Below are positions 1 through 64,000 of a stretch of 64,000 bases of DNA, piece after piece. A program made the position numbers and the translations under genes. Below the pieces are notes generated by a model that was not told where the DNA came from, did not search any database, and saw only the letters and a program-made list of their open reading frames with translations. This DNA comes from an uncultured Oscillospiraceae bacterium (GTDB lineage: Bacteria; Bacillota; Clostridia; Saccharofermentanales; Fastidiosipilaceae): positions 66,236-130,235 of the forward strand of contig CAZLEA010000001.1 in assembly GCA_964558445.1 (NCBI GenBank). Direction: 5' to 3'. Positions within the stretch are counted from its first letter, which is position 1. Each line of letters starts with the position of its first letter.

Positions 1-58
1 ATTCCTCGACACTGACTTCATACGTGCGTCCGTTTACGGTGATCTTATATGTTCTCAT
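1..58 (-). CDS. biotinyl/lipoyl-domain (biotin carboxyl carrier-like) subunit; only the N-terminal 19 codons are visible (runs off window)
   Basis: Minus-strand ATG at 56-58 with GAAGGAG SD at 65-71. Translates MRTYKITVNGRTYEVSVEE, a typical N-terminus of small biotin-carrier subunits that follow carboxyltransferase genes. Confidence 0.45.
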   Translation of the reverse strand, partial: MRTYKITVNGRTYEVSVEE

Positions 59-87
59 AGACAACTCCTTCGTCTCTTATATCAAGT

Positions 88-1548
88 TTATAGGCCTTCC
101 AGAATCTGCAGCGCGCTATAGATGCGCGGTCTCGTGGCAGCAGGGCGAATCTCCTCGTCAATCGCACCCGTCGATTCCGCCATGCGAGCGGACATCTCCT
201 GCTTGCGATACTCTGCTTCCAGTGCCTTCCTCGCCGTGATCGGATCCTCGCTTCGTTTCAATTCATCGGTCAGGAATAAGTTTACGGCACTATCGGGACG
301 CAGTACGCCGATCGCTGCGGTCGGCCATGCATAGACCAGATCAGCACCCGTGGCCTTACTGTTGAAGACCAAGTAGCCCTGACCGATCGCCTCGCCGATG
401 ATGATATTGATACGTGTCACGGCAGACTCGGTAAACGCCTTCATGATGCGACCGGCAACAGCCGTAATATTCTGTGCTTCCGAAGCGAAACCGCTGATAA
501 ACCCGCTGGTGTCCGTGAAGCTGATGACAGGATAATTCAAGCGGTTCGCAAGGGTTAGGAGAGACTCGATCTTCGTCGCCGACAAGAGGCCCATCAACGG
601 CTTCTTGTTCGCGATAAACAAGACCGGTTGTGCACCCAAGGTTGCAAGGCCGCCGTAGATCTCCGTAGCATAATCGGCATATAACTCGAGAATACTGTCA
701 TGATCGAAGACATCAGACACGATGTCTGCAATCTCATAACCGGAATCCATGTTCTCGGCCAAACGATCCAAGCGCTCTTCCGTGCGATTCGGATCATCGG
801 AGATTGACTCCGTCCAGAGGAAGCCGCCCACATGATCGGGCAAGTAAGTCAGAAGTTTGCGGCTGAGCGAGAGCATGTCGTCACTCGTCTTCGCTGTAAG
901 CGATGCAAGTCCGCTCGCCTTGGCGTGGACAGCCGCGCCGCCAATATCAGCCGGCGACTTCGTGGGGTCCTCTTCTGCGGCTGTGATGCCCGGCCCCTGC
1001 AGATAGATGCCGCCACCATCCTCCGCCATGATGACGAAGTCCGAAGCGGCTGGCAATATACTTAGTACACCAGGAGCAGGTCCCGGCACGAGAGCGATAA
1101 CAGGGATCAATTCTCTGGCTTCGAGTAGCGCTTGATACATCGCACCGACGGCATCCATCGCCATAAGCCCCTCGTCCACACGAAGACCGCCGCTATCATA
1201 GATTACGATCAGAGGGCTTGCGGCTTGGATGGCAAGCTCGATCGTTCGGATGAACTTGGCTGCGTTGGCTTGACCAACCCCACCATGGTAAACGGCTTGA
1301 TCTTGACTCGAGACGAAGACTAAGCGGCCATCGATCTGGCCATAGCCGCTGACCAGGCCTTCTCCCGCAACTCCGGTCCTGCCGGAAGCGGCAGGTGCAA
1401 GCGATTGAATCTGACTGCCCAACGAGACGAAACTGTCCGCATCCAGAAGATCGATTACTCGTTGGTACGCAATACCCGTCTTCGGAGCTTGGTCAGCGCT
1501 GTCACTTCGTCGAGATAGGAATTCTTGCATCATATCCTTAGAACTCAT
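88..1548 (-). CDS. acyl-CoA carboxyltransferase (methylmalonyl/propionyl-CoA carboxyltransferase family, decarboxylase alpha-like)
   Basis: ORF 88..1581 carries carboxyl-transferase blocks GYGQIDGRLVFVSSQD, IVIYDSGGLRVDEG and PVISFTDTSGF. Start trimmed to MSSKDMMQEF (1548), which has a GGAAAGG SD. Confidence 0.8.
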   Translation of the reverse strand: MSSKDMMQEFLSRRSDSADQAPKTGIAYQRVIDLLDADSFVSLGSQIQSLAPAASGRTGVAGEGLVSGYGQIDGRLVFVSSQDQAVYHGGVGQANAAKFIRTIELAIQAASPLIVIYDSGGLRVDEGLMAMDAVGAMYQALLEARELIPVIALVPGPAPGVLSILPAASDFVIMAEDGGGIYLQGPGITAAEEDPTKSPADIGGAAVHAKASGLASLTAKTSDDMLSLSRKLLTYLPDHVGGFLWTESISDDPNRTEERLDRLAENMDSGYEIADIVSDVFDHDSILELYADYATEIYGGLATLGAQPVLFIANKKPLMGLLSATKIESLLTLANRLNYPVISFTDTSGFISGFASEAQNITAVAGRIMKAFTESAVTRINIIIGEAIGQGYLVFNSKATGADLVYAWPTAAIGVLRPDSAVNLFLTDELKRSEDPITARKALEAEYRKQEMSARMAESTGAIDEEIRPAATRPRIYSALQILEGL

Positions 1549-1720
1549 ATAGCACACCTTTCCAGTTCTCGGTTCGGTCAATTAAGCCCTTACCCATTGT
1601 TTAATTATGCCAATTATAAAACAACAATGTTAACTGGGCAAGCATACAATAAAGGAAGTTTTCGTAATTATTCTTTTGTAGACTTGATTACGACTGTCTC
1701 TGATCGTTTTGTGGATATAG

Positions 1721-2356
1721 TTAGTCTCGCTCCGGATGTAGATCGTATTTGTGCTCAAATTCTTGGAGTGTGCTGTACATAATCATCTCGAGCGGAGGCA
1801 GTTCGTCTAGCGAGGCGATGCCCGTCTCCAACAAGAATTTCTCCGTGGTACAGAACAGCGACGGCCTTCCCGGCGCATCGAGCGTGTCGGAGATGTAGAT
1901 ATAACCTCGCTCTTCGAGACGGCTGATGATCGAGTCGCTGTTCACGCCGCGAACCTGCTCGATCTGAGCTCTTGTAACAGGCTGGTTATACGCGACGATC
2001 GCGAGCACCTCGAAGGCTGCTTGCGTGAGCCTAGGACGGTTCTTCGGCTTGTAGAGTTGCTCAAGTAAGCTCTTGACCTCGGGCTTCGTTGCAAGCGTAT
2101 AGCGCTGCTCCATACGGCGCAACATGATACCGGAATCCGAATCCTCTTCCAGCTTCTTAGCTAAGGCGGCAAGCGCGATCAAGATATCCGTCTCTTCTTG
2201 GCCGCACAGATGGCCAAGTTCTGTAAGCGACAGCGGATCGCCCGAGGCGAACAAGAGCGCTTCGATACCTGAGACCAAACGATCTTGGTTCCAGGAGAAG
2301 TGCTCTTCTTGGCTGCCTTGGCCCTCATTTATCTCACTTCTAATCCCGTCAGTCAT
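1721..2356 (-). CDS. scpB: segregation and condensation protein B
   Basis: LLFASGDPLSL, QAAFEVLAIVAYNQPVTRAQIEQVRGVNSD and GRPSLFCTT are ScpB hallmarks. ATG at 2356 overlaps the scpA stop (ATGACTGA). Confidence 0.9.
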   Translation of the reverse strand: MTDGIRSEINEGQGSQEEHFSWNQDRLVSGIEALLFASGDPLSLTELGHLCGQEETDILIALAALAKKLEEDSDSGIMLRRMEQRYTLATKPEVKSLLEQLYKPKNRPRLTQAAFEVLAIVAYNQPVTRAQIEQVRGVNSDSIISRLEERGYIYISDTLDAPGRPSLFCTTEKFLLETGIASLDELPPLEMIMYSTLQEFEHKYDLHPERD

Positions 2357-3263
2357 ACTCTTCTTCCATCTTCCCTTCGCGGACGAAGGCCAGTAGGGTC
2401 TTACCGACCTCATCGCCTTCGGTCTTCTTATTATATTCCAGTTCGATGATATCCTTCGGGTGCTCTTGGTGGGCCAAGATACGATTCGCCTTCAACAATT
2501 CCAGTACCGCGAGGAAACCGGTCACCTTCTCCGCACGACTGGCCCCATAGGGGAACAGCTCCGTGAAGAAGAGTTTACCCCTCTTCTGCAGACTCTTCCA
2601 GATCGATGACAGCTTCTCACGAAGCGAAATCTTCTCTCTCTGGAGGATCTTGGACATCTTCGAGGCGACGTCTTGGTAGCGAGCCGTGTTGCGTTCCGTT
2701 ACCGAACGGGCACCGCGCAGCACATCCTCATAACGCAGCGGTCTGGCAAGCTCATCGTAATTGATGCGAATCCCAAGCTGTTTGGCGGTCTCCGGCAGAT
2801 GGTAGTGCACGCCTGTCCAAGTCTCTTGGCGACGTGCAATCTCACTGGCCAGGAGCCTGGCACGCCTGTAGGCCAGGAGTCGAAGCACCAGTTCGTCTCT
2901 TGGATCCTCCTCACCGCTCTCTTCGGATGGGCGAAGCAGGGGCAGAAGCATGGCCGACTTGATCTGCAGCAAGCTGGATGCCATCACCAGGAAGTCGCTA
3001 GCCAGGTCCATATCCAATTCGTCCAGATCTGCCAAATAGAGCATGTACTGCTCCGTGATAAACGCGATCGGGATATCGTAGATATCGATCTTGTTCTTCT
3101 CGATCAGATGATAGAGTAAGTCCAGAGGACCGGAGAAATCCCCGATCTGAAGCTCAGGCCCCTTCAACGCGGCCCGTTCCCGATCCTGATCCTGCAGAGC
3201 ATCGACAGCCAAACGCAAGTTCTCCTCAGGCAGGGATGTTCGTTTCTTGCCCTGTGTACTCAT
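2349..3263 (-). CDS. scpA: segregation and condensation protein A
   Basis: FSGPLDLLYHLIEKNKIDIYDIPIAFITEQY is the ScpA N-terminal signature. ATG at 3263 overlaps the stop of the upstream protease (ATGA). Confidence 0.9.
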   Translation of the reverse strand: MSTQGKKRTSLPEENLRLAVDALQDQDRERAALKGPELQIGDFSGPLDLLYHLIEKNKIDIYDIPIAFITEQYMLYLADLDELDMDLASDFLVMASSLLQIKSAMLLPLLRPSEESGEEDPRDELVLRLLAYRRARLLASEIARRQETWTGVHYHLPETAKQLGIRINYDELARPLRYEDVLRGARSVTERNTARYQDVASKMSKILQREKISLREKLSSIWKSLQKRGKLFFTELFPYGASRAEKVTGFLAVLELLKANRILAHQEHPKDIIELEYNKKTEGDEVGKTLLAFVREGKMEEEYD

Positions 3264-4006
3264 CTTAATAACAGTTCCATAAGCCAATTAATCGGCGTAC
3301 TGATCAGCCACTCAAACGGTGTGGCAAGCCATGTCAACAGCGTGAAGAGATTACCGCGACCGAAGATCAATAAGAATAAGAAGGCCATGCCGATATAGCG
3401 TTCATAGCGCATGATCTTGTAATAGATCTTGTTCGGTAGCAGTGAGCCGAAGAACTTGAAGCCGTCCAGCGGTGGGATCGGCAGCAAGTTGAAGATGGCC
3501 AAGAAGATGTTTCGCATATAGAAGAGTGCAAAGATCAACAATAGCACATCCACCAAGTTCACCAGAAATGATGAGCCGCTAGCCTGATTCAAGATACCCG
3601 TACGATAGGCGATGACGACCGTCAACGCATGCAGGAAATAGGCGGCAAACGCCATCATCAGGTTTGAGATCGCCCCTGCAACGCTGACGAGTGCGATCCC
3701 GCGCTTCATATTGTGCTTGGGATCGAAACGACTCGGGTTGATCGGAACGGGCCTCGCCCAACCGACAGGAGCACCTAGCAGAATAAACAAGGTGCCCATC
3801 GGATCCATGTGCGACAAGGGGTTCAGGGTCAAGCGACCCTGGTCCCTCGCCGTCGTATCGCCCAGGCGATAGGCGGTCCAAGCATGGGCGTACTCATGCA
3901 CCGATAACGAGGCAAACAGTACGACCATGCCGATAACATACGTCAAGATAGCATCGGATCCGCCGCCAAGGGCGTTGAAGATGCTTGCGCTTACGGGTCC
4001 CGGCAT
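3260..4006 (-). CDS. site-2 protease family (peptidase M50) membrane metalloprotease
   Basis: HEYAHAWTAYRLGD (HExxH) lies in a polytopic hydrophobic protein, with a later NLLPIPPLDG motif. Confidence 0.85.
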   Translation of the reverse strand: MPGPVSASIFNALGGGSDAILTYVIGMVVLFASLSVHEYAHAWTAYRLGDTTARDQGRLTLNPLSHMDPMGTLFILLGAPVGWARPVPINPSRFDPKHNMKRGIALVSVAGAISNLMMAFAAYFLHALTVVIAYRTGILNQASGSSFLVNLVDVLLLIFALFYMRNIFLAIFNLLPIPPLDGFKFFGSLLPNKIYYKIMRYERYIGMAFLFLLIFGRGNLFTLLTWLATPFEWLISTPINWLMELLLR

Positions 4007-7000
4007 TTAGTTCACAACCTTCAAAAGGCGAAGCGTACAGGCCTCACCGTTGATCGACCAATCGCGGCCTTCTTGATCTTCTCCGAGCGGCTCGACCGAC
4101 ACGGCGAGCACTTCGGCGGCAATCATGTCGCTCTGACGAGAGAAGACGGCGTCGAGCACTTCACTCGATCGATGATAGACCCGGATACGATCGACGACTT
4201 CGAAGTCGCTCTCCTTGCGCATCGTCTGGATCTTGGAGATGATTTCTCGTACATAGCCTTCTTCGATTAATTCGTCTGTCAGATGCAAGTCGATCGCAAC
4301 GGTGTAGTCACGATCTTGCTCCGTCTGGAAGCCTTCCACCTGCATTGTCTCGATCAGGAGATCATCTGCATGCAAACGCTCCATAGCACCGTCTAGCTCA
4401 ATCGTGATGAAGCCGTGCTCCTGGAGCTCAGCATAGCGGGCACGACCATCCAGACCGGCGAGCAGTTCGCCAAGCTTGGGCAAGTTCTTACCGAAGCGGC
4501 GGCCGAGCGTACGAAGTTGCGGCTTGAAGCGATAGTCTTGCAAGGCGCTGTCGTCCGAGATGAATTCAATCGACTTGATGTTCAGCTCATCCGTGATCAA
4601 GGCCGTGAACGTCTCGGGCAGCTCCACGGGCGACGCCACGAGCATGCGAGCGAGCGGCTGACGGTTCTTCATGGATGAGGCATTGCGCGCTGCACGTCCC
4701 ATACTGATGATCTCCAGCACGGCTGCCATGCGGGTTTCGAGCAAGTCGTCGACATAGCTGTGATCCGCCTCTGGGTAATCGCAGAAGTGTACGGACTCGG
4801 GCGCATCCGGCTCGGAGTTACGCACCAAATTCTGATAGATATCCTCCGTTACGAACGGCACGAAGGGAGCGGCCAAGAGCACGACCGTCTTCAAGACGGT
4901 ATAGAGCGTCATGTATGCCGAGATCTTGTCCTCTGTCATCTCCTCGCCCCAGTAGCGCTCGCGCCCTCGTCTGACGTACCAGTTCGATACGTCATCCAGG
5001 AAGTCAACCATCAGTCTACCTGCTGTCGAGATATCATACTTCTCAAGTAGTGAATCCACCTTCGCCACCAGCGTGTTCAAACGTGACAGCACCCAGCGAT
5101 CCATGACCGTCAGGCTCTCTGGCTTCAGGCTATGCTCGCTCGGATTGAAGCGATCGATATTGGCATAGAGCACATAGAAGGAATAGGTATTCCACAAGGT
5201 GCCCATGAACTTGCGCTGACCGTCACTGACCGCGGCATCCGAATAGCGACTCGGCAACCATGGCTGGCTGTTCGTATAGAAGTACCAACGCACGGCATCC
5301 GCACCCTGCTTACCCAGAGCGTCCCAGGGGTCAACGACGTTCCCCTTGTGCTTGCTCATCTTGATACCGTCCTTGTCCTGGACCAGACCCATGACGATAC
5401 AGTTCTGGAAGCTCGACTCATCGAAGAGGAGCGTCGCCACAGCCAGAAGCGAATAGAACCATCCGCGCGTTTGGTCCTGAGCCTCAGAGATGAACTGGGC
5501 CGGGAAGTGGGTTTCGAAATGTTCTTGGTTCTCAAAGGGATAGTGATACTGCGCAAACGGCATCGCACCCGAATCAAACCAAACGTCGATCACTTCGCTC
5601 ACACGGGTCATATTCTTCTGACAGATCGGGCAATTGACATGGACTTGATCAATGTAGGGCTTGTGCAGCTCGATCTCATCCGGGCAATTGTCGGACAAGG
5701 ATCTCAGCTCTTCGATCGAACCGATGACATGGACGTGTCCATCCTCGCAACGCCAGGCGGGCAGCGGCGTGCCCCAGTAGCGCTCACGGGTCAGACCCCA
5801 GTCAACCAGGTTCTCCAGGAAGTTACCCATACGCCCTTCCTTGACGTTGTCCGGGATCCAGTTGATGCTGCGGTTATTGCGAATCAATTGTTCCTTGACC
5901 GCCGTCGTGCGGATGAACCAGCTGTGACGCGCATAGTAGATCAAGGGCGTGTCGCAACGCCAGCAGTGCGGGTAGTTATGTTCGATCGGCAAGCGATACA
6001 TCAGCTTGCCCTCTGCTTCGAGCTTCGAGATGATCTTCGGATTCGCCTTCATCACGTTCATCTGTGCGAAATCGGTGACCGAATCCGGGAACTTACCGTC
6101 TTCTTGGACGAGCTGGACGAAGGGCAGGTCGTAGCGCTGACCGACCTTCGCGTCATCCTCACCGAAGGCAGGGGCGATATGTACGATGCCCGTACCGTCA
6201 TCTAGACTGACGAAGTTATCCGTAGTGACAAACCAGGCCTGCTTCTTGCTCTTAGAAACCGTGTCCAAGCTGTAATCGAAGAGCGGCTCGTAGGCCTTGT
6301 ACTCGAGGTCTGAGCCCTTATAGGTTTCCAGAACCGTGTGCTCTTCGCCGAGCACCGTATCCAGAAGTGCGGCAGCAACGTAATAACGATACTCCGTACC
6401 GTCTTCCATCTTCGATGCCAGCACGTAATCTGCCTTCGGATTCACACAGAGGGCGAGGTTTGACGGCAGGGTCCAAGGCGTGGTGGTCCAAGCAGCAAAA
6501 TAAGTATTCTCTTCATCCTTCACACGGAAGCGAACGAAGATCGAGGTCTCCTTCACATCCTTATAGCCTTGAGCAACTTCATGGCTTGATAGAGACGTGC
6601 CGCAGCGGGGGCAGTACGGGACAATCTTGTGGCCTTCATAGAGCAGCCCCTTCTTCCAGATCTCCTTGAGTGCCCACCAGACGGACTCAATGTAGTTATT
6701 CTCGTAGGTGACATAAGGATTGTCCATATCGGCCCAATAGCCGACGCGATCGGACATCTGTTCCCACTCATCCTTGTAGGTCCAGACACTCTCCTTACAC
6801 TTCTGTACGAATGCTTCGACACCATAGGCTTCGATCGCATCCTTACCATTGATGCCAAGCGCCTTCTCGACTTCGAGCTCAACCGGCAAACCGTGGGTAT
6901 CCCAACCGGCCTTGAACTCAACTTGGTAGCCCTTCATCGTACGATAACGAGGGATAACGTCCTTGATCGCTCGTGTCAGGATATGACCGATGTGCGGCTT

Positions 7001-7156
7001 ACCGTTGGCGGTCGGCGGTCCGTCAAACACGGTATAAACCGGTCCGCCCTCGCGGCGGCGCCAGGACTCCTTCATCGTGCCCTGTTCGGCCCACAAGGCC
7101 GCAACCGCTTCCTCGCGGCCGGTGAAATTCAGATCGTTTGCTACCTTCTCGTACAT
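4007..7156 (-). CDS. ileS: isoleucine--tRNA ligase, long (about 1049 aa) type-2-like form
   Basis: Class I motifs PPTANGKPHIGH and KMSKHKGN; editing-domain and anticodon-domain length fit IleRS. Start set at MYEKVANDLNF (7156) with GGAGG SD at 7161-7165. The ORF-track N-terminal extension to 7273 runs into the T-box leader. Confidence 0.93.
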   Translation of the reverse strand: MYEKVANDLNFTGREEAVAALWAEQGTMKESWRRREGGPVYTVFDGPPTANGKPHIGHILTRAIKDVIPRYRTMKGYQVEFKAGWDTHGLPVELEVEKALGINGKDAIEAYGVEAFVQKCKESVWTYKDEWEQMSDRVGYWADMDNPYVTYENNYIESVWWALKEIWKKGLLYEGHKIVPYCPRCGTSLSSHEVAQGYKDVKETSIFVRFRVKDEENTYFAAWTTTPWTLPSNLALCVNPKADYVLASKMEDGTEYRYYVAAALLDTVLGEEHTVLETYKGSDLEYKAYEPLFDYSLDTVSKSKKQAWFVTTDNFVSLDDGTGIVHIAPAFGEDDAKVGQRYDLPFVQLVQEDGKFPDSVTDFAQMNVMKANPKIISKLEAEGKLMYRLPIEHNYPHCWRCDTPLIYYARHSWFIRTTAVKEQLIRNNRSINWIPDNVKEGRMGNFLENLVDWGLTRERYWGTPLPAWRCEDGHVHVIGSIEELRSLSDNCPDEIELHKPYIDQVHVNCPICQKNMTRVSEVIDVWFDSGAMPFAQYHYPFENQEHFETHFPAQFISEAQDQTRGWFYSLLAVATLLFDESSFQNCIVMGLVQDKDGIKMSKHKGNVVDPWDALGKQGADAVRWYFYTNSQPWLPSRYSDAAVSDGQRKFMGTLWNTYSFYVLYANIDRFNPSEHSLKPESLTVMDRWVLSRLNTLVAKVDSLLEKYDISTAGRLMVDFLDDVSNWYVRRGRERYWGEEMTEDKISAYMTLYTVLKTVVLLAAPFVPFVTEDIYQNLVRNSEPDAPESVHFCDYPEADHSYVDDLLETRMAAVLEIISMGRAARNASSMKNRQPLARMLVASPVELPETFTALITDELNIKSIEFISDDSALQDYRFKPQLRTLGRRFGKNLPKLGELLAGLDGRARYAELQEHGFITIELDGAMERLHADDLLIETMQVEGFQTEQDRDYTVAIDLHLTDELIEEGYVREIISKIQTMRKESDFEVVDRIRVYHRSSEVLDAVFSRQSDMIAAEVLAVSVEPLGEDQEGRDWSINGEACTLRLLKVVN

Positions 7157-7189
7157 ATAGCCTCCATCGTTTCTCATTTGATTGCCTAC

Positions 7190-7385
7190 ATAATAAAAAA
7201 GCATCCCCAAAGGGACGCATCGCGTAACCACCCAATCTAGTGATAAGAATCGGTTCAATTCATCTGCACACAAGGTGCAAGCTCCCAGCTGATCCGTATA
7301 CTGCGATAATCTGTGTACCTCTCACCTACGTACACTCTCTGTTAGATCTCAGTTGCAGTTACCTGTCTGTTCATAGCTTCTGATA
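7190..7385 (-). promoter_or_regulatory. T-box riboswitch leader of ileS (probable Ile specifier)
   Basis: On the minus strand: AGAGAG and GGTGAGAG stem-I elements; T-box core ATTGGGTGGTTACGCG (7221-7236); then terminator GCGTCCC-TTTG-GGGATGC plus a T6 run (7195-7218). An ATC triplet (reverse complement of 7305-7307) sits on the 3' side of stem I. Confidence 0.8.
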
Positions 7386-7412
7386 TTTTAACATGTAGCC
7401 CGTATTTTGCAA
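7385..7412 (-). promoter_or_regulatory. sigma-70-type promoter of the ileS leader
   Basis: Minus strand has TTGCAA (7407-7412), a 16-nt spacer ending in TG, then TAAAAT (7385-7390). Confidence 0.5.
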
Positions 7413-7615
7413 GGTATGGTGACGAAACGCATCATAAATGGATAGAGCCCCCACCCCGCACAACGATCTGTGCCGGATGAGGCCTCGATATCTAAACGCT
7501 TCTCTCGTGTGACTAGAGTCGGTTCATATTCATGGCGCCAAACTTGTTCCGGGATAGTTTCCGCAAGTATATGCATCAAACAGCAGTTCGAACAAATCTG
7601 CCAAATAGAAATAGC

Positions 7616-7951
7616 CTATTCGGTCCCCAGAATCTTCGCAACATCCTTCGTCAGGATGTGATACTTCTGAAGATCGCTCTCTAGTTGCTTCCTACCTTCA
7701 TCGGTGATCGTGTAATAGCGTCTGAGCACACGCGCACCGGATGATTCTGTCCTGGATCGAACCAGGCCATGCTTCTCTAAGCGATGCAAGGCAGGATACA
7801 AAGCCCCCTCGGTCAAATGATACTGCTCCGAACCTCGCTCCGTTAGCGTATGAATAATCTTGAATCCATACATCTCATCCTCTTCGGATAGAAGTTTCAG
7901 AACTATCAGCTGAGTCAAGCCCTTCTTTAAATTTCCAGTTATGTCATACAT
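7616..7951 (-). CDS. PadR family transcriptional regulator
   Basis: LIVLKLLSEEDEMYGFKI...LTEGALYPALHRLEKHGLV is the PadR winged-helix signature; size 111 aa. Confidence 0.85.
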   Translation of the reverse strand: MYDITGNLKKGLTQLIVLKLLSEEDEMYGFKIIHTLTERGSEQYHLTEGALYPALHRLEKHGLVRSRTESSGARVLRRYYTITDEGRKQLESDLQKYHILTKDVAKILGTE

Positions 7952-8170
7952 TCTCCGACCCCTCCTTCACAGAATTTCTGATTACGAGTCCTGCGGAAAT
8001 TGACTGTCATCGACTCTCAATGGAGAAACTGCTGTCCTATAAGCTAATTATATAGGTCATCCTTAGCTGTTATGGATGCTTAGGTTACAAAAATCATGTC
8101 TTGGCAGGATTAACAATCATTCTCATTTCTATTTAGAGACAAATGAAACATAAGATAATTTGGGTTCAAA

Positions 8171-8203
8171 CAAGAAAAAGACCCGCAACATATCGTGCGA
8201 GTC
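8171..8203 (-). terminator. rho-independent terminator after spoVG
   Basis: Minus strand reads GACTCGCA-CGATATGT-TGCGGGTC followed by TTTTTCTTGTTTG. Confidence 0.6.
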
Positions 8204-8278
8204 TCTATGTGCCGGAGAAACCGAACACAGCTTCGAATGATTCAGTTGTTCCATCTATAGGCCATACAAAACCGGATC

Positions 8279-8674
8279 CTAGTCGTCACCCGACACCTCT
8301 AGCAAATCCTCTTCTTCGTCATAGAAGTCGTCCTCATCGTCGTAATCCTCATCCTCTTCATCGTAGTCATCGTCGTCATCTTCATCGTCTTCGTCATAGG
8401 AATCGTAATCTTCTTCGTCTTCTTGTTCTTCATCATACTTCGCCAAGATGAGCTCTGAGAGATAATTACGGAATTCGGTGCGAATCGGATGTGCGATGTC
8501 AATGAAGTTCCCGTTTGGCGTCTTGCGACTCGGCATAGCGATAAACAGACCTTGCGAGCTGGAGATGACCTTAATATCGTGAACAACGAAGACATTATCG
8601 AAGGTACATGACACAACAGCTTTTAACTTACCGGCATTACTCATGTTTCTGATTACTATATCAGTCAACTCCAT
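8279..8674 (-). CDS. spoVG: SpoVG family protein with a roughly 50-aa poly-acidic C-terminal tail
   Basis: MELTDIVIRNM..KLKAVVSCTFDNVFVVHDIKVI...FIAMPSRKTPNGNFIDIAHPI is a canonical SpoVG core. It is followed by EEQEDEEDYDSYDEDDEDDDDDYDEEDEDYDDEDDFYDEEED. Confidence 0.9.
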   Translation of the reverse strand: MELTDIVIRNMSNAGKLKAVVSCTFDNVFVVHDIKVISSSQGLFIAMPSRKTPNGNFIDIAHPIRTEFRNYLSELILAKYDEEQEDEEDYDSYDEDDEDDDDDYDEEDEDYDDEDDFYDEEEDLLEVSGDD

Positions 8675-8723
8675 ACCCCTACCACCTTTTCTATTTCAAT
8701 ATCGATAGAATGGAACTAAGTAA

Positions 8724-8752
8724 AGATTAATCAAATTGCACAAGGCTGTCAA
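8724..8752 (-). promoter_or_regulatory. putative sigma-70-type promoter of spoVG
   Basis: Minus strand has TTGACA (8747-8752), a 17-nt spacer, then TAATCT (8724-8729). Confidence 0.35.
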
Positions 8753-9068
8753 GGAAGATTGACATAATTTGATCAATACTAATCCTTTCTACTGTTTAGA
8801 ACGAATATACAAGATTATACGTCATGAATTACCACTAGGTGAACTGGCTAAACAGATCTGCAAATCACCTGGTTCAATCCGAGCCATATGATAATTGATC
8901 TGGATCAATTCGGTTTAGCTTATAATATTTTGACTAGTAAGTAGAATCACCAAGCAAGATTTCTTGGAACTTCTACTCATTTTATGCTCATTGCCCAAAA
9001 AGTAGATAAACAAGAAGATTCTGAATTGAAATTGTACAAACATCTCGTAAATGAGATCAGTCGAGGTA

Positions 9069-9112
9069 CAAAAAAAGAACATAGCCTGAGACAAATACTC
9101 AAACTATGCTCT
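9069..9112 (-). terminator. rho-independent terminator after tRNA-Pro
   Basis: Minus strand reads AGAGCATAG, a 19-nt loop, CTATGTTCT, then TTTTTTTG. Confidence 0.6.
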
Positions 9113-9115
9113 GAT

Positions 9116-9191
9116 TGGTCGGAGTGAGAAGACTTGAACTTCCGGCCTCTTGGTCCCGAACCAAGCGCTCTACCACCTGAGCCACACCCCG
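9116..9191 (-). tRNA. tRNA-Pro (anticodon CGG), CCA encoded
   Basis: The reverse complement CGGGGTGTGGCTCAGGTGGTAGAGCGCTTGGTTCGGGACCAAGAGGCCGGAAGTTCAAGTCTTCTCACTCCGACCA folds by hand into a 76-nt cloverleaf. Anticodon loop is TTCGGGA (CGG, G37); T-loop is TTCAAGT. Confidence 0.9.
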
Positions 9192-9202
9192 AAGACTTCA
9201 TA

Positions 9203-9230
9203 ATTCTATCATACTATTAGAAATAGTCAA
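9203..9230 (-). promoter_or_regulatory. putative promoter of tRNA-Pro
   Basis: Minus strand has TTGACT (9225-9230), a 16-nt spacer ending TGA, then TAGAAT (9203-9208), about 12 nt upstream of the tRNA 5' end. Confidence 0.5.
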
Positions 9231-9340
9231 TTATTCCGGTCTATACAATTCAGATCAAATTATCCTGCTACATTTGTCAGAATTATGTCTACAACGGGGG
9301 GAAGCACAAGTTGGGTCTACTCTAGGCAATCACATCTTAC

Positions 9341-10108
9341 TTAATTCGAGGGCGGCTGCGGCATCGTAGAGAAGTCCACTCCACTCGGTTCATTGGCCGT
9401 ACCGCCTTGGAGTTCGCCTGCTTCGTTATAGAAATTCAGTTTATCGGGCAGCTTGTAACCGTCCACGATGAAGAGGTATGCATCGTCATGTATCTCTGCA
9501 CGAATCTCTTCGCCATCGACGAAGAGGATGACATAATCAAGATCTACCTCGTGCGGCGTCTCCTCTCCTGTCAGCGCCTCATCCTTGACGATGCCCCAGA
9601 CGAAGGTCTGTTCATCTATGTAGTTGACTTGTAAGGAATAAAAGGGACTGGCTGGATATTCTCCATTGGCCAACCAGCGAATCTGTTCGTCCTCACCATG
9701 TTCGACAAGCAGGTAGTAGTCTGTATCCTTGTCCTTGAACTCAATATCTGCCGTGGTTCGGTAGATGGAGTATGGAGCGTCTGGGTGGCGGAATAACAAG
9801 GCCATCTGATCGTCTATGTCGGTCCACTCGCCGGGTGGCGTCAGTATATCCGTATCACTAGGGTCGGTCGATACAGAGGGTTCTGAAGTCTGTGAAGACG
9901 TCGGCACGGTCTCTGGAGAGGACGGCATCTCTGATTGAACGCTTGATTCAGAGGGCTGTGTCAGGTCTGCTGATGACGTTAACTCTGAGGTCGTGGAAGG
10001 GCTCGTCGTGGTCGTGTCTTGACAAGCAGCGAGCAAGAACATCAACTGAATCCCCACTACAAACAAAGCACTGTTTCGTAACGCCTTGGGAACTGAGAAC
10101 TTAAGCAT
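9341..10108 (-). CDS. hypothetical lipoprotein with a Ser/Thr/Pro-rich linker
   Basis: Signal peptide with lipobox (FLLAAC), then a roughly 70-aa S/T/P/E-rich low-complexity stretch and an acidic globular C-terminal domain. I recognise no family. Confidence 0.6.
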   Translation of the reverse strand: MLKFSVPKALRNSALFVVGIQLMFLLAACQDTTTTSPSTTSELTSSADLTQPSESSVQSEMPSSPETVPTSSQTSEPSVSTDPSDTDILTPPGEWTDIDDQMALLFRHPDAPYSIYRTTADIEFKDKDTDYYLLVEHGEDEQIRWLANGEYPASPFYSLQVNYIDEQTFVWGIVKDEALTGEETPHEVDLDYVILFVDGEEIRAEIHDDAYLFIVDGYKLPDKLNFYNEAGELQGGTANEPSGVDFSTMPQPPSN

Positions 10109-10287
10109 ATTAACACCTCCAAATTCAACAAATAGAAATTGTTCTCAAACGGCTATCTACCCTAATAATACATCTATTCAATCTACAACTCATTAACAAT
10201 TTGTGAATTAATTATCTGTTTTGAAGTGTCATTTCGCTATTTGTATCTACAAATAGCTCAGCAAGATGCCTATACCGATTGCACTTA

Positions 10288-11187
10288 CTACTCTTCTGCC
10301 ATGAACTCATCGAAGTAGGGGTAGAACTCACCGTCCAGGAAACGACCCTCTTCTATCATCTGGCGAATCGTTGTTTGATCTGCCCACATCGCATCTGTTG
10401 TCTCGTTTAGCTGGAAGCGAAGGTCGGCGAGCTCGCCTGCCCAAGGGAAGACCCAGACATCTTGGATCCAGCCACCGCGCTCCTCACGCCAGCGAAATAG
10501 GCGTTTGAACAAGCGTCCTTCTGCCGGATCGAGCTCGATGCCAAGCTCTTCTCTGGTCTCTCGTAGCGCTGCCCCGAGGCTGTCATCGCCTGCGACCGCA
10601 ACGCCTCCGGTCGTCTCCCAGAAGCCGTCACTGCTAGATCCTCTGCCCAGGGCACGCCTGTTGATGAGCCATCTCCCCTTCCCATCGGTCTTCCAGACAT
10701 TTACAACCAGGTGATAGAGGCCGTCATCGATTCTTCTGCCACGCTCGGCATAGAGCCCCGTGAGACGCCCCTCGCGGTCATAGAGATCCATAATCTCAAG
10801 CGGGCGATACAGTAGCTTCGTGTAGGGCTTGCCATCCAATACCTGTTCTTCCTTAGCGGGCACGAAACCATAGCTTAAGAAGAAGGCAGTTGATACTTGA
10901 TCAGGCAAGACGAAGAGTTCATCTATACCTCGAAGTTTCAGCGCACATACAATGCGGTCCATCAGCTTCTCGGCTAAGCGATCGTCATAGTCACGGTGGA
11001 TGCTGAGGCTAGAGATACGACCGTCTCCATGTCCGGTGACAAGTCCGCAGAGCTTGTCGGACGAATACGCACCAAACAAGACGGCGTCTTCTTGCGCTGT
11101 GGCATCCGAGGATGGCAGATAGCAACGATCCAACCCCTCAGACTCCGGATTCGTTTGTAGGTCGATCTGTTTGATGAGTAGATTCAT
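10288..11187 (-). CDS. GNAT-like N-terminal domain fused to a NUDIX hydrolase domain
   Basis: Nudix box GGVAVAGDDSLGAALRETREELGI in the C-terminal half. The N-terminal roughly 125 aa has GNAT-like topology (LSIHRDY...LFVLPDQVSTAFFLSYGF) but lacks the Q/RxxGxG/A loop. Confidence 0.7.
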   Translation of the reverse strand: MNLLIKQIDLQTNPESEGLDRCYLPSSDATAQEDAVLFGAYSSDKLCGLVTGHGDGRISSLSIHRDYDDRLAEKLMDRIVCALKLRGIDELFVLPDQVSTAFFLSYGFVPAKEEQVLDGKPYTKLLYRPLEIMDLYDREGRLTGLYAERGRRIDDGLYHLVVNVWKTDGKGRWLINRRALGRGSSSDGFWETTGGVAVAGDDSLGAALRETREELGIELDPAEGRLFKRLFRWREERGGWIQDVWVFPWAGELADLRFQLNETTDAMWADQTTIRQMIEEGRFLDGEFYPYFDEFMAEE

Positions 11188-12097
11188 GCTTCCAAGCCTC
11201 TTTTAAATTATTACGATCACGCAGCAGTGCGTGTAGTACGGCACCCAGGAGAAGTGCGTAGGTACAGACATAGAGCCAGAGCATCAAGATCACGACACCG
11301 GTCAAGCTACCGTAGAACGTGAGGGCGGCAGAGCGCGACACGTAGAGCGAGAAGATAGCGGATAAGATAACCCAGCTCAATGCGGCAAGCGATGAGGCCA
11401 AGAGCGCATGTCGAAGCTTCGTCTTCCTAGCAGCAGAGAAATAATAGATCAAGAAGAAGGTTAGATTTAGTATCGTGAAGCCGGTACCGAAGCTGATCAG
11501 GCGAATGAGGCTACGATTATGAATCACAAGTCCCGTCCAGTCCGTCAAGCGAGACATCAAGGCATCACTAAACGCTAAGACGATCATGACGATAACCATG
11601 AATAACGCCGCTACAACGGTCATAAACAGGGACAAAATACGAGAAACGAAGAAGATGCTTCGCTTCGGCTTCGTATTATAAATCTGTCTCATGCTTAGAA
11701 TAATGGCATTGATGCCCTTAGACGCTGCCCAGACAAGCGAGGCGATACTTACAGAGATGGCAGAGATCGAACCTGCTCCCTTCGCTTCGCGATAAATACT
11801 GTTGAAGAATTCGAGCACCGGTTCCGGGAAGAAGTCGGCAAGATCAATAGATTTACTGACCACTTGTAAGAGGTTATCCCCGAACAACAAGACGACACTG
11901 AGTAGCAGAATCAAGAACGGGAAGATCGCGAATACCATGAAATACGAGATACTAGATGCCATGCGACTAAGCCGTAAGCGCGCCAAACGAAGCGGCAGTC
12001 CGATCCAGGTGGAACCGTCGGCCTCCGCGTTCAAGAAGCGCTCTCTGTCTATATCGAGGCGCTCAACATATTTCTTTATACCTCGTTTATCCGTCAT
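11138..12097 (-). CDS. YihY/BrkB (ribonuclease BN-like) family membrane protein
   Basis: Six hydrophobic segments, 319 aa, with a family-typical N-terminal region and C-terminal LLGAVL. It overlaps the next gene by 50 nt. Confidence 0.65.
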   Translation of the reverse strand: MTDKRGIKKYVERLDIDRERFLNAEADGSTWIGLPLRLARLRLSRMASSISYFMVFAIFPFLILLLSVVLLFGDNLLQVVSKSIDLADFFPEPVLEFFNSIYREAKGAGSISAISVSIASLVWAASKGINAIILSMRQIYNTKPKRSIFFVSRILSLFMTVVAALFMVIVMIVLAFSDALMSRLTDWTGLVIHNRSLIRLISFGTGFTILNLTFFLIYYFSAARKTKLRHALLASSLAALSWVILSAIFSLYVSRSAALTFYGSLTGVVILMLWLYVCTYALLLGAVLHALLRDRNNLKEAWKHESTHQTDRPTNESGV

Positions 12098-12111
12098 ACC
12101 TTTCAGTTCCG

Positions 12112-12639
12112 TCAGAGCTTCGCAAGATCCGCAAGCGGCCTCACTACCAGATTCTCATAACGACGATAGCGATAAGTCAAACCACTGGCTTCGTCTAGCA
12201 TCGGCTCGGATTCGGATATCAGCTTCCAGCGATCCAATCGGTCGAAATTCGGGATGAAGTGCTCCGGTCCATCAAAGGCATGCTCGATGTACGTGATCTC
12301 TGCATGAGAACAAAACGATTCCAGCGCTGTATAGAGCGAAGCACCACCGATCAAGACCAGATCATCGGTGTCTTCTTGTTCCAAGACGTGTGCCAATTCC
12401 TCGTAATCCGTACAGAGCTCGTAATCCTCGCCTCGATCCATCGTACGGCTGAGCACAATATTCCTGCGCTTGGCAAGCGGTCTCCCACCGGGGAAGCTCG
12501 CCATAGTCTTGCGTCCATAAATGAGGATCTTACCCATCGTCAGTTCACGGAAGCGCTTCAGATCCGCGGAGATGGAGATGAGCATGTCCGTACCACGACC
12601 GATCGCCCAATTCCGATCGACTGCAACTATTAATTCCAT
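12112..12639 (-). CDS. folA: dihydrofolate reductase
   Basis: LIVAVDRNWAIGRGTDML...DLKRFRELTMGKILIYGRKT...RRNIVLSR and LIGGASLY are DHFR motifs. It lies directly downstream of thyA. Confidence 0.9.
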   Translation of the reverse strand: MELIVAVDRNWAIGRGTDMLISISADLKRFRELTMGKILIYGRKTMASFPGGRPLAKRRNIVLSRTMDRGEDYELCTDYEELAHVLEQEDTDDLVLIGGASLYTALESFCSHAEITYIEHAFDGPEHFIPNFDRLDRWKLISESEPMLDEASGLTYRYRRYENLVVRPLADLAKL

Positions 12640-12651
12640 ATCACCCTCCCC

Positions 12652-13482
12652 TTAGATCGCAACCGGGAAACGGCCCACACCGGGACCGTGCTCGTAGCCT
12701 TCGAGGCGGAAACTATCGACGGTGAAATCGTAGAAATCAGTGACATTCGGGTCGATAATAAGCTTGGGTGCGCTGTGCGCTTCTCGGGTCAACAGTTCTT
12801 CTACAATCGGTATATGACGATCATAGATATGCGCGTCCGCGATAACGTGTACGAGTTCGCCGGCCTCAAGCCCGCTAACCTGTGCAAACATATGGACCAA
12901 GACGGCATACTGGCAGACGTTCCAATTGTTCGCAGCCAGCATATCCTGAGATCGTTGGTTCAAGATCGCATTTAGCTTATTACCGCTCACGTTGAAGGTC
13001 ATGCTATAAGCGCAAGGGTAGAGCGCCATCTCGTGCAAATCTTCGAAATTATACAAATTAGTCATGATACGACGACTCGCGGGGTTATGCGACAGGTCGA
13101 AGAGCACGCGATCGACTTGGTCGAACTCGCCTTCACGATACTTGTGCTTCACGCCTAGTTGGTAGCCATAAGCCTTACCGATCGAACCGGTCTCATCAGC
13201 CCATTGGTCCCAGATCTTGGAATTCAAATCGTTGATATTATTCGACTTCTGCTGCCATATCCAGAGCAACTCATCTACGAGGGCGCGAAAGTTAATCTTG
13301 CGAAGTGTCAAGATGGGGAACTCCTCAGCCAAATTATATCGATTCACGATACCGAATTGTTTCACCGTATGGGCCGGCACGCCGTCTTCCCAACGGGGAC
13401 GAACATCTTGATCTTCATCCGTCACTCCGTTCGCTAATATATCCTTGCAATTCGCAATGAATTGCTCATCTACTAAGCTCAT
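12652..13482 (-). CDS. thyA: thymidylate synthase (ThyA type)
   Basis: LLWIWQ, RRIMTNLYN, ALYPCAYSMTFNV, LNQRSQDM and HIYDRH are ThyA blocks. Confidence 0.92.
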   Translation of the reverse strand: MSLVDEQFIANCKDILANGVTDEDQDVRPRWEDGVPAHTVKQFGIVNRYNLAEEFPILTLRKINFRALVDELLWIWQQKSNNINDLNSKIWDQWADETGSIGKAYGYQLGVKHKYREGEFDQVDRVLFDLSHNPASRRIMTNLYNFEDLHEMALYPCAYSMTFNVSGNKLNAILNQRSQDMLAANNWNVCQYAVLVHMFAQVSGLEAGELVHVIADAHIYDRHIPIVEELLTREAHSAPKLIIDPNVTDFYDFTVDSFRLEGYEHGPGVGRFPVAI

Positions 13483-13575
13483 ATATAAATCCGCCTCTCA
13501 AACTTCAGTTCTGCATGTTGTTTATTATAACAGTTGTTATCCAAAGCAATAGTGTAGGCGGTTTCGCAAGGTAGC

Positions 13576-14238
13576 TCAAACTGTGATCAGCGCCTTGATC
13601 TGATTGAATCTGGCCTCCTTGATGCCGGATACTTGCATGATATCTTCAATAACAAGGAAGGGGCCTGAGGCCTCCCGCCAGGCAACAATCGCCTTGGCCG
13701 TAGCCGCACCGATTCCGGGCAGAGTCTCCAGTTCACTCTCGCTTGCCGTATTGATATTGATCAGACCGGCTTCGGTATCCCCTTCTGCATTCTCCTCCGG
13801 CGATGTCGGCCAGCTCCCTTCCAAGACCTCATCTTGATAGGGGATCCGGTGCATCTCATTGGCTCTGACGGGCGCGGCCAAATTCACGTAATCCGTTGCC
13901 GCGTCTGCATGTAGGCCTCCCGCGAGCGAGACAAGATCCGCGACGATAGCCCCCGGTTCCAGATAGTAGACACCCGGTCGTACGATTGCACCGGTGATAT
14001 AAGCGGGATACAACGCGGTAGACGAAGGCTCAGTTGCTTGAACTTGATCGACCGAGGCATCTGCGGTCGATTCGCTCGTCTGCGGTTCGGAAGACTGTAC
14101 GGGTTCGAGGCGAATCAACTCCGGACGAAGTTCGGGCCAGAGCAGGCTCATGAGTAATACCAACAAGAGCAAGAGGGCCAAGCTCAATATCAGCTTGGGT
14201 ATATGCTGCCTCAACCATTCGAGTCGATTCTCTGTCAT
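13576..14238 (-). CDS. comEA: ComEA family DNA-binding competence protein (TM + SLBB + HhH)
   Basis: N-terminal TM segment. C-terminal ININTASESELETLPGIGAATAKAIVAWRE..GPF..IEDIMQVSGIKEARFNQIK is a helix-hairpin-helix pair. Confidence 0.85.
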   Translation of the reverse strand: MTENRLEWLRQHIPKLILSLALLLLLVLLMSLLWPELRPELIRLEPVQSSEPQTSESTADASVDQVQATEPSSTALYPAYITGAIVRPGVYYLEPGAIVADLVSLAGGLHADAATDYVNLAAPVRANEMHRIPYQDEVLEGSWPTSPEENAEGDTEAGLININTASESELETLPGIGAATAKAIVAWREASGPFLVIEDIMQVSGIKEARFNQIKALITV

Positions 14239-14280
14239 CCTTGGCCTCCTGTCCTTCTCAATCGGATACAGTCAGCATAG

Positions 14281-14310
14281 AACAAAAGCAGCCGTATAAT
14301 ACGACTGCTT
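14281..14310 (-). terminator. rho-independent terminator after rsfS
   Basis: Minus strand reads GCAGTCGTA-TTA-TACGGCTGC followed by TTTTGTTCT. Confidence 0.55.
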
Positions 14311-14343
14311 CTCATGGTTAATCATGATTCTTCACCCAAACGA

Positions 14344-14757
14344 CTAATCCTCGTCCTCATCTGAATCGGTAGAGGCAGGGGCCGGCTCTTCGTGCGCCCA
14401 GAGCTTATCCAAGCTATAGTAAGCCCGTTCTTCGGGATGGAAGAGATGGACGACAACGTCGCCGTAATCGAGCAGAATCCAGCGCACGGTATCGAGACCC
14501 TCTGTTCGAATCGGCTTACGTCCGTACTGCTCCTCGATCTCTTCGATCAGATGCTCGGAGATACTGCGCCCCTGGGGTGTAGATTGAACGGTGCCCAAAA
14601 TGAAGTAATCAGCAAGGCTACTGCGCTCCGTAATCGGGATCAAGCTGACATCTTCTGCCTTGCGCTCCTCGAGTATGGTCTTCATGTCCGCTGCCATCTT
14701 CGTAGCGGGGATATCTGCTTCGTTTATAGGTTGATTGGTCTCTTTGTCATTCGCCAA
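14344..14757 (-). CDS. rsfS: ribosome silencing factor RsfS (iojap-like)
   Basis: LADYFILGTVQSTPQGRSI...WILLDYGDVVVHLFHPEERAYYSLDKLW is the RsfS signature. Confidence 0.9.
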   Translation of the reverse strand: MANDKETNQPINEADIPATKMAADMKTILEERKAEDVSLIPITERSSLADYFILGTVQSTPQGRSISEHLIEEIEEQYGRKPIRTEGLDTVRWILLDYGDVVVHLFHPEERAYYSLDKLWAHEEPAPASTDSDEDED

Positions 14758-14803
14758 GATTTGATCCTGCCTTTCATCATCTTCGTTTATTCTAACTGTA
14801 ATC

Positions 14804-16015
14804 TTATAATTTGTCTTCGCTCCTGGCTACACGCTTACGCAGATCTGAGAGTGCTCTCAGGCTTGCAGCTTCCGGTACGTAGTCCATCCGCCGGTTGAAC
14901 GCTTCGACCGCTTCCAGACAAGCGAGCGTGGCGCGATCGAGGTCCTCGGTTGCGTACTGCCGGATCGGACCCAAGTCAGAGAACTGTCTGCTCGGTTCCG
15001 CCTTGTCGGCGACAAACAAGACCTTGGCCAGATCCGATGCATCGGCATCGAGTGTCGTATGCAGGCGAACCGCCTCCAAGATCTCGGGATCGTCGATGCC
15101 AAGTTGCTCACGAATCATGGTGACTGCAGCCGGTGCGTGTAAGAATGCAACCGAACCGTTCCAGTGTTCCGGTACATCAACACTCTTCTCCCAAAGCTCT
15201 TGAGCATCCGTCTCACGGCCGATATCGTGTGCCAAGGCAGCAAGCGCTGCCCGGTCCGGATCCACATCGAAGCGAAGCGCAAGCGAAACCGCATAATACA
15301 TCGTATCCAGGCTATGAATCAGGCGCTTCAAGCTCAGACGCTCAAACAATATCGTCTCGATCTCGGCCAAGCGGTGAATCGTCTCGGTGCGAAGGGCCTT
15401 CATAACCGGCTCCTTCTCGTAGAGGTGATGCAGTGAGATGAAGTCTCTTACTGCAGGCGGCAGCATCAAGTCCTCATCGCGGCGGCCCGATACCAGAGCT
15501 TGTCGGATCTCGGTCGAGGAGATATCGAGCGCATCGATCTCATAGAGTTCGATTGACGCACCGAAGTCACGGCGCAAGATCTCCGCGCGCGCCCTAGCTT
15601 CTCTAAGGTCGACACCGGGTCTTACGAACCCCGCGATCTTCATGATTTGAAGCAACTGCTTCGCTTCATACCAGAGGTGAATCTGCAAGACTACATCGAG
15701 ACCGCAGATCAAGTAGATTTCGTCTTCATCCGCCAAGCCCAACCGAATCTCTTGAACCGTCTCGAGCGTATATGACGGCCCGCGACGAAGCATCTCGATC
15801 GTAGACAGATCGATCGCGTCTTCACCCTCGAGCGCAAGCTTCGTCATCGCGTAGCGATACGTCATCAAGGTGACATCGTGCGTCTTGTGATAGGGATGAC
15901 CGGCAGGCATGACCAACACGCGGTCAAGATCCAGCGTCTCCTTGGCCATCCTCAGCAAGCGCACATGACCCATATGGATGGGATCGAACGTTCCCCCGAA
16001 ATACCCAAGCTTCAT
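14804..16015 (-). CDS. nadD: nicotinate-nucleotide adenylyltransferase fused to a YqeK-type HD phosphohydrolase
   Basis: N-terminal GYFGGTFDPIHMGHV (NadD HxGH-type motif). The C-terminal half carries RLIHSLDT, LAHDIGRE and FVADKAEPSR (HD-domain YqeK). A single 403-aa ORF. Confidence 0.85.
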   Translation of the reverse strand: MKLGYFGGTFDPIHMGHVRLLRMAKETLDLDRVLVMPAGHPYHKTHDVTLMTYRYAMTKLALEGEDAIDLSTIEMLRRGPSYTLETVQEIRLGLADEDEIYLICGLDVVLQIHLWYEAKQLLQIMKIAGFVRPGVDLREARARAEILRRDFGASIELYEIDALDISSTEIRQALVSGRRDEDLMLPPAVRDFISLHHLYEKEPVMKALRTETIHRLAEIETILFERLSLKRLIHSLDTMYYAVSLALRFDVDPDRAALAALAHDIGRETDAQELWEKSVDVPEHWNGSVAFLHAPAAVTMIREQLGIDDPEILEAVRLHTTLDADASDLAKVLFVADKAEPSRQFSDLGPIRQYATEDLDRATLACLEAVEAFNRRMDYVPEAASLRALSDLRKRVARSEDKL

Positions 16016-16032
16016 TACGATATCTGTAGTTC

Positions 16033-17310
16033 CTATTCTAGTATCGGCTTACGTCTGCCGATATCGCGACGCAGCATCTTATCTCGGAAATCAATCTTAT
16101 CCGCTTCCCGATAGCATACCTCAATAGCCTCCGTCACCGTGGGCGCAGACGCTACAACCGCCAGGACTCTGCCACCTGCCGTCAAGACTTGTCCGTTTGT
16201 ACCGGCAACCGTACCGGCCTCATAGACATCTGCATACAAGACATCTTGGAGGCCCGTAATCTCATAGCCCTTCTCATACGCTCCCGGATATCCGCCGGAG
16301 GCGAGTACGACACAGGCAGTCGCTTCCTTCTTCCAGGAAATATTGATATTCGCCAAGCGCTGATTCACGATGGCCTGGACAATCTCTAGCAAATCCGTCT
16401 CCAGTAGCGGCATTAGTGTCTGACACTCCGGATCCCCGAATCTGGCATTGTACTCGATTACCTTGACGCCATCTGCCGTCTTCATGAGGCCGAAGTAGAT
16501 CACGCCGCGATAATCGATCCCCCGCAGGCGAAGCCCCTCTAGCGTCGGCCTTACAATCTCCTCTTCAATCACGCGAAGTTCATCGGGGTGAAGTTCAATG
16601 CCGGGCGAGATCGCGCCCATACCACCGGTATTCGGTCCCAGGTCGTTATCGTAGGCCTGCTTGTGATCCTGTGCGGTCGGCATCAGGCTATAACTCAGTC
16701 CGTCGGTGAAGGCCATGAGCGTGAACTCTTGACCCACGAGGAAGGTCTCGAATAACAAGGTCTTCCCCGCTTCACCGTGTATAGCGTCCTTCATCATCTG
16801 CTCACAGGCTTCTAGGAGATCTTCTCGGGTGTGACAGATCACGACGCCTTTGCCGAGAGCCAGACCATCCGCCTTCACCACATGGGGTAGCGGACATGTC
16901 TTCGCGTAAGCGACCGCTTCTTCGTATGAGTGGAAGACCTCGGATTGGGCAGTCGGGATACGCATCTGGCGCATCAGTTCCTTGGCAAAGGACTTGCTCG
17001 CCTCCAGCTGTGCCGCCTTCGCCTTCGGCCCGAAGGCAGCAATACCCAGCGATTCCAAACGATCGACCAGACCCATCGCCAGCGGATCGTCCGGTGCAAC
17101 GAAGACCAGATCGACCGCCAGCGTCTTGGCCAGCGAGACGATACCCTCGAGATCCGTCGCGGCGACAGGGAAACAGCTACCGTATTGAGCGATGTTCCGA
17201 TTCCCGGGCGCGGCATAGAGCTTGTTGATACGCTTGCTCTCGGCCAGTTTCTTGGCCAAGGCGGCTTCGCGGCCGCCTCCGCCGATTAATAAGACATCCA
17301 TAGACTTCAT
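16033..17310 (-). CDS. purD: phosphoribosylamine--glycine ligase
   Basis: MDVLLIGGGGREAALAKKL, VVKADGLALGKGV and NARFGDPE are PurD motifs. Start set at MKSMDV (17310) with a GAGG SD, 13 nt after the purH stop. Confidence 0.92.
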   Translation of the reverse strand: MKSMDVLLIGGGGREAALAKKLAESKRINKLYAAPGNRNIAQYGSCFPVAATDLEGIVSLAKTLAVDLVFVAPDDPLAMGLVDRLESLGIAAFGPKAKAAQLEASKSFAKELMRQMRIPTAQSEVFHSYEEAVAYAKTCPLPHVVKADGLALGKGVVICHTREDLLEACEQMMKDAIHGEAGKTLLFETFLVGQEFTLMAFTDGLSYSLMPTAQDHKQAYDNDLGPNTGGMGAISPGIELHPDELRVIEEEIVRPTLEGLRLRGIDYRGVIYFGLMKTADGVKVIEYNARFGDPECQTLMPLLETDLLEIVQAIVNQRLANINISWKKEATACVVLASGGYPGAYEKGYEITGLQDVLYADVYEAGTVAGTNGQVLTAGGRVLAVVASAPTVTEAIEVCYREADKIDFRDKMLRRDIGRRKPILE

Positions 17311-17323
17311 CCCTAACCTCTTC

Positions 17324-18886
17324 TCAGTGCTTGAAGTGGCGTTTGCCACTGAAGTACATGGGCAGACCATGCACGTTACAAGCATCGATCGAATCTTGAT
17401 CCCGAAGCGAACCGCCGGGCTGGACGATCATGGCCACACCGGCCTTGGCCGCAGCTTGTATGCTGTCGTCAAACGGGAAGAACGCATCGGAGGCCAAGAT
17501 TGCCCCCTTCGCCTTATCACCTGCCTGGGCGACCGCAATCTCGAGCGCCGTGATCCGGTTCACTTGCCCGGGGCCAACGCCGACAGTCTGCTTATTCTTG
17601 ACGAGGCAGATCGCGTTCGATTTGATATGCTTCACGACCTTCATGCCGAAGATGGCATCTTCGAGGTCATCGTTCGACGCCGCGGTATTGGTTACAAGCG
17701 AGAGCTGTTCTCTGCTAAACGGTGCCAGATCGACGTCTTGTACGAGCAGGCCGTCATAGACGGACTTCACGGCAACTGTCCCCTCTACATACGGGGTAGC
17801 GGCACCATGCAATTCCATCAGGCGAATATTCTTCTTCGCGCTGAGGATCTCGAAGGCACCGTCTTCGTATGCCGGTGCGATGATCAACTCCAAGAAGATC
17901 TTGGCCATCTTCTCGGCCATCTGCTTCGTGACCGGGCGATTGATCGCCACGATACCGCCGAAGATCGAGACAGAATCCGCTTCGTAAGCTCTGTCCCAGG
18001 CTTCATCGATCGAGTCGGCACTTGCGATCCCACAGGGGTTGGCATGCTTCACCGCGACAACGGTCGGCTCATCGGAGAATTCCTTTAGCATCGCAAGCGC
18101 GGCATCCGCATCACCGATGTTGTTGTAGGACAAGGCCTTACCGTGTAGTTGCTTGGCAGCCGGCAGCGATCCCTCGTGCAATTCGACTTGGCGGTAGAAG
18201 GCAGCTGTCTGATGGCTGTTCTCCCCGTAGCGAAGCTCGTCGTTCTTCTCGTACGTGAGCGTAAGCTCATTCGGATACTTCGGCAATTGAGGACCGTCTG
18301 TCTTCTTGGTCTCTTCGGTCAGGTAAGATGCGATCAGTGCATCGTATGCTGCTGTGTGCGAGAAAACCTTCGTTGCCAGATAGAGCCTGGTTGCATCTTC
18401 GGTCCTACCTTGATCCGCCAGCTCTGTCAGGACCAGAGAGTAATCCGCCGGATCCGTGATCACCGTCACCGACGCGTGGTTCTTGGCCGCTGCACGCAGG
18501 AGTGTCGGTCCGCCGATATCGATGTTCTCGATCGCGTCTGCGAAGCTTACGCCCGGTTTCCTGATCGTCTCCTTGAACGGATAGAGGTTTACGATCACCA
18601 GATCGATTGGCTGTATGTCTGCCTCCTCCAAGAACGCCATGTGCTCCGGTAAACGGCGATCCGCCAGGATGCCGGCATGGACGTTCGGATGCAGTGTCTT
18701 CACACGCCCGTCCAAGCACTCGGGGAAGCTTGTAATCTCGCTGACATCCGTCACCTGAAACCCATGTTTGCGAAGAAACGATGCAGTTCCGCCGGTCGAC
18801 AGTAAGTCGATCCCCTGGGCAACGAGGCCTGCTGCCAGCTCAGCCAAACCCGTCTTATCAGATACACTCAATAACGCTCTAGACAT
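17324..18886 (-). CDS. purH: bifunctional AICAR transformylase / IMP cyclohydrolase
   Basis: ALLSVSDKTGL, GRVKTLHP.VH.GIL, VVVAVKHANPCG and IVQPGGS..D are PurH motifs. Confidence 0.95.
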   Translation of the reverse strand: MSRALLSVSDKTGLAELAAGLVAQGIDLLSTGGTASFLRKHGFQVTDVSEITSFPECLDGRVKTLHPNVHAGILADRRLPEHMAFLEEADIQPIDLVIVNLYPFKETIRKPGVSFADAIENIDIGGPTLLRAAAKNHASVTVITDPADYSLVLTELADQGRTEDATRLYLATKVFSHTAAYDALIASYLTEETKKTDGPQLPKYPNELTLTYEKNDELRYGENSHQTAAFYRQVELHEGSLPAAKQLHGKALSYNNIGDADAALAMLKEFSDEPTVVAVKHANPCGIASADSIDEAWDRAYEADSVSIFGGIVAINRPVTKQMAEKMAKIFLELIIAPAYEDGAFEILSAKKNIRLMELHGAATPYVEGTVAVKSVYDGLLVQDVDLAPFSREQLSLVTNTAASNDDLEDAIFGMKVVKHIKSNAICLVKNKQTVGVGPGQVNRITALEIAVAQAGDKAKGAILASDAFFPFDDSIQAAAKAGVAMIVQPGGSLRDQDSIDACNVHGLPMYFSGKRHFKH

Positions 18887-18931
18887 GTCTACTCCTCTTA
18901 TCTCTCCGACCGAATCGGTCGATTGTCTATA

Positions 18932-19543
18932 TTAATTCCACTCACCACGGCTGAAGCGGTCGACCGCCTCCGCCAAGATAACTTGCTCAGCTTCCTGCAT
19001 CACACGAGCTTGCAGGCTCTCGGGACTATCATCTTCTAGTACCGAAACCTCTCTCTGTAGGAGAATCGGTCCCTCGTCATAGATTGCGGTCACGAGGTGT
19101 ACCGTCGCACCACTGACCTTGTGACCTGCTGCCAAGACGGCCTCGTGCGGCTTGATACCGTAGAAGCCTTGACCGCCGAAGAGCGGCAGTAAGCTTGGGT
19201 GCACGTTGATGATGCGTCCCTCATACGAAGAGATGAACGAATCACCGAGGCGGGTCAGGAAGCCTGCCAAGACAACCAAGCCGATCTCATAGGGCCGGAG
19301 CGCATCTATCATAGCCAGATCATACGCTTCTTGGTTCTCATAATCTCGCTTCGAGATTATGAGGCAGGGTATCCCCGCCGCCTTCGCTCTCGCCTCGGCC
19401 TTCGTACCCGGTCTGGAGGCGATGACTACAGCCAGACGAACCAGCGGCAATCTCCCCGCTTGCTTGGCATCGATCAGCGTCTGAAGATTCGTTCCTCCGC
19501 CCGACACACAAACCGCAACATTCAACATCAACTCATCTGTCAT
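18932..19543 (-). CDS. purN: phosphoribosylglycinamide formyltransferase
   Basis: VCVSGGGTNLQ, LVVLAGFL, IINVHPSLLP and GATVHLV are PurN motifs. Start set at MTDELML (19543) with an AAGGA SD. Confidence 0.9.
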   Translation of the reverse strand: MTDELMLNVAVCVSGGGTNLQTLIDAKQAGRLPLVRLAVVIASRPGTKAEARAKAAGIPCLIISKRDYENQEAYDLAMIDALRPYEIGLVVLAGFLTRLGDSFISSYEGRIINVHPSLLPLFGGQGFYGIKPHEAVLAAGHKVSGATVHLVTAIYDEGPILLQREVSVLEDDSPESLQARVMQEAEQVILAEAVDRFSRGEWN

Positions 19544-19547
19544 CTGC

Positions 19548-21026
19548 TCAATCCTTATACTCGGTCTTGCGATAACCACCGGCTACCAGATCGACATCGT
19601 GCAGACGCTCTTCTGCTCCGCGCGGTGTGCGGGCGATGAAGTTTCCGTTGAAGCAAGCGGTGCAGGTGCCACAGGTGAGGCCCTTGACACTCTCCTTCAA
19701 GCCTTCCAGTGAAATATACTCGAGGCTATCGGCTCCGATCATGGCTTGGAGTTCATCCTTGGTCATATTGGCTGCGGACAATTCGTCTTGGGTCGGCATA
19801 TCGACACCGTAATAACAGGGGTAGGCGACAGGCGGAGCGGCGACGCGCAGATGCACTTCCTTGACACCCGCCTTCTTCAGCATGCTGACGACGTGTTTCG
19901 TTGTCGTACCGCGCACAACCGAGTCATCGATCAAGACAATTCGCTTACCCTCGATCGGCAGGCGAAGCGGCGAGAACTTCATCGCGACAGCGAGCTCTCG
20001 CTGAATCTGTGTCGGCTTGATGAAGCTTCTGCCGACATAGCGATTCTTCAAGATACCTTGTTGGTACGGTAGACCGAGCTCATCTGCATAACCCATGGCC
20101 GCGGTCAGACCGGAGTCCGGTGCGCCGATGACGAGGTCGACATCAGCCGGTGCTTCCCTTGCGAGAATCCGTCCGGCTTCTCTGCGGGATTCATAGATGG
20201 AGGCGCCGTCCACGACGCTGTCCGGCCTCGAGAAGTACACGTACTCGAAGAGACAGATTCTGCCCTGATCGCGTGCCGTCGTACGGAAGGTCTCTTGGAG
20301 GAACTCCGAGCGCATGCCGTCCTTCGTGATTGTAATTACTTCACCCGGATCCACATCACGTATGAAGGTGGCGCCGATCGCATCCAGTCCACAGGATTCA
20401 GACGCGAGAACATAGGCATCGTCTAGCTTACCGACACAAAGCGGCCGGATACCCAGCGGATCGCGAACGCCATAGAGCGCGTCCGTCGTCAGCAGTGTCA
20501 GGGCATATGAGCCGGTCACTTCCGCCATCGTCATGAAGATCGCGTCTTCCATACGCGAGGTCAAGATGCGGTTACGGGCGAGCAAGGTCAACAAGACTTC
20601 GGAATCGGACTCGCTGTTGAAGGCGGCACCGTTGTCCTCCAGCTTCTCGCGAATCTCTTCTGCGTTCGTAATCGAACCGTTGTGGCTCATCGCCACCTGG
20701 CCGTTTCTAGACTTCAGCATCAAGGGCATGAGGTCTGCCTCACCGACGCCGGTCTGCTTCGTCAAGTTGACGTGTCCGATCGCCGACGAGCCCTTCAGTA
20801 CGTTAAGCGTCACCTCATCGAACACTTCGACCACGAGGCCGTGTTCACGATGCGTAAAGAGCCTGTTACCCAAATTCACGCAGATACCGGCTGCTTCTTG
20901 TCCTCTGTGCTGTAGGGCAAACAGGCTGAAATAAGCCATGCGTGCCGCGTCCGTCCTCGTATCCGTCGTATCAAAAAAGCCGAACACACCGCATTTATCC
21001 ATCATCTCATGCTTCATCTTGCGCAA
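19548..21026 (-). CDS. purF: amidophosphoribosyltransferase
   Basis: CGVFGF N-terminal nucleophile, QHRGQEAAGI, a PRPP loop VLIDDSVVRGTT and C-terminal Cys residues. Confidence 0.93.
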   Translation of the reverse strand: MRKMKHEMMDKCGVFGFFDTTDTRTDAARMAYFSLFALQHRGQEAAGICVNLGNRLFTHREHGLVVEVFDEVTLNVLKGSSAIGHVNLTKQTGVGEADLMPLMLKSRNGQVAMSHNGSITNAEEIREKLEDNGAAFNSESDSEVLLTLLARNRILTSRMEDAIFMTMAEVTGSYALTLLTTDALYGVRDPLGIRPLCVGKLDDAYVLASESCGLDAIGATFIRDVDPGEVITITKDGMRSEFLQETFRTTARDQGRICLFEYVYFSRPDSVVDGASIYESRREAGRILAREAPADVDLVIGAPDSGLTAAMGYADELGLPYQQGILKNRYVGRSFIKPTQIQRELAVAMKFSPLRLPIEGKRIVLIDDSVVRGTTTKHVVSMLKKAGVKEVHLRVAAPPVAYPCYYGVDMPTQDELSAANMTKDELQAMIGADSLEYISLEGLKESVKGLTCGTCTACFNGNFIARTPRGAEERLHDVDLVAGGYRKTEYKD

Positions 21027-21035
21027 TACTCTCCG

Positions 21036-21542
21036 TTACTTCGCTTGTCTGTCGACCAGATAGCGCTGGAAGGCGTCATCCTTGGCACCTACCTTCGTCT
21101 TCAGTTCTTCTTTGTATGCATGTAGTTTCTTGCGAAGGTCCTCGGATCCCACACTGAGGATCTGCGCGGCCAAGATCGCGGCGTTTAGCGAACCGTTGAT
21201 CGCAACCGTGGCGACCGGGATCCCCGGGGGCATCTGTACTTCGGCCAAGAGAGCGTCCACACCGTTTAGCGGGCCTGAGGCGAGCGGTACACCGATCACC
21301 GGCAGCGTCGTAAACGCGGCCAAGACACCTGGTAGATGCGCGGCTAGGCCGGCTGCGGCAATCACGACGCCGAAGCCGTTATCCTCGGCAGAGCCGGCTA
21401 ATTTCGCTGCACGATCCGGTGTGCGATGTGCCGAACAGATATGTGCCTCGAACGGAATACCGAAGGCGTCCAGCTGCGAGAAGCAAGCCTCCATCTGCGG
21501 GATATCCGAATCGCTTCCCATCATAATCAATACTTTGCTCAT
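21036..21542 (-). CDS. purE: 5-(carboxyamino)imidazole ribonucleotide mutase
   Basis: VLIMMGSDSD, SAHRTPD and AGLAAHLPGV are PurE motifs. Confidence 0.92.
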   Translation of the reverse strand: MSKVLIMMGSDSDIPQMEACFSQLDAFGIPFEAHICSAHRTPDRAAKLAGSAEDNGFGVVIAAAGLAAHLPGVLAAFTTLPVIGVPLASGPLNGVDALLAEVQMPPGIPVATVAINGSLNAAILAAQILSVGSEDLRKKLHAYKEELKTKVGAKDDAFQRYLVDRQAK

Positions 21543-21551
21543 GTGTAATCT

Positions 21552-22673
21552 CTAGTCCTTTCCTTGACTCTGCTGACTGCTGTAACTTAAGTAGGCGAAG
21601 ATGAAATCGTCTAGTTCTCCATCCATCACCGAGTTCACGTCACTGTCTTCGAAGTTCGTTCTGTGATCCTTGACCATCGTGTAGGGCATAAATACGTAAG
21701 AGCGGATCTGCGAGCCCCAGGCGATATCCATCTGGTCCCCCTTCAGATCCTCGATACGTTCCATATTCGCCGCCTTGGCCAGCGCAAACAGCTTGGCCTT
21801 GAGCATGTGCATCGCAAGATCACGGTTTTGGAACTGCGATCGCTCCGCCTGACTTGCCGTAACAAGGCCGGTCGGAAGGTGGGTCAGTCTGACGGCAGAC
21901 GAAGTCTTGTTAACGTGCTGACCGCCTGCACCGGACGCGCGATACACGTCCATCTTGATGTCTTCGGGGCGAATCTCGATGTTGATCGTATCGTCTAATT
22001 CCGGAATCACTTCGCAAGAGGCGAACGAGGTATGGCGTCTGCCGGACGAGTCAAACGGCGATACGCGCACCAGACGGTGAACACCGATCTCGGAGCGAAG
22101 ATAGCCATAAGCATTCTCACCGCTGATCTGTATCGAGACGCTCTTGAGGCCCGCTTCGTCTCCGTCCAGGATATCGATCACCTTGGTCTGGAATTCATGA
22201 TCGTCCGCCCAGCGCATATACATACGGTAGAGCATCTCGCACCAATCCTGTGCTTCCGTACCGCCCGCACCCGCATGCAGCGTCAAGATCGCATTCTTGT
22301 CATCATATTCGCCGGTGAAGAGTGTTTCCAGACGAAGCTTCTCCATATCGCTCTTCAGATGGGCAAGTTCCGTCTCTACCTCGCGCAGCATATCAAGGTC
22401 TTCGGCCTCGTTACCAAGCTCGCACATCAAGAGCAGCTCTTCGACCTTGTCTTCGAGGCTGTGGAAGTGCTCCACCTTACGCCTAAGATGGGTAATTCTC
22501 GTCTGTGTCTTCTGTGCCTCTTCGGCCTTGTCCCAGAAGCCCGGCTCCATGGCACGCGCCTCAAGCTCCGACGCTTCATCGTCGATTCTGCTGATATTCA
22601 GGGCTGATTTCAACTGCGCCAGAGGTTCGGTCTGGGCCTCAATCTCTAAGCGATACTGTTCGTATTCAAGCAT
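21552..22673 (-). CDS. prfB: peptide chain release factor 2, encoded without a programmed frameshift
   Basis: SPF tripeptide (VRVSPFDSSGRRHTSF) and GGQ (YRASGAGGQHVNKTSSAVRLTHLPTG). An uninterrupted 373-aa ORF from the N-terminal MLEYEQY. Confidence 0.93.
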   Translation of the reverse strand: MLEYEQYRLEIEAQTEPLAQLKSALNISRIDDEASELEARAMEPGFWDKAEEAQKTQTRITHLRRKVEHFHSLEDKVEELLLMCELGNEAEDLDMLREVETELAHLKSDMEKLRLETLFTGEYDDKNAILTLHAGAGGTEAQDWCEMLYRMYMRWADDHEFQTKVIDILDGDEAGLKSVSIQISGENAYGYLRSEIGVHRLVRVSPFDSSGRRHTSFASCEVIPELDDTINIEIRPEDIKMDVYRASGAGGQHVNKTSSAVRLTHLPTGLVTASQAERSQFQNRDLAMHMLKAKLFALAKAANMERIEDLKGDQMDIAWGSQIRSYVFMPYTMVKDHRTNFEDSDVNSVMDGELDDFIFAYLSYSSQQSQGKD

Positions 22674-22702
22674 GGGGGGATAATTCTCCTCAATCTAGAT
22701 TC

Positions 22703-23890
22703 CTATGATTCTCTTATGTCTGCCAAGAACGCTTCCAAGCGATCCATGGCTTCTTCGATATGTTCCAGGGATGCGGCGTAACTGATCCGAACGAAGCCCT
22801 CGCCGCTCTCACCAAACGCAGAGCCCGGGATGATGGCAACCTTCTGCCGCAACAAGAGCTCCTCGCAGAAGCGATTCGAATCGAGACCGCTCCCCCGGAT
22901 ATCCGGGAAGACGTAGAAGGCGCCTAGCGGTTCGAAACAAGGCAGGCCCATCTCGTTTAGACGCCTAACGAGCACGCGCCGCCTCTGATTATAGGCTTGA
23001 CGCATATGCTCGACCGATTCATCGCCGCTGCGAAGTGCCTCGATGGCCGCACTCTGAGCGAGAGTCGGTGCACTCATAATCACATATTGATGGATCTTGT
23101 TCATCGCCGCGATGATATCTGCAGGCCCCATCGCATAGCCGATGCGCCAGCCTGTCATGGCAAAGGCCTTCGAGAAGCCCCCTATCACCACAACGCGATC
23201 GCGAAGCGCTTCCACATGAGCCAGAGAGGCGAAGGTCGCCGGTTTGTAGACAAGCTCGGCATAGAGCTCATCGCTGATAATCAGAAGTTCCGGATTCGCC
23301 TCCAGCACCGGCACAAGCTCGGCCCAATTCGCCTCGCTCATCACCGCACCCGTCGGATTATTCGGATAAGCCAGGAGCAGAAGCTTCGTTTGCGGTGTGA
23401 TCGCCGCAGCCAAATCCTCGGCCTGTAGCTTGAACTCGTGCTTCGCTTCGAGCGGTAGAGCCACGGGCACGCCTCCGGACAAACTGACGCAAGCCGCATA
23501 AGCGACATAGGCCGGTTCGGGAATCAAGACTTCGTCGCCCGGGTTCAAGAGCGCACGGACCGCCATGTCGATCGCTTCGCTTCCACCGACGGTCACGAGG
23601 ATCTCGCTCACAGGATCGTATTGATAGCCATAGCGTCGTTCGGAGAACGTCGCGATCTCTTCGCGAAGCTCGATCATGCCCTGATTCGCTGTATAGTGCG
23701 TACGGCCACGCTCGAGAGAATAGATGCCTTCTTCACTGATATGCCACGGCGTCACGAAGTCGGGTTCGCCGATCGACAGCGAGATCACCTGCCCCTTGAG
23801 CTCATTGGCCATATCGAAGAAACGTCTGATGCCGGACGGTTTCAGATCCAGGACCCGCCTGGATAGCCGGTCTTGTACCTGTTTGCTCAT
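22703..23890 (-). CDS. class I/II pyridoxal-phosphate-dependent aminotransferase (aspartate aminotransferase-like)
   Basis: GEPDF, NPTG, and the SKAFAMTGWRIGY lysine motif. ATGA overlap with the upstream Lrp gene. Confidence 0.85.
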   Translation of the reverse strand: MSKQVQDRLSRRVLDLKPSGIRRFFDMANELKGQVISLSIGEPDFVTPWHISEEGIYSLERGRTHYTANQGMIELREEIATFSERRYGYQYDPVSEILVTVGGSEAIDMAVRALLNPGDEVLIPEPAYVAYAACVSLSGGVPVALPLEAKHEFKLQAEDLAAAITPQTKLLLLAYPNNPTGAVMSEANWAELVPVLEANPELLIISDELYAELVYKPATFASLAHVEALRDRVVVIGGFSKAFAMTGWRIGYAMGPADIIAAMNKIHQYVIMSAPTLAQSAAIEALRSGDESVEHMRQAYNQRRRVLVRRLNEMGLPCFEPLGAFYVFPDIRGSGLDSNRFCEELLLRQKVAIIPGSAFGESGEGFVRISYAASLEHIEEAMDRLEAFLADIRES

Positions 23891-24417
23891 AGCACCAGCA
23901 CCTCCCGCTCATCGTCCGGTGATTCGGTTAAGCTGTGGCCGTTCAATTTGTATTTCTTCAAAATAAAATGGGTTCGTGTAGACAGCACATCCTCGATCAC
24001 CGAGATCTTCTCCGACACAAACTCCGCAACCTCGCGCAGCGATCGACCTTCGACCGTCACCAAGAGGTCATAATCTCCGCTCATCAAGTAACAAGAGGAG
24101 ACTTCGTCGAAACTATAGATTCGCTTCGCGATGCGATCGAAGCCCCGTCCGCGCTGCGGTGTGACTCGCACCTCGATCAGGCCGGTGACGTCTTCATCGT
24201 TGGCCTTGGACCAATCGATCAAGGCACCGTAACCCAGAACGATGCGTTCGTCCTCCAGCTCCTTCATCAGGGTCTCGATGGTAGCCGTATCCGTACCGAG
24301 GCGATCGGCGATCTCATCTGCGCCAAGTCTGGCCTTCGCATGCAGTAGCCTAAGCAGTTGATCTCTGAGTTCGGTTTCTTCTTCCGTCCGTTGTGCACGC
24401 GTTTGTTTCTCATCCAT
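23887..24417 (-). CDS. Lrp/AsnC family transcriptional regulator
   Basis: HTH region LLRLLHAKARLGADEIADRLGTDTATI followed by an AsnC-type ligand-binding domain. Confidence 0.75.
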   Translation of the reverse strand: MDEKQTRAQRTEEETELRDQLLRLLHAKARLGADEIADRLGTDTATIETLMKELEDERIVLGYGALIDWSKANDEDVTGLIEVRVTPQRGRGFDRIAKRIYSFDEVSSCYLMSGDYDLLVTVEGRSLREVAEFVSEKISVIEDVLSTRTHFILKKYKLNGHSLTESPDDEREVLVL

Positions 24418-24460
24418 AACAGGCCTCCCCCTATTGGTTGCGGTTCACTCTGATTGCGGT

Positions 24461-25303
24461 TCACTTGCGATCCGATTTGTGTTTGCCATCATCCTCTTCT
24501 TGTCCGAGCAGGCTACGCATAGCCTCTTGCGGGTTTCGGTTGAAGAATTGTTGAAACGATAAGTAGCGTAATTGCTTGCCGAAGAATACATAACATAAGC
24601 CGATCAGGCGACCCAGAATCAAGGCACTGATCGCCGTAACCAGCGAGGATAACAAGACCCAAGTCAACTGATTGTTGCCGGAGATCGCACGAGTGATGTT
24701 CTCCAGTATCGATGTGAAGACTGAGATCAGGACAAACGAGAAGAACAAATAGAACTTGCGTCCCCTGGTGAGCTCGTAAGATTGTTGCAGTGCATCGCCG
24801 ATCTTAAGTCTCTGCTCTGTAATCAAGAGTGGGGCAAAGACAAACATCAGAGCACCCAACACAAACGGAATCATGAGCAAGAACATGCTGAGGAAGGCGG
24901 GTACGATCAAGAGTAAGAGTAACAAGAGTAGGCGGGGCAGCGAACGAGTGAAGTTCTTCACGCCCTTCATCGCAGGCATACCGTCTCGCTCGGCACTATA
25001 GGCTGCCGCATAGAAATAGCTCACGAAGAGATTCGCGATGAGTACAAGCATCTGCGTCCCCAAGAAGAGCAGGTTGCCGCCGGACAAGGCGGGTGGGTAC
25101 AAAATCATATGACTCTCACCGGTTTGCATCAGGGTCATCGAGCGAGTCATCCAAGCAGATAACGAGCTGAAGTCCGTATCGCCGATCGGATAGAGTATAC
25201 TTACTGCATTTAGGCCGAAGCAGAGCAGAAACAGGACTTGGACCAGTCTCTCTTGCTTCAGCTTGTAGAATTTCAATGCCTCTATGGCGATAACAAAGCT
25301 CAA
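24461..25303 (-). CDS. hypothetical polytopic membrane protein
   Basis: 280 aa with at least 6 hydrophobic segments; no family motif recognised. Confidence 0.55.
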   Translation of the reverse strand: MSFVIAIEALKFYKLKQERLVQVLFLLCFGLNAVSILYPIGDTDFSSLSAWMTRSMTLMQTGESHMILYPPALSGGNLLFLGTQMLVLIANLFVSYFYAAAYSAERDGMPAMKGVKNFTRSLPRLLLLLLLLIVPAFLSMFLLMIPFVLGALMFVFAPLLITEQRLKIGDALQQSYELTRGRKFYLFFSFVLISVFTSILENITRAISGNNQLTWVLLSSLVTAISALILGRLIGLCYVFFGKQLRYLSFQQFFNRNPQEAMRSLLGQEEDDGKHKSDRK

Positions 25304-25535
25304 ATGATTCTCCTATCCGGCGTATCGTCGCTGCGGCTGCGAACAAGCGCTTACCAAAGTATTATAACACCAAGCCAATAGCGGTGCGACAGCAGACAGA
25401 GGCTCTGGCTTACAGTATCTCGGATTTAGTATTTCTATTTTCATTCTTCATCTTTTTCGTAAATAGTTCACAAACTGTATTTGTTCAACTTTACTGTGCA
25501 AACTTCTCTTGGCCTATTTATTTTATGAAACTAGC

Positions 25536-25564
25536 TTGCGATTCAATAAACACTGTGGTATTAT
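25536..25564 (+). promoter_or_regulatory. putative promoter of the small zinc-ribbon gene
   Basis: TTGCGA (25536-25541), a 17-nt spacer ending TGG, then TATTAT (25559-25564). This would give a leader of about 105 nt. Confidence 0.4.
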
Positions 25565-25676
25565 CAGTCCAACGGAAACGTCCTAGATACTTTTTTGCTC
25601 CGGTCATGTCAGATTTACCTCTGAAGAAGGAACATTGTTTTTAGACAATCCGAATTCACAAGGAGGTAAAGTACGC

Positions 25677-25850
25677 ATGGCTGACAAGATGCTAAATTGT
25701 AAAGACTGTGGTTCTGAATTCGCTTTCACAGAAGGCGAGCAGGCCTTTTACAAGGAAAAGGGTTTTGAGAACGATCCCGTTCGCTGCCCCGATTGCCGCA
25801 GAGCTCGTAAGAACGCTCGCCGCAATAACAACAACTACGACAGATATTAA
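25677..25850 (+). CDS. small zinc-ribbon protein (CxxC...CxxC, zf-trcl-like)
   Basis: AGGAGG SD 8 nt before the ATG at 25677. MADKMLNCKDCGSEFAFTEGEQAFYKEKGFENDPVRCPDCRRARK matches the conserved small probable-zinc-ribbon family. Confidence 0.75.
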   Translation: MADKMLNCKDCGSEFAFTEGEQAFYKEKGFENDPVRCPDCRRARKNARRNNNNYDRY

Positions 25851-25910
25851 TTAGCTATCGTAGGAGACAGTCTTTGATGCACTTAGATGACTTGATGACT
25901 TGATCTCAAG

Positions 25911-25945
25911 AGAGCCATTCGATCGCGGTTGGATGGCTCTTTTAC
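25911..25945 (+). terminator. rho-independent terminator between convergent genes
   Basis: AGAGCCAT, a 14-nt loop, ATGGCTCT, followed by TTT. Confidence 0.55.
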
Positions 25946-25969
25946 TTATCTATATTGATTTATTGATGA

Positions 25970-27202
25970 CTAAGTTAAGTTGCGAATCACCAAGAGATCC
26001 TTGGACAAGCCGTTCTCTTCTTGCCACCGTCGAAGCTCCGCTTCAGTCACACCGCCAGCTCCTGATAAACTTAGTACGGGTCCGTCTTCGGTCTGCATAA
26101 GTTCGGCACCCCAGGCAGCGGGCCACTTGGCCTGCTCGAGGATTCTTCTCCCCCGTTCGCTAGATGCAAACAACACGGCGTCCACCGGATGTTCGCCATC
26201 CGTTGCCACGATTGCCTCATCATTCGTCCAGATCTCTGCCGACAAAGCGGCAAACGGCCGAATCAGCACTTGGATAATATCACTCAGGACACTGCTCGCC
26301 GTCGCCTGTCCGCCCGCACCCGGTCCGTAATAGAGGCAATCACCGATCTCGGATCCTTGAACCGCAAGCGCGTTATAAACGCCATCCACATTGTAGAGCG
26401 AGTGTTTGGGAGAAACCAGATAAGGAGCAACTCGAAGGTATAAGCCATGGTCATGCGTATCTGCCATCAGCGCGAGGAGCTTGATCTTCATCCCCCTAGC
26501 CTTCGCATAACGGATCTGCTCGGGACCGATGCGTCTTATGCCCTCCACGGCCACGCTTCGCCAGGGAACATATTCGCCTCTCACTCGGGACACGAGGATC
26601 GCAAGCTTGCGCGCGGTATCCAGGCCATCAACATCGTCCGTCGGATCGTGCTCCGCATAGCCAAGCGATTGCGCCATCGCAAGTGCTGTCCGGAAATCCT
26701 GCTGATCTCGATCCATCTCTTGGAGGATGAAGTTGGACGTCCCGTTCAAGATACCATGCATAGCCGTTATCTCGTTACCCGCGAGATCCTCGCCAAGACT
26801 TCGCACAAGCGGCGTGCCTCCTCCGACCGAAGCTTCGTAGAAGTAGTGACAAGCGTTCGCCTTCGCCAAGGCAAGTAGTTCCACGCCATGGGTCGCCACA
26901 AGCTCCTTGTTCGATGTCACCAGATGCTTGCCTGCCAGGAGCACTTGCTTGCTGTATTCATAAGCGGCTTCAACACCGCCGATCGTCTCGACAACCAGCT
27001 CGCAGGACGGATCGCCCAGGATCGTGTCGATCGATTCTGCCTCAAATGAAAAAAGCGGCGTACCGCTCAAGGATCGTCTATGCAGAATCCACTTCAGGCG
27101 AGGTCGCTTACCGAAGCGGACGGCCATGCGCTCCTCACTTCTGAGGAGCAGCGAAGCAACCGCACTGCCAACCACACCACAACCCAATATCGCTACGTTC
27201 AC
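25970..27202 (-). CDS. hom: homoserine dehydrogenase
   Basis: MNVAILGCGVVGSAV Rossmann start, LVTSNKE, GILNGTSNFIL and GYAE.DPT.D..G.D are Hom motifs. Confidence 0.88.
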   Translation of the reverse strand: MNVAILGCGVVGSAVASLLLRSEERMAVRFGKRPRLKWILHRRSLSGTPLFSFEAESIDTILGDPSCELVVETIGGVEAAYEYSKQVLLAGKHLVTSNKELVATHGVELLALAKANACHYFYEASVGGGTPLVRSLGEDLAGNEITAMHGILNGTSNFILQEMDRDQQDFRTALAMAQSLGYAEHDPTDDVDGLDTARKLAILVSRVRGEYVPWRSVAVEGIRRIGPEQIRYAKARGMKIKLLALMADTHDHGLYLRVAPYLVSPKHSLYNVDGVYNALAVQGSEIGDCLYYGPGAGGQATASSVLSDIIQVLIRPFAALSAEIWTNDEAIVATDGEHPVDAVLFASSERGRRILEQAKWPAAWGAELMQTEDGPVLSLSGAGGVTEAELRRWQEENGLSKDLLVIRNLT

Positions 27203-27211
27203 TTCGGCCTC

Positions 27212-27658
27212 CTATTCATCTCCTCTGGCCAATATCCGATGCGAACGGACGCCCGAAATCTTCGACAGGCGTGCGATTAATTCGGCCAGAGTACCGCTCA
27301 TCTCACGGGTTTCGAGCGAGACGCTGAGGTCTGCCAGGCCGTTGATCGGTATCCCCTGATTGATCGTCAAGACATTCACATGCTGTTCTGCGAGGCAAGA
27401 GAGTACGGCGGCCAAGACACCGGGCAGGTTCTCGACCACAAAGGACAAGGTAACAACATAACCGGCCGTAGTCTCGTAGAAAGGCAGGATCGAATCACGG
27501 TACTTGTAGAATGCACTTCTGGATATACCGACCACGCGGACCGCCTCGTTGACGGAAGAACACTTACCCGAGCTCAGCAGGCGCTTCACTTCCATCACCT
27601 TCAGAAATACTTCAGGTAAGACCGCAGACTTCACCAAATAGAATTCATTCTCTGCCAT
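27212..27658 (-). CDS. UPF0735 ACT domain-containing protein (PheB-like)
   Basis: FYLVKSAVLPEVFLKVMEVKRLL...VNEAVRVVGISRSAFYKYRDSI followed by an ACT domain. Start set at MAENEF with a GGGAGGA SD. Confidence 0.8.
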   Translation of the reverse strand: MAENEFYLVKSAVLPEVFLKVMEVKRLLSSGKCSSVNEAVRVVGISRSAFYKYRDSILPFYETTAGYVVTLSFVVENLPGVLAAVLSCLAEQHVNVLTINQGIPINGLADLSVSLETREMSGTLAELIARLSKISGVRSHRILARGDE

Positions 27659-27737
27659 TCGTTCCCTATCCTCCCCATGTGCACACATCGTCCACCTAAT
27701 ATAGCACAGGCAAGTCGGGCGAACAATTCACAAACGT

Positions 27738-28343
27738 TTACAAAAGTTCTTTAATTAACACTTCTCGCATCGCCTCCAGGGCCTTGGCACGATGCGACAG
27801 GCGATTCTTCAACACCGGATCGATCTGGGCCGTCGTCAGCTTGTACTCGGGCAGGTAGAAGATCGGATCGTAGCCGAAGCCGTTGGCGCCGCTTGCCTCT
27901 CTCGTTATCTCCCCCGAGACGATACCGTCTACTGTGAACGTACTGCCATCCGGCCGCATCACGGCGATCGTACAGTGAAACTTGGCAGAGGTGTCCGTAC
28001 GCCCACTCTCGTCCATCAAACGATAGAGCAGTCTGAACTTCTCGGGATATGTACTGCCCACACCGCCGAAGCGGGCAGAATACACGCCCGGTGCTCCGTC
28101 CAGTGCATCCACACAGAGGCCTGAATCATCGGCCATAATGTAGTCGTTCGGGTAGATATCCCGAAGCGCTCTCACCTTCAGCAGTGCATTCTCTTGGAAG
28201 CTGGTTCCGTTCTCTTCAATCTCTGTGTCGAAGCCGAGATCGAGAAGAGAGACGACTTCCAAGTCCAAATCCGCCAGTATTGCGCGTATCTCTTCTAGTT
28301 TATGCTCATTATGGCTTGCTACGATTAGTCTCATGTAGGTCAT
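27738..28343 (-). CDS. rdgB: non-canonical purine NTP (dITP/XTP) pyrophosphatase
   Basis: LIVASHNEHKLEEI, EENGTSFQENALLK, DDSGLCVDAL.G.PGVYSAR, FGYDPIF and SHR are RdgB/HAM1 motifs. Confidence 0.9.
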   Translation of the reverse strand: MTYMRLIVASHNEHKLEEIRAILADLDLEVVSLLDLGFDTEIEENGTSFQENALLKVRALRDIYPNDYIMADDSGLCVDALDGAPGVYSARFGGVGSTYPEKFRLLYRLMDESGRTDTSAKFHCTIAVMRPDGSTFTVDGIVSGEITREASGANGFGYDPIFYLPEYKLTTAQIDPVLKNRLSHRAKALEAMREVLIKELL

Positions 28344-28349
28344 CCGTTT

Positions 28350-29879
28350 CTATTGTATTCGCCAGCCGACGGGGTACAGATTCTTCAGTCTCCCCGACCG
28401 ATCAATCTTCACCCAAGTCAGCGGGTAGCCATCCACTGTTACGGCGAGGATACCCCTCGCTTCCGATGTGGAAGCAGCTACCAGCCTCGCCTGTTCTTCT
28501 TCTGTTAATTCTATCGTCTCGCCCTTCAGAAGTTTCGTCACACGTGCATCACAGCTTGTAAGCATGAGGCTTCGATCAAGACGAAACATATCCGCTTGCC
28601 AGGCCAGAATCGGAGAGTGTGAGATATCGAAACGGTTCCCTCTTCTGTCCTCGACCAGATTACCCAAGTAGAGCCCCTCCTTGAGCAGATGCAGACCGTC
28701 AAGACCAAGTGCATGCTCCGGTGGCAATTGGACACGCCCGTGCTCGATTTGCATACGAGAGTCAAGTTTCGCTCTAAGCTCTTGCCAAGCATCCTCCGTC
28801 AGCAAATCCTCGAAGATGCGATAGATCAGCTCTCTGTCTCCGGTACTAATCTTCTTGCGCTTAACTTGTTTACCAACAGCAGGAACGGCAGGCGATTCAA
28901 GCGTTTCGGCAGTCTTCTCGATCAAGACGGCAAAGTGCCCCTCACCCCTATTTCGCCACGGCCAAATTCGGCCCGCAAGCTCAAGCCCGAGTTCCGGATG
29001 ATCGCCCGAGATGCCCGGGTCGATAGATGCGCCGGTTGGCAGATTATCGCGCAAATCTCGTATGCGTAGGTCGGGGTGAGAAATCAAGAGGGCTTCGATC
29101 TGAGCCTCGTTCTCCAAGCGATTAAACGTACAGGTCGAATAGACCATGGTCCCGCCGGGACGAAGCAATTCGTAGGCTGCTTCCAGGATATTCGCCTGTA
29201 TCTCCCGAATCGAACTTGGTCCATACTCCGCCCAAGATGCGATGCTCTTGGGCGCACGGCGAAACATCCCCTCGCCGGAGCAGGGCGCATCGATCAAGAC
29301 ATGGTCGAATGCTCCGGGCCAGCGCTTGGCTAAGTCGACCGGATCCGCAGCCGTGACCACGCAATTTCGGACGCCCAATTGCTCCAAGTTTCGTACGAGT
29401 ATGCGGCCTCTGGAGCTACTGATGTCGTTGGAGACAAGCAGTCCCTCGCCTCCTAGATCGGCGGCCAAGCGTGCGCTCTTGCCACCGGGGGCCGCGCACA
29501 GATCGATGACCGATTCACCGGGCTTCACCCCGAGTGCCTGTGCCGGCAGCATCGCCGACGGCTCCTGAATATAGTAGAGACCGAGGCGATAAGCGAGGCT
29601 TCGGCCATATGCCAGAACATCCGTCGTCTCATAGCCGTCATCGGACCAGGCGACAGGCACAAGTTCAGAGCGAAACGACTGTCCTTCTTCTGTCTGGAAG
29701 ATTCGTTCCAGATCGTCTTGCAATCGATCTAAATTTGCTTGTTTCAAAGGATTGAGACGAAGGCCCGTGTGCGCGCGCTGCCGGAAACCCTCCAGGAACA
29801 AAGCCTTCTCGTCTCCTAAGCCGGCTTGTATTAACAGGCGCTCCATCTCTTGGACGAAGGCCTCCGGTAAACGATTCAT
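28350..29879 (-). CDS. NOL1/NOP2/Sun-family RNA m5C methyltransferase (RsmF/RsmB-like)
   Basis: DLCAAPGGKS SAM motif, DAPCSGEGMFRR and YSTCTF catalytic Cys motifs. Start set at MNRLPEAF with a GAGGAG SD. Confidence 0.85.
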   Translation of the reverse strand: MNRLPEAFVQEMERLLIQAGLGDEKALFLEGFRQRAHTGLRLNPLKQANLDRLQDDLERIFQTEEGQSFRSELVPVAWSDDGYETTDVLAYGRSLAYRLGLYYIQEPSAMLPAQALGVKPGESVIDLCAAPGGKSARLAADLGGEGLLVSNDISSSRGRILVRNLEQLGVRNCVVTAADPVDLAKRWPGAFDHVLIDAPCSGEGMFRRAPKSIASWAEYGPSSIREIQANILEAAYELLRPGGTMVYSTCTFNRLENEAQIEALLISHPDLRIRDLRDNLPTGASIDPGISGDHPELGLELAGRIWPWRNRGEGHFAVLIEKTAETLESPAVPAVGKQVKRKKISTGDRELIYRIFEDLLTEDAWQELRAKLDSRMQIEHGRVQLPPEHALGLDGLHLLKEGLYLGNLVEDRRGNRFDISHSPILAWQADMFRLDRSLMLTSCDARVTKLLKGETIELTEEEQARLVAASTSEARGILAVTVDGYPLTWVKIDRSGRLKNLYPVGWRIQ

Positions 29880-29895
29880 ATAAACAGATTCTCCT

Positions 29896-31659
29896 CTAAT
29901 ATCCGAGACCAAAAGCCATTTGATAAGCCAAGCGCTTCACTACATCGGTATCGTCTTGCGGTCGAAGCTTCGCTTGGCGAATACTCTCTTCGAGGCTATC
30001 CGAGCGCTTGGCGGCGATCAGGCGCAGATAGGCAGCTCTCGCCCCCTCGGCATCGTCCTTGGCCAGATCCCATAATTGGAGTGCAAGCAAACGAGACGAG
30101 AACTCGGCTACACCATAGTAGGGTGCGAGCACGAGGCTTGGAATCAGGCGCCAGCTCTCCTCTTGGATCAAGAGCCATTCGTGGTCGTCGGCCAGATCAG
30201 GGTACCAGCGCTCCATGAGTCTGAGCCACTCCTCGTTTCGGCGAACGTCATCGCTCTCATCCGAGTAACAGAAATCTTCGAATTCCTCGACCATGGCTGT
30301 ATAGATCAGGTCGTTTAGCAATTGTACGAGGAGTGCATCGCGTACCTGTTTACCCTCTTCTGGCGTCAGATAAGCGCCTGGCAGGCGATCCAAGACGAGA
30401 CCGACGAGGCCGAAGCCCTTGGCAGATTGTGCATCCATGGCCGGGAAACGAAGCATCGGCATCGGATTCTCGTTTGTCGCGAGTAACGACAGGGCATAGC
30501 CAAGCGAGGCGATGGTCTCGGCAAGCTGCTTGCTATCGTGCATCGATACCATCGCGATAAACGGTACCTCCATGGCAGGCAGACAGAAAATCATGTGATT
30601 CTCAATATTGCTCTCTTGAATATAAGACTGTTTCGCCAGTTGTTCGAAGTACGGTGGCACATCCGGCCCAAGCACGTCGGCGAGGATCTTCGTAACAGCC
30701 TCGTTTAGAGGTGAGACGGTCATCTCTTCTCCTGTACCCGGTTCCCCCCAAGTCTGTGCCAAATCAGTCTCGACTTCCGTACCAAGCGGTGCCGGCAAGT
30801 CTTGTTTGTGATGCACGGTCGCCGCAGCTGTCGGATAGAGATCCACGAGATGTCTGCCGGTCTGCTGCGCGACGCGATACCTCGCCTGTGCAGCGATCGG
30901 GACCAGCCACTTAGCAATCGCTTCCTTGACGTCCACACGGCCCTGATGCGCGTCATCCAAGATGCCGATTCGACGCTTCGCAAGCGAAGAGAAGTGCAAG
31001 AAGCCCTGGTCTGCCGCAAGCTCACGGCGCTCCAGGACCAGGGGTTGGAAGACTTGCTTATCGATCCAAGTCAGATCGCTTGCCGTATAGTCTGTCTCGT
31101 AGAAGAGCAGTTCCGGAACATGCCAGTGATGGCTCGCCATGCGCTCGGGGCGAAGCGTCGGGAAGTGCTGGTCGCGAAACTGACGCATAATCCGGTACTC
31201 GGCCTTCGCATGCGGGTGCTCGCGCTCCTGATTCAGTAGGTTTAGGTTGTGGAGTGCGATCAGGCTGCCTTTGCCAATTGCTTGACCGAGGTCAAACAAT
31301 TCATCTTGTTGTAGCAAGCCGCTGAAGGTCTCATAGATCAAGGTATTAAGTTCGGGTGCCAGATCCTGGTAATAGAGGTGCTCCTCCGCCAAGCGCGTAT
31401 CGCTTGGTCGGATACGATACATCGCAGCCGCCAAGCCGCCGGCCGTGAGGAATTCGCCAAGACTCGGCGCGAAATCATCTAGCTGCCTTCTGATCTGATC
31501 CGGGCTGCGTTTACTCCGAAGATAGCGGGCCAGCAAGCGACTCTCCGCTTCCAGCAGATTCAGGCGGGCATGCCGATACGGCAACGCGCCAAACGCTTCC
31601 AGCCCGGTCAGATCCGGCCATCGTATCGACTTCGATCCATCCGTTTGCTGCCCCTGCAT
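29896..31659 (-). CDS. oligoendopeptidase F (M3B)-like protein lacking the HExxH zinc motif; probable pseudo-peptidase
   Basis: 587 aa. Where M3B peptidases read ...TLxHExGHxxH, this protein reads KQLAETIASLGYALS (codons at 30493-30507). The C-terminal WRLIPSLVLAPYYGVAEFSSRLLALQLW resembles the M3B W..IPHF...FYVYQY block. Confidence 0.5.
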   Translation of the reverse strand: MQGQQTDGSKSIRWPDLTGLEAFGALPYRHARLNLLEAESRLLARYLRSKRSPDQIRRQLDDFAPSLGEFLTAGGLAAAMYRIRPSDTRLAEEHLYYQDLAPELNTLIYETFSGLLQQDELFDLGQAIGKGSLIALHNLNLLNQEREHPHAKAEYRIMRQFRDQHFPTLRPERMASHHWHVPELLFYETDYTASDLTWIDKQVFQPLVLERRELAADQGFLHFSSLAKRRIGILDDAHQGRVDVKEAIAKWLVPIAAQARYRVAQQTGRHLVDLYPTAAATVHHKQDLPAPLGTEVETDLAQTWGEPGTGEEMTVSPLNEAVTKILADVLGPDVPPYFEQLAKQSYIQESNIENHMIFCLPAMEVPFIAMVSMHDSKQLAETIASLGYALSLLATNENPMPMLRFPAMDAQSAKGFGLVGLVLDRLPGAYLTPEEGKQVRDALLVQLLNDLIYTAMVEEFEDFCYSDESDDVRRNEEWLRLMERWYPDLADDHEWLLIQEESWRLIPSLVLAPYYGVAEFSSRLLALQLWDLAKDDAEGARAAYLRLIAAKRSDSLEESIRQAKLRPQDDTDVVKRLAYQMAFGLGY

Positions 31660-31694
31660 CTTGGTCTCTCCTCCCTCGCTCTCGTGTTTGTCTG

Positions 31695-33428
31695 TTACAT
31701 TCTCTCTACGGTCTCGATACCGAGCAGACCAAGACCTGACTCAAGGACCTTGCAGACCGCCTGCAGCAGGGCCAGTCGTGCTCTGCGTACATCAGGGTCC
31801 GAAGCCCCCAGAATCGTGACATGATTGTAGTATTTGTTGAACTGGCGAGCTAGGAGAGATACATGCCTCGAAACCATGAAGGGTTCGTTGGCACGCATCG
31901 CCTGTGCGACCGCATCGTCGAATTCATCGATGAGCTTGGCGAGCGAGAACTCGAGCTCATGCGTCAGTAGCTGCAAATCCTTATTTGTTGGCACGGCATC
32001 GCGTTCTGCCTCATCTGCGCGACGCATAATCGACTTGGCTCTGGCATAGGTATAGAGCAGGTAGGGTGCGGTGTCGCCGTTGAAGTCTAGCATATCGTCC
32101 CAAGAGAAGATGATGTCTCGGTCACGACCGTTCTTCAAGAAGGTATATTGGACAGCTGCCAAACCGACCTTGTTCGCAACCGTGTCGATCTCATCGTTTG
32201 TCATCTGCTCTTGGCGTTCGGCATTGTTCGAGACTATAATCTCGCGCGTCTTCGCCACGGTTTCGCGAAGTACGTCCTCGAGGAGGATCGCGTTACCTTC
32301 GCGTGTAGAGAACTTGGCATCCGGGAATCGAACGGTTCCGAAGGTCACATGCAAGCAGTTATCGGCCGCTTCGTAGCCCATGAGGCGTGCGACCTCGAAC
32401 ACCTGTGTGAAGTGAAGCGACTGCGGCATACCGACAACATAGATGTTCTTGCTGAAGTGATAGTTGTTCCACCGCCAGATCAGCGCCGCAATATCGCGCG
32501 AGGCATAGATCGTGGCTCCGTCACTCTTGAGGATGATGGCGGGTGGGATATCCTTCTCTTCCAATAAGACGACTTGAGCGCCGCGACTCTCTGTCAAGAG
32601 CTGCTTCTCTCTGAGCTCCTCCACGACGGCAGGGATGAAGTCGCCGTAGAAGCTCTCTCCGTTCCAGTTATCGAACTCGATGCCCAGCTGCAAGTAGATA
32701 CGATTGAACTCCTTCAAGCTAAGCTCGCGGAAGCGTGTCCACAGTGCCATCTCTGCCGGTTCCTTGGCTTCGAGACGACGGAAGCGATCGCGCGCGAGAT
32801 CGTCGAGTTCGGGCTCGTGCTCTGCCTCTTGGTGGAACTTGACATAGATACGCGTGAGCTCCTTGATCGGCTCGATCTCTAGTGCCTCTTCGTCGCACCA
32901 ACGATCGTATGCGACCATCAGTTTACCGAACTGCGTGCCGTAATCTCCCAGGTGATTGAAACGCTCTACTTGGTAGCCGAGGCGATCGTAGATACGGGCA
33001 AGCGATTCGCCTAGTATCGTCGTAAAGGCATGGCCGACATGGAAGGGTTTGGCGATGTTCGGCGAGGAATATTCGATGATAACCGTCTCGCCGCTACCTG
33101 CCATAGATGCACCGGGGACGAAATCCTCGTCCAAGGTTGAAGCGATCACATCTGCCGTATAGTAAGCTTCGTTCAAGAAGAAGTTTAGGTAACCGCCTTC
33201 TTGGCGTACCTCCTTCAGAAACGAGGGCAAATCCACAAGCTTCTCCTTCAGATCTGCTGCGATCTTGGGCGGTGCTTGGCGAAGCTGTTTGGCAAGCTTG
33301 AAACAAGGGAGCGCATAATCTCCGAGCTCCGGGTTCGGCGGGCTCTCCAGCAGAGGATAGATAAACTCGCTATCCAAATCGGATACCCGAGCGAGTGTCT
33401 CGGCAGTCAATTGCTTATAGTCAGTCAT
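31695..33428 (-). CDS. argS: arginine--tRNA ligase
   Basis: SSPNIAKPFHVGH (HIGH-type motif), an ArgRS N-terminal add-on domain, and a C-terminal DALR-type anticodon-binding region. Confidence 0.93.
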   Translation of the reverse strand: MTDYKQLTAETLARVSDLDSEFIYPLLESPPNPELGDYALPCFKLAKQLRQAPPKIAADLKEKLVDLPSFLKEVRQEGGYLNFFLNEAYYTADVIASTLDEDFVPGASMAGSGETVIIEYSSPNIAKPFHVGHAFTTILGESLARIYDRLGYQVERFNHLGDYGTQFGKLMVAYDRWCDEEALEIEPIKELTRIYVKFHQEAEHEPELDDLARDRFRRLEAKEPAEMALWTRFRELSLKEFNRIYLQLGIEFDNWNGESFYGDFIPAVVEELREKQLLTESRGAQVVLLEEKDIPPAIILKSDGATIYASRDIAALIWRWNNYHFSKNIYVVGMPQSLHFTQVFEVARLMGYEAADNCLHVTFGTVRFPDAKFSTREGNAILLEDVLRETVAKTREIIVSNNAERQEQMTNDEIDTVANKVGLAAVQYTFLKNGRDRDIIFSWDDMLDFNGDTAPYLLYTYARAKSIMRRADEAERDAVPTNKDLQLLTHELEFSLAKLIDEFDDAVAQAMRANEPFMVSRHVSLLARQFNKYYNHVTILGASDPDVRRARLALLQAVCKVLESGLGLLGIETVERM

Positions 33429-33500
33429 CTTCAGACCTTCCTTTATCCATAATAAATCTAAGTAAATTGTGAGTTATAGGGTTTAGGGGCGGCGTGGACA

Positions 33501-33899
33501 TCAATCGGTCTCACTTACAGAGCCCTCGATCAACACAGAGGGGGTAACCAGAATAACGTTACCCGATTCATCGGTCTCATAAACAGGATTACCGCTCTCG
33601 TCCGTCACAACCGATCCGTATTCGTCCGTCACGACGATCGGTTCGGAGAAATCCAGGAAGCGACCCAGGAATTGCGACAAGAAGATAAACACCACGGTCA
33701 ACACAACGAGCGCCACCAGAATCAACAAGCCGGACAAGAAACAAGACTTGATCGTGCCCGAGAACTTACGCCCGAACTCCTTGCGCTTCTCCTGCGGGCT
33801 CAACTGCTTACGGTTTAGGCGCTTCCCTTGGAGGAAGGTGCCGCACTTGATGCATACGTTCCTATTCTCGTTTTCCGTTCCACATGTCGGACATTTCAT
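33501..33899 (-). CDS. zinc-ribbon plus single-TM hypothetical protein
   Basis: MKCPTCGTENENRNVCIKCG zinc ribbon, a basic linker, one TM segment, and a short extracytoplasmic tail with repeated DE(Y/S)G(S/N)(V/P)V units. Confidence 0.6.
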   Translation of the reverse strand: MKCPTCGTENENRNVCIKCGTFLQGKRLNRKQLSPQEKRKEFGRKFSGTIKSCFLSGLLILVALVVLTVVFIFLSQFLGRFLDFSEPIVVTDEYGSVVTDESGNPVYETDESGNVILVTPSVLIEGSVSETD

Positions 33900-34010
33900 A
33901 GTGCTCCAGCCTTTCTTTGACTCATATCTCACCTATTATACATCATAAGTTCTCCGGAGGGCTTATGATGTATAATAAGAAAAGTTATCCTTAAGAGGAA
34001 GAGGTTATTC

Positions 34011-35981
34011 ATGCGCATTGTTCACCGAACCAGGGAACTCCAGTACCGTAAGCCATACGGCGCCGCTCCCTGCGATACCTATATAGACTTAACGATTGAT
34101 GTGGTCGATCAGATAGACGAGCTCGACTTCGTACTCCTGAATTATGCCTACGGGCTAGAAGACTTCACGGAAGGCCGCATCATGATGCAAGTTGTGGGCG
34201 ACAGTCCTTCGGACTCTCCTGCCCGCTTCCATGTCAGACTGCGAACACCGGGCTTACCCGCTCTGCTCTTTTACTGGTTTGAGATCCGTATGCGTGACAA
34301 ATCTGTTTTGTATGTATCTGCTCGCAGCGATCACAGCGGTGACGCCATCACCGGCACAACACCGCCTCGCTATCAGGCGAACGTGAGTCGTCTGCCTCAG
34401 CCGTTTCAGATCACGGTCTATGAGAAGAACTTCACCGTACCCTCTTGGTATGCAGGCAAGTTTATGTATCAGATCTTCCCCGATCGCTTCAAGCGTGGCC
34501 AAGACTACGATTACGCCAAACAATTAAACGGTCACCATTCGAACCAACGAATCTACCATGAGGACTGGACCGCCGAGGTCGATATCGTCGGGCGTGAACC
34601 GGAAGGCTACAAGGCGCTGGACTTCTTCGGCGGTACACTACAAGGTATCCGAGAGGAGCTGCCCTACCTGCGCAGCCTTGGCATACAAATCATCTACTTG
34701 AATCCGATCTTCGAGGCCAGGTCCAATCACCGCTACGATACAGCAGATTACCTGAGCGTCGACCCGATGCTTGGCACGAATGACGACTTCACAAGGCTCT
34801 GCGAAGCTGCAAGGGCACTCGACATGAGAATCATCATCGATGGGGTCTTCAGCCACACGGGTGCTGATAGCATCTACTTCAATAAGTACGGGCACTACCC
34901 GGAGAAGGGCGCATTTCAAGGTCTGCTCGAGAAGAGCTATTCGCCGTACTTCAACTGGTACAACATGCACCAAGATGCGGACAGCATCACCTATGATTCT
35001 TGGTGGGGTTTCGAGGACTTGCCGGCCGTTCGCGAGAACGACCTCACCTTCCGCGACTTCATCTTGGGTCCGGACGGTGTGATACGCACTTGGCTTCGAC
35101 GCGGCGCCTCCGGTTTCCGCCTCGATGTCTCCGATGAATTGCCCGACAGCTTCCTTCGCGAGCTTCGCCTGGTCTTGAAGGACGAGAATCCCGAAGCGGT
35201 GATCCTCGGTGAGGTCTGGGAGGATGCCAGTAACAAGGTCAGTTACGGCTCATACCGAGACTTCCTCTTCGGTCGTACCCATGACAATGTGATGGGCTAC
35301 CCGTTTCGTCAGGCTGTCATCGACTTCTTCAAGTCTTATATCGCGGCAGATGAGTTTATCAATCGTCTGGAGACGATACGAGAGCACTATCCTGCACCGG
35401 CCTTTGCCTCCTCGATGAACCTCATCGGCAGTCACGATACGGCCCGCTTCATCACGGAAGTGGCAGGGGATCCCGATCCGGGCAGTCGCGAATTGCAGAT
35501 GAACATGCGCCTGTCCGCAGAACAGCGAGAACTCGGTTTGAACTTACTTCATTTGGCTAGCTTCTTCCAACTGACGTACCCCGGCACACCCTCACTCTAT
35601 TATGGCGATGAGATCGGGATGGAGGGCTACCGCGATCCGTTCAACCGCAGGACCTTCGATCACAGCTTGCAAGAAGACCCGCTCAGCTTACAGATCGGCA
35701 GTATCGGGGAGCTTCGTGAACGCTATCCGGTTCTGCAAACAGGCTTCGTCCGTACACTCAGTGCGAGCGGCAGGTTACTGATCTATCAACGTTATCTCGA
35801 CAGCGAGCGACATGACCTCCTCGGCCACAAGCAAGACGGTCCGGATCAGATCGTCTTGGCGATCAACGCATCCGATCAAGAGAAGCAGGTCGTGACACCC
35901 GATGGTGAGAAGTACACGCTCGAGGCCTACAGCGGTAGCGCCTTCGTAGAGGGCAAACAACTGGTCTTCAAACACAACTGA
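34011..35981 (+). CDS. GH13 alpha-amylase-family glycoside hydrolase (neopullulanase/cyclomaltodextrinase-like)
   Basis: GH13 regions I-IV: DGVFSHTG, GFRLDVSDE, ILGEVWED and IGSHDTARF. An N-terminal extra domain of about 130 aa. Confidence 0.85.
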   Translation: MRIVHRTRELQYRKPYGAAPCDTYIDLTIDVVDQIDELDFVLLNYAYGLEDFTEGRIMMQVVGDSPSDSPARFHVRLRTPGLPALLFYWFEIRMRDKSVLYVSARSDHSGDAITGTTPPRYQANVSRLPQPFQITVYEKNFTVPSWYAGKFMYQIFPDRFKRGQDYDYAKQLNGHHSNQRIYHEDWTAEVDIVGREPEGYKALDFFGGTLQGIREELPYLRSLGIQIIYLNPIFEARSNHRYDTADYLSVDPMLGTNDDFTRLCEAARALDMRIIIDGVFSHTGADSIYFNKYGHYPEKGAFQGLLEKSYSPYFNWYNMHQDADSITYDSWWGFEDLPAVRENDLTFRDFILGPDGVIRTWLRRGASGFRLDVSDELPDSFLRELRLVLKDENPEAVILGEVWEDASNKVSYGSYRDFLFGRTHDNVMGYPFRQAVIDFFKSYIAADEFINRLETIREHYPAPAFASSMNLIGSHDTARFITEVAGDPDPGSRELQMNMRLSAEQRELGLNLLHLASFFQLTYPGTPSLYYGDEIGMEGYRDPFNRRTFDHSLQEDPLSLQIGSIGELRERYPVLQTGFVRTLSASGRLLIYQRYLDSERHDLLGHKQDGPDQIVLAINASDQEKQVVTPDGEKYTLEAYSGSAFVEGKQLVFKHN

Positions 35982-35984
35982 AGA

Positions 35985-36022
35985 ATCCCCGAGTGATCCG
36001 ATCGATCGGTTCACTCGGGGAT
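35985..36022. terminator. bidirectional terminator hairpin between the GH13 gene and glgA
   Basis: Perfect 12-bp stem ATCCCCGAGTGA / TCACTCGGGGAT with a 14-nt loop. Confidence 0.6.
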
Positions 36023-36055
36023 TTCGTATAATCATACAGGTTCTGCTGTATTCGC

Positions 36056-37657
36056 CTAGACCTTCGGCTGTGCCTTCGTTTGCGGCTTCGCCTTAGGTTT
36101 AGGCTCCGTCTTGGTCTTCGGTTCTGCCTTCGTCTTGGGCTCCACCTTCGCTGTCGATTCCGCCTTCTGCTCTTGCGGTGCCAAGCGCTCATGTCGCTCC
36201 TTGGCCTTACGAATCAAGGAATCAAACAAGTCGATATACTTCTTCGCGGACAGGGTCCAGCTGAAGTCCTTGGCCATCGCGTTCTTCACCAGATTATGCC
36301 AGCGCATATCCTTCGCTCGCCAGATATCGATCGCTTCCTTCGTCACAAACAAGAATTCGTGTGCATTAATATTAGCAAACGAGAAGCCATCTCCCGCCCC
36401 CGTATACTGATTGTACGGGACAATCGTGTCACGCAAACCGCCGGTCTCACGCACGATCGGAATCGTACCGTAACGCATCGAGATCATCTGTGACAAACCA
36501 CAGGGTTCGAAGATCGACGGCATCAAGAACATATCGGAACCTGCGTAGATGCGCTGGGCCAGTGCTCCGTCGAAGCGAATTGCCGCCCGCATATTCTTGC
36601 CGTGCCTGGCTGCAATCACATTCAAACGATCCTCGTACTTCTGCTCGCCCGTACCGAGCACGATCACTTGGATGTCCTCTTCCAACAGCTCATCTAGAAT
36701 CGGGAGCAGTAGATCAAGCCCCTTCTGATCCACAAGTCGCGTAATCATCGCCAAAAGCGGTACGGAATCGGTCTGTTCGAGTCCGAATTCCTCTTGCAGT
36801 GCTCGCTTGTTTCGCGGCTTGATCTTCTTGTAGCTTGCGAAGTCGAAGTTCTCTTCTATACGCTTGTCTGTCTTGGGATCATAGAGTTCCATATCGATTC
36901 CGTTTATGATACCCGAAATCTTGAAGCGAAAGCTCTGCAACACATAATCCAGGCCCTCACCGAAGAAGCTCGTCATGATCTCTTCGCTATAGGTCTGTGA
37001 GACCGTCGTCACGGCATTCGCGTAGACGATACCCGCCTTCATGAAATTGGCGGCACCGTCATGGAGCACACCGAACTCGTTCATATAATCTTCCGATAAA
37101 TCGCACAGATCCGATACATAATCGGCACCGTGTATGCCCTGGTATTCCAGGTTATGAATCGTAAATACCGTCTTCACGTCACGGAAGAAGCCGTAGGGCC
37201 AGTAGTGCGCTTGCATCAAGACCGGAACCAGGCCGCTCTGCCAGTCGTTACAGTGCAGAATATCGGGCCAGAAATCCATCGGCATGCCCATCGCTTCCAA
37301 TACCGCACGCTGGAAGAAACTGAAGCGCTCGATATCAAACGTATACTCCAAGTAGATCTGATCGTGCCCGAAGTAATACTCGTTGTCGATGAAGTAGAAG
37401 TGCACGCCCTCGTAATCCATCTCGTACAAGCCGCTGTACTGTTCGCGCCAACCCATGCGGATGCTGCCATAGCGGCGGAACTGGAGGCGATCGGCGTAAG
37501 CATCCTTGATCTGCTTGTAGAGCGGCATGACGACGCGCGCGTCCGTCCCGAGCTTCCGAAGCTCTCCCGGCAGTACGCCGATGACATCGGCGAGGCCGCC
37601 CACCTTGGCAAAGGGGGCGACTTCAGACGCAATATGCAAGACCTTAAGTGTATTCAT
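36056..37657 (-). CDS. glgA: glycogen synthase with a Lys/Pro/Thr-rich repetitive C-terminal tail
   Basis: KVLHIASEVAPFAKVGGLADV and PSIFEPCGLSQM are GlgA motifs. The last roughly 45 aa read ...KAESTAKVEPKTKAEPKTKTEPKPKAKPQTKAQPKV. Confidence 0.92.
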   Translation of the reverse strand: MNTLKVLHIASEVAPFAKVGGLADVIGVLPGELRKLGTDARVVMPLYKQIKDAYADRLQFRRYGSIRMGWREQYSGLYEMDYEGVHFYFIDNEYYFGHDQIYLEYTFDIERFSFFQRAVLEAMGMPMDFWPDILHCNDWQSGLVPVLMQAHYWPYGFFRDVKTVFTIHNLEYQGIHGADYVSDLCDLSEDYMNEFGVLHDGAANFMKAGIVYANAVTTVSQTYSEEIMTSFFGEGLDYVLQSFRFKISGIINGIDMELYDPKTDKRIEENFDFASYKKIKPRNKRALQEEFGLEQTDSVPLLAMITRLVDQKGLDLLLPILDELLEEDIQVIVLGTGEQKYEDRLNVIAARHGKNMRAAIRFDGALAQRIYAGSDMFLMPSIFEPCGLSQMISMRYGTIPIVRETGGLRDTIVPYNQYTGAGDGFSFANINAHEFLFVTKEAIDIWRAKDMRWHNLVKNAMAKDFSWTLSAKKYIDLFDSLIRKAKERHERLAPQEQKAESTAKVEPKTKAEPKTKTEPKPKAKPQTKAQPKV

Positions 37658-37687
37658 GTGTCGAACTCCCTCCGTAGAAGCTTGGGC

Positions 37688-38794
37688 TTATACTACACTG
37701 CCCTTGGCCACCACAATCGGGTGCGCCTCCTGGCCAATCAGCTTGATGCCGGGGCGGATGACGCAGTCCTTGTCGATGATGACGTTCTCCAGTTCGCAGC
37801 CTTCGCCGATATACGTATCCTGGAAGATGATGCTGTTCTTCACCCGGCTGCGCTCACCTACGGTTACACCGCGGAAGAGCAGGGAGTGCTCGACTTCGCC
37901 CTCAATATAGCAACCGTCCGATACCATGCTGTCCTTGACCGAGCATTGATCCAAGTAGAAGGCGGGCGCTTCATCCTTAACCTTCGTAAATACGGGTCTA
38001 TCCGACCAGAAGAGTTTGGAGCGAACCGGTTCGTTTAGCGAGCGCATCGTCTCTTGGAAGTAAGTTGCGGTCGAATTGATTCTGAGCACGGTCGACTTCG
38101 ATTCATAACCATAGATCCTGTAGCGATCGGCTTGCTTGGCGAAGAAGTCGATACCCACCTGAGAGACACCACGAGACAGTGCATCACTCAAGATATCGAC
38201 AAACAGTTGGCGCTCCATATAGAGGATGCCGAGCGAGGAACGATTGGACTTACTGTTGACGGGATTGAGTAAGATGGCCTTGACCTTGTCGTTACGACTA
38301 ATATCCAGGATATAATTCGGGTTACCGCCCTTATCACCATCGCGGTTGTACGCGATTGTAATCTCTGCATCACGCTCCTTGTGGAAGGCAGCCATATCGA
38401 GGAACGTCGTATTCAAGATGACGTTACTGCTCATGACTACGATATACTTCTCCTTGAGATCGCGGAAGAAGTCCAGGATACCGGTTAAGTCATCGCCCGT
38501 ATCGCCATAATGCTCAGCTGCTACGTAGGGCGGAATCAGGGATAGGCCACCATACTTGCGATCCAAGTCCCATGCACTGCCCGTACCGAGATGATCCATC
38601 AGAGATTTGTACTTCTCGAAGGTCGACACGCCGACACTTCGAATCCCGCTGTTAACCATGTTAGATAGGGCAAAATCGATGATCCGATAGCGACCGCCAA
38701 ACGGTATGGCCGACAAGGCCCGAGGACGGCTTAGGTCACCCAATTGAATTCGTCTGTCATCGGCCAAAATCAGGCCACATGTATCTCTTAGCAT
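37688..38794 (-). CDS. glgD: glucose-1-phosphate adenylyltransferase regulatory subunit GlgD
   Basis: GlgC paralog lacking the GGxGxRL loop (LILADD...LSAIPFGGRYRIIDFALSN), with a left-handed beta-helix C-terminus. Positioned between glgC and glgA. Confidence 0.88.
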   Translation of the reverse strand: MLRDTCGLILADDRRIQLGDLSRPRALSAIPFGGRYRIIDFALSNMVNSGIRSVGVSTFEKYKSLMDHLGTGSAWDLDRKYGGLSLIPPYVAAEHYGDTGDDLTGILDFFRDLKEKYIVVMSSNVILNTTFLDMAAFHKERDAEITIAYNRDGDKGGNPNYILDISRNDKVKAILLNPVNSKSNRSSLGILYMERQLFVDILSDALSRGVSQVGIDFFAKQADRYRIYGYESKSTVLRINSTATYFQETMRSLNEPVRSKLFWSDRPVFTKVKDEAPAFYLDQCSVKDSMVSDGCYIEGEVEHSLLFRGVTVGERSRVKNSIIFQDTYIGEGCELENVIIDKDCVIRPGIKLIGQEAHPIVVAKGSVV

Positions 38795-38806
38795 GACACC
38801 CTCCCT

Positions 38807-40069
38807 CTAGAACGTCGACATATGTCCGACGCGATCGACTACATCGTCCTCGCCGTCGCATATACCGCTGACTACCATACAGTTACCGGGCACCACCGCC
38901 CCCTGCTTCAGAACCAAACCGCCGTCGATCAGAGTTATATCGTCCGAGCAGATGTGGTCGTTGAAATACGAATTCTTCGGATCCGACTCACCGCCGATGC
39001 GAGAGTCCTCGCCGATAACGGCATCCGTACCGACAATCACCTTGTCCAATACCGCACCCTTCTTGACACGTACGCCCGGCATCAAGACACTGTCACGGAC
39101 GATCGCGCCTTCTTCGATATACACGCTATGCGCGAGCACCGAGTGCCGAACCGTACCATAGACCTGACAACCATCCGTCATGACGGAGTGTGAGACCTGG
39201 GCCTTACCTGAGATGAAGTGAGCGGGCTTGATCGGGTTCCTGCTATAGACTCTCCAGGTCTCATCGCGGAAATTCAACTCGTCCGGATGGTCTAGTATGT
39301 CCATATTGGATTCCCACAGACTCTTGATCGTACCGACATCCTTCCAGTAGCCTGAGAAGCGGTGCGAGATCAGCTTCTTCCCCTCATCCAAGAGTTTGGG
39401 GATGATATTCTTACCGAAGTCGTGGCTTGACGTCTCGTCTTGATCGTCTTCGATCAGTGCCTGACGGAGGATCGGCCAGGAGAACAAGTAGATACCCATC
39501 GAAGCCAGATTGCTCTTGGGCTTGGCCGGTTTCTCCTCGAACTCGACGATCAGGCCTTCTTCGTCCGTGTTCATGATGCCGAAGCGCGGCGCCTCGTCCC
39601 AAGGAACTTCATAGACTGCAATCGTCGCGTCCGCTTCGCCTGACACGTGTGCCTCGAGCATACGGTTGTAATTCATCTTATAGATATGGTCACCCGACAA
39701 GATCAGAACGTAATTTGGATCGAATTCGTCGATAAACGTGATGTTCTGGAAGATTGCGTTCGCTGTATTCGTATACCAGTCCTTACCCTCTGCATGCTGA
39801 TAAGGTGGCAAAATAAAAGCACCCCCGTTACTTCGATCCAAGTCCCAAGGATGGCCATTCCCTACATAAGTGTTCAGCGCAAGTGGCTGGTACTGCGTCA
39901 ATACACCAACGGTATCGATGCTCGAGTTAGTAATGTTGCTCAGCGGAAAATCAATGATACAATAACGGCTTCCGAACGGCACGGCAGGCTTGGCCACGGA
40001 TTTGGTCAGTGCACCGAGCCGTGAACCCTGTCCGCCTGCCAATATCATGGCTATCATCTCTTTCTTCAC
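38807..40069 (-). CDS. glgC: glucose-1-phosphate adenylyltransferase
   Basis: [32 protein letters not shown] and FEEKP are GlgC motifs. GTG start at 40069 with a GGAGGG SD 8 nt upstream ([13 protein letters not shown]). Confidence 0.92.
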
Positions 40070-40265
40070 GGTTGCATCCCTCCAATCTTGTCCTATACGA
40101 TCCAATGCGTTATGTCTAACGTCATTCGGACCATATATCTAGATTAAGTTTATCATAAATTAGTATATTTGATATTGCAAATACCAATTTCTACTATTAA
40201 TAATGTGACACATATGCTAAAATACGCTTAAATTCATGGTCGCAGACTCGATCTCAGGAGGTAGT

Positions 40266-40697
40266 ATGTTCAACTTGACAAATTTGACCCCTCAGTTATT
40301 GGCTGATTCGCTGATTCCCGTCCAATATTTCTTGATCGCACTCACTGTTGCCGTATTTGTACTGCTCTTCGTGCTCATCATCCACATCGCGTCCGAGAAG
40401 CGGGCAATAGAGGATCTGGGCACAACAATCCGAGATCTGCTCGGCACATCGCCCCTCACGCCTGCAGTCGCGTCCGTCCATACAGCTGCAGTCCCCGATG
40501 ACATGAGCGAGGACGAGCTTGTAGCCGTGATGATGGCCGCCATATCCGCTTACGAAGCAGACACGAAGGCCACGACAAGCGATACAATTGCAGCCGGTGC
40601 ACTCTCATCTAGCGCCTCCAACGAACCCTATCCCGAACAAGCTGCCCCTACAAACCTCGCAGGCTTCAAGATCCGCTCGATCAAACGCGTTTCTTAG
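40266..40697 (+). CDS. OadG-family (decarboxylase gamma/delta-like) small membrane protein
   Basis: AGGAGG SD before the ATG at 40266. One N-terminal TM segment, then SEDELVAVMMAAISAYEAD typical of OadG-family proteins, and an Ala/Ser-rich tail. Confidence 0.6.
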   Translation: MFNLTNLTPQLLADSLIPVQYFLIALTVAVFVLLFVLIIHIASEKRAIEDLGTTIRDLLGTSPLTPAVASVHTAAVPDDMSEDELVAVMMAAISAYEADTKATTSDTIAAGALSSSASNEPYPEQAAPTNLAGFKIRSIKRVS

Positions 40698-40732
40698 AAC
40701 GCGTACCCGAATACCAGAATAGATAATACAAC

Positions 40733-40775
40733 GAAACCGGCTTGCAAGACACGCTCACAAGCCGGTTTCTTATCG
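40733..40775. terminator. bidirectional terminator between the OadG-like gene and prmA
   Basis: Perfect 12-bp stem GAAACCGGCTTG / CAAGCCGGTTTC with a 13-nt loop, followed by TTATCG. Confidence 0.6.
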
Positions 40776-40810
40776 AATTCTATATGCTCGGACCTTCTGG
40801 TCCATACGGA

Positions 40811-41863
40811 TTAATCCAGATCGATGGCTTCTTCATAGACCTTGTGGAAGACAAGCATCTGCCAGTCGTTTCGCTCTACTGCGAGATGCAGTCCAAGCCC
40901 TGCCCTGCGGAAGCGCTTAATCACATCCTCCTTGCGATCCAAGATGATACCGCCTGCCAGGTAGAGGCCCAGATCGCTTAGTCGGTTTGCAATCTGATCG
41001 GCCAAATCGATGTGCAGATCGGCCAGCAGGTTCGCGGCAATCACATCATAACGCTTCTCGCAATCCTCCAGCTCACCCGTGAAGCAATTAATCTTGTCGC
41101 TTAATCCGTTTCTGGCGATATTCTCTCGAGCAACTTCGACAGAATGCGGATCGATGTCGCAGGCATCCACGTGCCTCGCGCCCAAGAGAGCGGCACCGAT
41201 AGCGAGGATACCAGATCCGGTACCAAGGTCCAGCACGAGCGAGCCCGGATTCATGAACTCATCTAGTGCTTCGAGGCTAAGCTGTGTGCTCTCGTGCGAA
41301 CCGGTTCCGAAGGCAGAACCGGGATCGAGGGTGATGACCTTCTCTCCTTGAAGCGGTTTGTAATCCTCCCAGGACGGCTTGATCACCAGTCGTTCGGATA
41401 CCTTCATTGTGCGATAGTGCTTACGCCACTGATTGGCCCAATCCTCTTCATCAATGAAGCGTCCGTCAACCGTTGCCGGAGCGATATCCAGGAACTGACC
41501 GATGCGCATAAGCTCTTCATGGACCATGGATGTGAAGTCCTCTGTATCCAATACTTGGTAGTCGCGTGCATCGTAGAGCTTGATCACATCCTGTGTGCTG
41601 AGCTTCTCATCATCTGGCAAGCGGAAACCAAACCGTACGGAGCCGCCTTGTCCGGGGAAGAAGGCTCGCACCAACACGTGATCCGGCAGACCCTCCAAGT
41701 AAGACGGGTCGAAGAAGACAGTCTCGTTGCTATTCTCGTAGGCAAGCTTCAGGTCGAACGGATCTTCCGAAGCCACACCGACCGCACCCATCTCCAATAA
41801 ACTCTCAATTACGCTGTCGGCCGCTTCCTGGCTTGTTGCTATCTCTGTCTGCCACCACTTCAT
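40811..41863 (-). CDS. prmA: ribosomal protein L11 methyltransferase
   Basis: MKWWQTEI...SQEAADSV N-terminus, LDLGTGSGILAI SAM motif, and a position directly after dnaJ. Confidence 0.88.
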   Translation of the reverse strand: MKWWQTEIATSQEAADSVIESLLEMGAVGVASEDPFDLKLAYENSNETVFFDPSYLEGLPDHVLVRAFFPGQGGSVRFGFRLPDDEKLSTQDVIKLYDARDYQVLDTEDFTSMVHEELMRIGQFLDIAPATVDGRFIDEEDWANQWRKHYRTMKVSERLVIKPSWEDYKPLQGEKVITLDPGSAFGTGSHESTQLSLEALDEFMNPGSLVLDLGTGSGILAIGAALLGARHVDACDIDPHSVEVARENIARNGLSDKINCFTGELEDCEKRYDVIAANLLADLHIDLADQIANRLSDLGLYLAGGIILDRKEDVIKRFRRAGLGLHLAVERNDWQMLVFHKVYEEAIDLD

Positions 41864-41890
41864 ACCTAGTCTCTTCCTTCTCTTCTATAC

Positions 41891-43027
41891 TTAGCTACGA
41901 TCGGCAAAAAGATTCTTCAGCTTATGGAAGAAGCCCTCTCGCTTCGCATAGTTACGATCCGTCGTGCTGGATTCGAATTGACTTAGCAAGTCCTTCTGAT
42001 CCTTGTTCAAGTTCTTCGGAATCTCGATACTCACCGTCACGATGGCATCGCCGCGCTGGTTGTTTCGCTTCAGGATCGGGATACCCTTGTTGCGAATCGT
42101 GATGACGTCGCCGGGCTGTGTCCCCTCCTTGAGCTTGTATTGCATGGTACCGTCAATCGTCGGGACCTCAATCTCTTCGCCGAGCGCAGCTTGGACGAAG
42201 CTCACCGGTACCTCGCAGTAGGTGTTGAAGCCCTTCCTGGTGAAGATCGGATGCGGCTTGATATTCATCTCGACATAGAGATCGCCATATCCTCCGCCAA
42301 GTGTACCGACTTCTCCCTCACCGGGCATGGTCATCATCTGACCGTGGTCGATACCGGCAGGCACTTCGATCGAGAGTTCCTTCTCGACACGGCGACGACC
42401 TCTGCCGTTACAAGTGGGACAGGGTGTCGGAATGATCTTGCCCGTACCGCGACAAGCATCACAGGTTCTGGTCGTCATCATGGTCCCGAACATCGTCTGC
42501 TGGCGTGCTTGTACCTGGCCGCTACCATGACAAGTCGAGCAAGTATGTGCGGATGTACCGGGCGCAGCGCCCGTCCCCTCACAATGGTCGCAGCTGTCTT
42601 CCTTCGTAATCTTAAACGTGCGCTTGGTACCGAAGGCTGCTTCCATGAAGTCCAGGCTCATGCGATAACGCAGGTCCGAGCCGCGTCTGGCCTGACTTCG
42701 CTGTGATTGTCCGCCCCCGAAGCCGAAGCCTCCGCCGAACATGCTGTTGAGTATATCTTCGAAATCGAAGCCGGCAGCCGCACCGCCGAAGCCCTGACCG
42801 TCTACACCGGCATGACCGAATTGGTCGTATTGACGCCGCTTATCCGCATCCGACAAGACCGCATACGCTTCGTTTGCTTCCTTGAACTTCGCCTCTGCCT
42901 CGCTGTCATCCGTATTCACGTCCGGATGATACTTCTTGGCCAGCTTGCGATAGGCCTTCTTCAGTTCATCGTCTGTCGCATTTCGGCCGACGCCAAGCAC
43001 CTCGTAGTAATCTCTCTTATCTGCCAC
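41891..43027 (-). CDS. dnaJ: molecular chaperone DnaJ
   Basis: J domain with KKYHPD, a G/F region, and four CxxCxGxG repeats. GTG start with a GGAGGG SD. Confidence 0.95.
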
Positions 43028-43054
43028 TTGGCCCTCCTAACTGATGACGAACAA

Positions 43055-43091
43055 GACAGCCTGTCTCACGTATGAGCATGCTCAGGCTGTC
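43055..43091 (-). terminator. intra-operon hairpin (partial terminator/processing site) between dnaK and dnaJ
   Basis: Minus strand reads GACAGCCTG, a 19-nt loop, CAGGCTGTC, followed by TTGTTCG. Confidence 0.45.
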
Positions 43092-43151
43092 CAAGTCATC
43101 GTTTAACCTATGTATTCAACGAAATAAGCTGTCTCTTGTCAAGCACATAGC

Positions 43152-44963
43152 TTACTCGTCAGAGCCGGCATCCTTGAAGCCTGCTTCCGGTCCATCCTGC
43201 GTGAATTCGGGGCCGCCTGCGGCTTCCGGGTTCGACTGGCTGTAGATCTTCTCAGACATCTGATAGATCGCCTGTGTCAGTTCCTCGGTTGCGCTCTTCA
43301 TGTTCTCGTAGTTCTCGGCAGAGATCGCTTCCTTGACGGTCGCAATCTTGGACTCGATGTTCTCCTTATCGGCAGGATCCACCTTATCCTCGAGGTCCTT
43401 CAGACTCTTCTCTGCGCTATATACGGCAGACTCCGCTTCGTTCTTGGTCTCGATCTCTTCCTTGCGAGCCTTGTCCTCGGCAGCGTACTGCTCTGCTTCC
43501 TTGACGGCGCGATCGATGTCCTCGTCACTGAGGTTAGTCGATGCGGTAATCGTGATATTCTGCGCCTTGCCTGTTGCCTTATCGGTTGCCGATACTTCTA
43601 CGATACCGTTGGCATCGATATCAAACGTGACTTCGATCTGCGGCACGCCACGCGGTGCGGAAGCGATACCGTCCAGGATGAAGTTACCAAGCGACTTATT
43701 GTAGCGGGCCAGTTCGCGCTCGCCCTGGAGGACATGCACGTCTACTTGTGTCTGGCCGTCGGCCGCGGTCGAGAAGATCTGGCTCTTCTTGGTCGGGATC
43801 GTGGTGTTACGCTCGATGATGCGGGTGAACACGCCGCCCATGGTCTCGATACCGAGAGACAACGGTGTGACATCGAGGAGGAGCAAACCGGTTACATCAC
43901 CGGTCAGGACGCCTGCCTGGATGGCTGCACCGATCGCGACACACTCGTCCGGATTGATGCCCTTGAAGGGCTCCTTGCCGAAGAAGCGCTGAACGGCTTC
44001 CTGGACTGCCGGAATACGAGTCGAACCACCGACGAGCAAGATCTTGTTGATCTTATCCTTCGATAGACCGGAGTCGGCAACTGCCTTGCGCAGCGGCTCC
44101 ATGCTCTGCTCGACCAGATCTGCGGTGAGTTCGTTGAACTTACTTCTGCTAAGCGTCAGGTCCAGATGCTTCGTGCCGCTTGCATCGGCTGTGATGTAAG
44201 GCAAGTTGATGTTGGTGCTGGTAACGGAACTAAGTTCGACCTTGGCCTTCTCAGCCGAGTCGCGCAGGCGCTGTAGCGCCATCTTGTCGTTACGCAGGTC
44301 CAGGCCATCCGTCTTCTGGAACTCTGAGACCATCCAATCGACGATCTTGTTATCGAAGTCGTCACCGCCAAGTCTGTTGTTACCGTTGGTTGCGAGAACT
44401 TCGAAGACACCGTCACCGATCTCGAGGATCGATACGTCAAAGGTACCGCCGCCAAGGTCGAAGACCAAGATATTCTGATCCTCTTCCTTATCGAGTCCGT
44501 AGGCCAGAGCGGCTGCGGTCGGCTCGTTGATGATACGAAGCACTTCCAGACCGGCGATGCGACCTGCGTCCTTCGTCGCCTGACGCTGCGCGTCGGAGAA
44601 GTAAGCCGGTACCGTGATGACAGCCTGAGATACGGTCTCGCCCAGATAGGCTTCCGCATCCGCCTTGAGCTTCTGCAGCAGCATGGCCGAGATCTCCTGA
44701 GGGGTGTAAGACTTATCGTCAATATTCACCTTGTGGGAGCTGCCCATCTCACGCTTGATCGACTGAATCGTGCGATCGGGATTCGTGATGGCCTGACGCT
44801 TCGCAATCTGACCGACCAGACGCTCTCCGTCCTTGGTGAACGCGACAACGGACGACGTCGTGCGGTTACCCTCCGAGTTTGTGATAACGACCGGCTCACC
44901 GCCCTCCATGACGGCAACACACGAGTTGGTTGTACCTAGATCGATTCCGATAACTTTTGACAT
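43152..44963 (-). CDS. dnaK: molecular chaperone DnaK
   Basis: [18 protein letters not shown] and [11 protein letters not shown] are Hsp70 signatures. Confidence 0.97.
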
Positions 44964-45030
44964 TGTAATCCTCCTAAAAAAACTTCATATCTATTTGAAC
45001 TAAATTGATTCACTAATTTATATCGATCGC

Positions 45031-45627
45031 TTAATTGGCGACCTTCACAACGGCGTGGCGAATGACGGTCCCTTCGCGAACATAACCCTTCTCGAAGACT
45101 TCCACGACTTCGCTTGCCTCATACTGCTCATCGTCTATATGCAAAACGGCTGAGTGCAAATTGGGATCGAAGGTCTCGCCAAGCGGGTCTATAACCGTGA
45201 CCTTGAGCTTCACAAGACTCTTCTCGACTTGCCTCATGACGAGGTTCAAACCTTCTCGGAATTGCTGGACTTCGCCGGATTCGCTCGTCTCACTGATCTT
45301 GAGTGCTCGCTCCAAATTATCGACAACCGGCAGCCACTCACCGACAACATCCGTGATCGAACGCTCATAGAGCTGATCCTTCTCCTTCTGGCTTCGTCGT
45401 CTGAAGTTGTCGTACTCGGCCATCAAGCGGATATACTTATCGCTTAGCTCTGCGATCTGCAAATCCTTCTGGTCTTCGGCCAACAAATCTTCTTCCGGCG
45501 CGGCCTCAGCTGTCTCGTAGGTTTCGTCTTCTGCTTCGTCCGACAACAATTCGGTATCTAGCATATCTTCCGATGTCTCGTCCATCACGTCTTGTGTCAA
45601 ACGATCTCGCTTATCCTTCTTCCTCAA
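45031..45627 (-). CDS. grpE: nucleotide exchange factor GrpE
   Basis: An acidic N-terminus, RL.AEYDNFRRR, and a C-terminal beta domain GTVIRHAVVKV. Confidence 0.92.
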   Translation of the reverse strand: MRKKDKRDRLTQDVMDETSEDMLDTELLSDEAEDETYETAEAAPEEDLLAEDQKDLQIAELSDKYIRLMAEYDNFRRRSQKEKDQLYERSITDVVGEWLPVVDNLERALKISETSESGEVQQFREGLNLVMRQVEKSLVKLKVTVIDPLGETFDPNLHSAVLHIDDEQYEASEVVEVFEKGYVREGTVIRHAVVKVAN

Positions 45628-45670
45628 GTCTAATTCCTCCGTACATTACTCTCTATTTTGTTTCGTATCT

Positions 45671-46756
45671 CTATATCTCAAATTCGTTCAGTTCGGATAT
45701 CGCTTGGCGTATAAACCCAATCTGAGAGATCACCTTACTGTAAGCCATGCGTCTCGGCCCGATAACACCGATCGATCCGCTGATCTGGCCGGGTAAGCGA
45801 CAGGTCGCAGCGACGAAGCTGCAGTCCTTGAACTCTTCTTGTTGCAGTTCCTGACCGATGCGAATCATGAAGCGTGTCGGTTCGTTTACGCTAAGCGATC
45901 CCGAAACCGCTTCTTCCTCACGGTCGATCACGGTCGGATCCGTCTCCTCCATCATGCCGATGATCAAACCATCGTCACGTAGGGCGTGGAGGACGGCACC
46001 CGCGCGCTCCGTATCCCGGAACTCGGGATGAGAGAACAGCTTGGGCATGCCATCGATATAAGTCTCTAGGTTATCCGCCTGCTTGATCGCACTATAAGCC
46101 TCGTAGGCAACTTGGTTCAGCAGACTCTCGGGCAGATCGCTATTCTGCATACTGCTCTGAACCGTGACCAGTGTGATGTCCTGTAAGCGAACACCGTCCA
46201 GTCGCTGCTCGATCGCAAGCGACAAATCGCTTAGTTGCTGCGGGTTTAGTATGTCCGGCAAACGAACGATCTTATCCTTCACAAGTCCTGCGGACAAGAC
46301 GATAACCACCAAGACCTTACCTGGCTCGATCATCAGCATCTTGAGTTGCTTCAAGCTGCTGGCAGCCAAGCGCGGTGAGACGGCAAGTGAGGTGTAGCCC
46401 GTACCCTCGGACAAGATCCAGGAGACTTGCTTCAGCAGCTCCTTCATCTCATCTGCGTGCGTACTCAGGTTATGGCGGATCGCAAGGCGGTTAGCCTCTT
46501 GTATCGGTAGGATCGGCATCAACTCCTCGACATACTTACGATAACCGAGGTCCGAGGGCACTCTGCCCGCCGATGTATGCGGCTGTTCGAGATAACCCAA
46601 TTGCTCGAGTTCTGCCATCGTGTTACGAATAGTCGCCGAGCTGACCGGCAAATGATACTTATCGACCAGGGTCTTGGATGCCACAGGTTCCGCAGTCTCA
46701 ATATAGTCTTCTACAATCGTGCGAAGCACATCTCTCTTACGCTGATCCAGTGTCAT
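45671..46756 (-). CDS. hrcA: heat-inducible transcription repressor HrcA
   Basis: LDQRKRDVLRTIVEDYIETAEPVASKTL...SSATIRN.MAELE..GYL.QPHTSAGR.P is the HrcA signature. Start set at MTLDQRK. Confidence 0.93.
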   Translation of the reverse strand: MTLDQRKRDVLRTIVEDYIETAEPVASKTLVDKYHLPVSSATIRNTMAELEQLGYLEQPHTSAGRVPSDLGYRKYVEELMPILPIQEANRLAIRHNLSTHADEMKELLKQVSWILSEGTGYTSLAVSPRLAASSLKQLKMLMIEPGKVLVVIVLSAGLVKDKIVRLPDILNPQQLSDLSLAIEQRLDGVRLQDITLVTVQSSMQNSDLPESLLNQVAYEAYSAIKQADNLETYIDGMPKLFSHPEFRDTERAGAVLHALRDDGLIIGMMEETDPTVIDREEEAVSGSLSVNEPTRFMIRIGQELQQEEFKDCSFVAATCRLPGQISGSIGVIGPRRMAYSKVISQIGFIRQAISELNEFEI

Positions 46757-46788
46757 GTACCATTGCCCCTTTCGTCTCTGATCAAAAT

Positions 46789-46815
46789 TTAGCACTCAAA
46801 TCTCCTGAGTGCTAA
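46789..46815 (-). promoter_or_regulatory. CIRCE operator (HrcA binding site)
   Basis: Perfect TTAGCACTC-N9-GAGTGCTAA inverted repeat 33 nt upstream of the hrcA ATG. Confidence 0.95.
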
Positions 46816-46819
46816 ACCC

Positions 46820-46848
46820 ATTCTATTATCATTTACGGGGAATGTCAA
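46820..46848 (-). promoter_or_regulatory. sigma-70-type promoter of the hrcA-grpE-dnaK-dnaJ operon
   Basis: Minus strand has TTGACA (46843-46848), a 17-nt spacer, then TAGAAT (46820-46825), immediately upstream of CIRCE. Confidence 0.7.
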
Positions 46849-46922
46849 TGAATATCAAATCAACTTGGTAAATACTTTGTGAACGTACTGTGCCAAGGTG
46901 TGGCACATAGGTACAAATTGCC

Positions 46923-48110
46923 CTACACGAACTCCATAAATACGAAATTGGCCAGGTCTATGCCGTGCCTCGTTAGGCGATAGTGCTCCCTTCGATCCGC
47001 TCGCTCACCCGCTTGCGATTCGATCAATCCCGCCTCTTCGAGCTGGGCGAGGCTATGGAGCACTCTAGCCGGCGGCTCCTCACCGAAACGCCTGCGAAAC
47101 GCCTCGAGATCAAGCCCGTCCAGCAGGCGAAATCCGAGCAAGAAGAATTCGAGCATCTCCTCATCTCGATCGATCACGTCTGCCTGCACGACCGCTCGAA
47201 ACGCCTCCGTCTCGCCGTCGCCATAAATCTGGATATACTCCTCCAGATCATCCGTATTCAGATAGCGTGTCCCGCCGAGGTATGCGGCAGCCGCAAGCCC
47301 GCAAGCCGCGTACTGCTCTCCCTGCCAATAGACCAAGTTATGGCGCCCTTCATAACCCGGAAGCCCGGAGTTACTGACTTCATAATGATGGAAGCCTGCT
47401 TCACCCAACAGCGCTCTTGCGGCCTCGTACATCTCACGTTCCGTATCTTCGTTTGGTAGATCATCCATCTGACCTGCTTGCTGCTGAGCATAAAACGGCG
47501 TACCCTCCTCGATAATCAGGGAATAAAACGAAACGTTCTTAAGATCCAAGGATAACAAGAGTGAGACGCTGTCTATTACATCGTCCATCGTCTGGCCCGG
47601 CAAGCCGATCATGAGATCAACCGAGATGTTCTCGAAACCGGCTTGTTTGGCCGCCGCGATGCTTAGCAAGAAATCATCTAGCTTATGGATGCGGCCGATA
47701 CGGCGAAGCAAGTGATCCCTACTGCTCTGCAAACCGACGCTCAGGCGATTGACACCGGCACGATAGAGCATGGCCAAGCCCTCGCTATCGGCTGATCCGG
47801 GGTTCGCTTCGACGGTGATCTCGGGGTTGTCTTCGAAGCCCCAGAGAGAGCGTACGAGATCAACCACGCGCGTGATCGCCTCTGTCGGGACATAGGTAGG
47901 CGTGCCGCCACCGAAGTAGAGCGTTCTTAGCGGTACAAGCTCGCCTCTCTTCTCCAGATAAGCCGCCTGAGCACGGAGCTCGTTGAACAGGGCATCGAAA
48001 TAATCAAGCTGCCTTGCTTCTTGTCCGATATAAGAGACAAAATCGCAGTATTGGCACTTCGCCTGACAAAACGGTACATGTATATATAGGGATGTGGGAG
48101 CCAGAGTCAT
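46923..48110 (-). CDS. hemW: radical SAM family heme chaperone HemW (HemN-like)
   Basis: LYIHVPFCQAKCQYCDF radical-SAM CxxxCxxC motif and a HemN_C-like C-terminus. Start set at MTLAPTSLY (48110). The ORF-track extension to 48317 overlaps the upstream gene in another frame. Confidence 0.88.
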   Translation of the reverse strand: MTLAPTSLYIHVPFCQAKCQYCDFVSYIGQEARQLDYFDALFNELRAQAAYLEKRGELVPLRTLYFGGGTPTYVPTEAITRVVDLVRSLWGFEDNPEITVEANPGSADSEGLAMLYRAGVNRLSVGLQSSRDHLLRRIGRIHKLDDFLLSIAAAKQAGFENISVDLMIGLPGQTMDDVIDSVSLLLSLDLKNVSFYSLIIEEGTPFYAQQQAGQMDDLPNEDTEREMYEAARALLGEAGFHHYEVSNSGLPGYEGRHNLVYWQGEQYAACGLAAAAYLGGTRYLNTDDLEEYIQIYGDGETEAFRAVVQADVIDRDEEMLEFFLLGFRLLDGLDLEAFRRRFGEEPPARVLHSLAQLEEAGLIESQAGERADRREHYRLTRHGIDLANFVFMEFV

Positions 48111-48115
48111 CTTCT

Positions 48116-48787
48116 TTATCTCGTTTCCAATTGATCCAAGCATTTTAGCAGATAATCGTGGAACCGGTGGAAGCTGGGTGAGACATTTCGTTTCGCATCG
48201 AGCTGTGGCGAGATCGCCTCTGCCCACTTGTATTTGTACGTACCGACTGCAGGATAGCCTGCTTGAATCAAGCGCTTGGCGCGATGACCCATAATCGCCC
48301 GGGCGAGCACTTCCCATGTACCGACGATCGAATCTTGTTCATAGCGATCCAAGACCGCTTGGTCGATCTCGGGATATGCAGCCAAGAGAGCTACACGATC
48401 TGCCAGGAGCCACGACTCCAATTCTTCGACGGCAACACCAATCACGACAGGCAGATCCCCCGCATATTCCGCACGTAAGCGAATCAAGTCGCGGTAGATC
48501 AGAGCCGGCAGATGATCGTCACTGTCCAGAACAACAATCACCAGATTACGCTCCGAAGGCGAATAGGCCGAGCGATAGACGCGTAAACGGGCAGGGAGTA
48601 ATTGCAGGAGGCCGGAGGCAAACCGCTTGGGGCTCTCATCCGGGTTCTCCGGAATCTTACCTGCGCCGCGATGTCGTCGCAGTTCATACGTCCAAGAGAC
48701 AGATCGTGTACTCAGTATCGACCGCATGAGTCCATCCACAATCTTGGCACCGGACGAATCTTCGACCAAGACCTCAATATGATGCAT
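48116..48787 (-). CDS. Toprim-like small protein (DUF4276/RloB-like), predicted nuclease partner of the upstream ATPase
   Basis: 223 aa. N-terminal strand HHIEVLVEDSSG, acidic cluster VIVVLDSDD (residues 83-91), and VAVEELESWLLAD (119-130). GGAG SD inside the end of the ATPase gene, with a 4-nt spacer. I recognise no housekeeping family. Confidence 0.55.
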   Translation of the reverse strand: MHHIEVLVEDSSGAKIVDGLMRSILSTRSVSWTYELRRHRGAGKIPENPDESPKRFASGLLQLLPARLRVYRSAYSPSERNLVIVVLDSDDHLPALIYRDLIRLRAEYAGDLPVVIGVAVEELESWLLADRVALLAAYPEIDQAVLDRYEQDSIVGTWEVLARAIMGHRAKRLIQAGYPAVGTYKYKWAEAISPQLDAKRNVSPSFHRFHDYLLKCLDQLETR

Positions 48788-48791
48788 AAGC

Positions 48792-50039
48792 CTACTCCCC
48801 TTCTAGATCACGAATATCCAGGTGGCCGGAGTACCAGAGTGCACTCATGCCGACCCCTTCATCATAGAAGGCCTTGACGAGTGGTAAGTCCTCCGCATTG
48901 ATCGCATGACTGCCTCGCTCGGGGATCTCGCTGCGATGCATCACCCAGACCTCTCGGGGTGCGAGGCTCTCCAGTAGGTTCTGGCTGTGTGTACTGAGGA
49001 AGATCTGCGTCTCGTGTTCGTTCCAGATATAATCGCGCATCGCCTCGGCAAGTTTATCGATCATATTGTAATAGAGTCCGTGGTCCGGATTCTCGATAAA
49101 CAGCAGAGACCTGGGTTCCGGATCCATCAAGAGTAGAAACAGGGCGAGCAGTTTGTACTCACCGCTACCGAGCGCATCGCTCTGAACGGCCTTCGTCAGA
49201 TCGCCGCGATAAGATAGCTTCTCGACCAGCATCTGCATCGTCTGACTGTAGCGTACGGGGTCCAGCCTCTTCATGTACGCCAGGACGTTTGCGATATTGC
49301 TGCCTTCTTCGTTGATGTGGTGGTGTTCACCGTTACCCAAATCCAATTGCAAGCGATGCTTGTCACGCAAACGATGTAATCCCTCCTCTTCTCCGAGATC
49401 CGTGAAACGACTGAAATACCAAGAGGAGATCAAGTCGTAGAGTGCACAGATCTCCTTGTACTCCTTCAAGCGACCATAACTTGCGAGTGCGGGTCGCTTG
49501 CGATCGCTCAACTCCGTTTGGCGCATCTCTCCCTCATAGCGGACCGTGCCTCTGCCGTTCTCCAACCGGAGGTAAGTCGTAAGCTCCGGTCTCGGGCCGA
49601 CCAGCATCGCATCCGTACGCAGACGCTCTGCCTGTGCCTCGGAGACAGCTAGTGCCTCCACCCGTTCGGCACAGACCCTAGGACGACCGTGCTTATCCGC
49701 CGAAATAGCAAGCTTATAGATGAGTATCGCCATCAGGGGACGGTCGAACAAAACGAGTTCGAAGCTCATGTTCTCCTTGCAGTGGCGCGATCGAAGGTGA
49801 GTGAAGCCGATATTGGCCCCCTTGGTCGATGCAGCGACAAGGTCTGCTGTCAGAGCGCTTCTTAGGAATTCCAGACTGCGAAACAAGGACGTCTTACCGA
49901 CTGCATTCTCTCCGATAACGGCGTTTAGTTCTCCGATACAACGAAGTTCGGTCTCATCTCCCGCCAGATCCTCGGCTTGCAAACCGATTCTCAGGTCTCG
50001 CAGCACTTCGAAGTTTGTAATTCGTAGACCAAGTAGCAT
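48792..50039 (-). CDS. ABC/SMC-type (AAA_15/AAA_21-like) ATPase with an atypical Walker B
   Basis: Walker A GENAVGKTS (49887-49913), signature-like LGSGEYKLLAL, Walker-B-like LLFIENPDHGL (49077-49106) and H-loop IFLSTHS. Start set at MLLGLRITNF (50039) with a GAGGAG SD. Confidence 0.7.
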   Translation of the reverse strand: MLLGLRITNFEVLRDLRIGLQAEDLAGDETELRCIGELNAVIGENAVGKTSLFRSLEFLRSALTADLVAASTKGANIGFTHLRSRHCKENMSFELVLFDRPLMAILIYKLAISADKHGRPRVCAERVEALAVSEAQAERLRTDAMLVGPRPELTTYLRLENGRGTVRYEGEMRQTELSDRKRPALASYGRLKEYKEICALYDLISSWYFSRFTDLGEEEGLHRLRDKHRLQLDLGNGEHHHINEEGSNIANVLAYMKRLDPVRYSQTMQMLVEKLSYRGDLTKAVQSDALGSGEYKLLALFLLLMDPEPRSLLFIENPDHGLYYNMIDKLAEAMRDYIWNEHETQIFLSTHSQNLLESLAPREVWVMHRSEIPERGSHAINAEDLPLVKAFYDEGVGMSALWYSGHLDIRDLEGE

Positions 50040-50057
50040 GATCTTACTCCTCATAAG

Positions 50058-50101
50058 TCAAGGGCTTGCGGCGATACATACATCTCGCAACAAGCCCTTG
50101 A
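50058..50101 (-). other. strong stem-loop between the SPFH gene and the ATPase gene (no U-tract)
   Basis: 11-bp perfect arms TCAAGGGCTTG / CAAGCCCTTGA plus an inner TGCG/CGCA pairing. On the transcript it is followed directly by the SD and ATG of the ATPase gene. Confidence 0.6.
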
Positions 50102-50145
50102 TGGTTCAAGCACGAAGCATACGCTTGGCTTGTCTAAGTTCTCGA

Positions 50146-51087
50146 TTATTTGTTCTCGCTGCCCATCACTTCCTTGAGTGTGGTTCCGAGCGTGGCCAGG
50201 TTCTGCAGTTCGGACGGGATGATAATCTTCGTCGCCTTGCCGTCTGCAACCTTCTCTAGTGCCTCGAGGCTGCGTATGGAAATCAGGGCTGCGTCTGCCT
50301 GAACATCCTTGATCATGCGCAGGCCCTCGGCTCTGGCGGATTGAACTGCGAGAATCGCTTGGGCTTCACCCTCTGCTTCACGGATCTTCTGCTCGCGCAC
50401 GGCATCGGCACGGAGGATGGCTGAGGCCTTCTCACCTTCGGCGACGCGAATCGCGCCCTCCTTGACACCTTCTGCTCTCAAGATCGCTTCGCGCTTCTCA
50501 CGCTCAGCCTTCATCTGTTTCTCCATCGCGGATTGGATATCGGTAGGTGGCAGAATATTCTTCAGCTCAACCCGATTTACCTTGATACCCCAGGGGTCGG
50601 TCGCCTCGTCCAGGATCAAGCGCATCTTCGTATTGATGAGATCGCGTGAGGTCAAGGTCTCATCCAATTCCAAATCACCGATGATATTACGCAAGGTCGT
50701 AGCGGTGAGGTTCTCGATCGCCTGTGCGGGATTCTCGATACCGTAGGTGTAGAGCTTCGGGTCCGTAATCTGGTAGAAGAGCACCGTGTCGATCTGCATC
50801 GTAACGTTATCCTTCGTAATCACAGGCTGCGGTTGGAAGTCATACACTTGTTCCTTGAGTAAGACCATACGCGAGATACGATCGATAAACGGGATCTTGA
50901 AGTGGATACCCGTGTCCCAGGTAGTCAGGTAAGCGCCCAAGCGCTCGACTACATAGGCTCTGGCTTGGGGTACGATGCGGATGTTTCTGGCCAAGACTAC
51001 GACGATGGCCAAGACGATGACGATCACAACCAATAGAGATTCGATGTCGCTATCTAGTAGGGTCATGGCGGTAGTAAATTCGTTCAT
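50146..51087 (-). CDS. SPFH/band-7 (stomatin/slipin-like) membrane protein
   Basis: N-terminal TM segment, an SPFH core (RIVPQARAYVVERLG..., TKDNV.MQIDTVLFYQITDP), and a coiled-coil AEREKREAILRAEG repeat region. Confidence 0.9.
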   Translation of the reverse strand: MNEFTTAMTLLDSDIESLLVVIVIVLAIVVVLARNIRIVPQARAYVVERLGAYLTTWDTGIHFKIPFIDRISRMVLLKEQVYDFQPQPVITKDNVTMQIDTVLFYQITDPKLYTYGIENPAQAIENLTATTLRNIIGDLELDETLTSRDLINTKMRLILDEATDPWGIKVNRVELKNILPPTDIQSAMEKQMKAEREKREAILRAEGVKEGAIRVAEGEKASAILRADAVREQKIREAEGEAQAILAVQSARAEGLRMIKDVQADAALISIRSLEALEKVADGKATKIIIPSELQNLATLGTTLKEVMGSENK

Positions 51088-51096
51088 ATTGTCCTC

Positions 51097-51594
51097 CTAT
51101 GCTTGTTGTTGTTCCGTCGTTGCTGCGAGAGATGCCGCCTCGACAACGAGTTTGACTCCGGTAATCGCCAGCACACGAACACGTTCGCCTACTGCAATCT
51201 TCGATCCGTCGCGGGTAACGGCAGACCATACCATGCCTTCGACCTTCACCTGTCCTTGATTCATCTCGCCGTCCAGAGGTATGGTCACGACGGCGATCTT
51301 ACCGATCAAACGATCTGCATTGGTCGCCGTCTTACCGAAACGGCCGACGTTCAGACGCTTGCGATATCTCCATCCGATTGCCAAAAAGGCGCCGGAAGCG
51401 ACAAAGAAGACTAGAATCTGTACATAGACGTTGAAGCCGAGCAGAGCCGCGATCATCGCCAGCAGGGCACCGCCCGTGAACCAAATTGTCAACAACATGA
51501 CGGTAGACATCTCGATCAAGAGAAACAACGCCGCGAGTATCAACCAGATCAACCAGGCATCGAGGCTAAAAAAGGCAGTCATGTTCAGTATCAT
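51097..51594 (-). CDS. NfeD family membrane protein
   Basis: Three or four N-terminal TM segments plus a C-terminal OB-fold-like GKIAVVTIPL...GQVKVEGMVWSAV. Classic pairing with a downstream SPFH gene. Confidence 0.85.
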   Translation of the reverse strand: MILNMTAFFSLDAWLIWLILAALFLLIEMSTVMLLTIWFTGGALLAMIAALLGFNVYVQILVFFVASGAFLAIGWRYRKRLNVGRFGKTATNADRLIGKIAVVTIPLDGEMNQGQVKVEGMVWSAVTRDGSKIAVGERVRVLAITGVKLVVEAASLAATTEQQQA

Positions 51595-51657
51595 CTTGCA
51601 ACCTCCTCGCTGCGACTCATCTCCGGAGAGCTAAGTCGTGTTTAATCAGATACTTAT

Positions 51658-51666
51658 ATTATACCA
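51658..51666 (-). promoter_or_regulatory. extended -10 element (TGGTATAAT) upstream of nfeD
   Basis: Minus strand reads TGGTATAAT about 65 nt upstream of the nfeD ATG. The -35 is poor. Confidence 0.35.
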
Positions 51667-51667
51667 T

Positions 51668-53050
51668 TTACTTGGCCGTCGTTCCCGACGGATCGCCCGT
51701 GGCGGTCGAAGTCTGTTCACTCTCGCTTGGCAAGTTTAGCTCGGCTTCACTGACGGGTACGTAGGCATGTGAGCCCTTGCGAATCGCTTCTACGAAGATA
51801 AACGCGACGGTGTTGATGCGCTTCTGTAGAATCTCGGAGCCAAGACTGACACGCAGGCTTGCCACGTTATCGTATGCACTTCCGCTGACCATGCCACCGA
51901 TCGGTTCAAAGGCCGGGTGATCCGACTCCGTCACCAAATCAAGCGAATCCACGTCATATTCAGCAGCCTCCAGGAACACGATCGGTATGCCCGCTCGGTC
52001 AAACGGCGTATAGTCACCCTCGTGGAGGGTAAACTCGCGGAAGATATGTGGCTCTTCATAACCCGGCACATCCACCATGTAGCCACCTTGATTCATCACA
52101 AGATCGACACCCATGGTACCGCGCAGATTATGTTCGAGGGCTACGTCAGTCGCTTCGTAGAGCTTGCGACGCATATCATACTTCTTACCTGCTTGGAGCG
52201 AACTGTGCCCCGCATGCGCATAGAGCTTGTCGCCCGCATAGATTCGTTCCACGGTGTAGACGCAGTCGGTACGGGCGCGATCTACGTCGCTTAGCGAAGC
52301 GAGATAAGCCTCGGCACCGCTATGGTCGTCGTTACCCGCGCCGAAGAAGACCAGTACGATATCATAAGCGAAGCGCTGATCGACCAGCGCTCTGGCGGTA
52401 GTCAACAAGGCAGCCACTCCGGACGAATTATCCGATATGCCGTCAAACTTCGCAGACGGCAGAACAGTCTCGTCCGTAGTCCCCTCATCCTCGCTCTGAG
52501 CCTCCGCTCCCTCTTCTGTCTCCTCCGGTTCATCCTCCGGCAGATAGGGAGAGTCGTAGTGGGTACCGATGACGATCTGCTTATCATACACGGTCGGCTT
52601 CGTCTTGGTCGCCTGCGTGACGGTGCCGGCTACGGCCGGTGTGCGCTCGTTAAATTGCTCCAGCTCCTCTTCGCTGTAGAAACCCTCGCCATCGATGCGC
52701 ACGATGAGATTACGGCTCGTGTACACACTACCGTCTTCGTGCGTTACGTTGAAGGTCTGAACTTCTGGCTGATAGCCCAAGAGTTTGAGCTCCTCCAAGA
52801 TCAGGTCACCGGTCGCCCGTTCGTTTGCGCTATAGGGCTCACGCTCGGCAATCGAATCATTAGCCAAGCGAAACGCCATCTGCATACCGTAGGTGCCGTA
52901 ATCGGCCGGTTCCACGGTTTCGTTGTCGTCACTGCCGCAAGCAACCAGAATCAAGGGTGCCATAATCAACATCCATAGGCTCAAGATGAGGGAGCCTCGT
53001 CTCAAGTGTCGGTCCTTGGTCGGTCCTGCCTCTTCGGCTCTTCGTCCCAT
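51668..53050 (-). CDS. M28-family metallopeptidase-like lipoprotein
   Basis: Lipobox LILVACG; GTHYDS and FFGAGNDDHSGAEAY resemble M28 metal-ligand blocks. An acidic insert reads EDEPEETEEGAEAQSEDEGTTDE. Confidence 0.65.
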   Translation of the reverse strand: MGRRAEEAGPTKDRHLRRGSLILSLWMLIMAPLILVACGSDDNETVEPADYGTYGMQMAFRLANDSIAEREPYSANERATGDLILEELKLLGYQPEVQTFNVTHEDGSVYTSRNLIVRIDGEGFYSEEELEQFNERTPAVAGTVTQATKTKPTVYDKQIVIGTHYDSPYLPEDEPEETEEGAEAQSEDEGTTDETVLPSAKFDGISDNSSGVAALLTTARALVDQRFAYDIVLVFFGAGNDDHSGAEAYLASLSDVDRARTDCVYTVERIYAGDKLYAHAGHSSLQAGKKYDMRRKLYEATDVALEHNLRGTMGVDLVMNQGGYMVDVPGYEEPHIFREFTLHEGDYTPFDRAGIPIVFLEAAEYDVDSLDLVTESDHPAFEPIGGMVSGSAYDNVASLRVSLGSEILQKRINTVAFIFVEAIRKGSHAYVPVSEAELNLPSESEQTSTATGDPSGTTAK

Positions 53051-53061
53051 GCTATACTCTC

Positions 53062-54039
53062 TTATTTCATCTTCTCGCGGAATCGAACTGCGGCGCTGCG
53101 CAGATCCTCGGCGATGGCCTCGGGTGCGGTCGTGTTACAGTGCGCCCAGGCACCGGTCTCACTCGAAGCGTTGTACTTGATCTTGTCCGCACTGCGCATC
53201 GGCGGGAAGAACTCGATATGGAAGTGGTAATCGGGCTCATCTACACCGTCCAGATTAACAGGTGCATTGTTCATGCACATCATGTACGGGAACTTCGTAT
53301 CGAACAACGAATCCAAGGTGCCGGCAGCCATCAAGACGGCGTCGGCCAGGTCCTTCTCCTCTTCCTTCGTCAGGTCATCGATCGTGCGCACGTGGCGGTT
53401 GGCAACAATATTGATACCGTACGGGTACTCGCTGTAGAACGGCAAGTAGATGCTGAAGCTATCATTTCGATAGACGATACGGCGGCCATCCTCTACCTCT
53501 GCGGCGAAGAAATCGCACATCAGGCAATTGCCGGTCTGGGCACGGTACTCGTCTTGCGATGCGAGCTTGAGTTCCATCTTCTTGGGCAAAAAGGGATAGG
53601 CATAAATCTGACCGTGCGGATGCGGCATGGTTACGCCGACCGGCTCGCCGCGGTTCTCGAAGATGAATACATACTTCACCTTCTCGTCTGCGGACAGTTC
53701 TACGAAGCGCTCGCGCCACAAAGCGACCAGCTTCTCGACATGAGAGAGAGGAAGCTCCGGCAGGGTAATCTCGTGTTCGGGAGAATAGAGAACCACTTCG
53801 CACTTGCCGTAAGCGGGTGCCAGTTTGAAGTGCTCGCCCGCTACATCATCCGGTTGAGGCGGATTCGGCGACAAGGCCGGGAAGTCGTTGTCATACTTCA
53901 GGACATCGAAGTGATCGGGTACAAGGCCCGAACCGGGGCAGAACGGACACCAATCCTTGGGCATCTGCGGGCGATCCTGCCTGTGCGAGGCGATCATCAC
54001 CCAATCTTGTGTAAACGGATTCCATCTAATCTCTGCCAT
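53062..54039 (-). CDS. galT: galactose-1-phosphate uridylyltransferase (HIT-type)
   Basis: IRWNPFTQDWV, CPFCPG and HPHGQIY (the HxHxQ active site). Start set at MAEIRWN with a GGGAGG SD. Confidence 0.88.
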   Translation of the reverse strand: MAEIRWNPFTQDWVMIASHRQDRPQMPKDWCPFCPGSGLVPDHFDVLKYDNDFPALSPNPPQPDDVAGEHFKLAPAYGKCEVVLYSPEHEITLPELPLSHVEKLVALWRERFVELSADEKVKYVFIFENRGEPVGVTMPHPHGQIYAYPFLPKKMELKLASQDEYRAQTGNCLMCDFFAAEVEDGRRIVYRNDSFSIYLPFYSEYPYGINIVANRHVRTIDDLTKEEEKDLADAVLMAAGTLDSLFDTKFPYMMCMNNAPVNLDGVDEPDYHFHIEFFPPMRSADKIKYNASSETGAWAHCNTTAPEAIAEDLRSAAVRFREKMK

Positions 54040-54222
54040 ATAAACCTCCCAGAGTGACTTACTTAATCGGTGCACAAATCGTTTCTCTAGCCATCTCGAT
54101 CTATGCTTCTAACAATATATCAAAACTAAGGCAGTATTTCACCTTCTGTGGTAAATTATAGTATGCTTAAATAAGAATTAACTAAGAAATATCAGATCAA
54201 ACTCGGAGGATTGCAAACAGCG

Positions 54223-55830
54223 ATGAAGCTTGCCGGCAATACGACAACCCAGAGAGAACATACTGCGGCTAAGCAAGCAGGGCCAAGCCCTCGCTATGGC
54301 AGAGCCGTACGTTTCCTCACGGCGTTTCTCATCTGTTTGCTAACGCTCTCCCCGCTAAACGTGCTCCTGGCCTCGGCAAGCGAGCCCGAAGTCAGCGAGC
54401 CTCTGAACTGGTCGTTTCTGAATATGTCGCTTAACTCGGACAGCGCCACGATCATCGAACTTGAGCACGGCATCCGTCTCTACGAGAAGCAGGCGAATAT
54501 GACGATGACGATGCCGCTGGCGAATCACCTGATGACGGCTGTCCTCGCAATGGAATATCTGGACGAACGTGCGGTCATCACCCTCAGTCAGGAGGCCGCA
54601 CTTCTGGCTGACGATACCAGCACCTTCGTAGCCGGTCGGCGTTATTCCGTCGAGTATCTGCTCTTGGCGCTGCTGTTGGATGACTCGGCTGCGGCGGCCT
54701 TGGCACTCGCTGAAGAAATCAGCGGCTCCGAAGAGAGCTTCGTGAATACCATGAACAGTCGTGCCTCCGGACTCGGTATGAGCCAGACCGTCTTCACCAA
54801 TTCCGACGGACGCTACGATCCCAATCAATACAGCAGCACGAAGGATCTTATGGTCTTGCTTCGTTATGCACTGCGAGACGAGCAGTTCCTGCGCTACTTT
54901 GGTCAGCGCGATAACATGTATACGCTGGCGGACGGGACTCGCCACTACTTCTCCAACGACTTCATCTCAGCCTGGAGCTTCAGCGACAACAAGGTCGAAG
55001 GAGCGATGCTCTCGAGTTATGACGATCGCTTCGCTGCAGCTCTCTTATTGACCGATGAGATCAAGAATATTACTTATGCTGTCCTCATGACCGGTCCCTA
55101 CACTGAGTCTAGCTTCACGAATAATCGCCAGTTGATCTCGGACCTACAGAGCATCAGCGGGCGTATCTCCGCCGGCTACGAATCGTCGATCCTGGCGTCC
55201 AGAGGCTCCGTCTATCGCCGCGATTACGAGATTGCGGGGCAGACCGTGAACCTCGTTTATAACCAAACCGTGCACTACACGCATCCGATCGGCGACTCCT
55301 ATCAAGCTGCCATGACCGAGGTACTGAAGCCGGAGGACATGCAGCTGCCGCTCTCGACAAGCGACGTAATCGGCTATGTCGAGTATCAACTGAGCGACGG
55401 GACCATAATTCGCGTGAACCTGAGTAGCGACACGGTCATACTCGCACAGAACGACACGCTGAACTATATCCTGAACGTGATCAATACGAATCGGGAATTG
55501 GTTATATTTATTTTGCTTTTGCTTGCAATCTTCTTACTCATCTTGCTCTGGAAGTTCATCAAGGTCATGACAAGGATCATCTACCTCGCTTGGCTTCGTT
55601 ACCAGAGAAGAGCACTGGGCAAGGCTTCGCAAACACAAGAAGAAACGGATGGCACGGTGGCGAAGGGGTCGAGTTTGGATGACGCGCTTCGACACTCGAT
55701 GCGCTCGCGCTCAGGTGCCGTACCAAGACACATAGCCACAAGGTATCGCCGCACGAAGAATCTGCCTGAACACGGCAGACGCAGTGGCGTGAGGCGGCAG
55801 AACAAATCTAAGATCGAGGACGAAGCTTGA
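54223..55830 (+). CDS. D-alanyl-D-alanine carboxypeptidase (S11/PBP5)-like protein with all three catalytic motifs degenerate, plus a C-terminal TM segment and basic tail
   Basis: Signal/TM segment, then S11-like blocks. SxxK is replaced by (P)LANHLM, SxN by DDSAA, and no KTG is found. A late TM segment LVIFILLLLAIFLLILLW and an Arg-rich C-terminus. Confidence 0.6.
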   Translation: MKLAGNTTTQREHTAAKQAGPSPRYGRAVRFLTAFLICLLTLSPLNVLLASASEPEVSEPLNWSFLNMSLNSDSATIIELEHGIRLYEKQANMTMTMPLANHLMTAVLAMEYLDERAVITLSQEAALLADDTSTFVAGRRYSVEYLLLALLLDDSAAAALALAEEISGSEESFVNTMNSRASGLGMSQTVFTNSDGRYDPNQYSSTKDLMVLLRYALRDEQFLRYFGQRDNMYTLADGTRHYFSNDFISAWSFSDNKVEGAMLSSYDDRFAAALLLTDEIKNITYAVLMTGPYTESSFTNNRQLISDLQSISGRISAGYESSILASRGSVYRRDYEIAGQTVNLVYNQTVHYTHPIGDSYQAAMTEVLKPEDMQLPLSTSDVIGYVEYQLSDGTIIRVNLSSDTVILAQNDTLNYILNVINTNRELVIFILLLLAIFLLILLWKFIKVMTRIIYLAWLRYQRRALGKASQTQEETDGTVAKGSSLDDALRHSMRSRSGAVPRHIATRYRRTKNLPEHGRRSGVRRQNKSKIEDEA

Positions 55831-56368
55831 GGAGCGGCCCCAGACGCTGATAGTAGAAGTCGATACCGGACGATAGAAGATAGTCATAGACAAGGACTAT
55901 CAGGACAATTGCCGGCACCAGCCAATAACGTGCATAGGGCATAGCGAAGATGTGATCGACAAGCGACACCGGCACGAAGAATTCGGTCATCACCCACAAG
56001 TAGAGTCCGCCGAGCAACACCATCGTCATAAGTTTGAGTAGCAGCGTTACGGTCTTCCCAAACCTACGGCCCATAAGCGCCTGTTCCGAACCGATCTTGA
56101 CGAACGAGAAGAGACCTGCCACAAGAGCGAAGGTCAGATTCGCCGGCATACCGGGCCAAGCGAAACCGATGGCAGATACGATCAAATAAATCAAGAAGGC
56201 AGACAGACGGCCCATCTCCAAGATCGCGATACAGATCGCAAGCGACATCAAGAAATTGATGAAGAGGTCTGCGGTAGGGACAACAAGTTGTGCCGCCATG
56301 AGCAGCAGAATCAAAGCGGTGAGTATACCGCCGAAGGCGATACGCGAAGTAGATATCGGTCTAGGCAT
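55808..56368 (-). CDS. hypothetical polytopic membrane protein
   Basis: Five or six hydrophobic segments. Start uncertain: 56368 (MPRPIST) avoids overlap with the upstream J-domain gene. Confidence 0.5.
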   Translation of the reverse strand: MPRPISTSRIAFGGILTALILLLMAAQLVVPTADLFINFLMSLAICIAILEMGRLSAFLIYLIVSAIGFAWPGMPANLTFALVAGLFSFVKIGSEQALMGRRFGKTVTLLLKLMTMVLLGGLYLWVMTEFFVPVSLVDHIFAMPYARYWLVPAIVLIVLVYDYLLSSGIDFYYQRLGPLLKLRPRS

Positions 56369-56378
56369 CAGGCACCCG

Positions 56379-56831
56379 CTAACAACAGAGGCATAGGTCA
56401 CCGCCCATGCACTCACAGAGACTGTCTGCACAACAAAGGAGCATCATCGAATCGCAGAAGCTCATACCGCCTCCGCCGCCATAGTAGCCTCGCCCCTGGT
56501 AGGGATTCCCACCCGGTCTCTGATACGGATTCTGACCATACGGCCCTTGTTGGCCGAACGGGCCCTGATTGTACGGACCTTGGTTCTGAGTATAACCGCC
56601 CTGCCCGTAGCGCCCGGCTTGTTCCCAAGCAGCACGCTTCTGTGGGTTAGTCAAAGTATCGTAGGCCTCGTTGATCTCTGCCATCTTCTCTTCTGCCAGG
56701 GACTTCAGCGGATGTCCGTGATAGTGATCCGGATGATACTTCTTGGCCAATTCATGATAAGCCTTCTTGATTTCCTCATCTGTGGCACCGGGCTTGATTC
56801 CCAATACCGTATATGGATTCTTCTGAGCCAT
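56379..56831 (-). CDS. J-domain protein with a Q/G/P/Y-rich linker and a Cys-rich C-terminal tail
   Basis: [29 protein letters not shown] (HPD motif), a linker GQGGYTQNQGPYNQGPFGQQGPYGQNPYQRPGGNPYQGRGYYGGGGG, and a tail FCDSMMLLCCADSLCECMGGDLCLCC. GAGGT SD. Confidence 0.85.
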   Translation of the reverse strand: MAQKNPYTVLGIKPGATDEEIKKAYHELAKKYHPDHYHGHPLKSLAEEKMAEINEAYDTLTNPQKRAAWEQAGRYGQGGYTQNQGPYNQGPFGQQGPYGQNPYQRPGGNPYQGRGYYGGGGGMSFCDSMMLLCCADSLCECMGGDLCLCC

Positions 56832-56906
56832 AATCTACCTCATTCGGATCGGTCGCTTCGTTCAAACGATCGACTAATCACTATAAATATACCGCATTAT
56901 AACACG

Positions 56907-57848
56907 CTAGAGTTTGGTCGGTACACCGCCGCTCATGACCGTCATGCGTATGTCGAACAGGCCATCACAGGCTACATTGGCAATCAATTCGCCAAACCTC
57001 GGGTACGTGAGCAGGGCCAACTGTCTGTCAATTCGCTGTTCAAGCAAGTAGAGCCTCGCAGCAGCTTGCATCGCGAAGTGGTCCCTCTCCGTTAGCATCT
57101 TCTCCTCTGTTTGCAAACTGTCGATGTAGGCTTGGCGGTGATCCGGATCGATCTCTTGGGGCGGCAAGTAGAGCAAGGCGTTGTAACGTCCCTCCTCTCG
57201 ATCCGCTTCGAAGTCGTCTTGTGCATCTATCAAATAGATCCACTCGCCAAGGTCCACGGCAGAGAGCAAGAGTGCCTCCCTCGTGATCGGATCGACTGCC
57301 GTCATACCGGGTGCCAGCTCGAAGATATCTCTTAACATCTCGCCAAACGCACGCGGCAGAAGTGCGCCCTTATCCATATTTCCTGAGATGGCCTCTTCTT
57401 CCAATCGTTTGCATGCTTCCATCCCTCGGGAGATGACGTCGGCAAGTTGCGGATAGTTCTGTTTCGCCTTCTTCGCGGGTCTTCGATAACCGGAGGCGAA
57501 GACCCGATTCAAGATGGCTTGATCGCCATCATCAATATTATCTTGCATCTTCTCCAAGGCAAGCAAAACAGCTGTCGCAGCCGTAAAATCCAGCACAGGG
57601 TGAGCCTCTGCAATACCGTGCTTCCTCAGCGGCATCAGGACACAGCGATCGGCTTCCATCACCGGCGCTTCACCATGGAAGGCAAGCAGCAAGACAGCCA
57701 TGAAGGTCAGATCATAAGTCGTAGCCAGGCGCGGCAGCTCACCGTAGCCTCGCTTCAGCGATTTGCATAAGCCGCAGTAGACCGCACGGTACCACGTGAA
57801 GTCCTTAATTCTCAAATCGGGTTTATAGGGGCGAACGTATCCAAACAT
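56907..57848 (-). CDS. DUF5685-like hypothetical protein
   Basis: The N-terminus MFGYVRPYKPDLRIKDFTWYRAVYCGLCKSLKRGYG matches my recollection of the DUF5685 family. Start set at 57848; the ORF-track extension to 58112 overlaps gltX. Confidence 0.55.
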   Translation of the reverse strand: MFGYVRPYKPDLRIKDFTWYRAVYCGLCKSLKRGYGELPRLATTYDLTFMAVLLLAFHGEAPVMEADRCVLMPLRKHGIAEAHPVLDFTAATAVLLALEKMQDNIDDGDQAILNRVFASGYRRPAKKAKQNYPQLADVISRGMEACKRLEEEAISGNMDKGALLPRAFGEMLRDIFELAPGMTAVDPITREALLLSAVDLGEWIYLIDAQDDFEADREEGRYNALLYLPPQEIDPDHRQAYIDSLQTEEKMLTERDHFAMQAAARLYLLEQRIDRQLALLTYPRFGELIANVACDGLFDIRMTVMSGGVPTKL

Positions 57849-57909
57849 AGTGGGTTTCCAATTCCGTATTCTTCCAAGCCGTTTCCGGGCAGTATCGGCA
57901 AAGGACAGT

Positions 57910-57937
57910 TTGTCCTTAGCCAAAAAGAGGTTATAAT
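57910..57937 (+). promoter_or_regulatory. putative promoter of gltX
   Basis: TTGTCC (57910-57915), a 16-nt spacer, then TATAAT (57932-57937). Confidence 0.35.
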
Positions 57938-58004
57938 TGTATGATAACAAAGATCGTTGGAAATACAGAGTTTGAACTGTAAACTCTTTTTGAAGGAGCA
58001 AACT

Positions 58005-59474
58005 ATGCATACTAAGGTTCGCACGCGTTTTGCGCCCAGTCCGACCGGCTTCATGCACGTCGGTAATCTGCGCACGGCACTCTACGAATATCTGGTCGCC
58101 AGGGTCAATCACGGCGACTTCATCTTACGTATCGAGGATACAGACCAAGAACGCCAAGTCGAAGGTTCGCTGGAAGTCATCTACAACACGCTGAAGCAAG
58201 TCGGTCTGCACTGGGACGAAGGGCCGGACATCGGCGGCAAGTATGCCCCTTATATCCAATCCGAGCGCCGCGGCATGTACCGCGAGCACGCAGAGCGTTT
58301 GGTCTCTGAGGGTAAGGCGTATCGTTGCTTCTGCAGCGAGGAGCGCTTGCAATCGCTGAAGAGCTCTGGAGACGACAAGGCTCAATTCGCCGGATACGAT
58401 CGTCACTGCAGGGATCTGGACCAGGCCGAGATCGAAGCCAAGCTTGCCGCGGGCGAGCCCTATGTCATCCGCCAGAGGATGCCGTTTACGGGCGAGACAA
58501 GCTTCACGGATGCGGTCTACGGTACCATCACGGTCCGTAACGAGGAGCTCGAAGATCAGATTCTCTTGAAGACGGATGGGTTTCCTACCTACAATTTTGC
58601 CAACGTAATCGATGATCACAGTATGGCGATCACCCACGTGGTGCGCGGTTCGGAGTATCTCTCCTCCACCCCGAAGTATAATCTGCTCTATGAAGCGATG
58701 GGCTACGAGATACCGGTCTATGTCCACCTACCGCTGATCCTCGGCGAGGATGGTCAGAAGCTCTCGAAGCGTCACGGTGCCACGGGTTTTGCCGATTTGG
58801 TCGAAGAAGGTTACTTACCGGAGGCGATCACGAACTATATCGCGATGCTCGGTTGGGCACCCAAGGACAATCGCGAATTGTTTAGCCTGAAGGAATTAGA
58901 AGAGCACTTCGACATCGCCGGTATCGCGAAGTCGCCCGCAGTCTTCGACTACAAGAAGCTACGCTGGTACAACGCGGAATACATCAAGCAGATGAACGAG
59001 GCAGAACTCCTCGATTGCCTGAACCCCTACTTCGATCGCTACGCACCAGGCGTAGATTTCGACCGCCGTCACTTGGCCCTGCTCTTGCAACCCCGTCTCG
59101 AAGTACTGACGGAGCTGCCTGAGAAACTTCTTATGTTGCGAAGCTTCCCCGAGGACTACGACCTCGCCCTATTCACGCATAAGAAGATGAAGACGGATCT
59201 AGCCGGCTCGAAGAAGATGCTAGACGTTTTGATCCCGGGGCTCGAAGCCTTGGATCATTGGAGCTACGACGTGCTACACGATTATCTCGTAGACATCGCC
59301 AAGCAGCTAGAGGTGAAGAACGGACAGGTCATGTGGCCGATTCGAGTTGCGGCTAGCGGCCTTGCTGTTACTCCCGGCGGGGCTGTAGACGTCCTCTACC
59401 TCCTCGGTAAGGATGAAGCGATTCGAAGAGCCAAGTACTCTTCGGAGCGCGTCAATTCGGAACTCGGCGAATAG
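58005..59474 (+). CDS. gltX: glutamate--tRNA ligase
   Basis: RFAPSPTGFMHVGNLRTAL (HIGH-type motif) and KLSKRHG (KMSKS motif). GAAGGAG SD before the ATG at 58005. Confidence 0.93.
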   Translation: MHTKVRTRFAPSPTGFMHVGNLRTALYEYLVARVNHGDFILRIEDTDQERQVEGSLEVIYNTLKQVGLHWDEGPDIGGKYAPYIQSERRGMYREHAERLVSEGKAYRCFCSEERLQSLKSSGDDKAQFAGYDRHCRDLDQAEIEAKLAAGEPYVIRQRMPFTGETSFTDAVYGTITVRNEELEDQILLKTDGFPTYNFANVIDDHSMAITHVVRGSEYLSSTPKYNLLYEAMGYEIPVYVHLPLILGEDGQKLSKRHGATGFADLVEEGYLPEAITNYIAMLGWAPKDNRELFSLKELEEHFDIAGIAKSPAVFDYKKLRWYNAEYIKQMNEAELLDCLNPYFDRYAPGVDFDRRHLALLLQPRLEVLTELPEKLLMLRSFPEDYDLALFTHKKMKTDLAGSKKMLDVLIPGLEALDHWSYDVLHDYLVDIAKQLEVKNGQVMWPIRVAASGLAVTPGGAVDVLYLLGKDEAIRRAKYSSERVNSELGE

Positions 59475-59537
59475 ATTGAAGGGCGAAACACAAGGGACAA
59501 ACGATTCACGAACAACTAAGCTAAGGAGCACAAATAT

Positions 59538-61226
59538 ATGACAAACGACAACGCAAACACAGAGCTGCCTCGCCACTTCATACAGCAGCTCATCAACGAA
59601 GATATGGCCGAGGGCGGCCGCTATCACGGTAGACAGGTACACACACGCTTCCCACCTGAGCCCAACGGCTTCTTACATATCGGCCACGCGAAGGCGATCA
59701 ACATCGACTTCGGTCTGGCGGAGCTAAACGGCGGCTTATGTAACCTGCGTATGGACGACACGAACCCCGAGAAGGAAGACTTGATGTACGTCCGCGCCAT
59801 CAAGGAAGACATCAAGTGGCTAGGCTTCGATTGGGAAGATCGCTTCTACCATGCGTCTGACTACTTCCCCCAGATGTACGATTACGCCGTCCGCATGATT
59901 CGAAACGGGCTGGCTTATGTCGACGACTCCACGGCAGAAGAGATTCGCCAGATGAGAGGGACGCTGACAAGCCCCGGCGTGAACAGCCCGTATCGCGAAC
60001 GGCCGATAGAGGAGAGTTTGGATCTATTCTCCCGCATGAAGGCCGGTGAATTCCCCGACGGCAGTCGCGTACTGCGTGCCAAGATCGATATGAGTGCAGG
60101 TAACATGAACATGCGAGATCCGGTCCTCTACCGCATCTCGCACACACCGCATCACAGAACAGGAACCGAGTGGTGTATCTACCCGATGTACGACTATGCG
60201 CATCCGATCGAAGATGCCATCGAGAACATCACCCACTCCCTATGTTCCATCGAGTTCGAGGACCATCGCCCGCTCTACGAGTGGGTGGTCAACAACATCC
60301 CGATCGAGGACAAGCCGCGCCAGATCGAGTTCTCGCGCCTCGAGATCAACTACACGATCATGAGCAAGCGCAAGCTGCGCAACCTGGTCGAGAACAACAT
60401 CGTCTCCGGTTGGAACGACCCGCGCATGCCAACCCTATCCGGTCTGCGCAGGAGAGGTTACACGCCGGCATCGATCCGCAGCTTCTGCGACCAGGTCGGT
60501 GTCTCCAAGGTGCCGTCGGTTGTCGACATCGCCTTCTTGGAGCACTGTCTGCGCGAAGATCTGAACAAGACAGCCGAGCGCCGCATGGCAGTCCTCGACC
60601 CGATCACGCTGACGCTCACGAACTACCCGGACGAGCAAGTCGAGTACTTCGACGCGGAGAACAATCCGGAGGATCCCGAGGCCGGTAACCGCAAGGTCAG
60701 CTTCTCGAAGCACCTGTGGATCGAGCGCGACGACTTCATGGAAGAACCCTTCAAGAAGTACTTCCGCCTCTATCCCGGTAACGAGGTGCGCCTGAAGCAC
60801 GCTTATGTCATCAAGTGTACCGGTTGCCGCAAGGATGAAGACGGTAAGGTCGTAGAGGTCTTCGCCGAAGTGGACATGGACAGCCGCGGCGGTAACGTCA
60901 CGGACGGGCGCCGTGTCCGCGGTACGATTCAGTTCGTCGATCAGAAGAACGCAGTGGACGCCGAGGTTCGCCTCTACGACAAGCTATTCTTGCTCGAGGA
61001 TCCCGATACGGCAGAGGATTATGCCTCCGTCATCAATCCGGAGTCGCTTGAAGTGAAGCAGGCGAAGCTTGAGGCTGACCTGGCTGAGGCCAAGGAGGGC
61101 ATGGCGTATCAGTTCATGCGACTGGGCTACTTCAGCCTCGATAACGTCGATTCCACACCGGAGGCACCGGTATTCAATCGTTCTGTCTCGCTCAAGGATA
61201 GCTTCAAGATGCCGAAGCAAGGCTGA
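59538..61226 (+). CDS. glnS: glutamine--tRNA ligase
   Basis: RFPPEPNGFLHIGHAKA, IMSKRKL and a C-terminal beta-barrel anticodon-binding domain. AAGGAG SD. Confidence 0.92.
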   Translation: MTNDNANTELPRHFIQQLINEDMAEGGRYHGRQVHTRFPPEPNGFLHIGHAKAINIDFGLAELNGGLCNLRMDDTNPEKEDLMYVRAIKEDIKWLGFDWEDRFYHASDYFPQMYDYAVRMIRNGLAYVDDSTAEEIRQMRGTLTSPGVNSPYRERPIEESLDLFSRMKAGEFPDGSRVLRAKIDMSAGNMNMRDPVLYRISHTPHHRTGTEWCIYPMYDYAHPIEDAIENITHSLCSIEFEDHRPLYEWVVNNIPIEDKPRQIEFSRLEINYTIMSKRKLRNLVENNIVSGWNDPRMPTLSGLRRRGYTPASIRSFCDQVGVSKVPSVVDIAFLEHCLREDLNKTAERRMAVLDPITLTLTNYPDEQVEYFDAENNPEDPEAGNRKVSFSKHLWIERDDFMEEPFKKYFRLYPGNEVRLKHAYVIKCTGCRKDEDGKVVEVFAEVDMDSRGGNVTDGRRVRGTIQFVDQKNAVDAEVRLYDKLFLLEDPDTAEDYASVINPESLEVKQAKLEADLAEAKEGMAYQFMRLGYFSLDNVDSTPEAPVFNRSVSLKDSFKMPKQG

Positions 61227-61275
61227 TCACGTGAACGGAACTGAGACCGATCACGTGAGATCCGAACGCAGCAAC

Positions 61276-61309
61276 AAGGCCGTCGTAAGAAATGACTTAC
61301 GGCGGCCTT
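61276..61309. terminator. hairpin between convergent glnS and the ABC exporter gene
   Basis: 14-bp stem AAGGCCGTCGTAAG / CTTACGGCGGCCTT (one G-T pair) with a 6-nt loop. No clear U-tract on either strand. Confidence 0.45.
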
Positions 61310-61352
61310 TGCCATCATTGGAATGATATAAGAACAAACGAGAATCTGTACG

Positions 61353-63113
61353 CTAAACTTCCTCGAACTGACTGCGATAGAGATTGTAGTACGCGCCCTG
61401 TGCCAAGATGAGCTCATCGTGCTTGCCCTGCTCCACGATCGAACCGTCCTCCATCATCAAGATGTGATCCGCATCCCGAATCGTCGACAAACGATGCGCG
61501 ATAACGAAGGTCGTTCGCCCCTTCATCAGATCGAGGAAGGCTGCTTGGACCAGCATCTCGGTTCTTGTATCGATGCTGGAGGTCGCCTCGTCCAGAATCA
61601 GGAACGGCGGTAGCGTAAGCATCACGCGAGCGATCGTGAGTAGCTGGCGCTGACCCTGCGAGAGCTGTGCGCCCGAATTCTCGAGGACGGTATCGTAACC
61701 GTCCGCCAGGCGCTGGATGAAGCCGTCCGCCCTCGCAGCCACTGCAGCGGCTCTGATCTCCTCGTCCGTCGCATCCGGCTTCCCGTACGCGATATTGTCA
61801 CGAACCGTACCGGAGAACAGCCAGGTGTCCTGGAGAACCATACCGAAGGAAGTTCTGAGGCTCTGTTTGGACACCTGATAGATCGACTGTCCATCGATCT
61901 TGATATCGCCTTGGTTCGCATCGTAGAAACGCATCAAGAGGTTCACAAGCGTCGTCTTACCGGCACCTGTCGGTCCGACGATGCCCACCATAGCACCTGG
62001 TTGAACGCCCAAGTCAAGATCCTTGATCAGAGGACGCTTCGGTGTATACGCGAAGTGCACGTCATCGAAGCAGACAGCGCCCTCCTTGGCACGAAGCGTA
62101 GGGAGATGCAGCGTCTCCTCCTCTTCCTCAACGTCCAGGAGCTCGAAGACTCTGGCGGCGCATGCGAGAGTATTCTGCAAGACCGTGAATACGGCCGATA
62201 GTTCGTTGATCGGTTTGGCAAAGGACATCTGATAATTCAGCAAACGCGACACCTCACCGATCGAGATCGCACCGCTTAAGGCGAAGAAGGCACCGAAGAT
62301 GCCGACAGCGACATACGCGATATTGTTCACGAAGCGCGTGCCGGGATTCGTCAATGAGGAGAAGAACTGGGCCTTCTGACCGACGATGTAGAGCCGCTCG
62401 TTTTGGTCAGAGAATTGTGCCTCGATCGTTTCCTCTTGGCCATAGACCTGGACCAAGTCCTCGTGCTCAATCATCTCCTCGGTCAGGCCCTCGAGGTCAC
62501 CGCGGACCGTCGCCTGTTCGCGAAACATCTGATGCGAACGCTTGGCGATGAAGCTTGTTACCAGGTAGTTTAGCGGCATAATCGCAAGCGCAAGCAGGGC
62601 CACGCCCCACTGTATATAGAACATGAGCGCAAACGAGCCCACGAGGATCAACAAGCCGGAGAACATCTGATTGAGCGTCTGAATCAAGCCGTTGGCGATG
62701 TCATCCATGTCGTTTGTGATACGCGAGATCAAGTCGCCGCGCGCTGTTCGATCCAGATACGAGAGCGGTAGGCGTGAGATATGATTGAAACTCGCCTTGC
62801 GCAGATCCGCCACAACCAAGTTGCTGATGCTCTGGGTCAAGTGGTAGGACCACCACTGGGCGAGCGCGCCGATGAGATAGGCCAGTGCCAGGAGGATTGC
62901 CGTTCGCTTCAGTCCGTCCCAATTCACCTGTCCCACGCCGATCAGTTGATCGATCGCCGAACCGATCAGCCAAGGCGATGCCAGAGATGTGATGGCTACG
63001 ATTAGGCCCGTCAACACGATCACAGTGAGGCGACCGGGGTACTTGTAGAGGTAGGTTAGGAGACGGGCCAGAGTCTCTTTGCCACCCAATGTGCTACGAC
63101 CGTTTGTTCGCAT
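61353..63113 (-). CDS. ABC exporter permease/ATPase fusion, consensus-site subunit of a heterodimer
   Basis: Six-TM domain followed by an NBD: GPTGAGKTT, degenerate signature LSQGQRQ and canonical Walker B FLILDEATSSID. GGAGG SD before the ATG at 63113. Confidence 0.88.
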   Translation of the reverse strand: MRTNGRSTLGGKETLARLLTYLYKYPGRLTVIVLTGLIVAITSLASPWLIGSAIDQLIGVGQVNWDGLKRTAILLALAYLIGALAQWWSYHLTQSISNLVVADLRKASFNHISRLPLSYLDRTARGDLISRITNDMDDIANGLIQTLNQMFSGLLILVGSFALMFYIQWGVALLALAIMPLNYLVTSFIAKRSHQMFREQATVRGDLEGLTEEMIEHEDLVQVYGQEETIEAQFSDQNERLYIVGQKAQFFSSLTNPGTRFVNNIAYVAVGIFGAFFALSGAISIGEVSRLLNYQMSFAKPINELSAVFTVLQNTLACAARVFELLDVEEEEETLHLPTLRAKEGAVCFDDVHFAYTPKRPLIKDLDLGVQPGAMVGIVGPTGAGKTTLVNLLMRFYDANQGDIKIDGQSIYQVSKQSLRTSFGMVLQDTWLFSGTVRDNIAYGKPDATDEEIRAAAVAARADGFIQRLADGYDTVLENSGAQLSQGQRQLLTIARVMLTLPPFLILDEATSSIDTRTEMLVQAAFLDLMKGRTTFVIAHRLSTIRDADHILMMEDGSIVEQGKHDELILAQGAYYNLYRSQFEEV

Positions 63114-64000
63114 AGACGCCTCCTTCCTGTGATTTGGCAATCTCCTGATAGATCTCGGAATCGTCTAGCAATTGATCATGTTTGGCCAGACCCACTTGCT
63201 GCCCATTGTCGAGCACCAAGATACGATCGACTTGCAGTAATTGGTAGACGCGATTCGAGATACGGACGACCGCGGCATCCTTGGTGAGATGGCGCACCGC
63301 CTTGCGCATCTTGGCATCCGTCAGATAGTCGAGCGCACTCGAGCTGTCGTCGAAGATGTAGAGCTTCGCCTCGCGCATCAAGGCTCTTGCGATACTAAGT
63401 CGCTGGCGCTGTCCACCGGACAGATTCTGTCCGCCTCGCTCGACAGGGGCATCCAAGCGATCGTGTAACTGACGGACGAACGATGCCGCCTGCGAAGCCT
63501 CAAGTGCGGCCCACATCTTCTCTTCGAGAGCCGCCGCTTGTTCCGGATCCGGATCACGATAGAGCGCTTGTTCGCTCGGCTTCATACCGAAGAATAAGTT
63601 GCTTCGTATCGTCCCCTTGAATAATACGGCCTTCTGCGGGACCCATGCTATCTCCTCGCGAAGCATAGCCGTAGACCAATCGTCGTACGACCTGCCCATG
63701 AACGACAAGTCGCCGCCATCTCTTGGATAGAGCGCCACGAGCAGCGCCGCAAGCGTGCTCTTACCCGAGCCGGTCGCACCGATCACACCCAGCTCCTCAC
63801 CGGCGGCCAAGTCGAAACTGAGGCCTTCGAGGGCCGGTGTCCTGGTGCCGGGGTAGGTGAAGCTAAGCTCATTGGCTCGAAGAATCGTCTCGTTTAGAGG
63901 CGCAACTTGATCCGGCTTATCGACATCTCTATCTCTCGGATCTTGTTCTTCCGGTGTCTTCGTCTGCAACATATCACTGATTCTGGCCCCTGCGGCAAAC
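63094..64000 (-). CDS. ABC exporter permease/ATPase fusion, degenerate-site subunit (C-terminal NBD only; the gene continues beyond the window)
   Basis: GATGSGKST Walker A, LSGGQRQRLSIARAL signature, and Walker B LYIFDDSSSALD (Asp in place of the catalytic Glu). The frame stays open to the window edge. Confidence 0.85.
   Translation of the reverse strand, partial: FAAGARISDMLQTKTPEEQDPRDRDVDKPDQVAPLNETILRANELSFTYPGTRTPALEGLSFDLAAGEELGVIGATGSGKSTLAALLVALYPRDGGDLSFMGRSYDDWSTAMLREEIAWVPQKAVLFKGTIRSNLFFGMKPSEQALYRDPDPEQAAALEEKMWAALEASQAASFVRQLHDRLDAPVERGGQNLSGGQRQRLSIARALMREAKLYIFDDSSSALDYLTDAKMRKAVRHLTKDAAVVRISNRVYQLLQVDRILVLDNGQQVGLAKHDQLLDDSEIYQEIAKSQEGGVYANKRS

What the first reader, a model, noticed from the sequence alone, without database searches (positions are those of the whole stretch)
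48116..50054. ATPase + Toprim-like gene pair wedged upstream of hemW-hrcA-grpE-dnaK-dnaJ: candidate OLD/AbiL/PARIS-class conflict (anti-phage) system
Two translationally coupled minus-strand genes have no housekeeping assignment. They are 48792..50039 (415 aa) and 48116..48787 (223 aa), separated by a 4-nt spacer with the SD inside the upstream gene. Gene 1 has the SMC/RecF/OLD-type ABC ATPase layout: Walker A GENAVGKTS, a long insert, signature-like LGSGEYKLLAL, a Walker-B-like motif, and H-loop FLSTHS. This is the ATPase class used by OLD nucleases, Gabija GajA, Septu PtuA, PARIS AriA and AbiLi. Gene 2 has the order of acidic motifs expected for a Toprim-fold nuclease: IEVLVEDSSG, then VVLDSDD, then EELESWLLAD. 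Its overall layout recalls the uncharacterised DUF4276 family and RloB/AbiLii. In Firmicutes hemW is usually preceded by lepA. An ATPase-nuclease pair here therefore looks like an accessory insertion in a core heat-shock neighbourhood. I cannot place it in a named defence family from sequence alone.
Basis: partly seen in the sequence, partly recalled or inferred. Interest (0 to 1): 0.8.

Follow-up and report, generated by a model that had tools for sequence, protein, structure and literature searches.

The report
Defence-type ATPase–nuclease pair fixed beside hemW
The two genes belong to a known candidate anti-phage family (PADLOC HEC-01: an ABC ATPase plus a DUF4276 nuclease), but in this group of Clostridia they are an ancient, vertically inherited fixture fused into an operon with the housekeeping gene hemW, and the ATPase has lost its catalytic residues, so they look like a defence module that has been tamed or repurposed.

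Summary
In detail: genes A (48792-50039, 415 aa) and B (48116-48787, 223 aa) exist, 4 nt apart, and B ends 5 nt before hemW. A is an AAA_21/AAA_15 ABC ATPase, B is a DUF4276 protein, and both match PADLOC HEC-01A/B at about 1e-64 to 1e-66. HEC-01 is a published candidate defence system. The 'accessory insertion' reading is wrong. In about 30 loci forming an apparently order-level clade (Saccharofermentanales/Fastidiosipilaceae-like Clostridia, judged from record names and DnaK 70-92% identity), the pair sits directly upstream of hemW, often with a 4-nt overlap. It co-diverges with DnaK and HrcA, has host-like GC, and is monophyletic. The 69 more distant homologues lack hemW, and the 25 with long enough flanks have essentially unique contexts, including the moron slot of a lambdoid prophage. 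B's acidic active-site residues are invariant in all 99 sequences. A differs between groups: mobile copies keep the catalytic Glu (55/55) and nearly always the Q and signature motifs (54/55 each). hemW-linked copies have Q-to-H in 25/25 and lost the catalytic Glu in 21/25, at least three times independently; the window has IEN in place of DE. Most likely this is a fixed HEC-01 derivative in which a non-hydrolysing, nucleotide-binding ATPase gates an intact nuclease. Immune or exapted is unresolved. It is a new variant of a known kind.

The parts
48792..50039 (-). Gene A: ABC ATPase of the HEC-01A / AAA_21-AAA_15 class, 415 aa, with degenerate catalytic motifs
   Evidence: Pfam AAA_21 6.1e-20 and AAA_15 1.2e-12. 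PADLOC HEC-01A PDLC04182 1.6e-66. A profile of A hits the PDB entries for EttA, SMC1A, SufC, OLD (6p74), AriA (8ux9) and GajA.
49887..49913 (-). Walker A motif GENAVGKTS (aa 43-51), intact
   Evidence: GxxxxGK[ST] is conserved in all hemW-linked and mobile homologues that have an N-terminus. Coordinates.
49296..49325 (-). HHHINEEGSN (aa 239-248): the Q-loop-like motif with Gln replaced by His
   Evidence: Mobile homologues have Q[RK]HLN in 54 of 55 loci. hemW-linked homologues have H in 25 of 25. The Q-loop assignment is inferred from its position about 50 aa before the signature motif and has not been verified structurally.
49152..49172 (-). Signature-like motif LGSGEYK (aa 290-296), partly degenerate
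   Evidence: It aligns to LSGGE of EttA and SMC1A. Mobile homologues have SDGT in 54 of 55 loci. The hemW-linked clade is variable, for example ESPDK or SSPSK.
49077..49106 (-). Degenerate Walker B LLFIENPDHG (aa 312-321): Glu316 replaces the Walker B Asp and Asn317 replaces the catalytic Glu
   Evidence: HMM alignment to LLLLDEP of EttA and VLDEID of SMC1A. The residue at this position is E in 55 of 55 mobile homologues and N/T/A/S/Q in 21 of 25 hemW-linked ones.
48984..48998 (-). H-loop LSTHS (aa 348-352), intact
   Evidence: The His is conserved in all homologues and aligns to the THD H-loop of EttA.
48116..48787 (-). Gene B: DUF4276 / HEC-01B protein, 223 aa, predicted metal-dependent Toprim-like nuclease with a C-terminal helical domain
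   Evidence: PADLOC HEC-01B PDLC04205 6.1e-64. Pfam DUF4276 1.2e-5 for the window protein, and 38 of 38 homologues hit it. AF2 model has pLDDT 95.1 with a beta-alpha-beta-alpha-beta-alpha-beta core. The top BFVD match is an RloB-like protein.
48749..48778 (-). B motif 1, IEVLVEDSSG (E5, E9, D10), at the end of strand beta1
   Evidence: E9 is invariant in all 99 sequences, and E5 and D10 nearly so. Strand 2-8 in the model.
48515..48535 (-). B motif 2, VVLDSDD (D88-x-D90), at the end of strand beta3: the DxD motif
   Evidence: D88 and D90 are invariant in 99 of 99 sequences. Strand 80-88 in the model.
48398..48430 (-). B motif 3, VEELESWLLAD (E121, E122, E124, W126, D130), after strand beta4
   Evidence: All five residues are invariant in 99 of 99 sequences.
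46923..48110 (-). hemW (radical-SAM haem chaperone family), the constant downstream partner; it starts 5 nt after B's stop
   Evidence: NCBIfam TIGR00539 HemW 291.7 bits against a cutoff of 205.4. hemW is immediately downstream of B in 29 of the 30 fetched loci of the clade (L008 is the exception) and in the window itself, with a 4-nt overlap in L003, L014, L015, L086, L088 and L091 among the first loci examined.
50058..50101 (-). Strong stem-loop between SPFH and A; likely terminator of the NfeD-SPFH unit and upstream boundary of the A-B-hemW unit
   Evidence: Folding gives -39.6 kcal/mol with z = -3.95. Relatives L001 and L005 have a different sequence but an equally strong hairpin at the same place.
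46789..46848 (-). Perfect CIRCE operator (46789-46815) and a sigma-70-like promoter (46848-46820) in front of hrcA; downstream boundary of the A-B-hemW unit
   Evidence: CIRCE matches with 0 mismatches and is the only hit in the window. The promoter is TTGACA-17-TAGAAT, matching 11 of 12 positions.

Best explanation
A and B are a two-gene module of the PADLOC HEC-01 family: an OLD/PARIS-class ABC ATPase plus a DUF4276, Toprim-like, metal-dependent nuclease. The module was acquired once by an ancestor of a Saccharofermentanales/Fastidiosipilaceae-like clade. It inserted directly upstream of hemW, the slot that lepA occupies in other Firmicutes, and has since been inherited vertically as an A-B-hemW operon that is translationally coupled. 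(Shown: family membership, single origin, vertical inheritance, tight junctions.) After fixation the ATPase lost the residues needed for ATP hydrolysis: Q-to-H in the whole clade, then repeated loss of the catalytic Glu and of the signature motif. It kept Walker A and the H-loop. The nuclease kept every acidic active-site residue. (Shown: the substitution pattern. Inferred: loss of hydrolysis with retention of nucleotide binding.) The most likely mechanism is that A is a nucleotide-binding but non-hydrolysing regulator or scaffold. It holds the B nuclease in check and releases or activates it on a signal such as nucleotide depletion or a foreign protein. B then cuts nucleic acid. This resembles GajA, whose ATPase-like domain gates its Toprim domain without hydrolysis, and AriA, which sequesters AriB in PARIS. 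(All of this step is inferred.) I lean slightly towards a chromosomally fixed, still conflict-related guard rather than a purely housekeeping enzyme, but the data do not settle that question.
For: Family membership: PADLOC HEC-01A 1.6e-66 and HEC-01B 6.1e-64; AAA_21 above cutoff and DUF4276; HEC-01 is described as an ABC ATPase plus TOPRIM protein. Fixation and vertical descent: identical synteny in L001, L005 and L003/L004 with B 68/62/57%, hemW 68/57/44% and DnaK 92/86/77% identity; A-B-hemW also occurs in a second lineage with different upstream genes (recG-rsmD-coaD); hemW is directly downstream in every sampled homologue with B at least 42% identical except L008, and in none of the 69 below that; Spearman rho against DnaK identity is 0.75 for A and 0.68 for B, compared with 0.74 for hrcA; GC is 0.54 against 0.535 for the window; pair-bearing genomes are monophyletic on an hrcA tree, with the empty-site genome L017 in the sister lineage. 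Mobile relatives: loci share flank homologues with only 0-2 of 24 others, and one copy sits between the Q antiterminator and the lysis genes of a lambdoid prophage. ATPase decay: Q-to-H in 25/25 and catalytic Glu lost in 21/25 hemW-linked copies; in the 55 mobile copies the catalytic Glu is intact in 55/55 and the Q and signature motifs in 54/55 each; at least three independent losses on the A+B tree; motif identity confirmed by alignment to EttA and SMC1A. Nuclease intact: E9, D88, D90, E121, E122 and E124 are invariant in 99/99 sequences, and the model has pLDDT 95. Precedents: GajA has no ATPase activity and nucleotide binding gates its Toprim domain; AriA sequesters AriB, and E393A is the ATPase-dead mutant.
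Against: There are no experimental data for this lineage. For HEC-01 as a whole, one representative gave no defence in E. coli and another protected against at least one of T4, T5 and T7. Vertical retention across such a deep (apparently order-level) clade and coupling to a housekeeping gene are atypical for immune systems and argue equally well for exaptation. Loss of hydrolysis is inferred from sequence only. Glu316 and Asp319 remain and might support slow hydrolysis, and four hemW-linked loci keep the catalytic Glu. The Q-loop assignment is positional. The Toprim fold was not confirmed against solved structures: Foldseek on the PDB gave no hit below E 0.01 and hhalign against P2 Old gave 0.5% probability. 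The only positive structural signal is a weak RloB-like match in BFVD with TM 0.37. An A-B physical interaction was not modelled.
Confidence: 0.55

Rival explanations
1. Exaptation. The pair no longer serves immunity. It has been recruited to a cellular, hemW-linked role, for example RNA or DNA processing or quality control that acts together with the radical-SAM protein HemW, in the operon slot that the translation factor LepA occupies elsewhere.
For: The conserved unit is A-B-hemW, not A-B-hrcA. The trio stays together when upstream genes differ and when 4-7 kb separate hemW from hrcA. Stop/start overlaps with hemW recur. B is on average more conserved than hemW itself, 51% against 44% pairwise identity. 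The change in selective regime on A coincides exactly with fixation. lepA abuts hemW in outgroups, so the pair has taken over a conserved coupled position. Toprim enzymes include housekeeping RNases and repair factors such as RNase M5 and RecR; this last point rests on my own knowledge.
Against: No known function links HemW to nucleases. In L008 about 6 kb separates B from hemW, so the linkage is not obligatory. The sister-lineage genome L017 lives with SPFH-hemW and no pair. A evolves fast (43% mean identity), particularly in its insert region, as sensor proteins in arms races do. The closest relatives are mobile, prophage-borne modules.
Confidence: 0.3
2. One reading: a conventional, recently acquired accessory anti-phage system of the OLD/AbiL/PARIS class with a working ATPase, wedged into a core neighbourhood.
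For: Strong HEC-01 HMM hits. ABC ATPase plus Toprim-like architecture. One HEC-01 representative is reported to protect E. coli. Mobile homologues behave this way.
Against: The same position is found in about 30 loci of a deep clade, with co-divergence with DnaK/HrcA, host-like GC and monophyly. Catalytic Glu and Q-loop-like Gln are replaced. No defence genes, integrases or other mobile-element genes flank the pair; the neighbours are SPFH, NfeD, an M28 peptidase, GalT and hemW.
Confidence: 0.05
3. Entrenched relic. The pair is retained only because hemW expression now depends on transcription and translation through A-B (operon entrenchment), or because it behaves as an addictive toxin-antidote pair, with no organismal function.
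For: Tight or overlapping junctions mean a deletion would disturb hemW translation. No separate hemW promoter was detected between B and hemW, where the spacer is 5 nt. ATPase motifs are decaying.
Against: Both ORFs are intact in every locus. B's 15 or more invariant residues, including all acidic active-site residues, are preserved across DnaK divergence down to about 72%. A keeps Walker A, the H-loop and a strongly conserved C-terminal EGxGxxxLWYSGHLD motif. Entrenchment alone does not maintain active sites over this timescale.
Confidence: 0.08

Closest known systems
PADLOC HEC-01 (Hma-embedded candidate 01; Payne et al. 2024, bioRxiv 10.1101/2024.01.29.577857)
   Same: It is a two-gene module with an ABC ATPase (HEC-01A) followed by a small TOPRIM-like DUF4276 protein (HEC-01B). 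Both window proteins match the family HMMs at about 1e-64 to 1e-66 over nearly full length for B. The conserved metal-binding acidic residues are reported for HEC-01B.
   Different: HEC-01 was defined from copies embedded in other defence systems and behaves as a mobile accessory module. Here the pair is fixed, vertically inherited and coupled to hemW, with no defence or mobile genes around it. The ATPase has lost the Q-loop-like Gln and the catalytic Glu, which the mobile copies keep in 54/55 and 55/55 loci respectively.
Gabija GajA (fused ATPase-like plus Toprim endonuclease)
   Same: An OLD-class ABC ATPase domain controls a Toprim nuclease. GajA has no ATPase activity, and nucleotide binding rather than hydrolysis gates cleavage. 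That is the behaviour predicted here from the degenerate motifs.
   Different: GajA is a single fused polypeptide partnered with the UvrD-like helicase GajB. Here the ATPase and nuclease are separate proteins, the nuclease is DUF4276 rather than Toprim_OLD, and no helicase is present. The PDB profile hit to GajA is weak, at 2.5e-3.
PARIS (AriA ABC ATPase plus AriB DUF4435 Toprim nuclease)
   Same: It is a split two-gene ATPase/Toprim system in which the ATPase scaffold sequesters the nuclease and releases it on sensing a trigger. AriA and DUF4276-associated ATPases are placed on the same AAA15/21 tree. There are partial HMM hits to AriA at 2.3e-19 for the C-terminal region only.
   Different: AriA needs ATP binding, and its ATPase activity is required for defence; E393A is the engineered dead mutant. 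The window protein carries the natural equivalent, N317. B does not match AriB/DUF4435. PARIS is typically carried on phages or satellites.
MADS Mad3/Mad4 and Menshen NsnC DUF4276 domains
   Same: Mad4 is a DUF4276 homologue paired with the ATPase Mad3. Menshen NsnC variants carry DUF4276 as a predicted Toprim effector domain.
   Different: The NCBIfam MAD3 score is 47 bits against a cutoff of 420. No methyltransferase or other MADS or Menshen genes are nearby.
AbiL (AbiLi ATPase plus AbiLii/RloB)
   Same: It is a two-gene pair of an AAA_21-type ATPase and a small Toprim-like protein. The AbiLi HMM hit is 3.1e-18. The best viral structural match of B is an RloB-like protein.
   Different: B gives no RloB Pfam hit. 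The structural match is weak, with TM 0.37. AbiL is plasmid-borne.

Membership tests
PADLOC HEC-01 | A protein matching a HEC-01A (ABC ATPase) HMM | tested here: met
   PDLC04182 at 1.6e-66 and PDLC04181 at 1.7e-46.
PADLOC HEC-01 | An adjacent, co-oriented protein matching a HEC-01B (TOPRIM-like) HMM | tested here: met
   PDLC04205 at 6.1e-64, covering residues 3-215 of 223. The spacer between A and B is 4 nt.
PADLOC HEC-01 | Accessory behaviour: embedded in or near other defence systems, or in a variable context | tested here: not met
   The flanks are SPFH/NfeD and hemW-hrcA-grpE-dnaK. The context is conserved in about 30 loci. Mobile relatives do show variable context.
PADLOC HEC-01 | Demonstrated anti-phage activity | not testable with these tools
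   The literature is mixed. There was no activity in Payne et al. and protection against at least one of T4, T5 and T7 in the cold-seep study. Nothing has been tested for this lineage.
Pfam DUF4276 (PF14103) | Score at or above the gathering threshold | tested here: inconclusive
   The window protein scores 26.1 bits against a cutoff of 30.2, but the match is full length (profile positions 1-191 of 192) at E 1.2e-5. All 38 aligned homologues hit DUF4276, the best at 1.2e-9. Many homologues carry a precomputed PF14103 hit or the NCBI name 'DUF4276 family protein'.
Toprim superfamily | A conserved Glu after strand beta1 and a DxD motif after strand beta3, in a beta-alpha-repeat core | tested here: met
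   E9 follows strand 2-8 and D88-S-D90 ends strand 80-88. Both are invariant in 99 of 99 sequences.
Toprim superfamily | Significant fold or profile similarity to an established Toprim domain | tested here: inconclusive
   Foldseek against the PDB gave no hit below E 0.01 with the full-length or core model. hhalign against P2 Old gave 0.5% probability. The top BFVD hit is an RloB-like protein with prob 0.98, E 1.4e-3 and TM 0.37, followed by weak topoisomerase and primase hits. Two papers assert the relationship.
ABC ATPase (AAA_21/AAA_15, OLD-like class) | Pfam match above threshold, plus Walker A and H-loop | tested here: met
   AAA_21 at 72.9 bits and AAA_15 at 48.6 bits. GENAVGKTS and LSTHS are present.
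ABC ATPase (AAA_21/AAA_15, OLD-like class) | Catalytically competent site: Walker B acidic residue plus catalytic Glu, signature motif and Q-loop Gln | tested here: not met
   I-E-N-P aligns to L-D-E-P. The Q position is His and the signature is LGSGE rather than SDGT or LSGGE. The protein is a family member by descent but probably not a working hydrolase.
PARIS (AriA/AriB) | An AriB-type DUF4435 Toprim partner and a full-length AriA match | tested here: not met
   B has no DUF4435 or AriB hit. AriA HMMs match only A residues 280-356. The PDB AriA hit is 1.3e-4 and partial.
MADS (Mad3/Mad4) | A MAD3 equivalog score and the accompanying methyltransferase and other mad genes | tested here: not met
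   NF047739 scores 47.2 bits against a cutoff of 420. No such neighbours are present.
HrcA/CIRCE heat-shock regulon | A CIRCE operator upstream of the transcription unit | tested here: not met
   The only CIRCE in the window is at 46789-46815, between hemW and hrcA and downstream of the pair.

The most novel reading that the evidence does not exclude
A mobile ATPase-nuclease immune module (HEC-01) has been domesticated. Since the origin of a Saccharofermentanales-level clade it has functioned as a core-genome partner of the radical-SAM protein HemW. The ATPase has been converted into a non-hydrolysing regulatory subunit and the Toprim-like nuclease does a cellular job such as RNA/DNA processing or a stress-triggered shut-off. 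To my knowledge, this would be the first documented exaptation of an OLD/PARIS-class defence pair, and it would give a new handle on the still unclear role of HemW in anaerobes.
Probability: 0.3. Interest if true: 0.8.

Novelty: new variant of a known kind. Interest (0 to 1): 0.6.

Why it matters
Defence systems are usually studied as fast-turnover accessory genes. This lineage is a natural experiment. The same two-gene module exists in a mobile form, which has variable contexts, sits in a prophage moron slot and keeps an intact ATPase. It also exists in a fixed form, which has been inherited vertically across a deep, apparently order-level clade, is translationally coupled to hemW, and has lost its ATPase catalytic residues at least three times independently while the nuclease site stays untouched.

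This makes two questions directly testable. First, can an ABC ATPase/Toprim pair work with nucleotide binding alone, as proposed for GajA? Second, what happens to an immune module when it becomes a permanent resident, that is, long-term immunity or exaptation? The finding also warns annotation pipelines that a PADLOC or DefenseFinder 'HEC-01' call in these genomes marks a core-genome locus and not an island. Finally, it links an unexplained partner to HemW, whose role in haem-poor anaerobes is unsettled.

Tried and rejected
1. Foldseek of the full-length B model (pLDDT 95) against the PDB gave no hit below E 0.01 and nothing Toprim in the top 50. Repeating it with the N-terminal core only (pLDDT 90) gave only generic Rossmann-like folds.

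2. Sequence and profile searches of the PDB found nothing for A as a single sequence and only noise for the B profile.

3. hhalign of the B alignment against P2 Old gave 0.5% probability. Only the VLVEDSSG / LLVEGKTE stretch aligned.

4. MADS membership was rejected: MAD3 scores 47 bits against a cutoff of 420. PARIS membership was rejected because there is no AriB/DUF4435 match.

5. Heat-shock regulation of the pair was rejected. The only CIRCE is downstream of hemW.

6. A sigma-70 promoter directly upstream of A was not found by the consensus scan, so the promoter of A-B-hemW in the window remains unidentified.

7. Recent horizontal acquisition was rejected on composition and co-divergence.

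8. Three relatives (L010, L012, L018) that nest within the pair-bearing clade have neither hemW nor the pair within 7-10 kb upstream of hrcA. Comparison with L011 shows a variable insertion zone there. They are therefore undetermined and are not counted as losses.

10. dN/dS was not computed. Synonymous sites are saturated at 57-68% protein identity, and the near-identical copies (97-100%) are uninformative.


Full report
**1. Observation**

- Gene A runs 48792-50039 (415 aa). A GAGGAG ribosome-binding site 7 nt upstream of the ATG at 50039 favours this start over the ATG at 50054.
- Gene B runs 48116-48787 (223 aa). It starts 4 nt after A's stop, with a GGGGAG Shine-Dalgarno sequence inside A.
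- B's TAA stop lies only 5 nt before the hemW ATG at 48110.
- All quoted motifs are present.
- Both are real genes. AAA_21 scores 72.9 bits against a cutoff of 27 and AAA_15 scores 48.6 bits. DUF4276 matches B over its full length at E 1.2e-5, slightly below Pfam's cutoff.

**2. What family it is**

PADLOC's library places both proteins in the same named candidate system. HEC-01A (PDLC04182) hits at 1.6e-66 and HEC-01B (PDLC04205) at 6.1e-64.
- HEC-01 was defined by Payne et al. (2024) as an ABC ATPase plus a TOPRIM-like protein found embedded in Hma defence systems. Their representative gave no protection in E. coli.
- A 2026 cold-seep study reports that another HEC-01 representative protected against at least one of T4, T5 and T7.
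- A 2025 analysis of Menshen classifies DUF4276, together with RloB, as a new Toprim-superfamily member and notes Mad4 as a DUF4276 homologue.
- All 38 aligned B homologues hit DUF4276.
- The pair is not MADS: MAD3 scores 47 bits against a cutoff of 420.
- It is not PARIS: there is no AriB/DUF4435 match, and AriA matches only partially.

The family already has a name and a thin experimental record.

**3. The surprise: it is not an accessory insertion**

The closest B homologues (57-68% identity) come from Oscillospiraceae/Fastidiosipilaceae genomes. They sit in the same place: GalT, M28 peptidase, (NfeD, SPFH), A, B, hemW, hrcA, grpE, dnaK, dnaJ, prmA. The clade's order-level rank is my estimate from record names and DnaK/HrcA divergence; no GTDB classification was run.

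Identity of the pair falls in step with its neighbours across three relatives:

| Gene | Identity in three relatives (%) |
|---|---|
| B | 68 / 62 / 57 |
| hemW | 68 / 57 / 44 |
| A | 61 / 49 / 33 |
| hrcA | 77 / 71 / 53 |
| DnaK | 92 / 86 / 77 |

- A scan of species-representative genomes with HrcA named the relatives: Fastidiosipilaceae, Saccharofermentans, Mageeibacillus and 'Ruminococcaceae YRB3002'. The trio appears in L009, L011, L013, L014 and L015 (L008 has A-B with hemW ~6 kb away). More than 60 more distant Firmicutes and other phyla lack it.
- A second lineage has B 46-52% identical, different upstream genes (recG-rsmD-coaD) and a clpP between grpE and dnaK. It still has A-B attached to hemW, even where 4 kb separate hemW from hrcA.
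- With 86 further loci from metagenomes and viral contigs the split is clean. Every sampled B at least 42% identical has hemW immediately downstream; the one exception is L008, with a 6-kb insert. Every B below that identity has no hemW, and A is directly upstream of B wherever the contig reaches far enough.
- The B-hemW junction is a 4-nt overlap in L003, L014, L015, L086, L088 and L091 (several later metagenome loci show the same), and 3-5 nt in the window, L005 and L013.
- Pairwise identities of A and B correlate with those of DnaK as well as hrcA's do (rho 0.75, 0.68 and 0.74). B is on average more conserved than hemW (51% against 44%). GC matches the host.
- On an hrcA tree the pair-bearing genomes are monophyletic. 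L017, which has SPFH directly followed by hemW, belongs to the sister lineage.
- In outgroups a LepA equivalog abuts hemW. The pair therefore occupies the slot lepA holds elsewhere.

The simplest history is one ancient insertion between SPFH and hemW, followed by vertical inheritance.

**4. The mobile relatives**

- The 25 non-hemW loci with long enough flanks share a flank homologue with only 0-2 of the other 24. hemW-linked loci share flank homologues with 13-14 of 14 others, except L099 with 7.
- One copy (L176) lies between the Q antiterminator and the holin-endolysin-spanin cassette of a lambdoid prophage, with terminase downstream. This is the classic moron position.
- In Variovorax the pair sits between glnS and a pseudouridine synthase, with Mrr and Fic genes nearby.
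- The subfamily is small: 186 clusters at E 1e-10 or better among 1.84 billion representatives.

**5. The proteins**

B:
- AlphaFold gives a confident model (pLDDT 95.1, pTM 0.91). It has a beta-alpha-beta-alpha-beta-alpha-beta core followed by a helical domain.
- Glu9 follows beta1 and Asp88-x-Asp90 ends beta3, as in Toprim domains. A further E121-E122-x-E124 cluster follows beta4.
- These and about ten other residues are invariant in all 99 sequences, both hemW-linked and mobile.
- My direct fold tests were weak. Nothing in the PDB scored below E 0.01 for the full or core model, and hhalign against P2 Old gave 0.5% probability.
- The best BFVD hit is an RloB-like protein (prob 0.98, E 1.4e-3, TM 0.37), followed by a topoisomerase and a primase.
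- I therefore treat 'Toprim-like nuclease' as supported by motifs, topology and two papers, but not proven here.

A:
- A profile of the family aligns to solved ABC ATPases. In those alignments the window's I-E-N-P corresponds to L-D-E-P (the Walker B Asp plus the catalytic Glu), LGSGE corresponds to the LSGGE signature, and STHS corresponds to the H-loop.
- Among mobile homologues the Walker B reads IEEPEN in 55 of 55, the signature SDGT in 54 of 55, and an upstream Q[RK]HLN motif carries Gln in 54 of 55. That motif sits where a Q-loop would be.
- Among 25 hemW-linked homologues the Gln is His in all 25. The catalytic Glu is replaced in 21 (N, T, A, S or Q), and the signature is often unrecognisable. 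The Walker A lysine and the H-loop histidine are always kept.
- On an A+B tree the Q-to-H change is ancestral to the clade. The Glu was then lost at least three times independently.
- This is the signature of relaxed selection on hydrolysis while nucleotide binding and the rest of the fold stay under constraint.

**6. Transcription unit**

- A perfect CIRCE operator and an 11-of-12 sigma-70 promoter lie between hemW and hrcA. The heat-shock operon is therefore separate, and the pair is not under CIRCE control.
- A strong hairpin (z = -3.95) follows SPFH. Equivalent hairpins with different sequences occur in L001 and L005, which suggests a terminator.
- A-B-hemW is thus probably its own unit. 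I did not find its promoter.

**7. Mechanism**

Shown:
- HEC-01 membership.
- Single origin and vertical descent.
- Coupling to hemW.
- An intact nuclease site.
- Degenerate ATPase motifs.

Inferred:
- A binds nucleotide but hydrolyses it poorly or not at all, and acts as a gate or scaffold for B.
- B is released or activated by a signal and cuts nucleic acid.

Precedents:
- GajA has no ATPase activity, and nucleotide binding gates its Toprim domain.
- AriA sequesters AriB, and the E393A mutant, which is equivalent to N317 here, is ATPase-dead.

The data do not decide whether the module still guards against mobile elements or has been exapted to a hemW-linked cellular role. I put these at about 0.55 (including the shared mechanistic core) and 0.3.

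**8. Novelty and verdict**

The family is known, so this is not categorically new. The hemW-fixed, ATPase-degenerate lineage is a new variant. The literature held here mentions DUF4276 in only four papers (three distinct works), and none of the passages I read connects it with hemW.

The variant is worth pursuing as a natural case of a defence-type module turning into a permanent genomic resident. Interest is 0.6.

Noticed in passing
window 46789-46848: A perfect CIRCE operator (TTAGCACTC-N9-GAGTGCTAA) sits directly downstream of a near-consensus sigma-70 promoter (TTGACA-17-TAGAAT), in front of hrcA. The longest hrcA ORF (GTG at 46795) overlaps CIRCE, so the true start is probably the ATG at 46756.
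   Followed up: partly
window 50058-50101 (and a smaller hairpin at 50107-50132): A 16-bp interrupted stem-loop lies between SPFH and gene A and ends 6 nt before A's RBS. It has no U-tract. L001 and L005 have hairpins at the same position that are equally strong but unrelated in sequence. It may be a terminator, an attenuator or an mRNA-stabilising element.
   Followed up: partly
L019, L020, L022, L028, L037, L063 (outgroup Firmicutes); window 46923-48110: In outgroups lepA (EF4) abuts hemW with a 0-10 nt spacing. In the pair-bearing clade lepA is absent from the 10 kb upstream of the pair and A-B has taken over that tightly coupled position. Where lepA went in these genomes was not determined.
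   Followed up: partly
L086-L091; also L008, L010, L011, L013, L018: The Saccharofermentans-like sister lineage has a clpP gene inserted between grpE and dnaK in the heat-shock operon. The window's lineage does not.
   Followed up: no
L011 2710-9977; L088 9850-14009; L010 1037-10000; L008 1583-7551: The hemW-hrcA interval is a variable insertion zone (0.1 to more than 9 kb) in the Saccharofermentans-like lineage. In L011 it contains three paralogous gene copies. In L008 related cargo lies between B and hemW instead, which is the only case where B and hemW are separated.
   Followed up: partly
L176 3679-5657 (IMG/VR UViG_2561511173_000001): An ATPase-intact copy of the pair sits between a Q-like antiterminator and the holin-endolysin-spanin cassette of a lambdoid prophage, with small terminase downstream. 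This is the classic moron slot.
   Followed up: yes
window 46923-48317: The mechanical longest ORF for hemW (464 aa) extends about 200 nt into gene B in another frame. The real start is the ATG at 48110 (395 aa), which agrees with the HemW model and the orthologues.
   Followed up: yes
L090 (Variovorax paradoxus CP123990) 6751-10645; L001/L003 1-2227: The Variovorax pair lies directly downstream of glnS. In the Clostridia clade a class-I Glu/Gln-tRNA synthetase gene lies about 8-10 kb upstream of the pair. This is probably coincidence.
   Followed up: no
P0014, P0015, P0035, P0041 (B homologues, 250-273 aa): Some hemW-clade B proteins carry low-complexity C-terminal extensions of 30-50 aa or N-terminal extensions that the window protein lacks. 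It is unclear whether these are real or start/stop miscalls.
   Followed up: no
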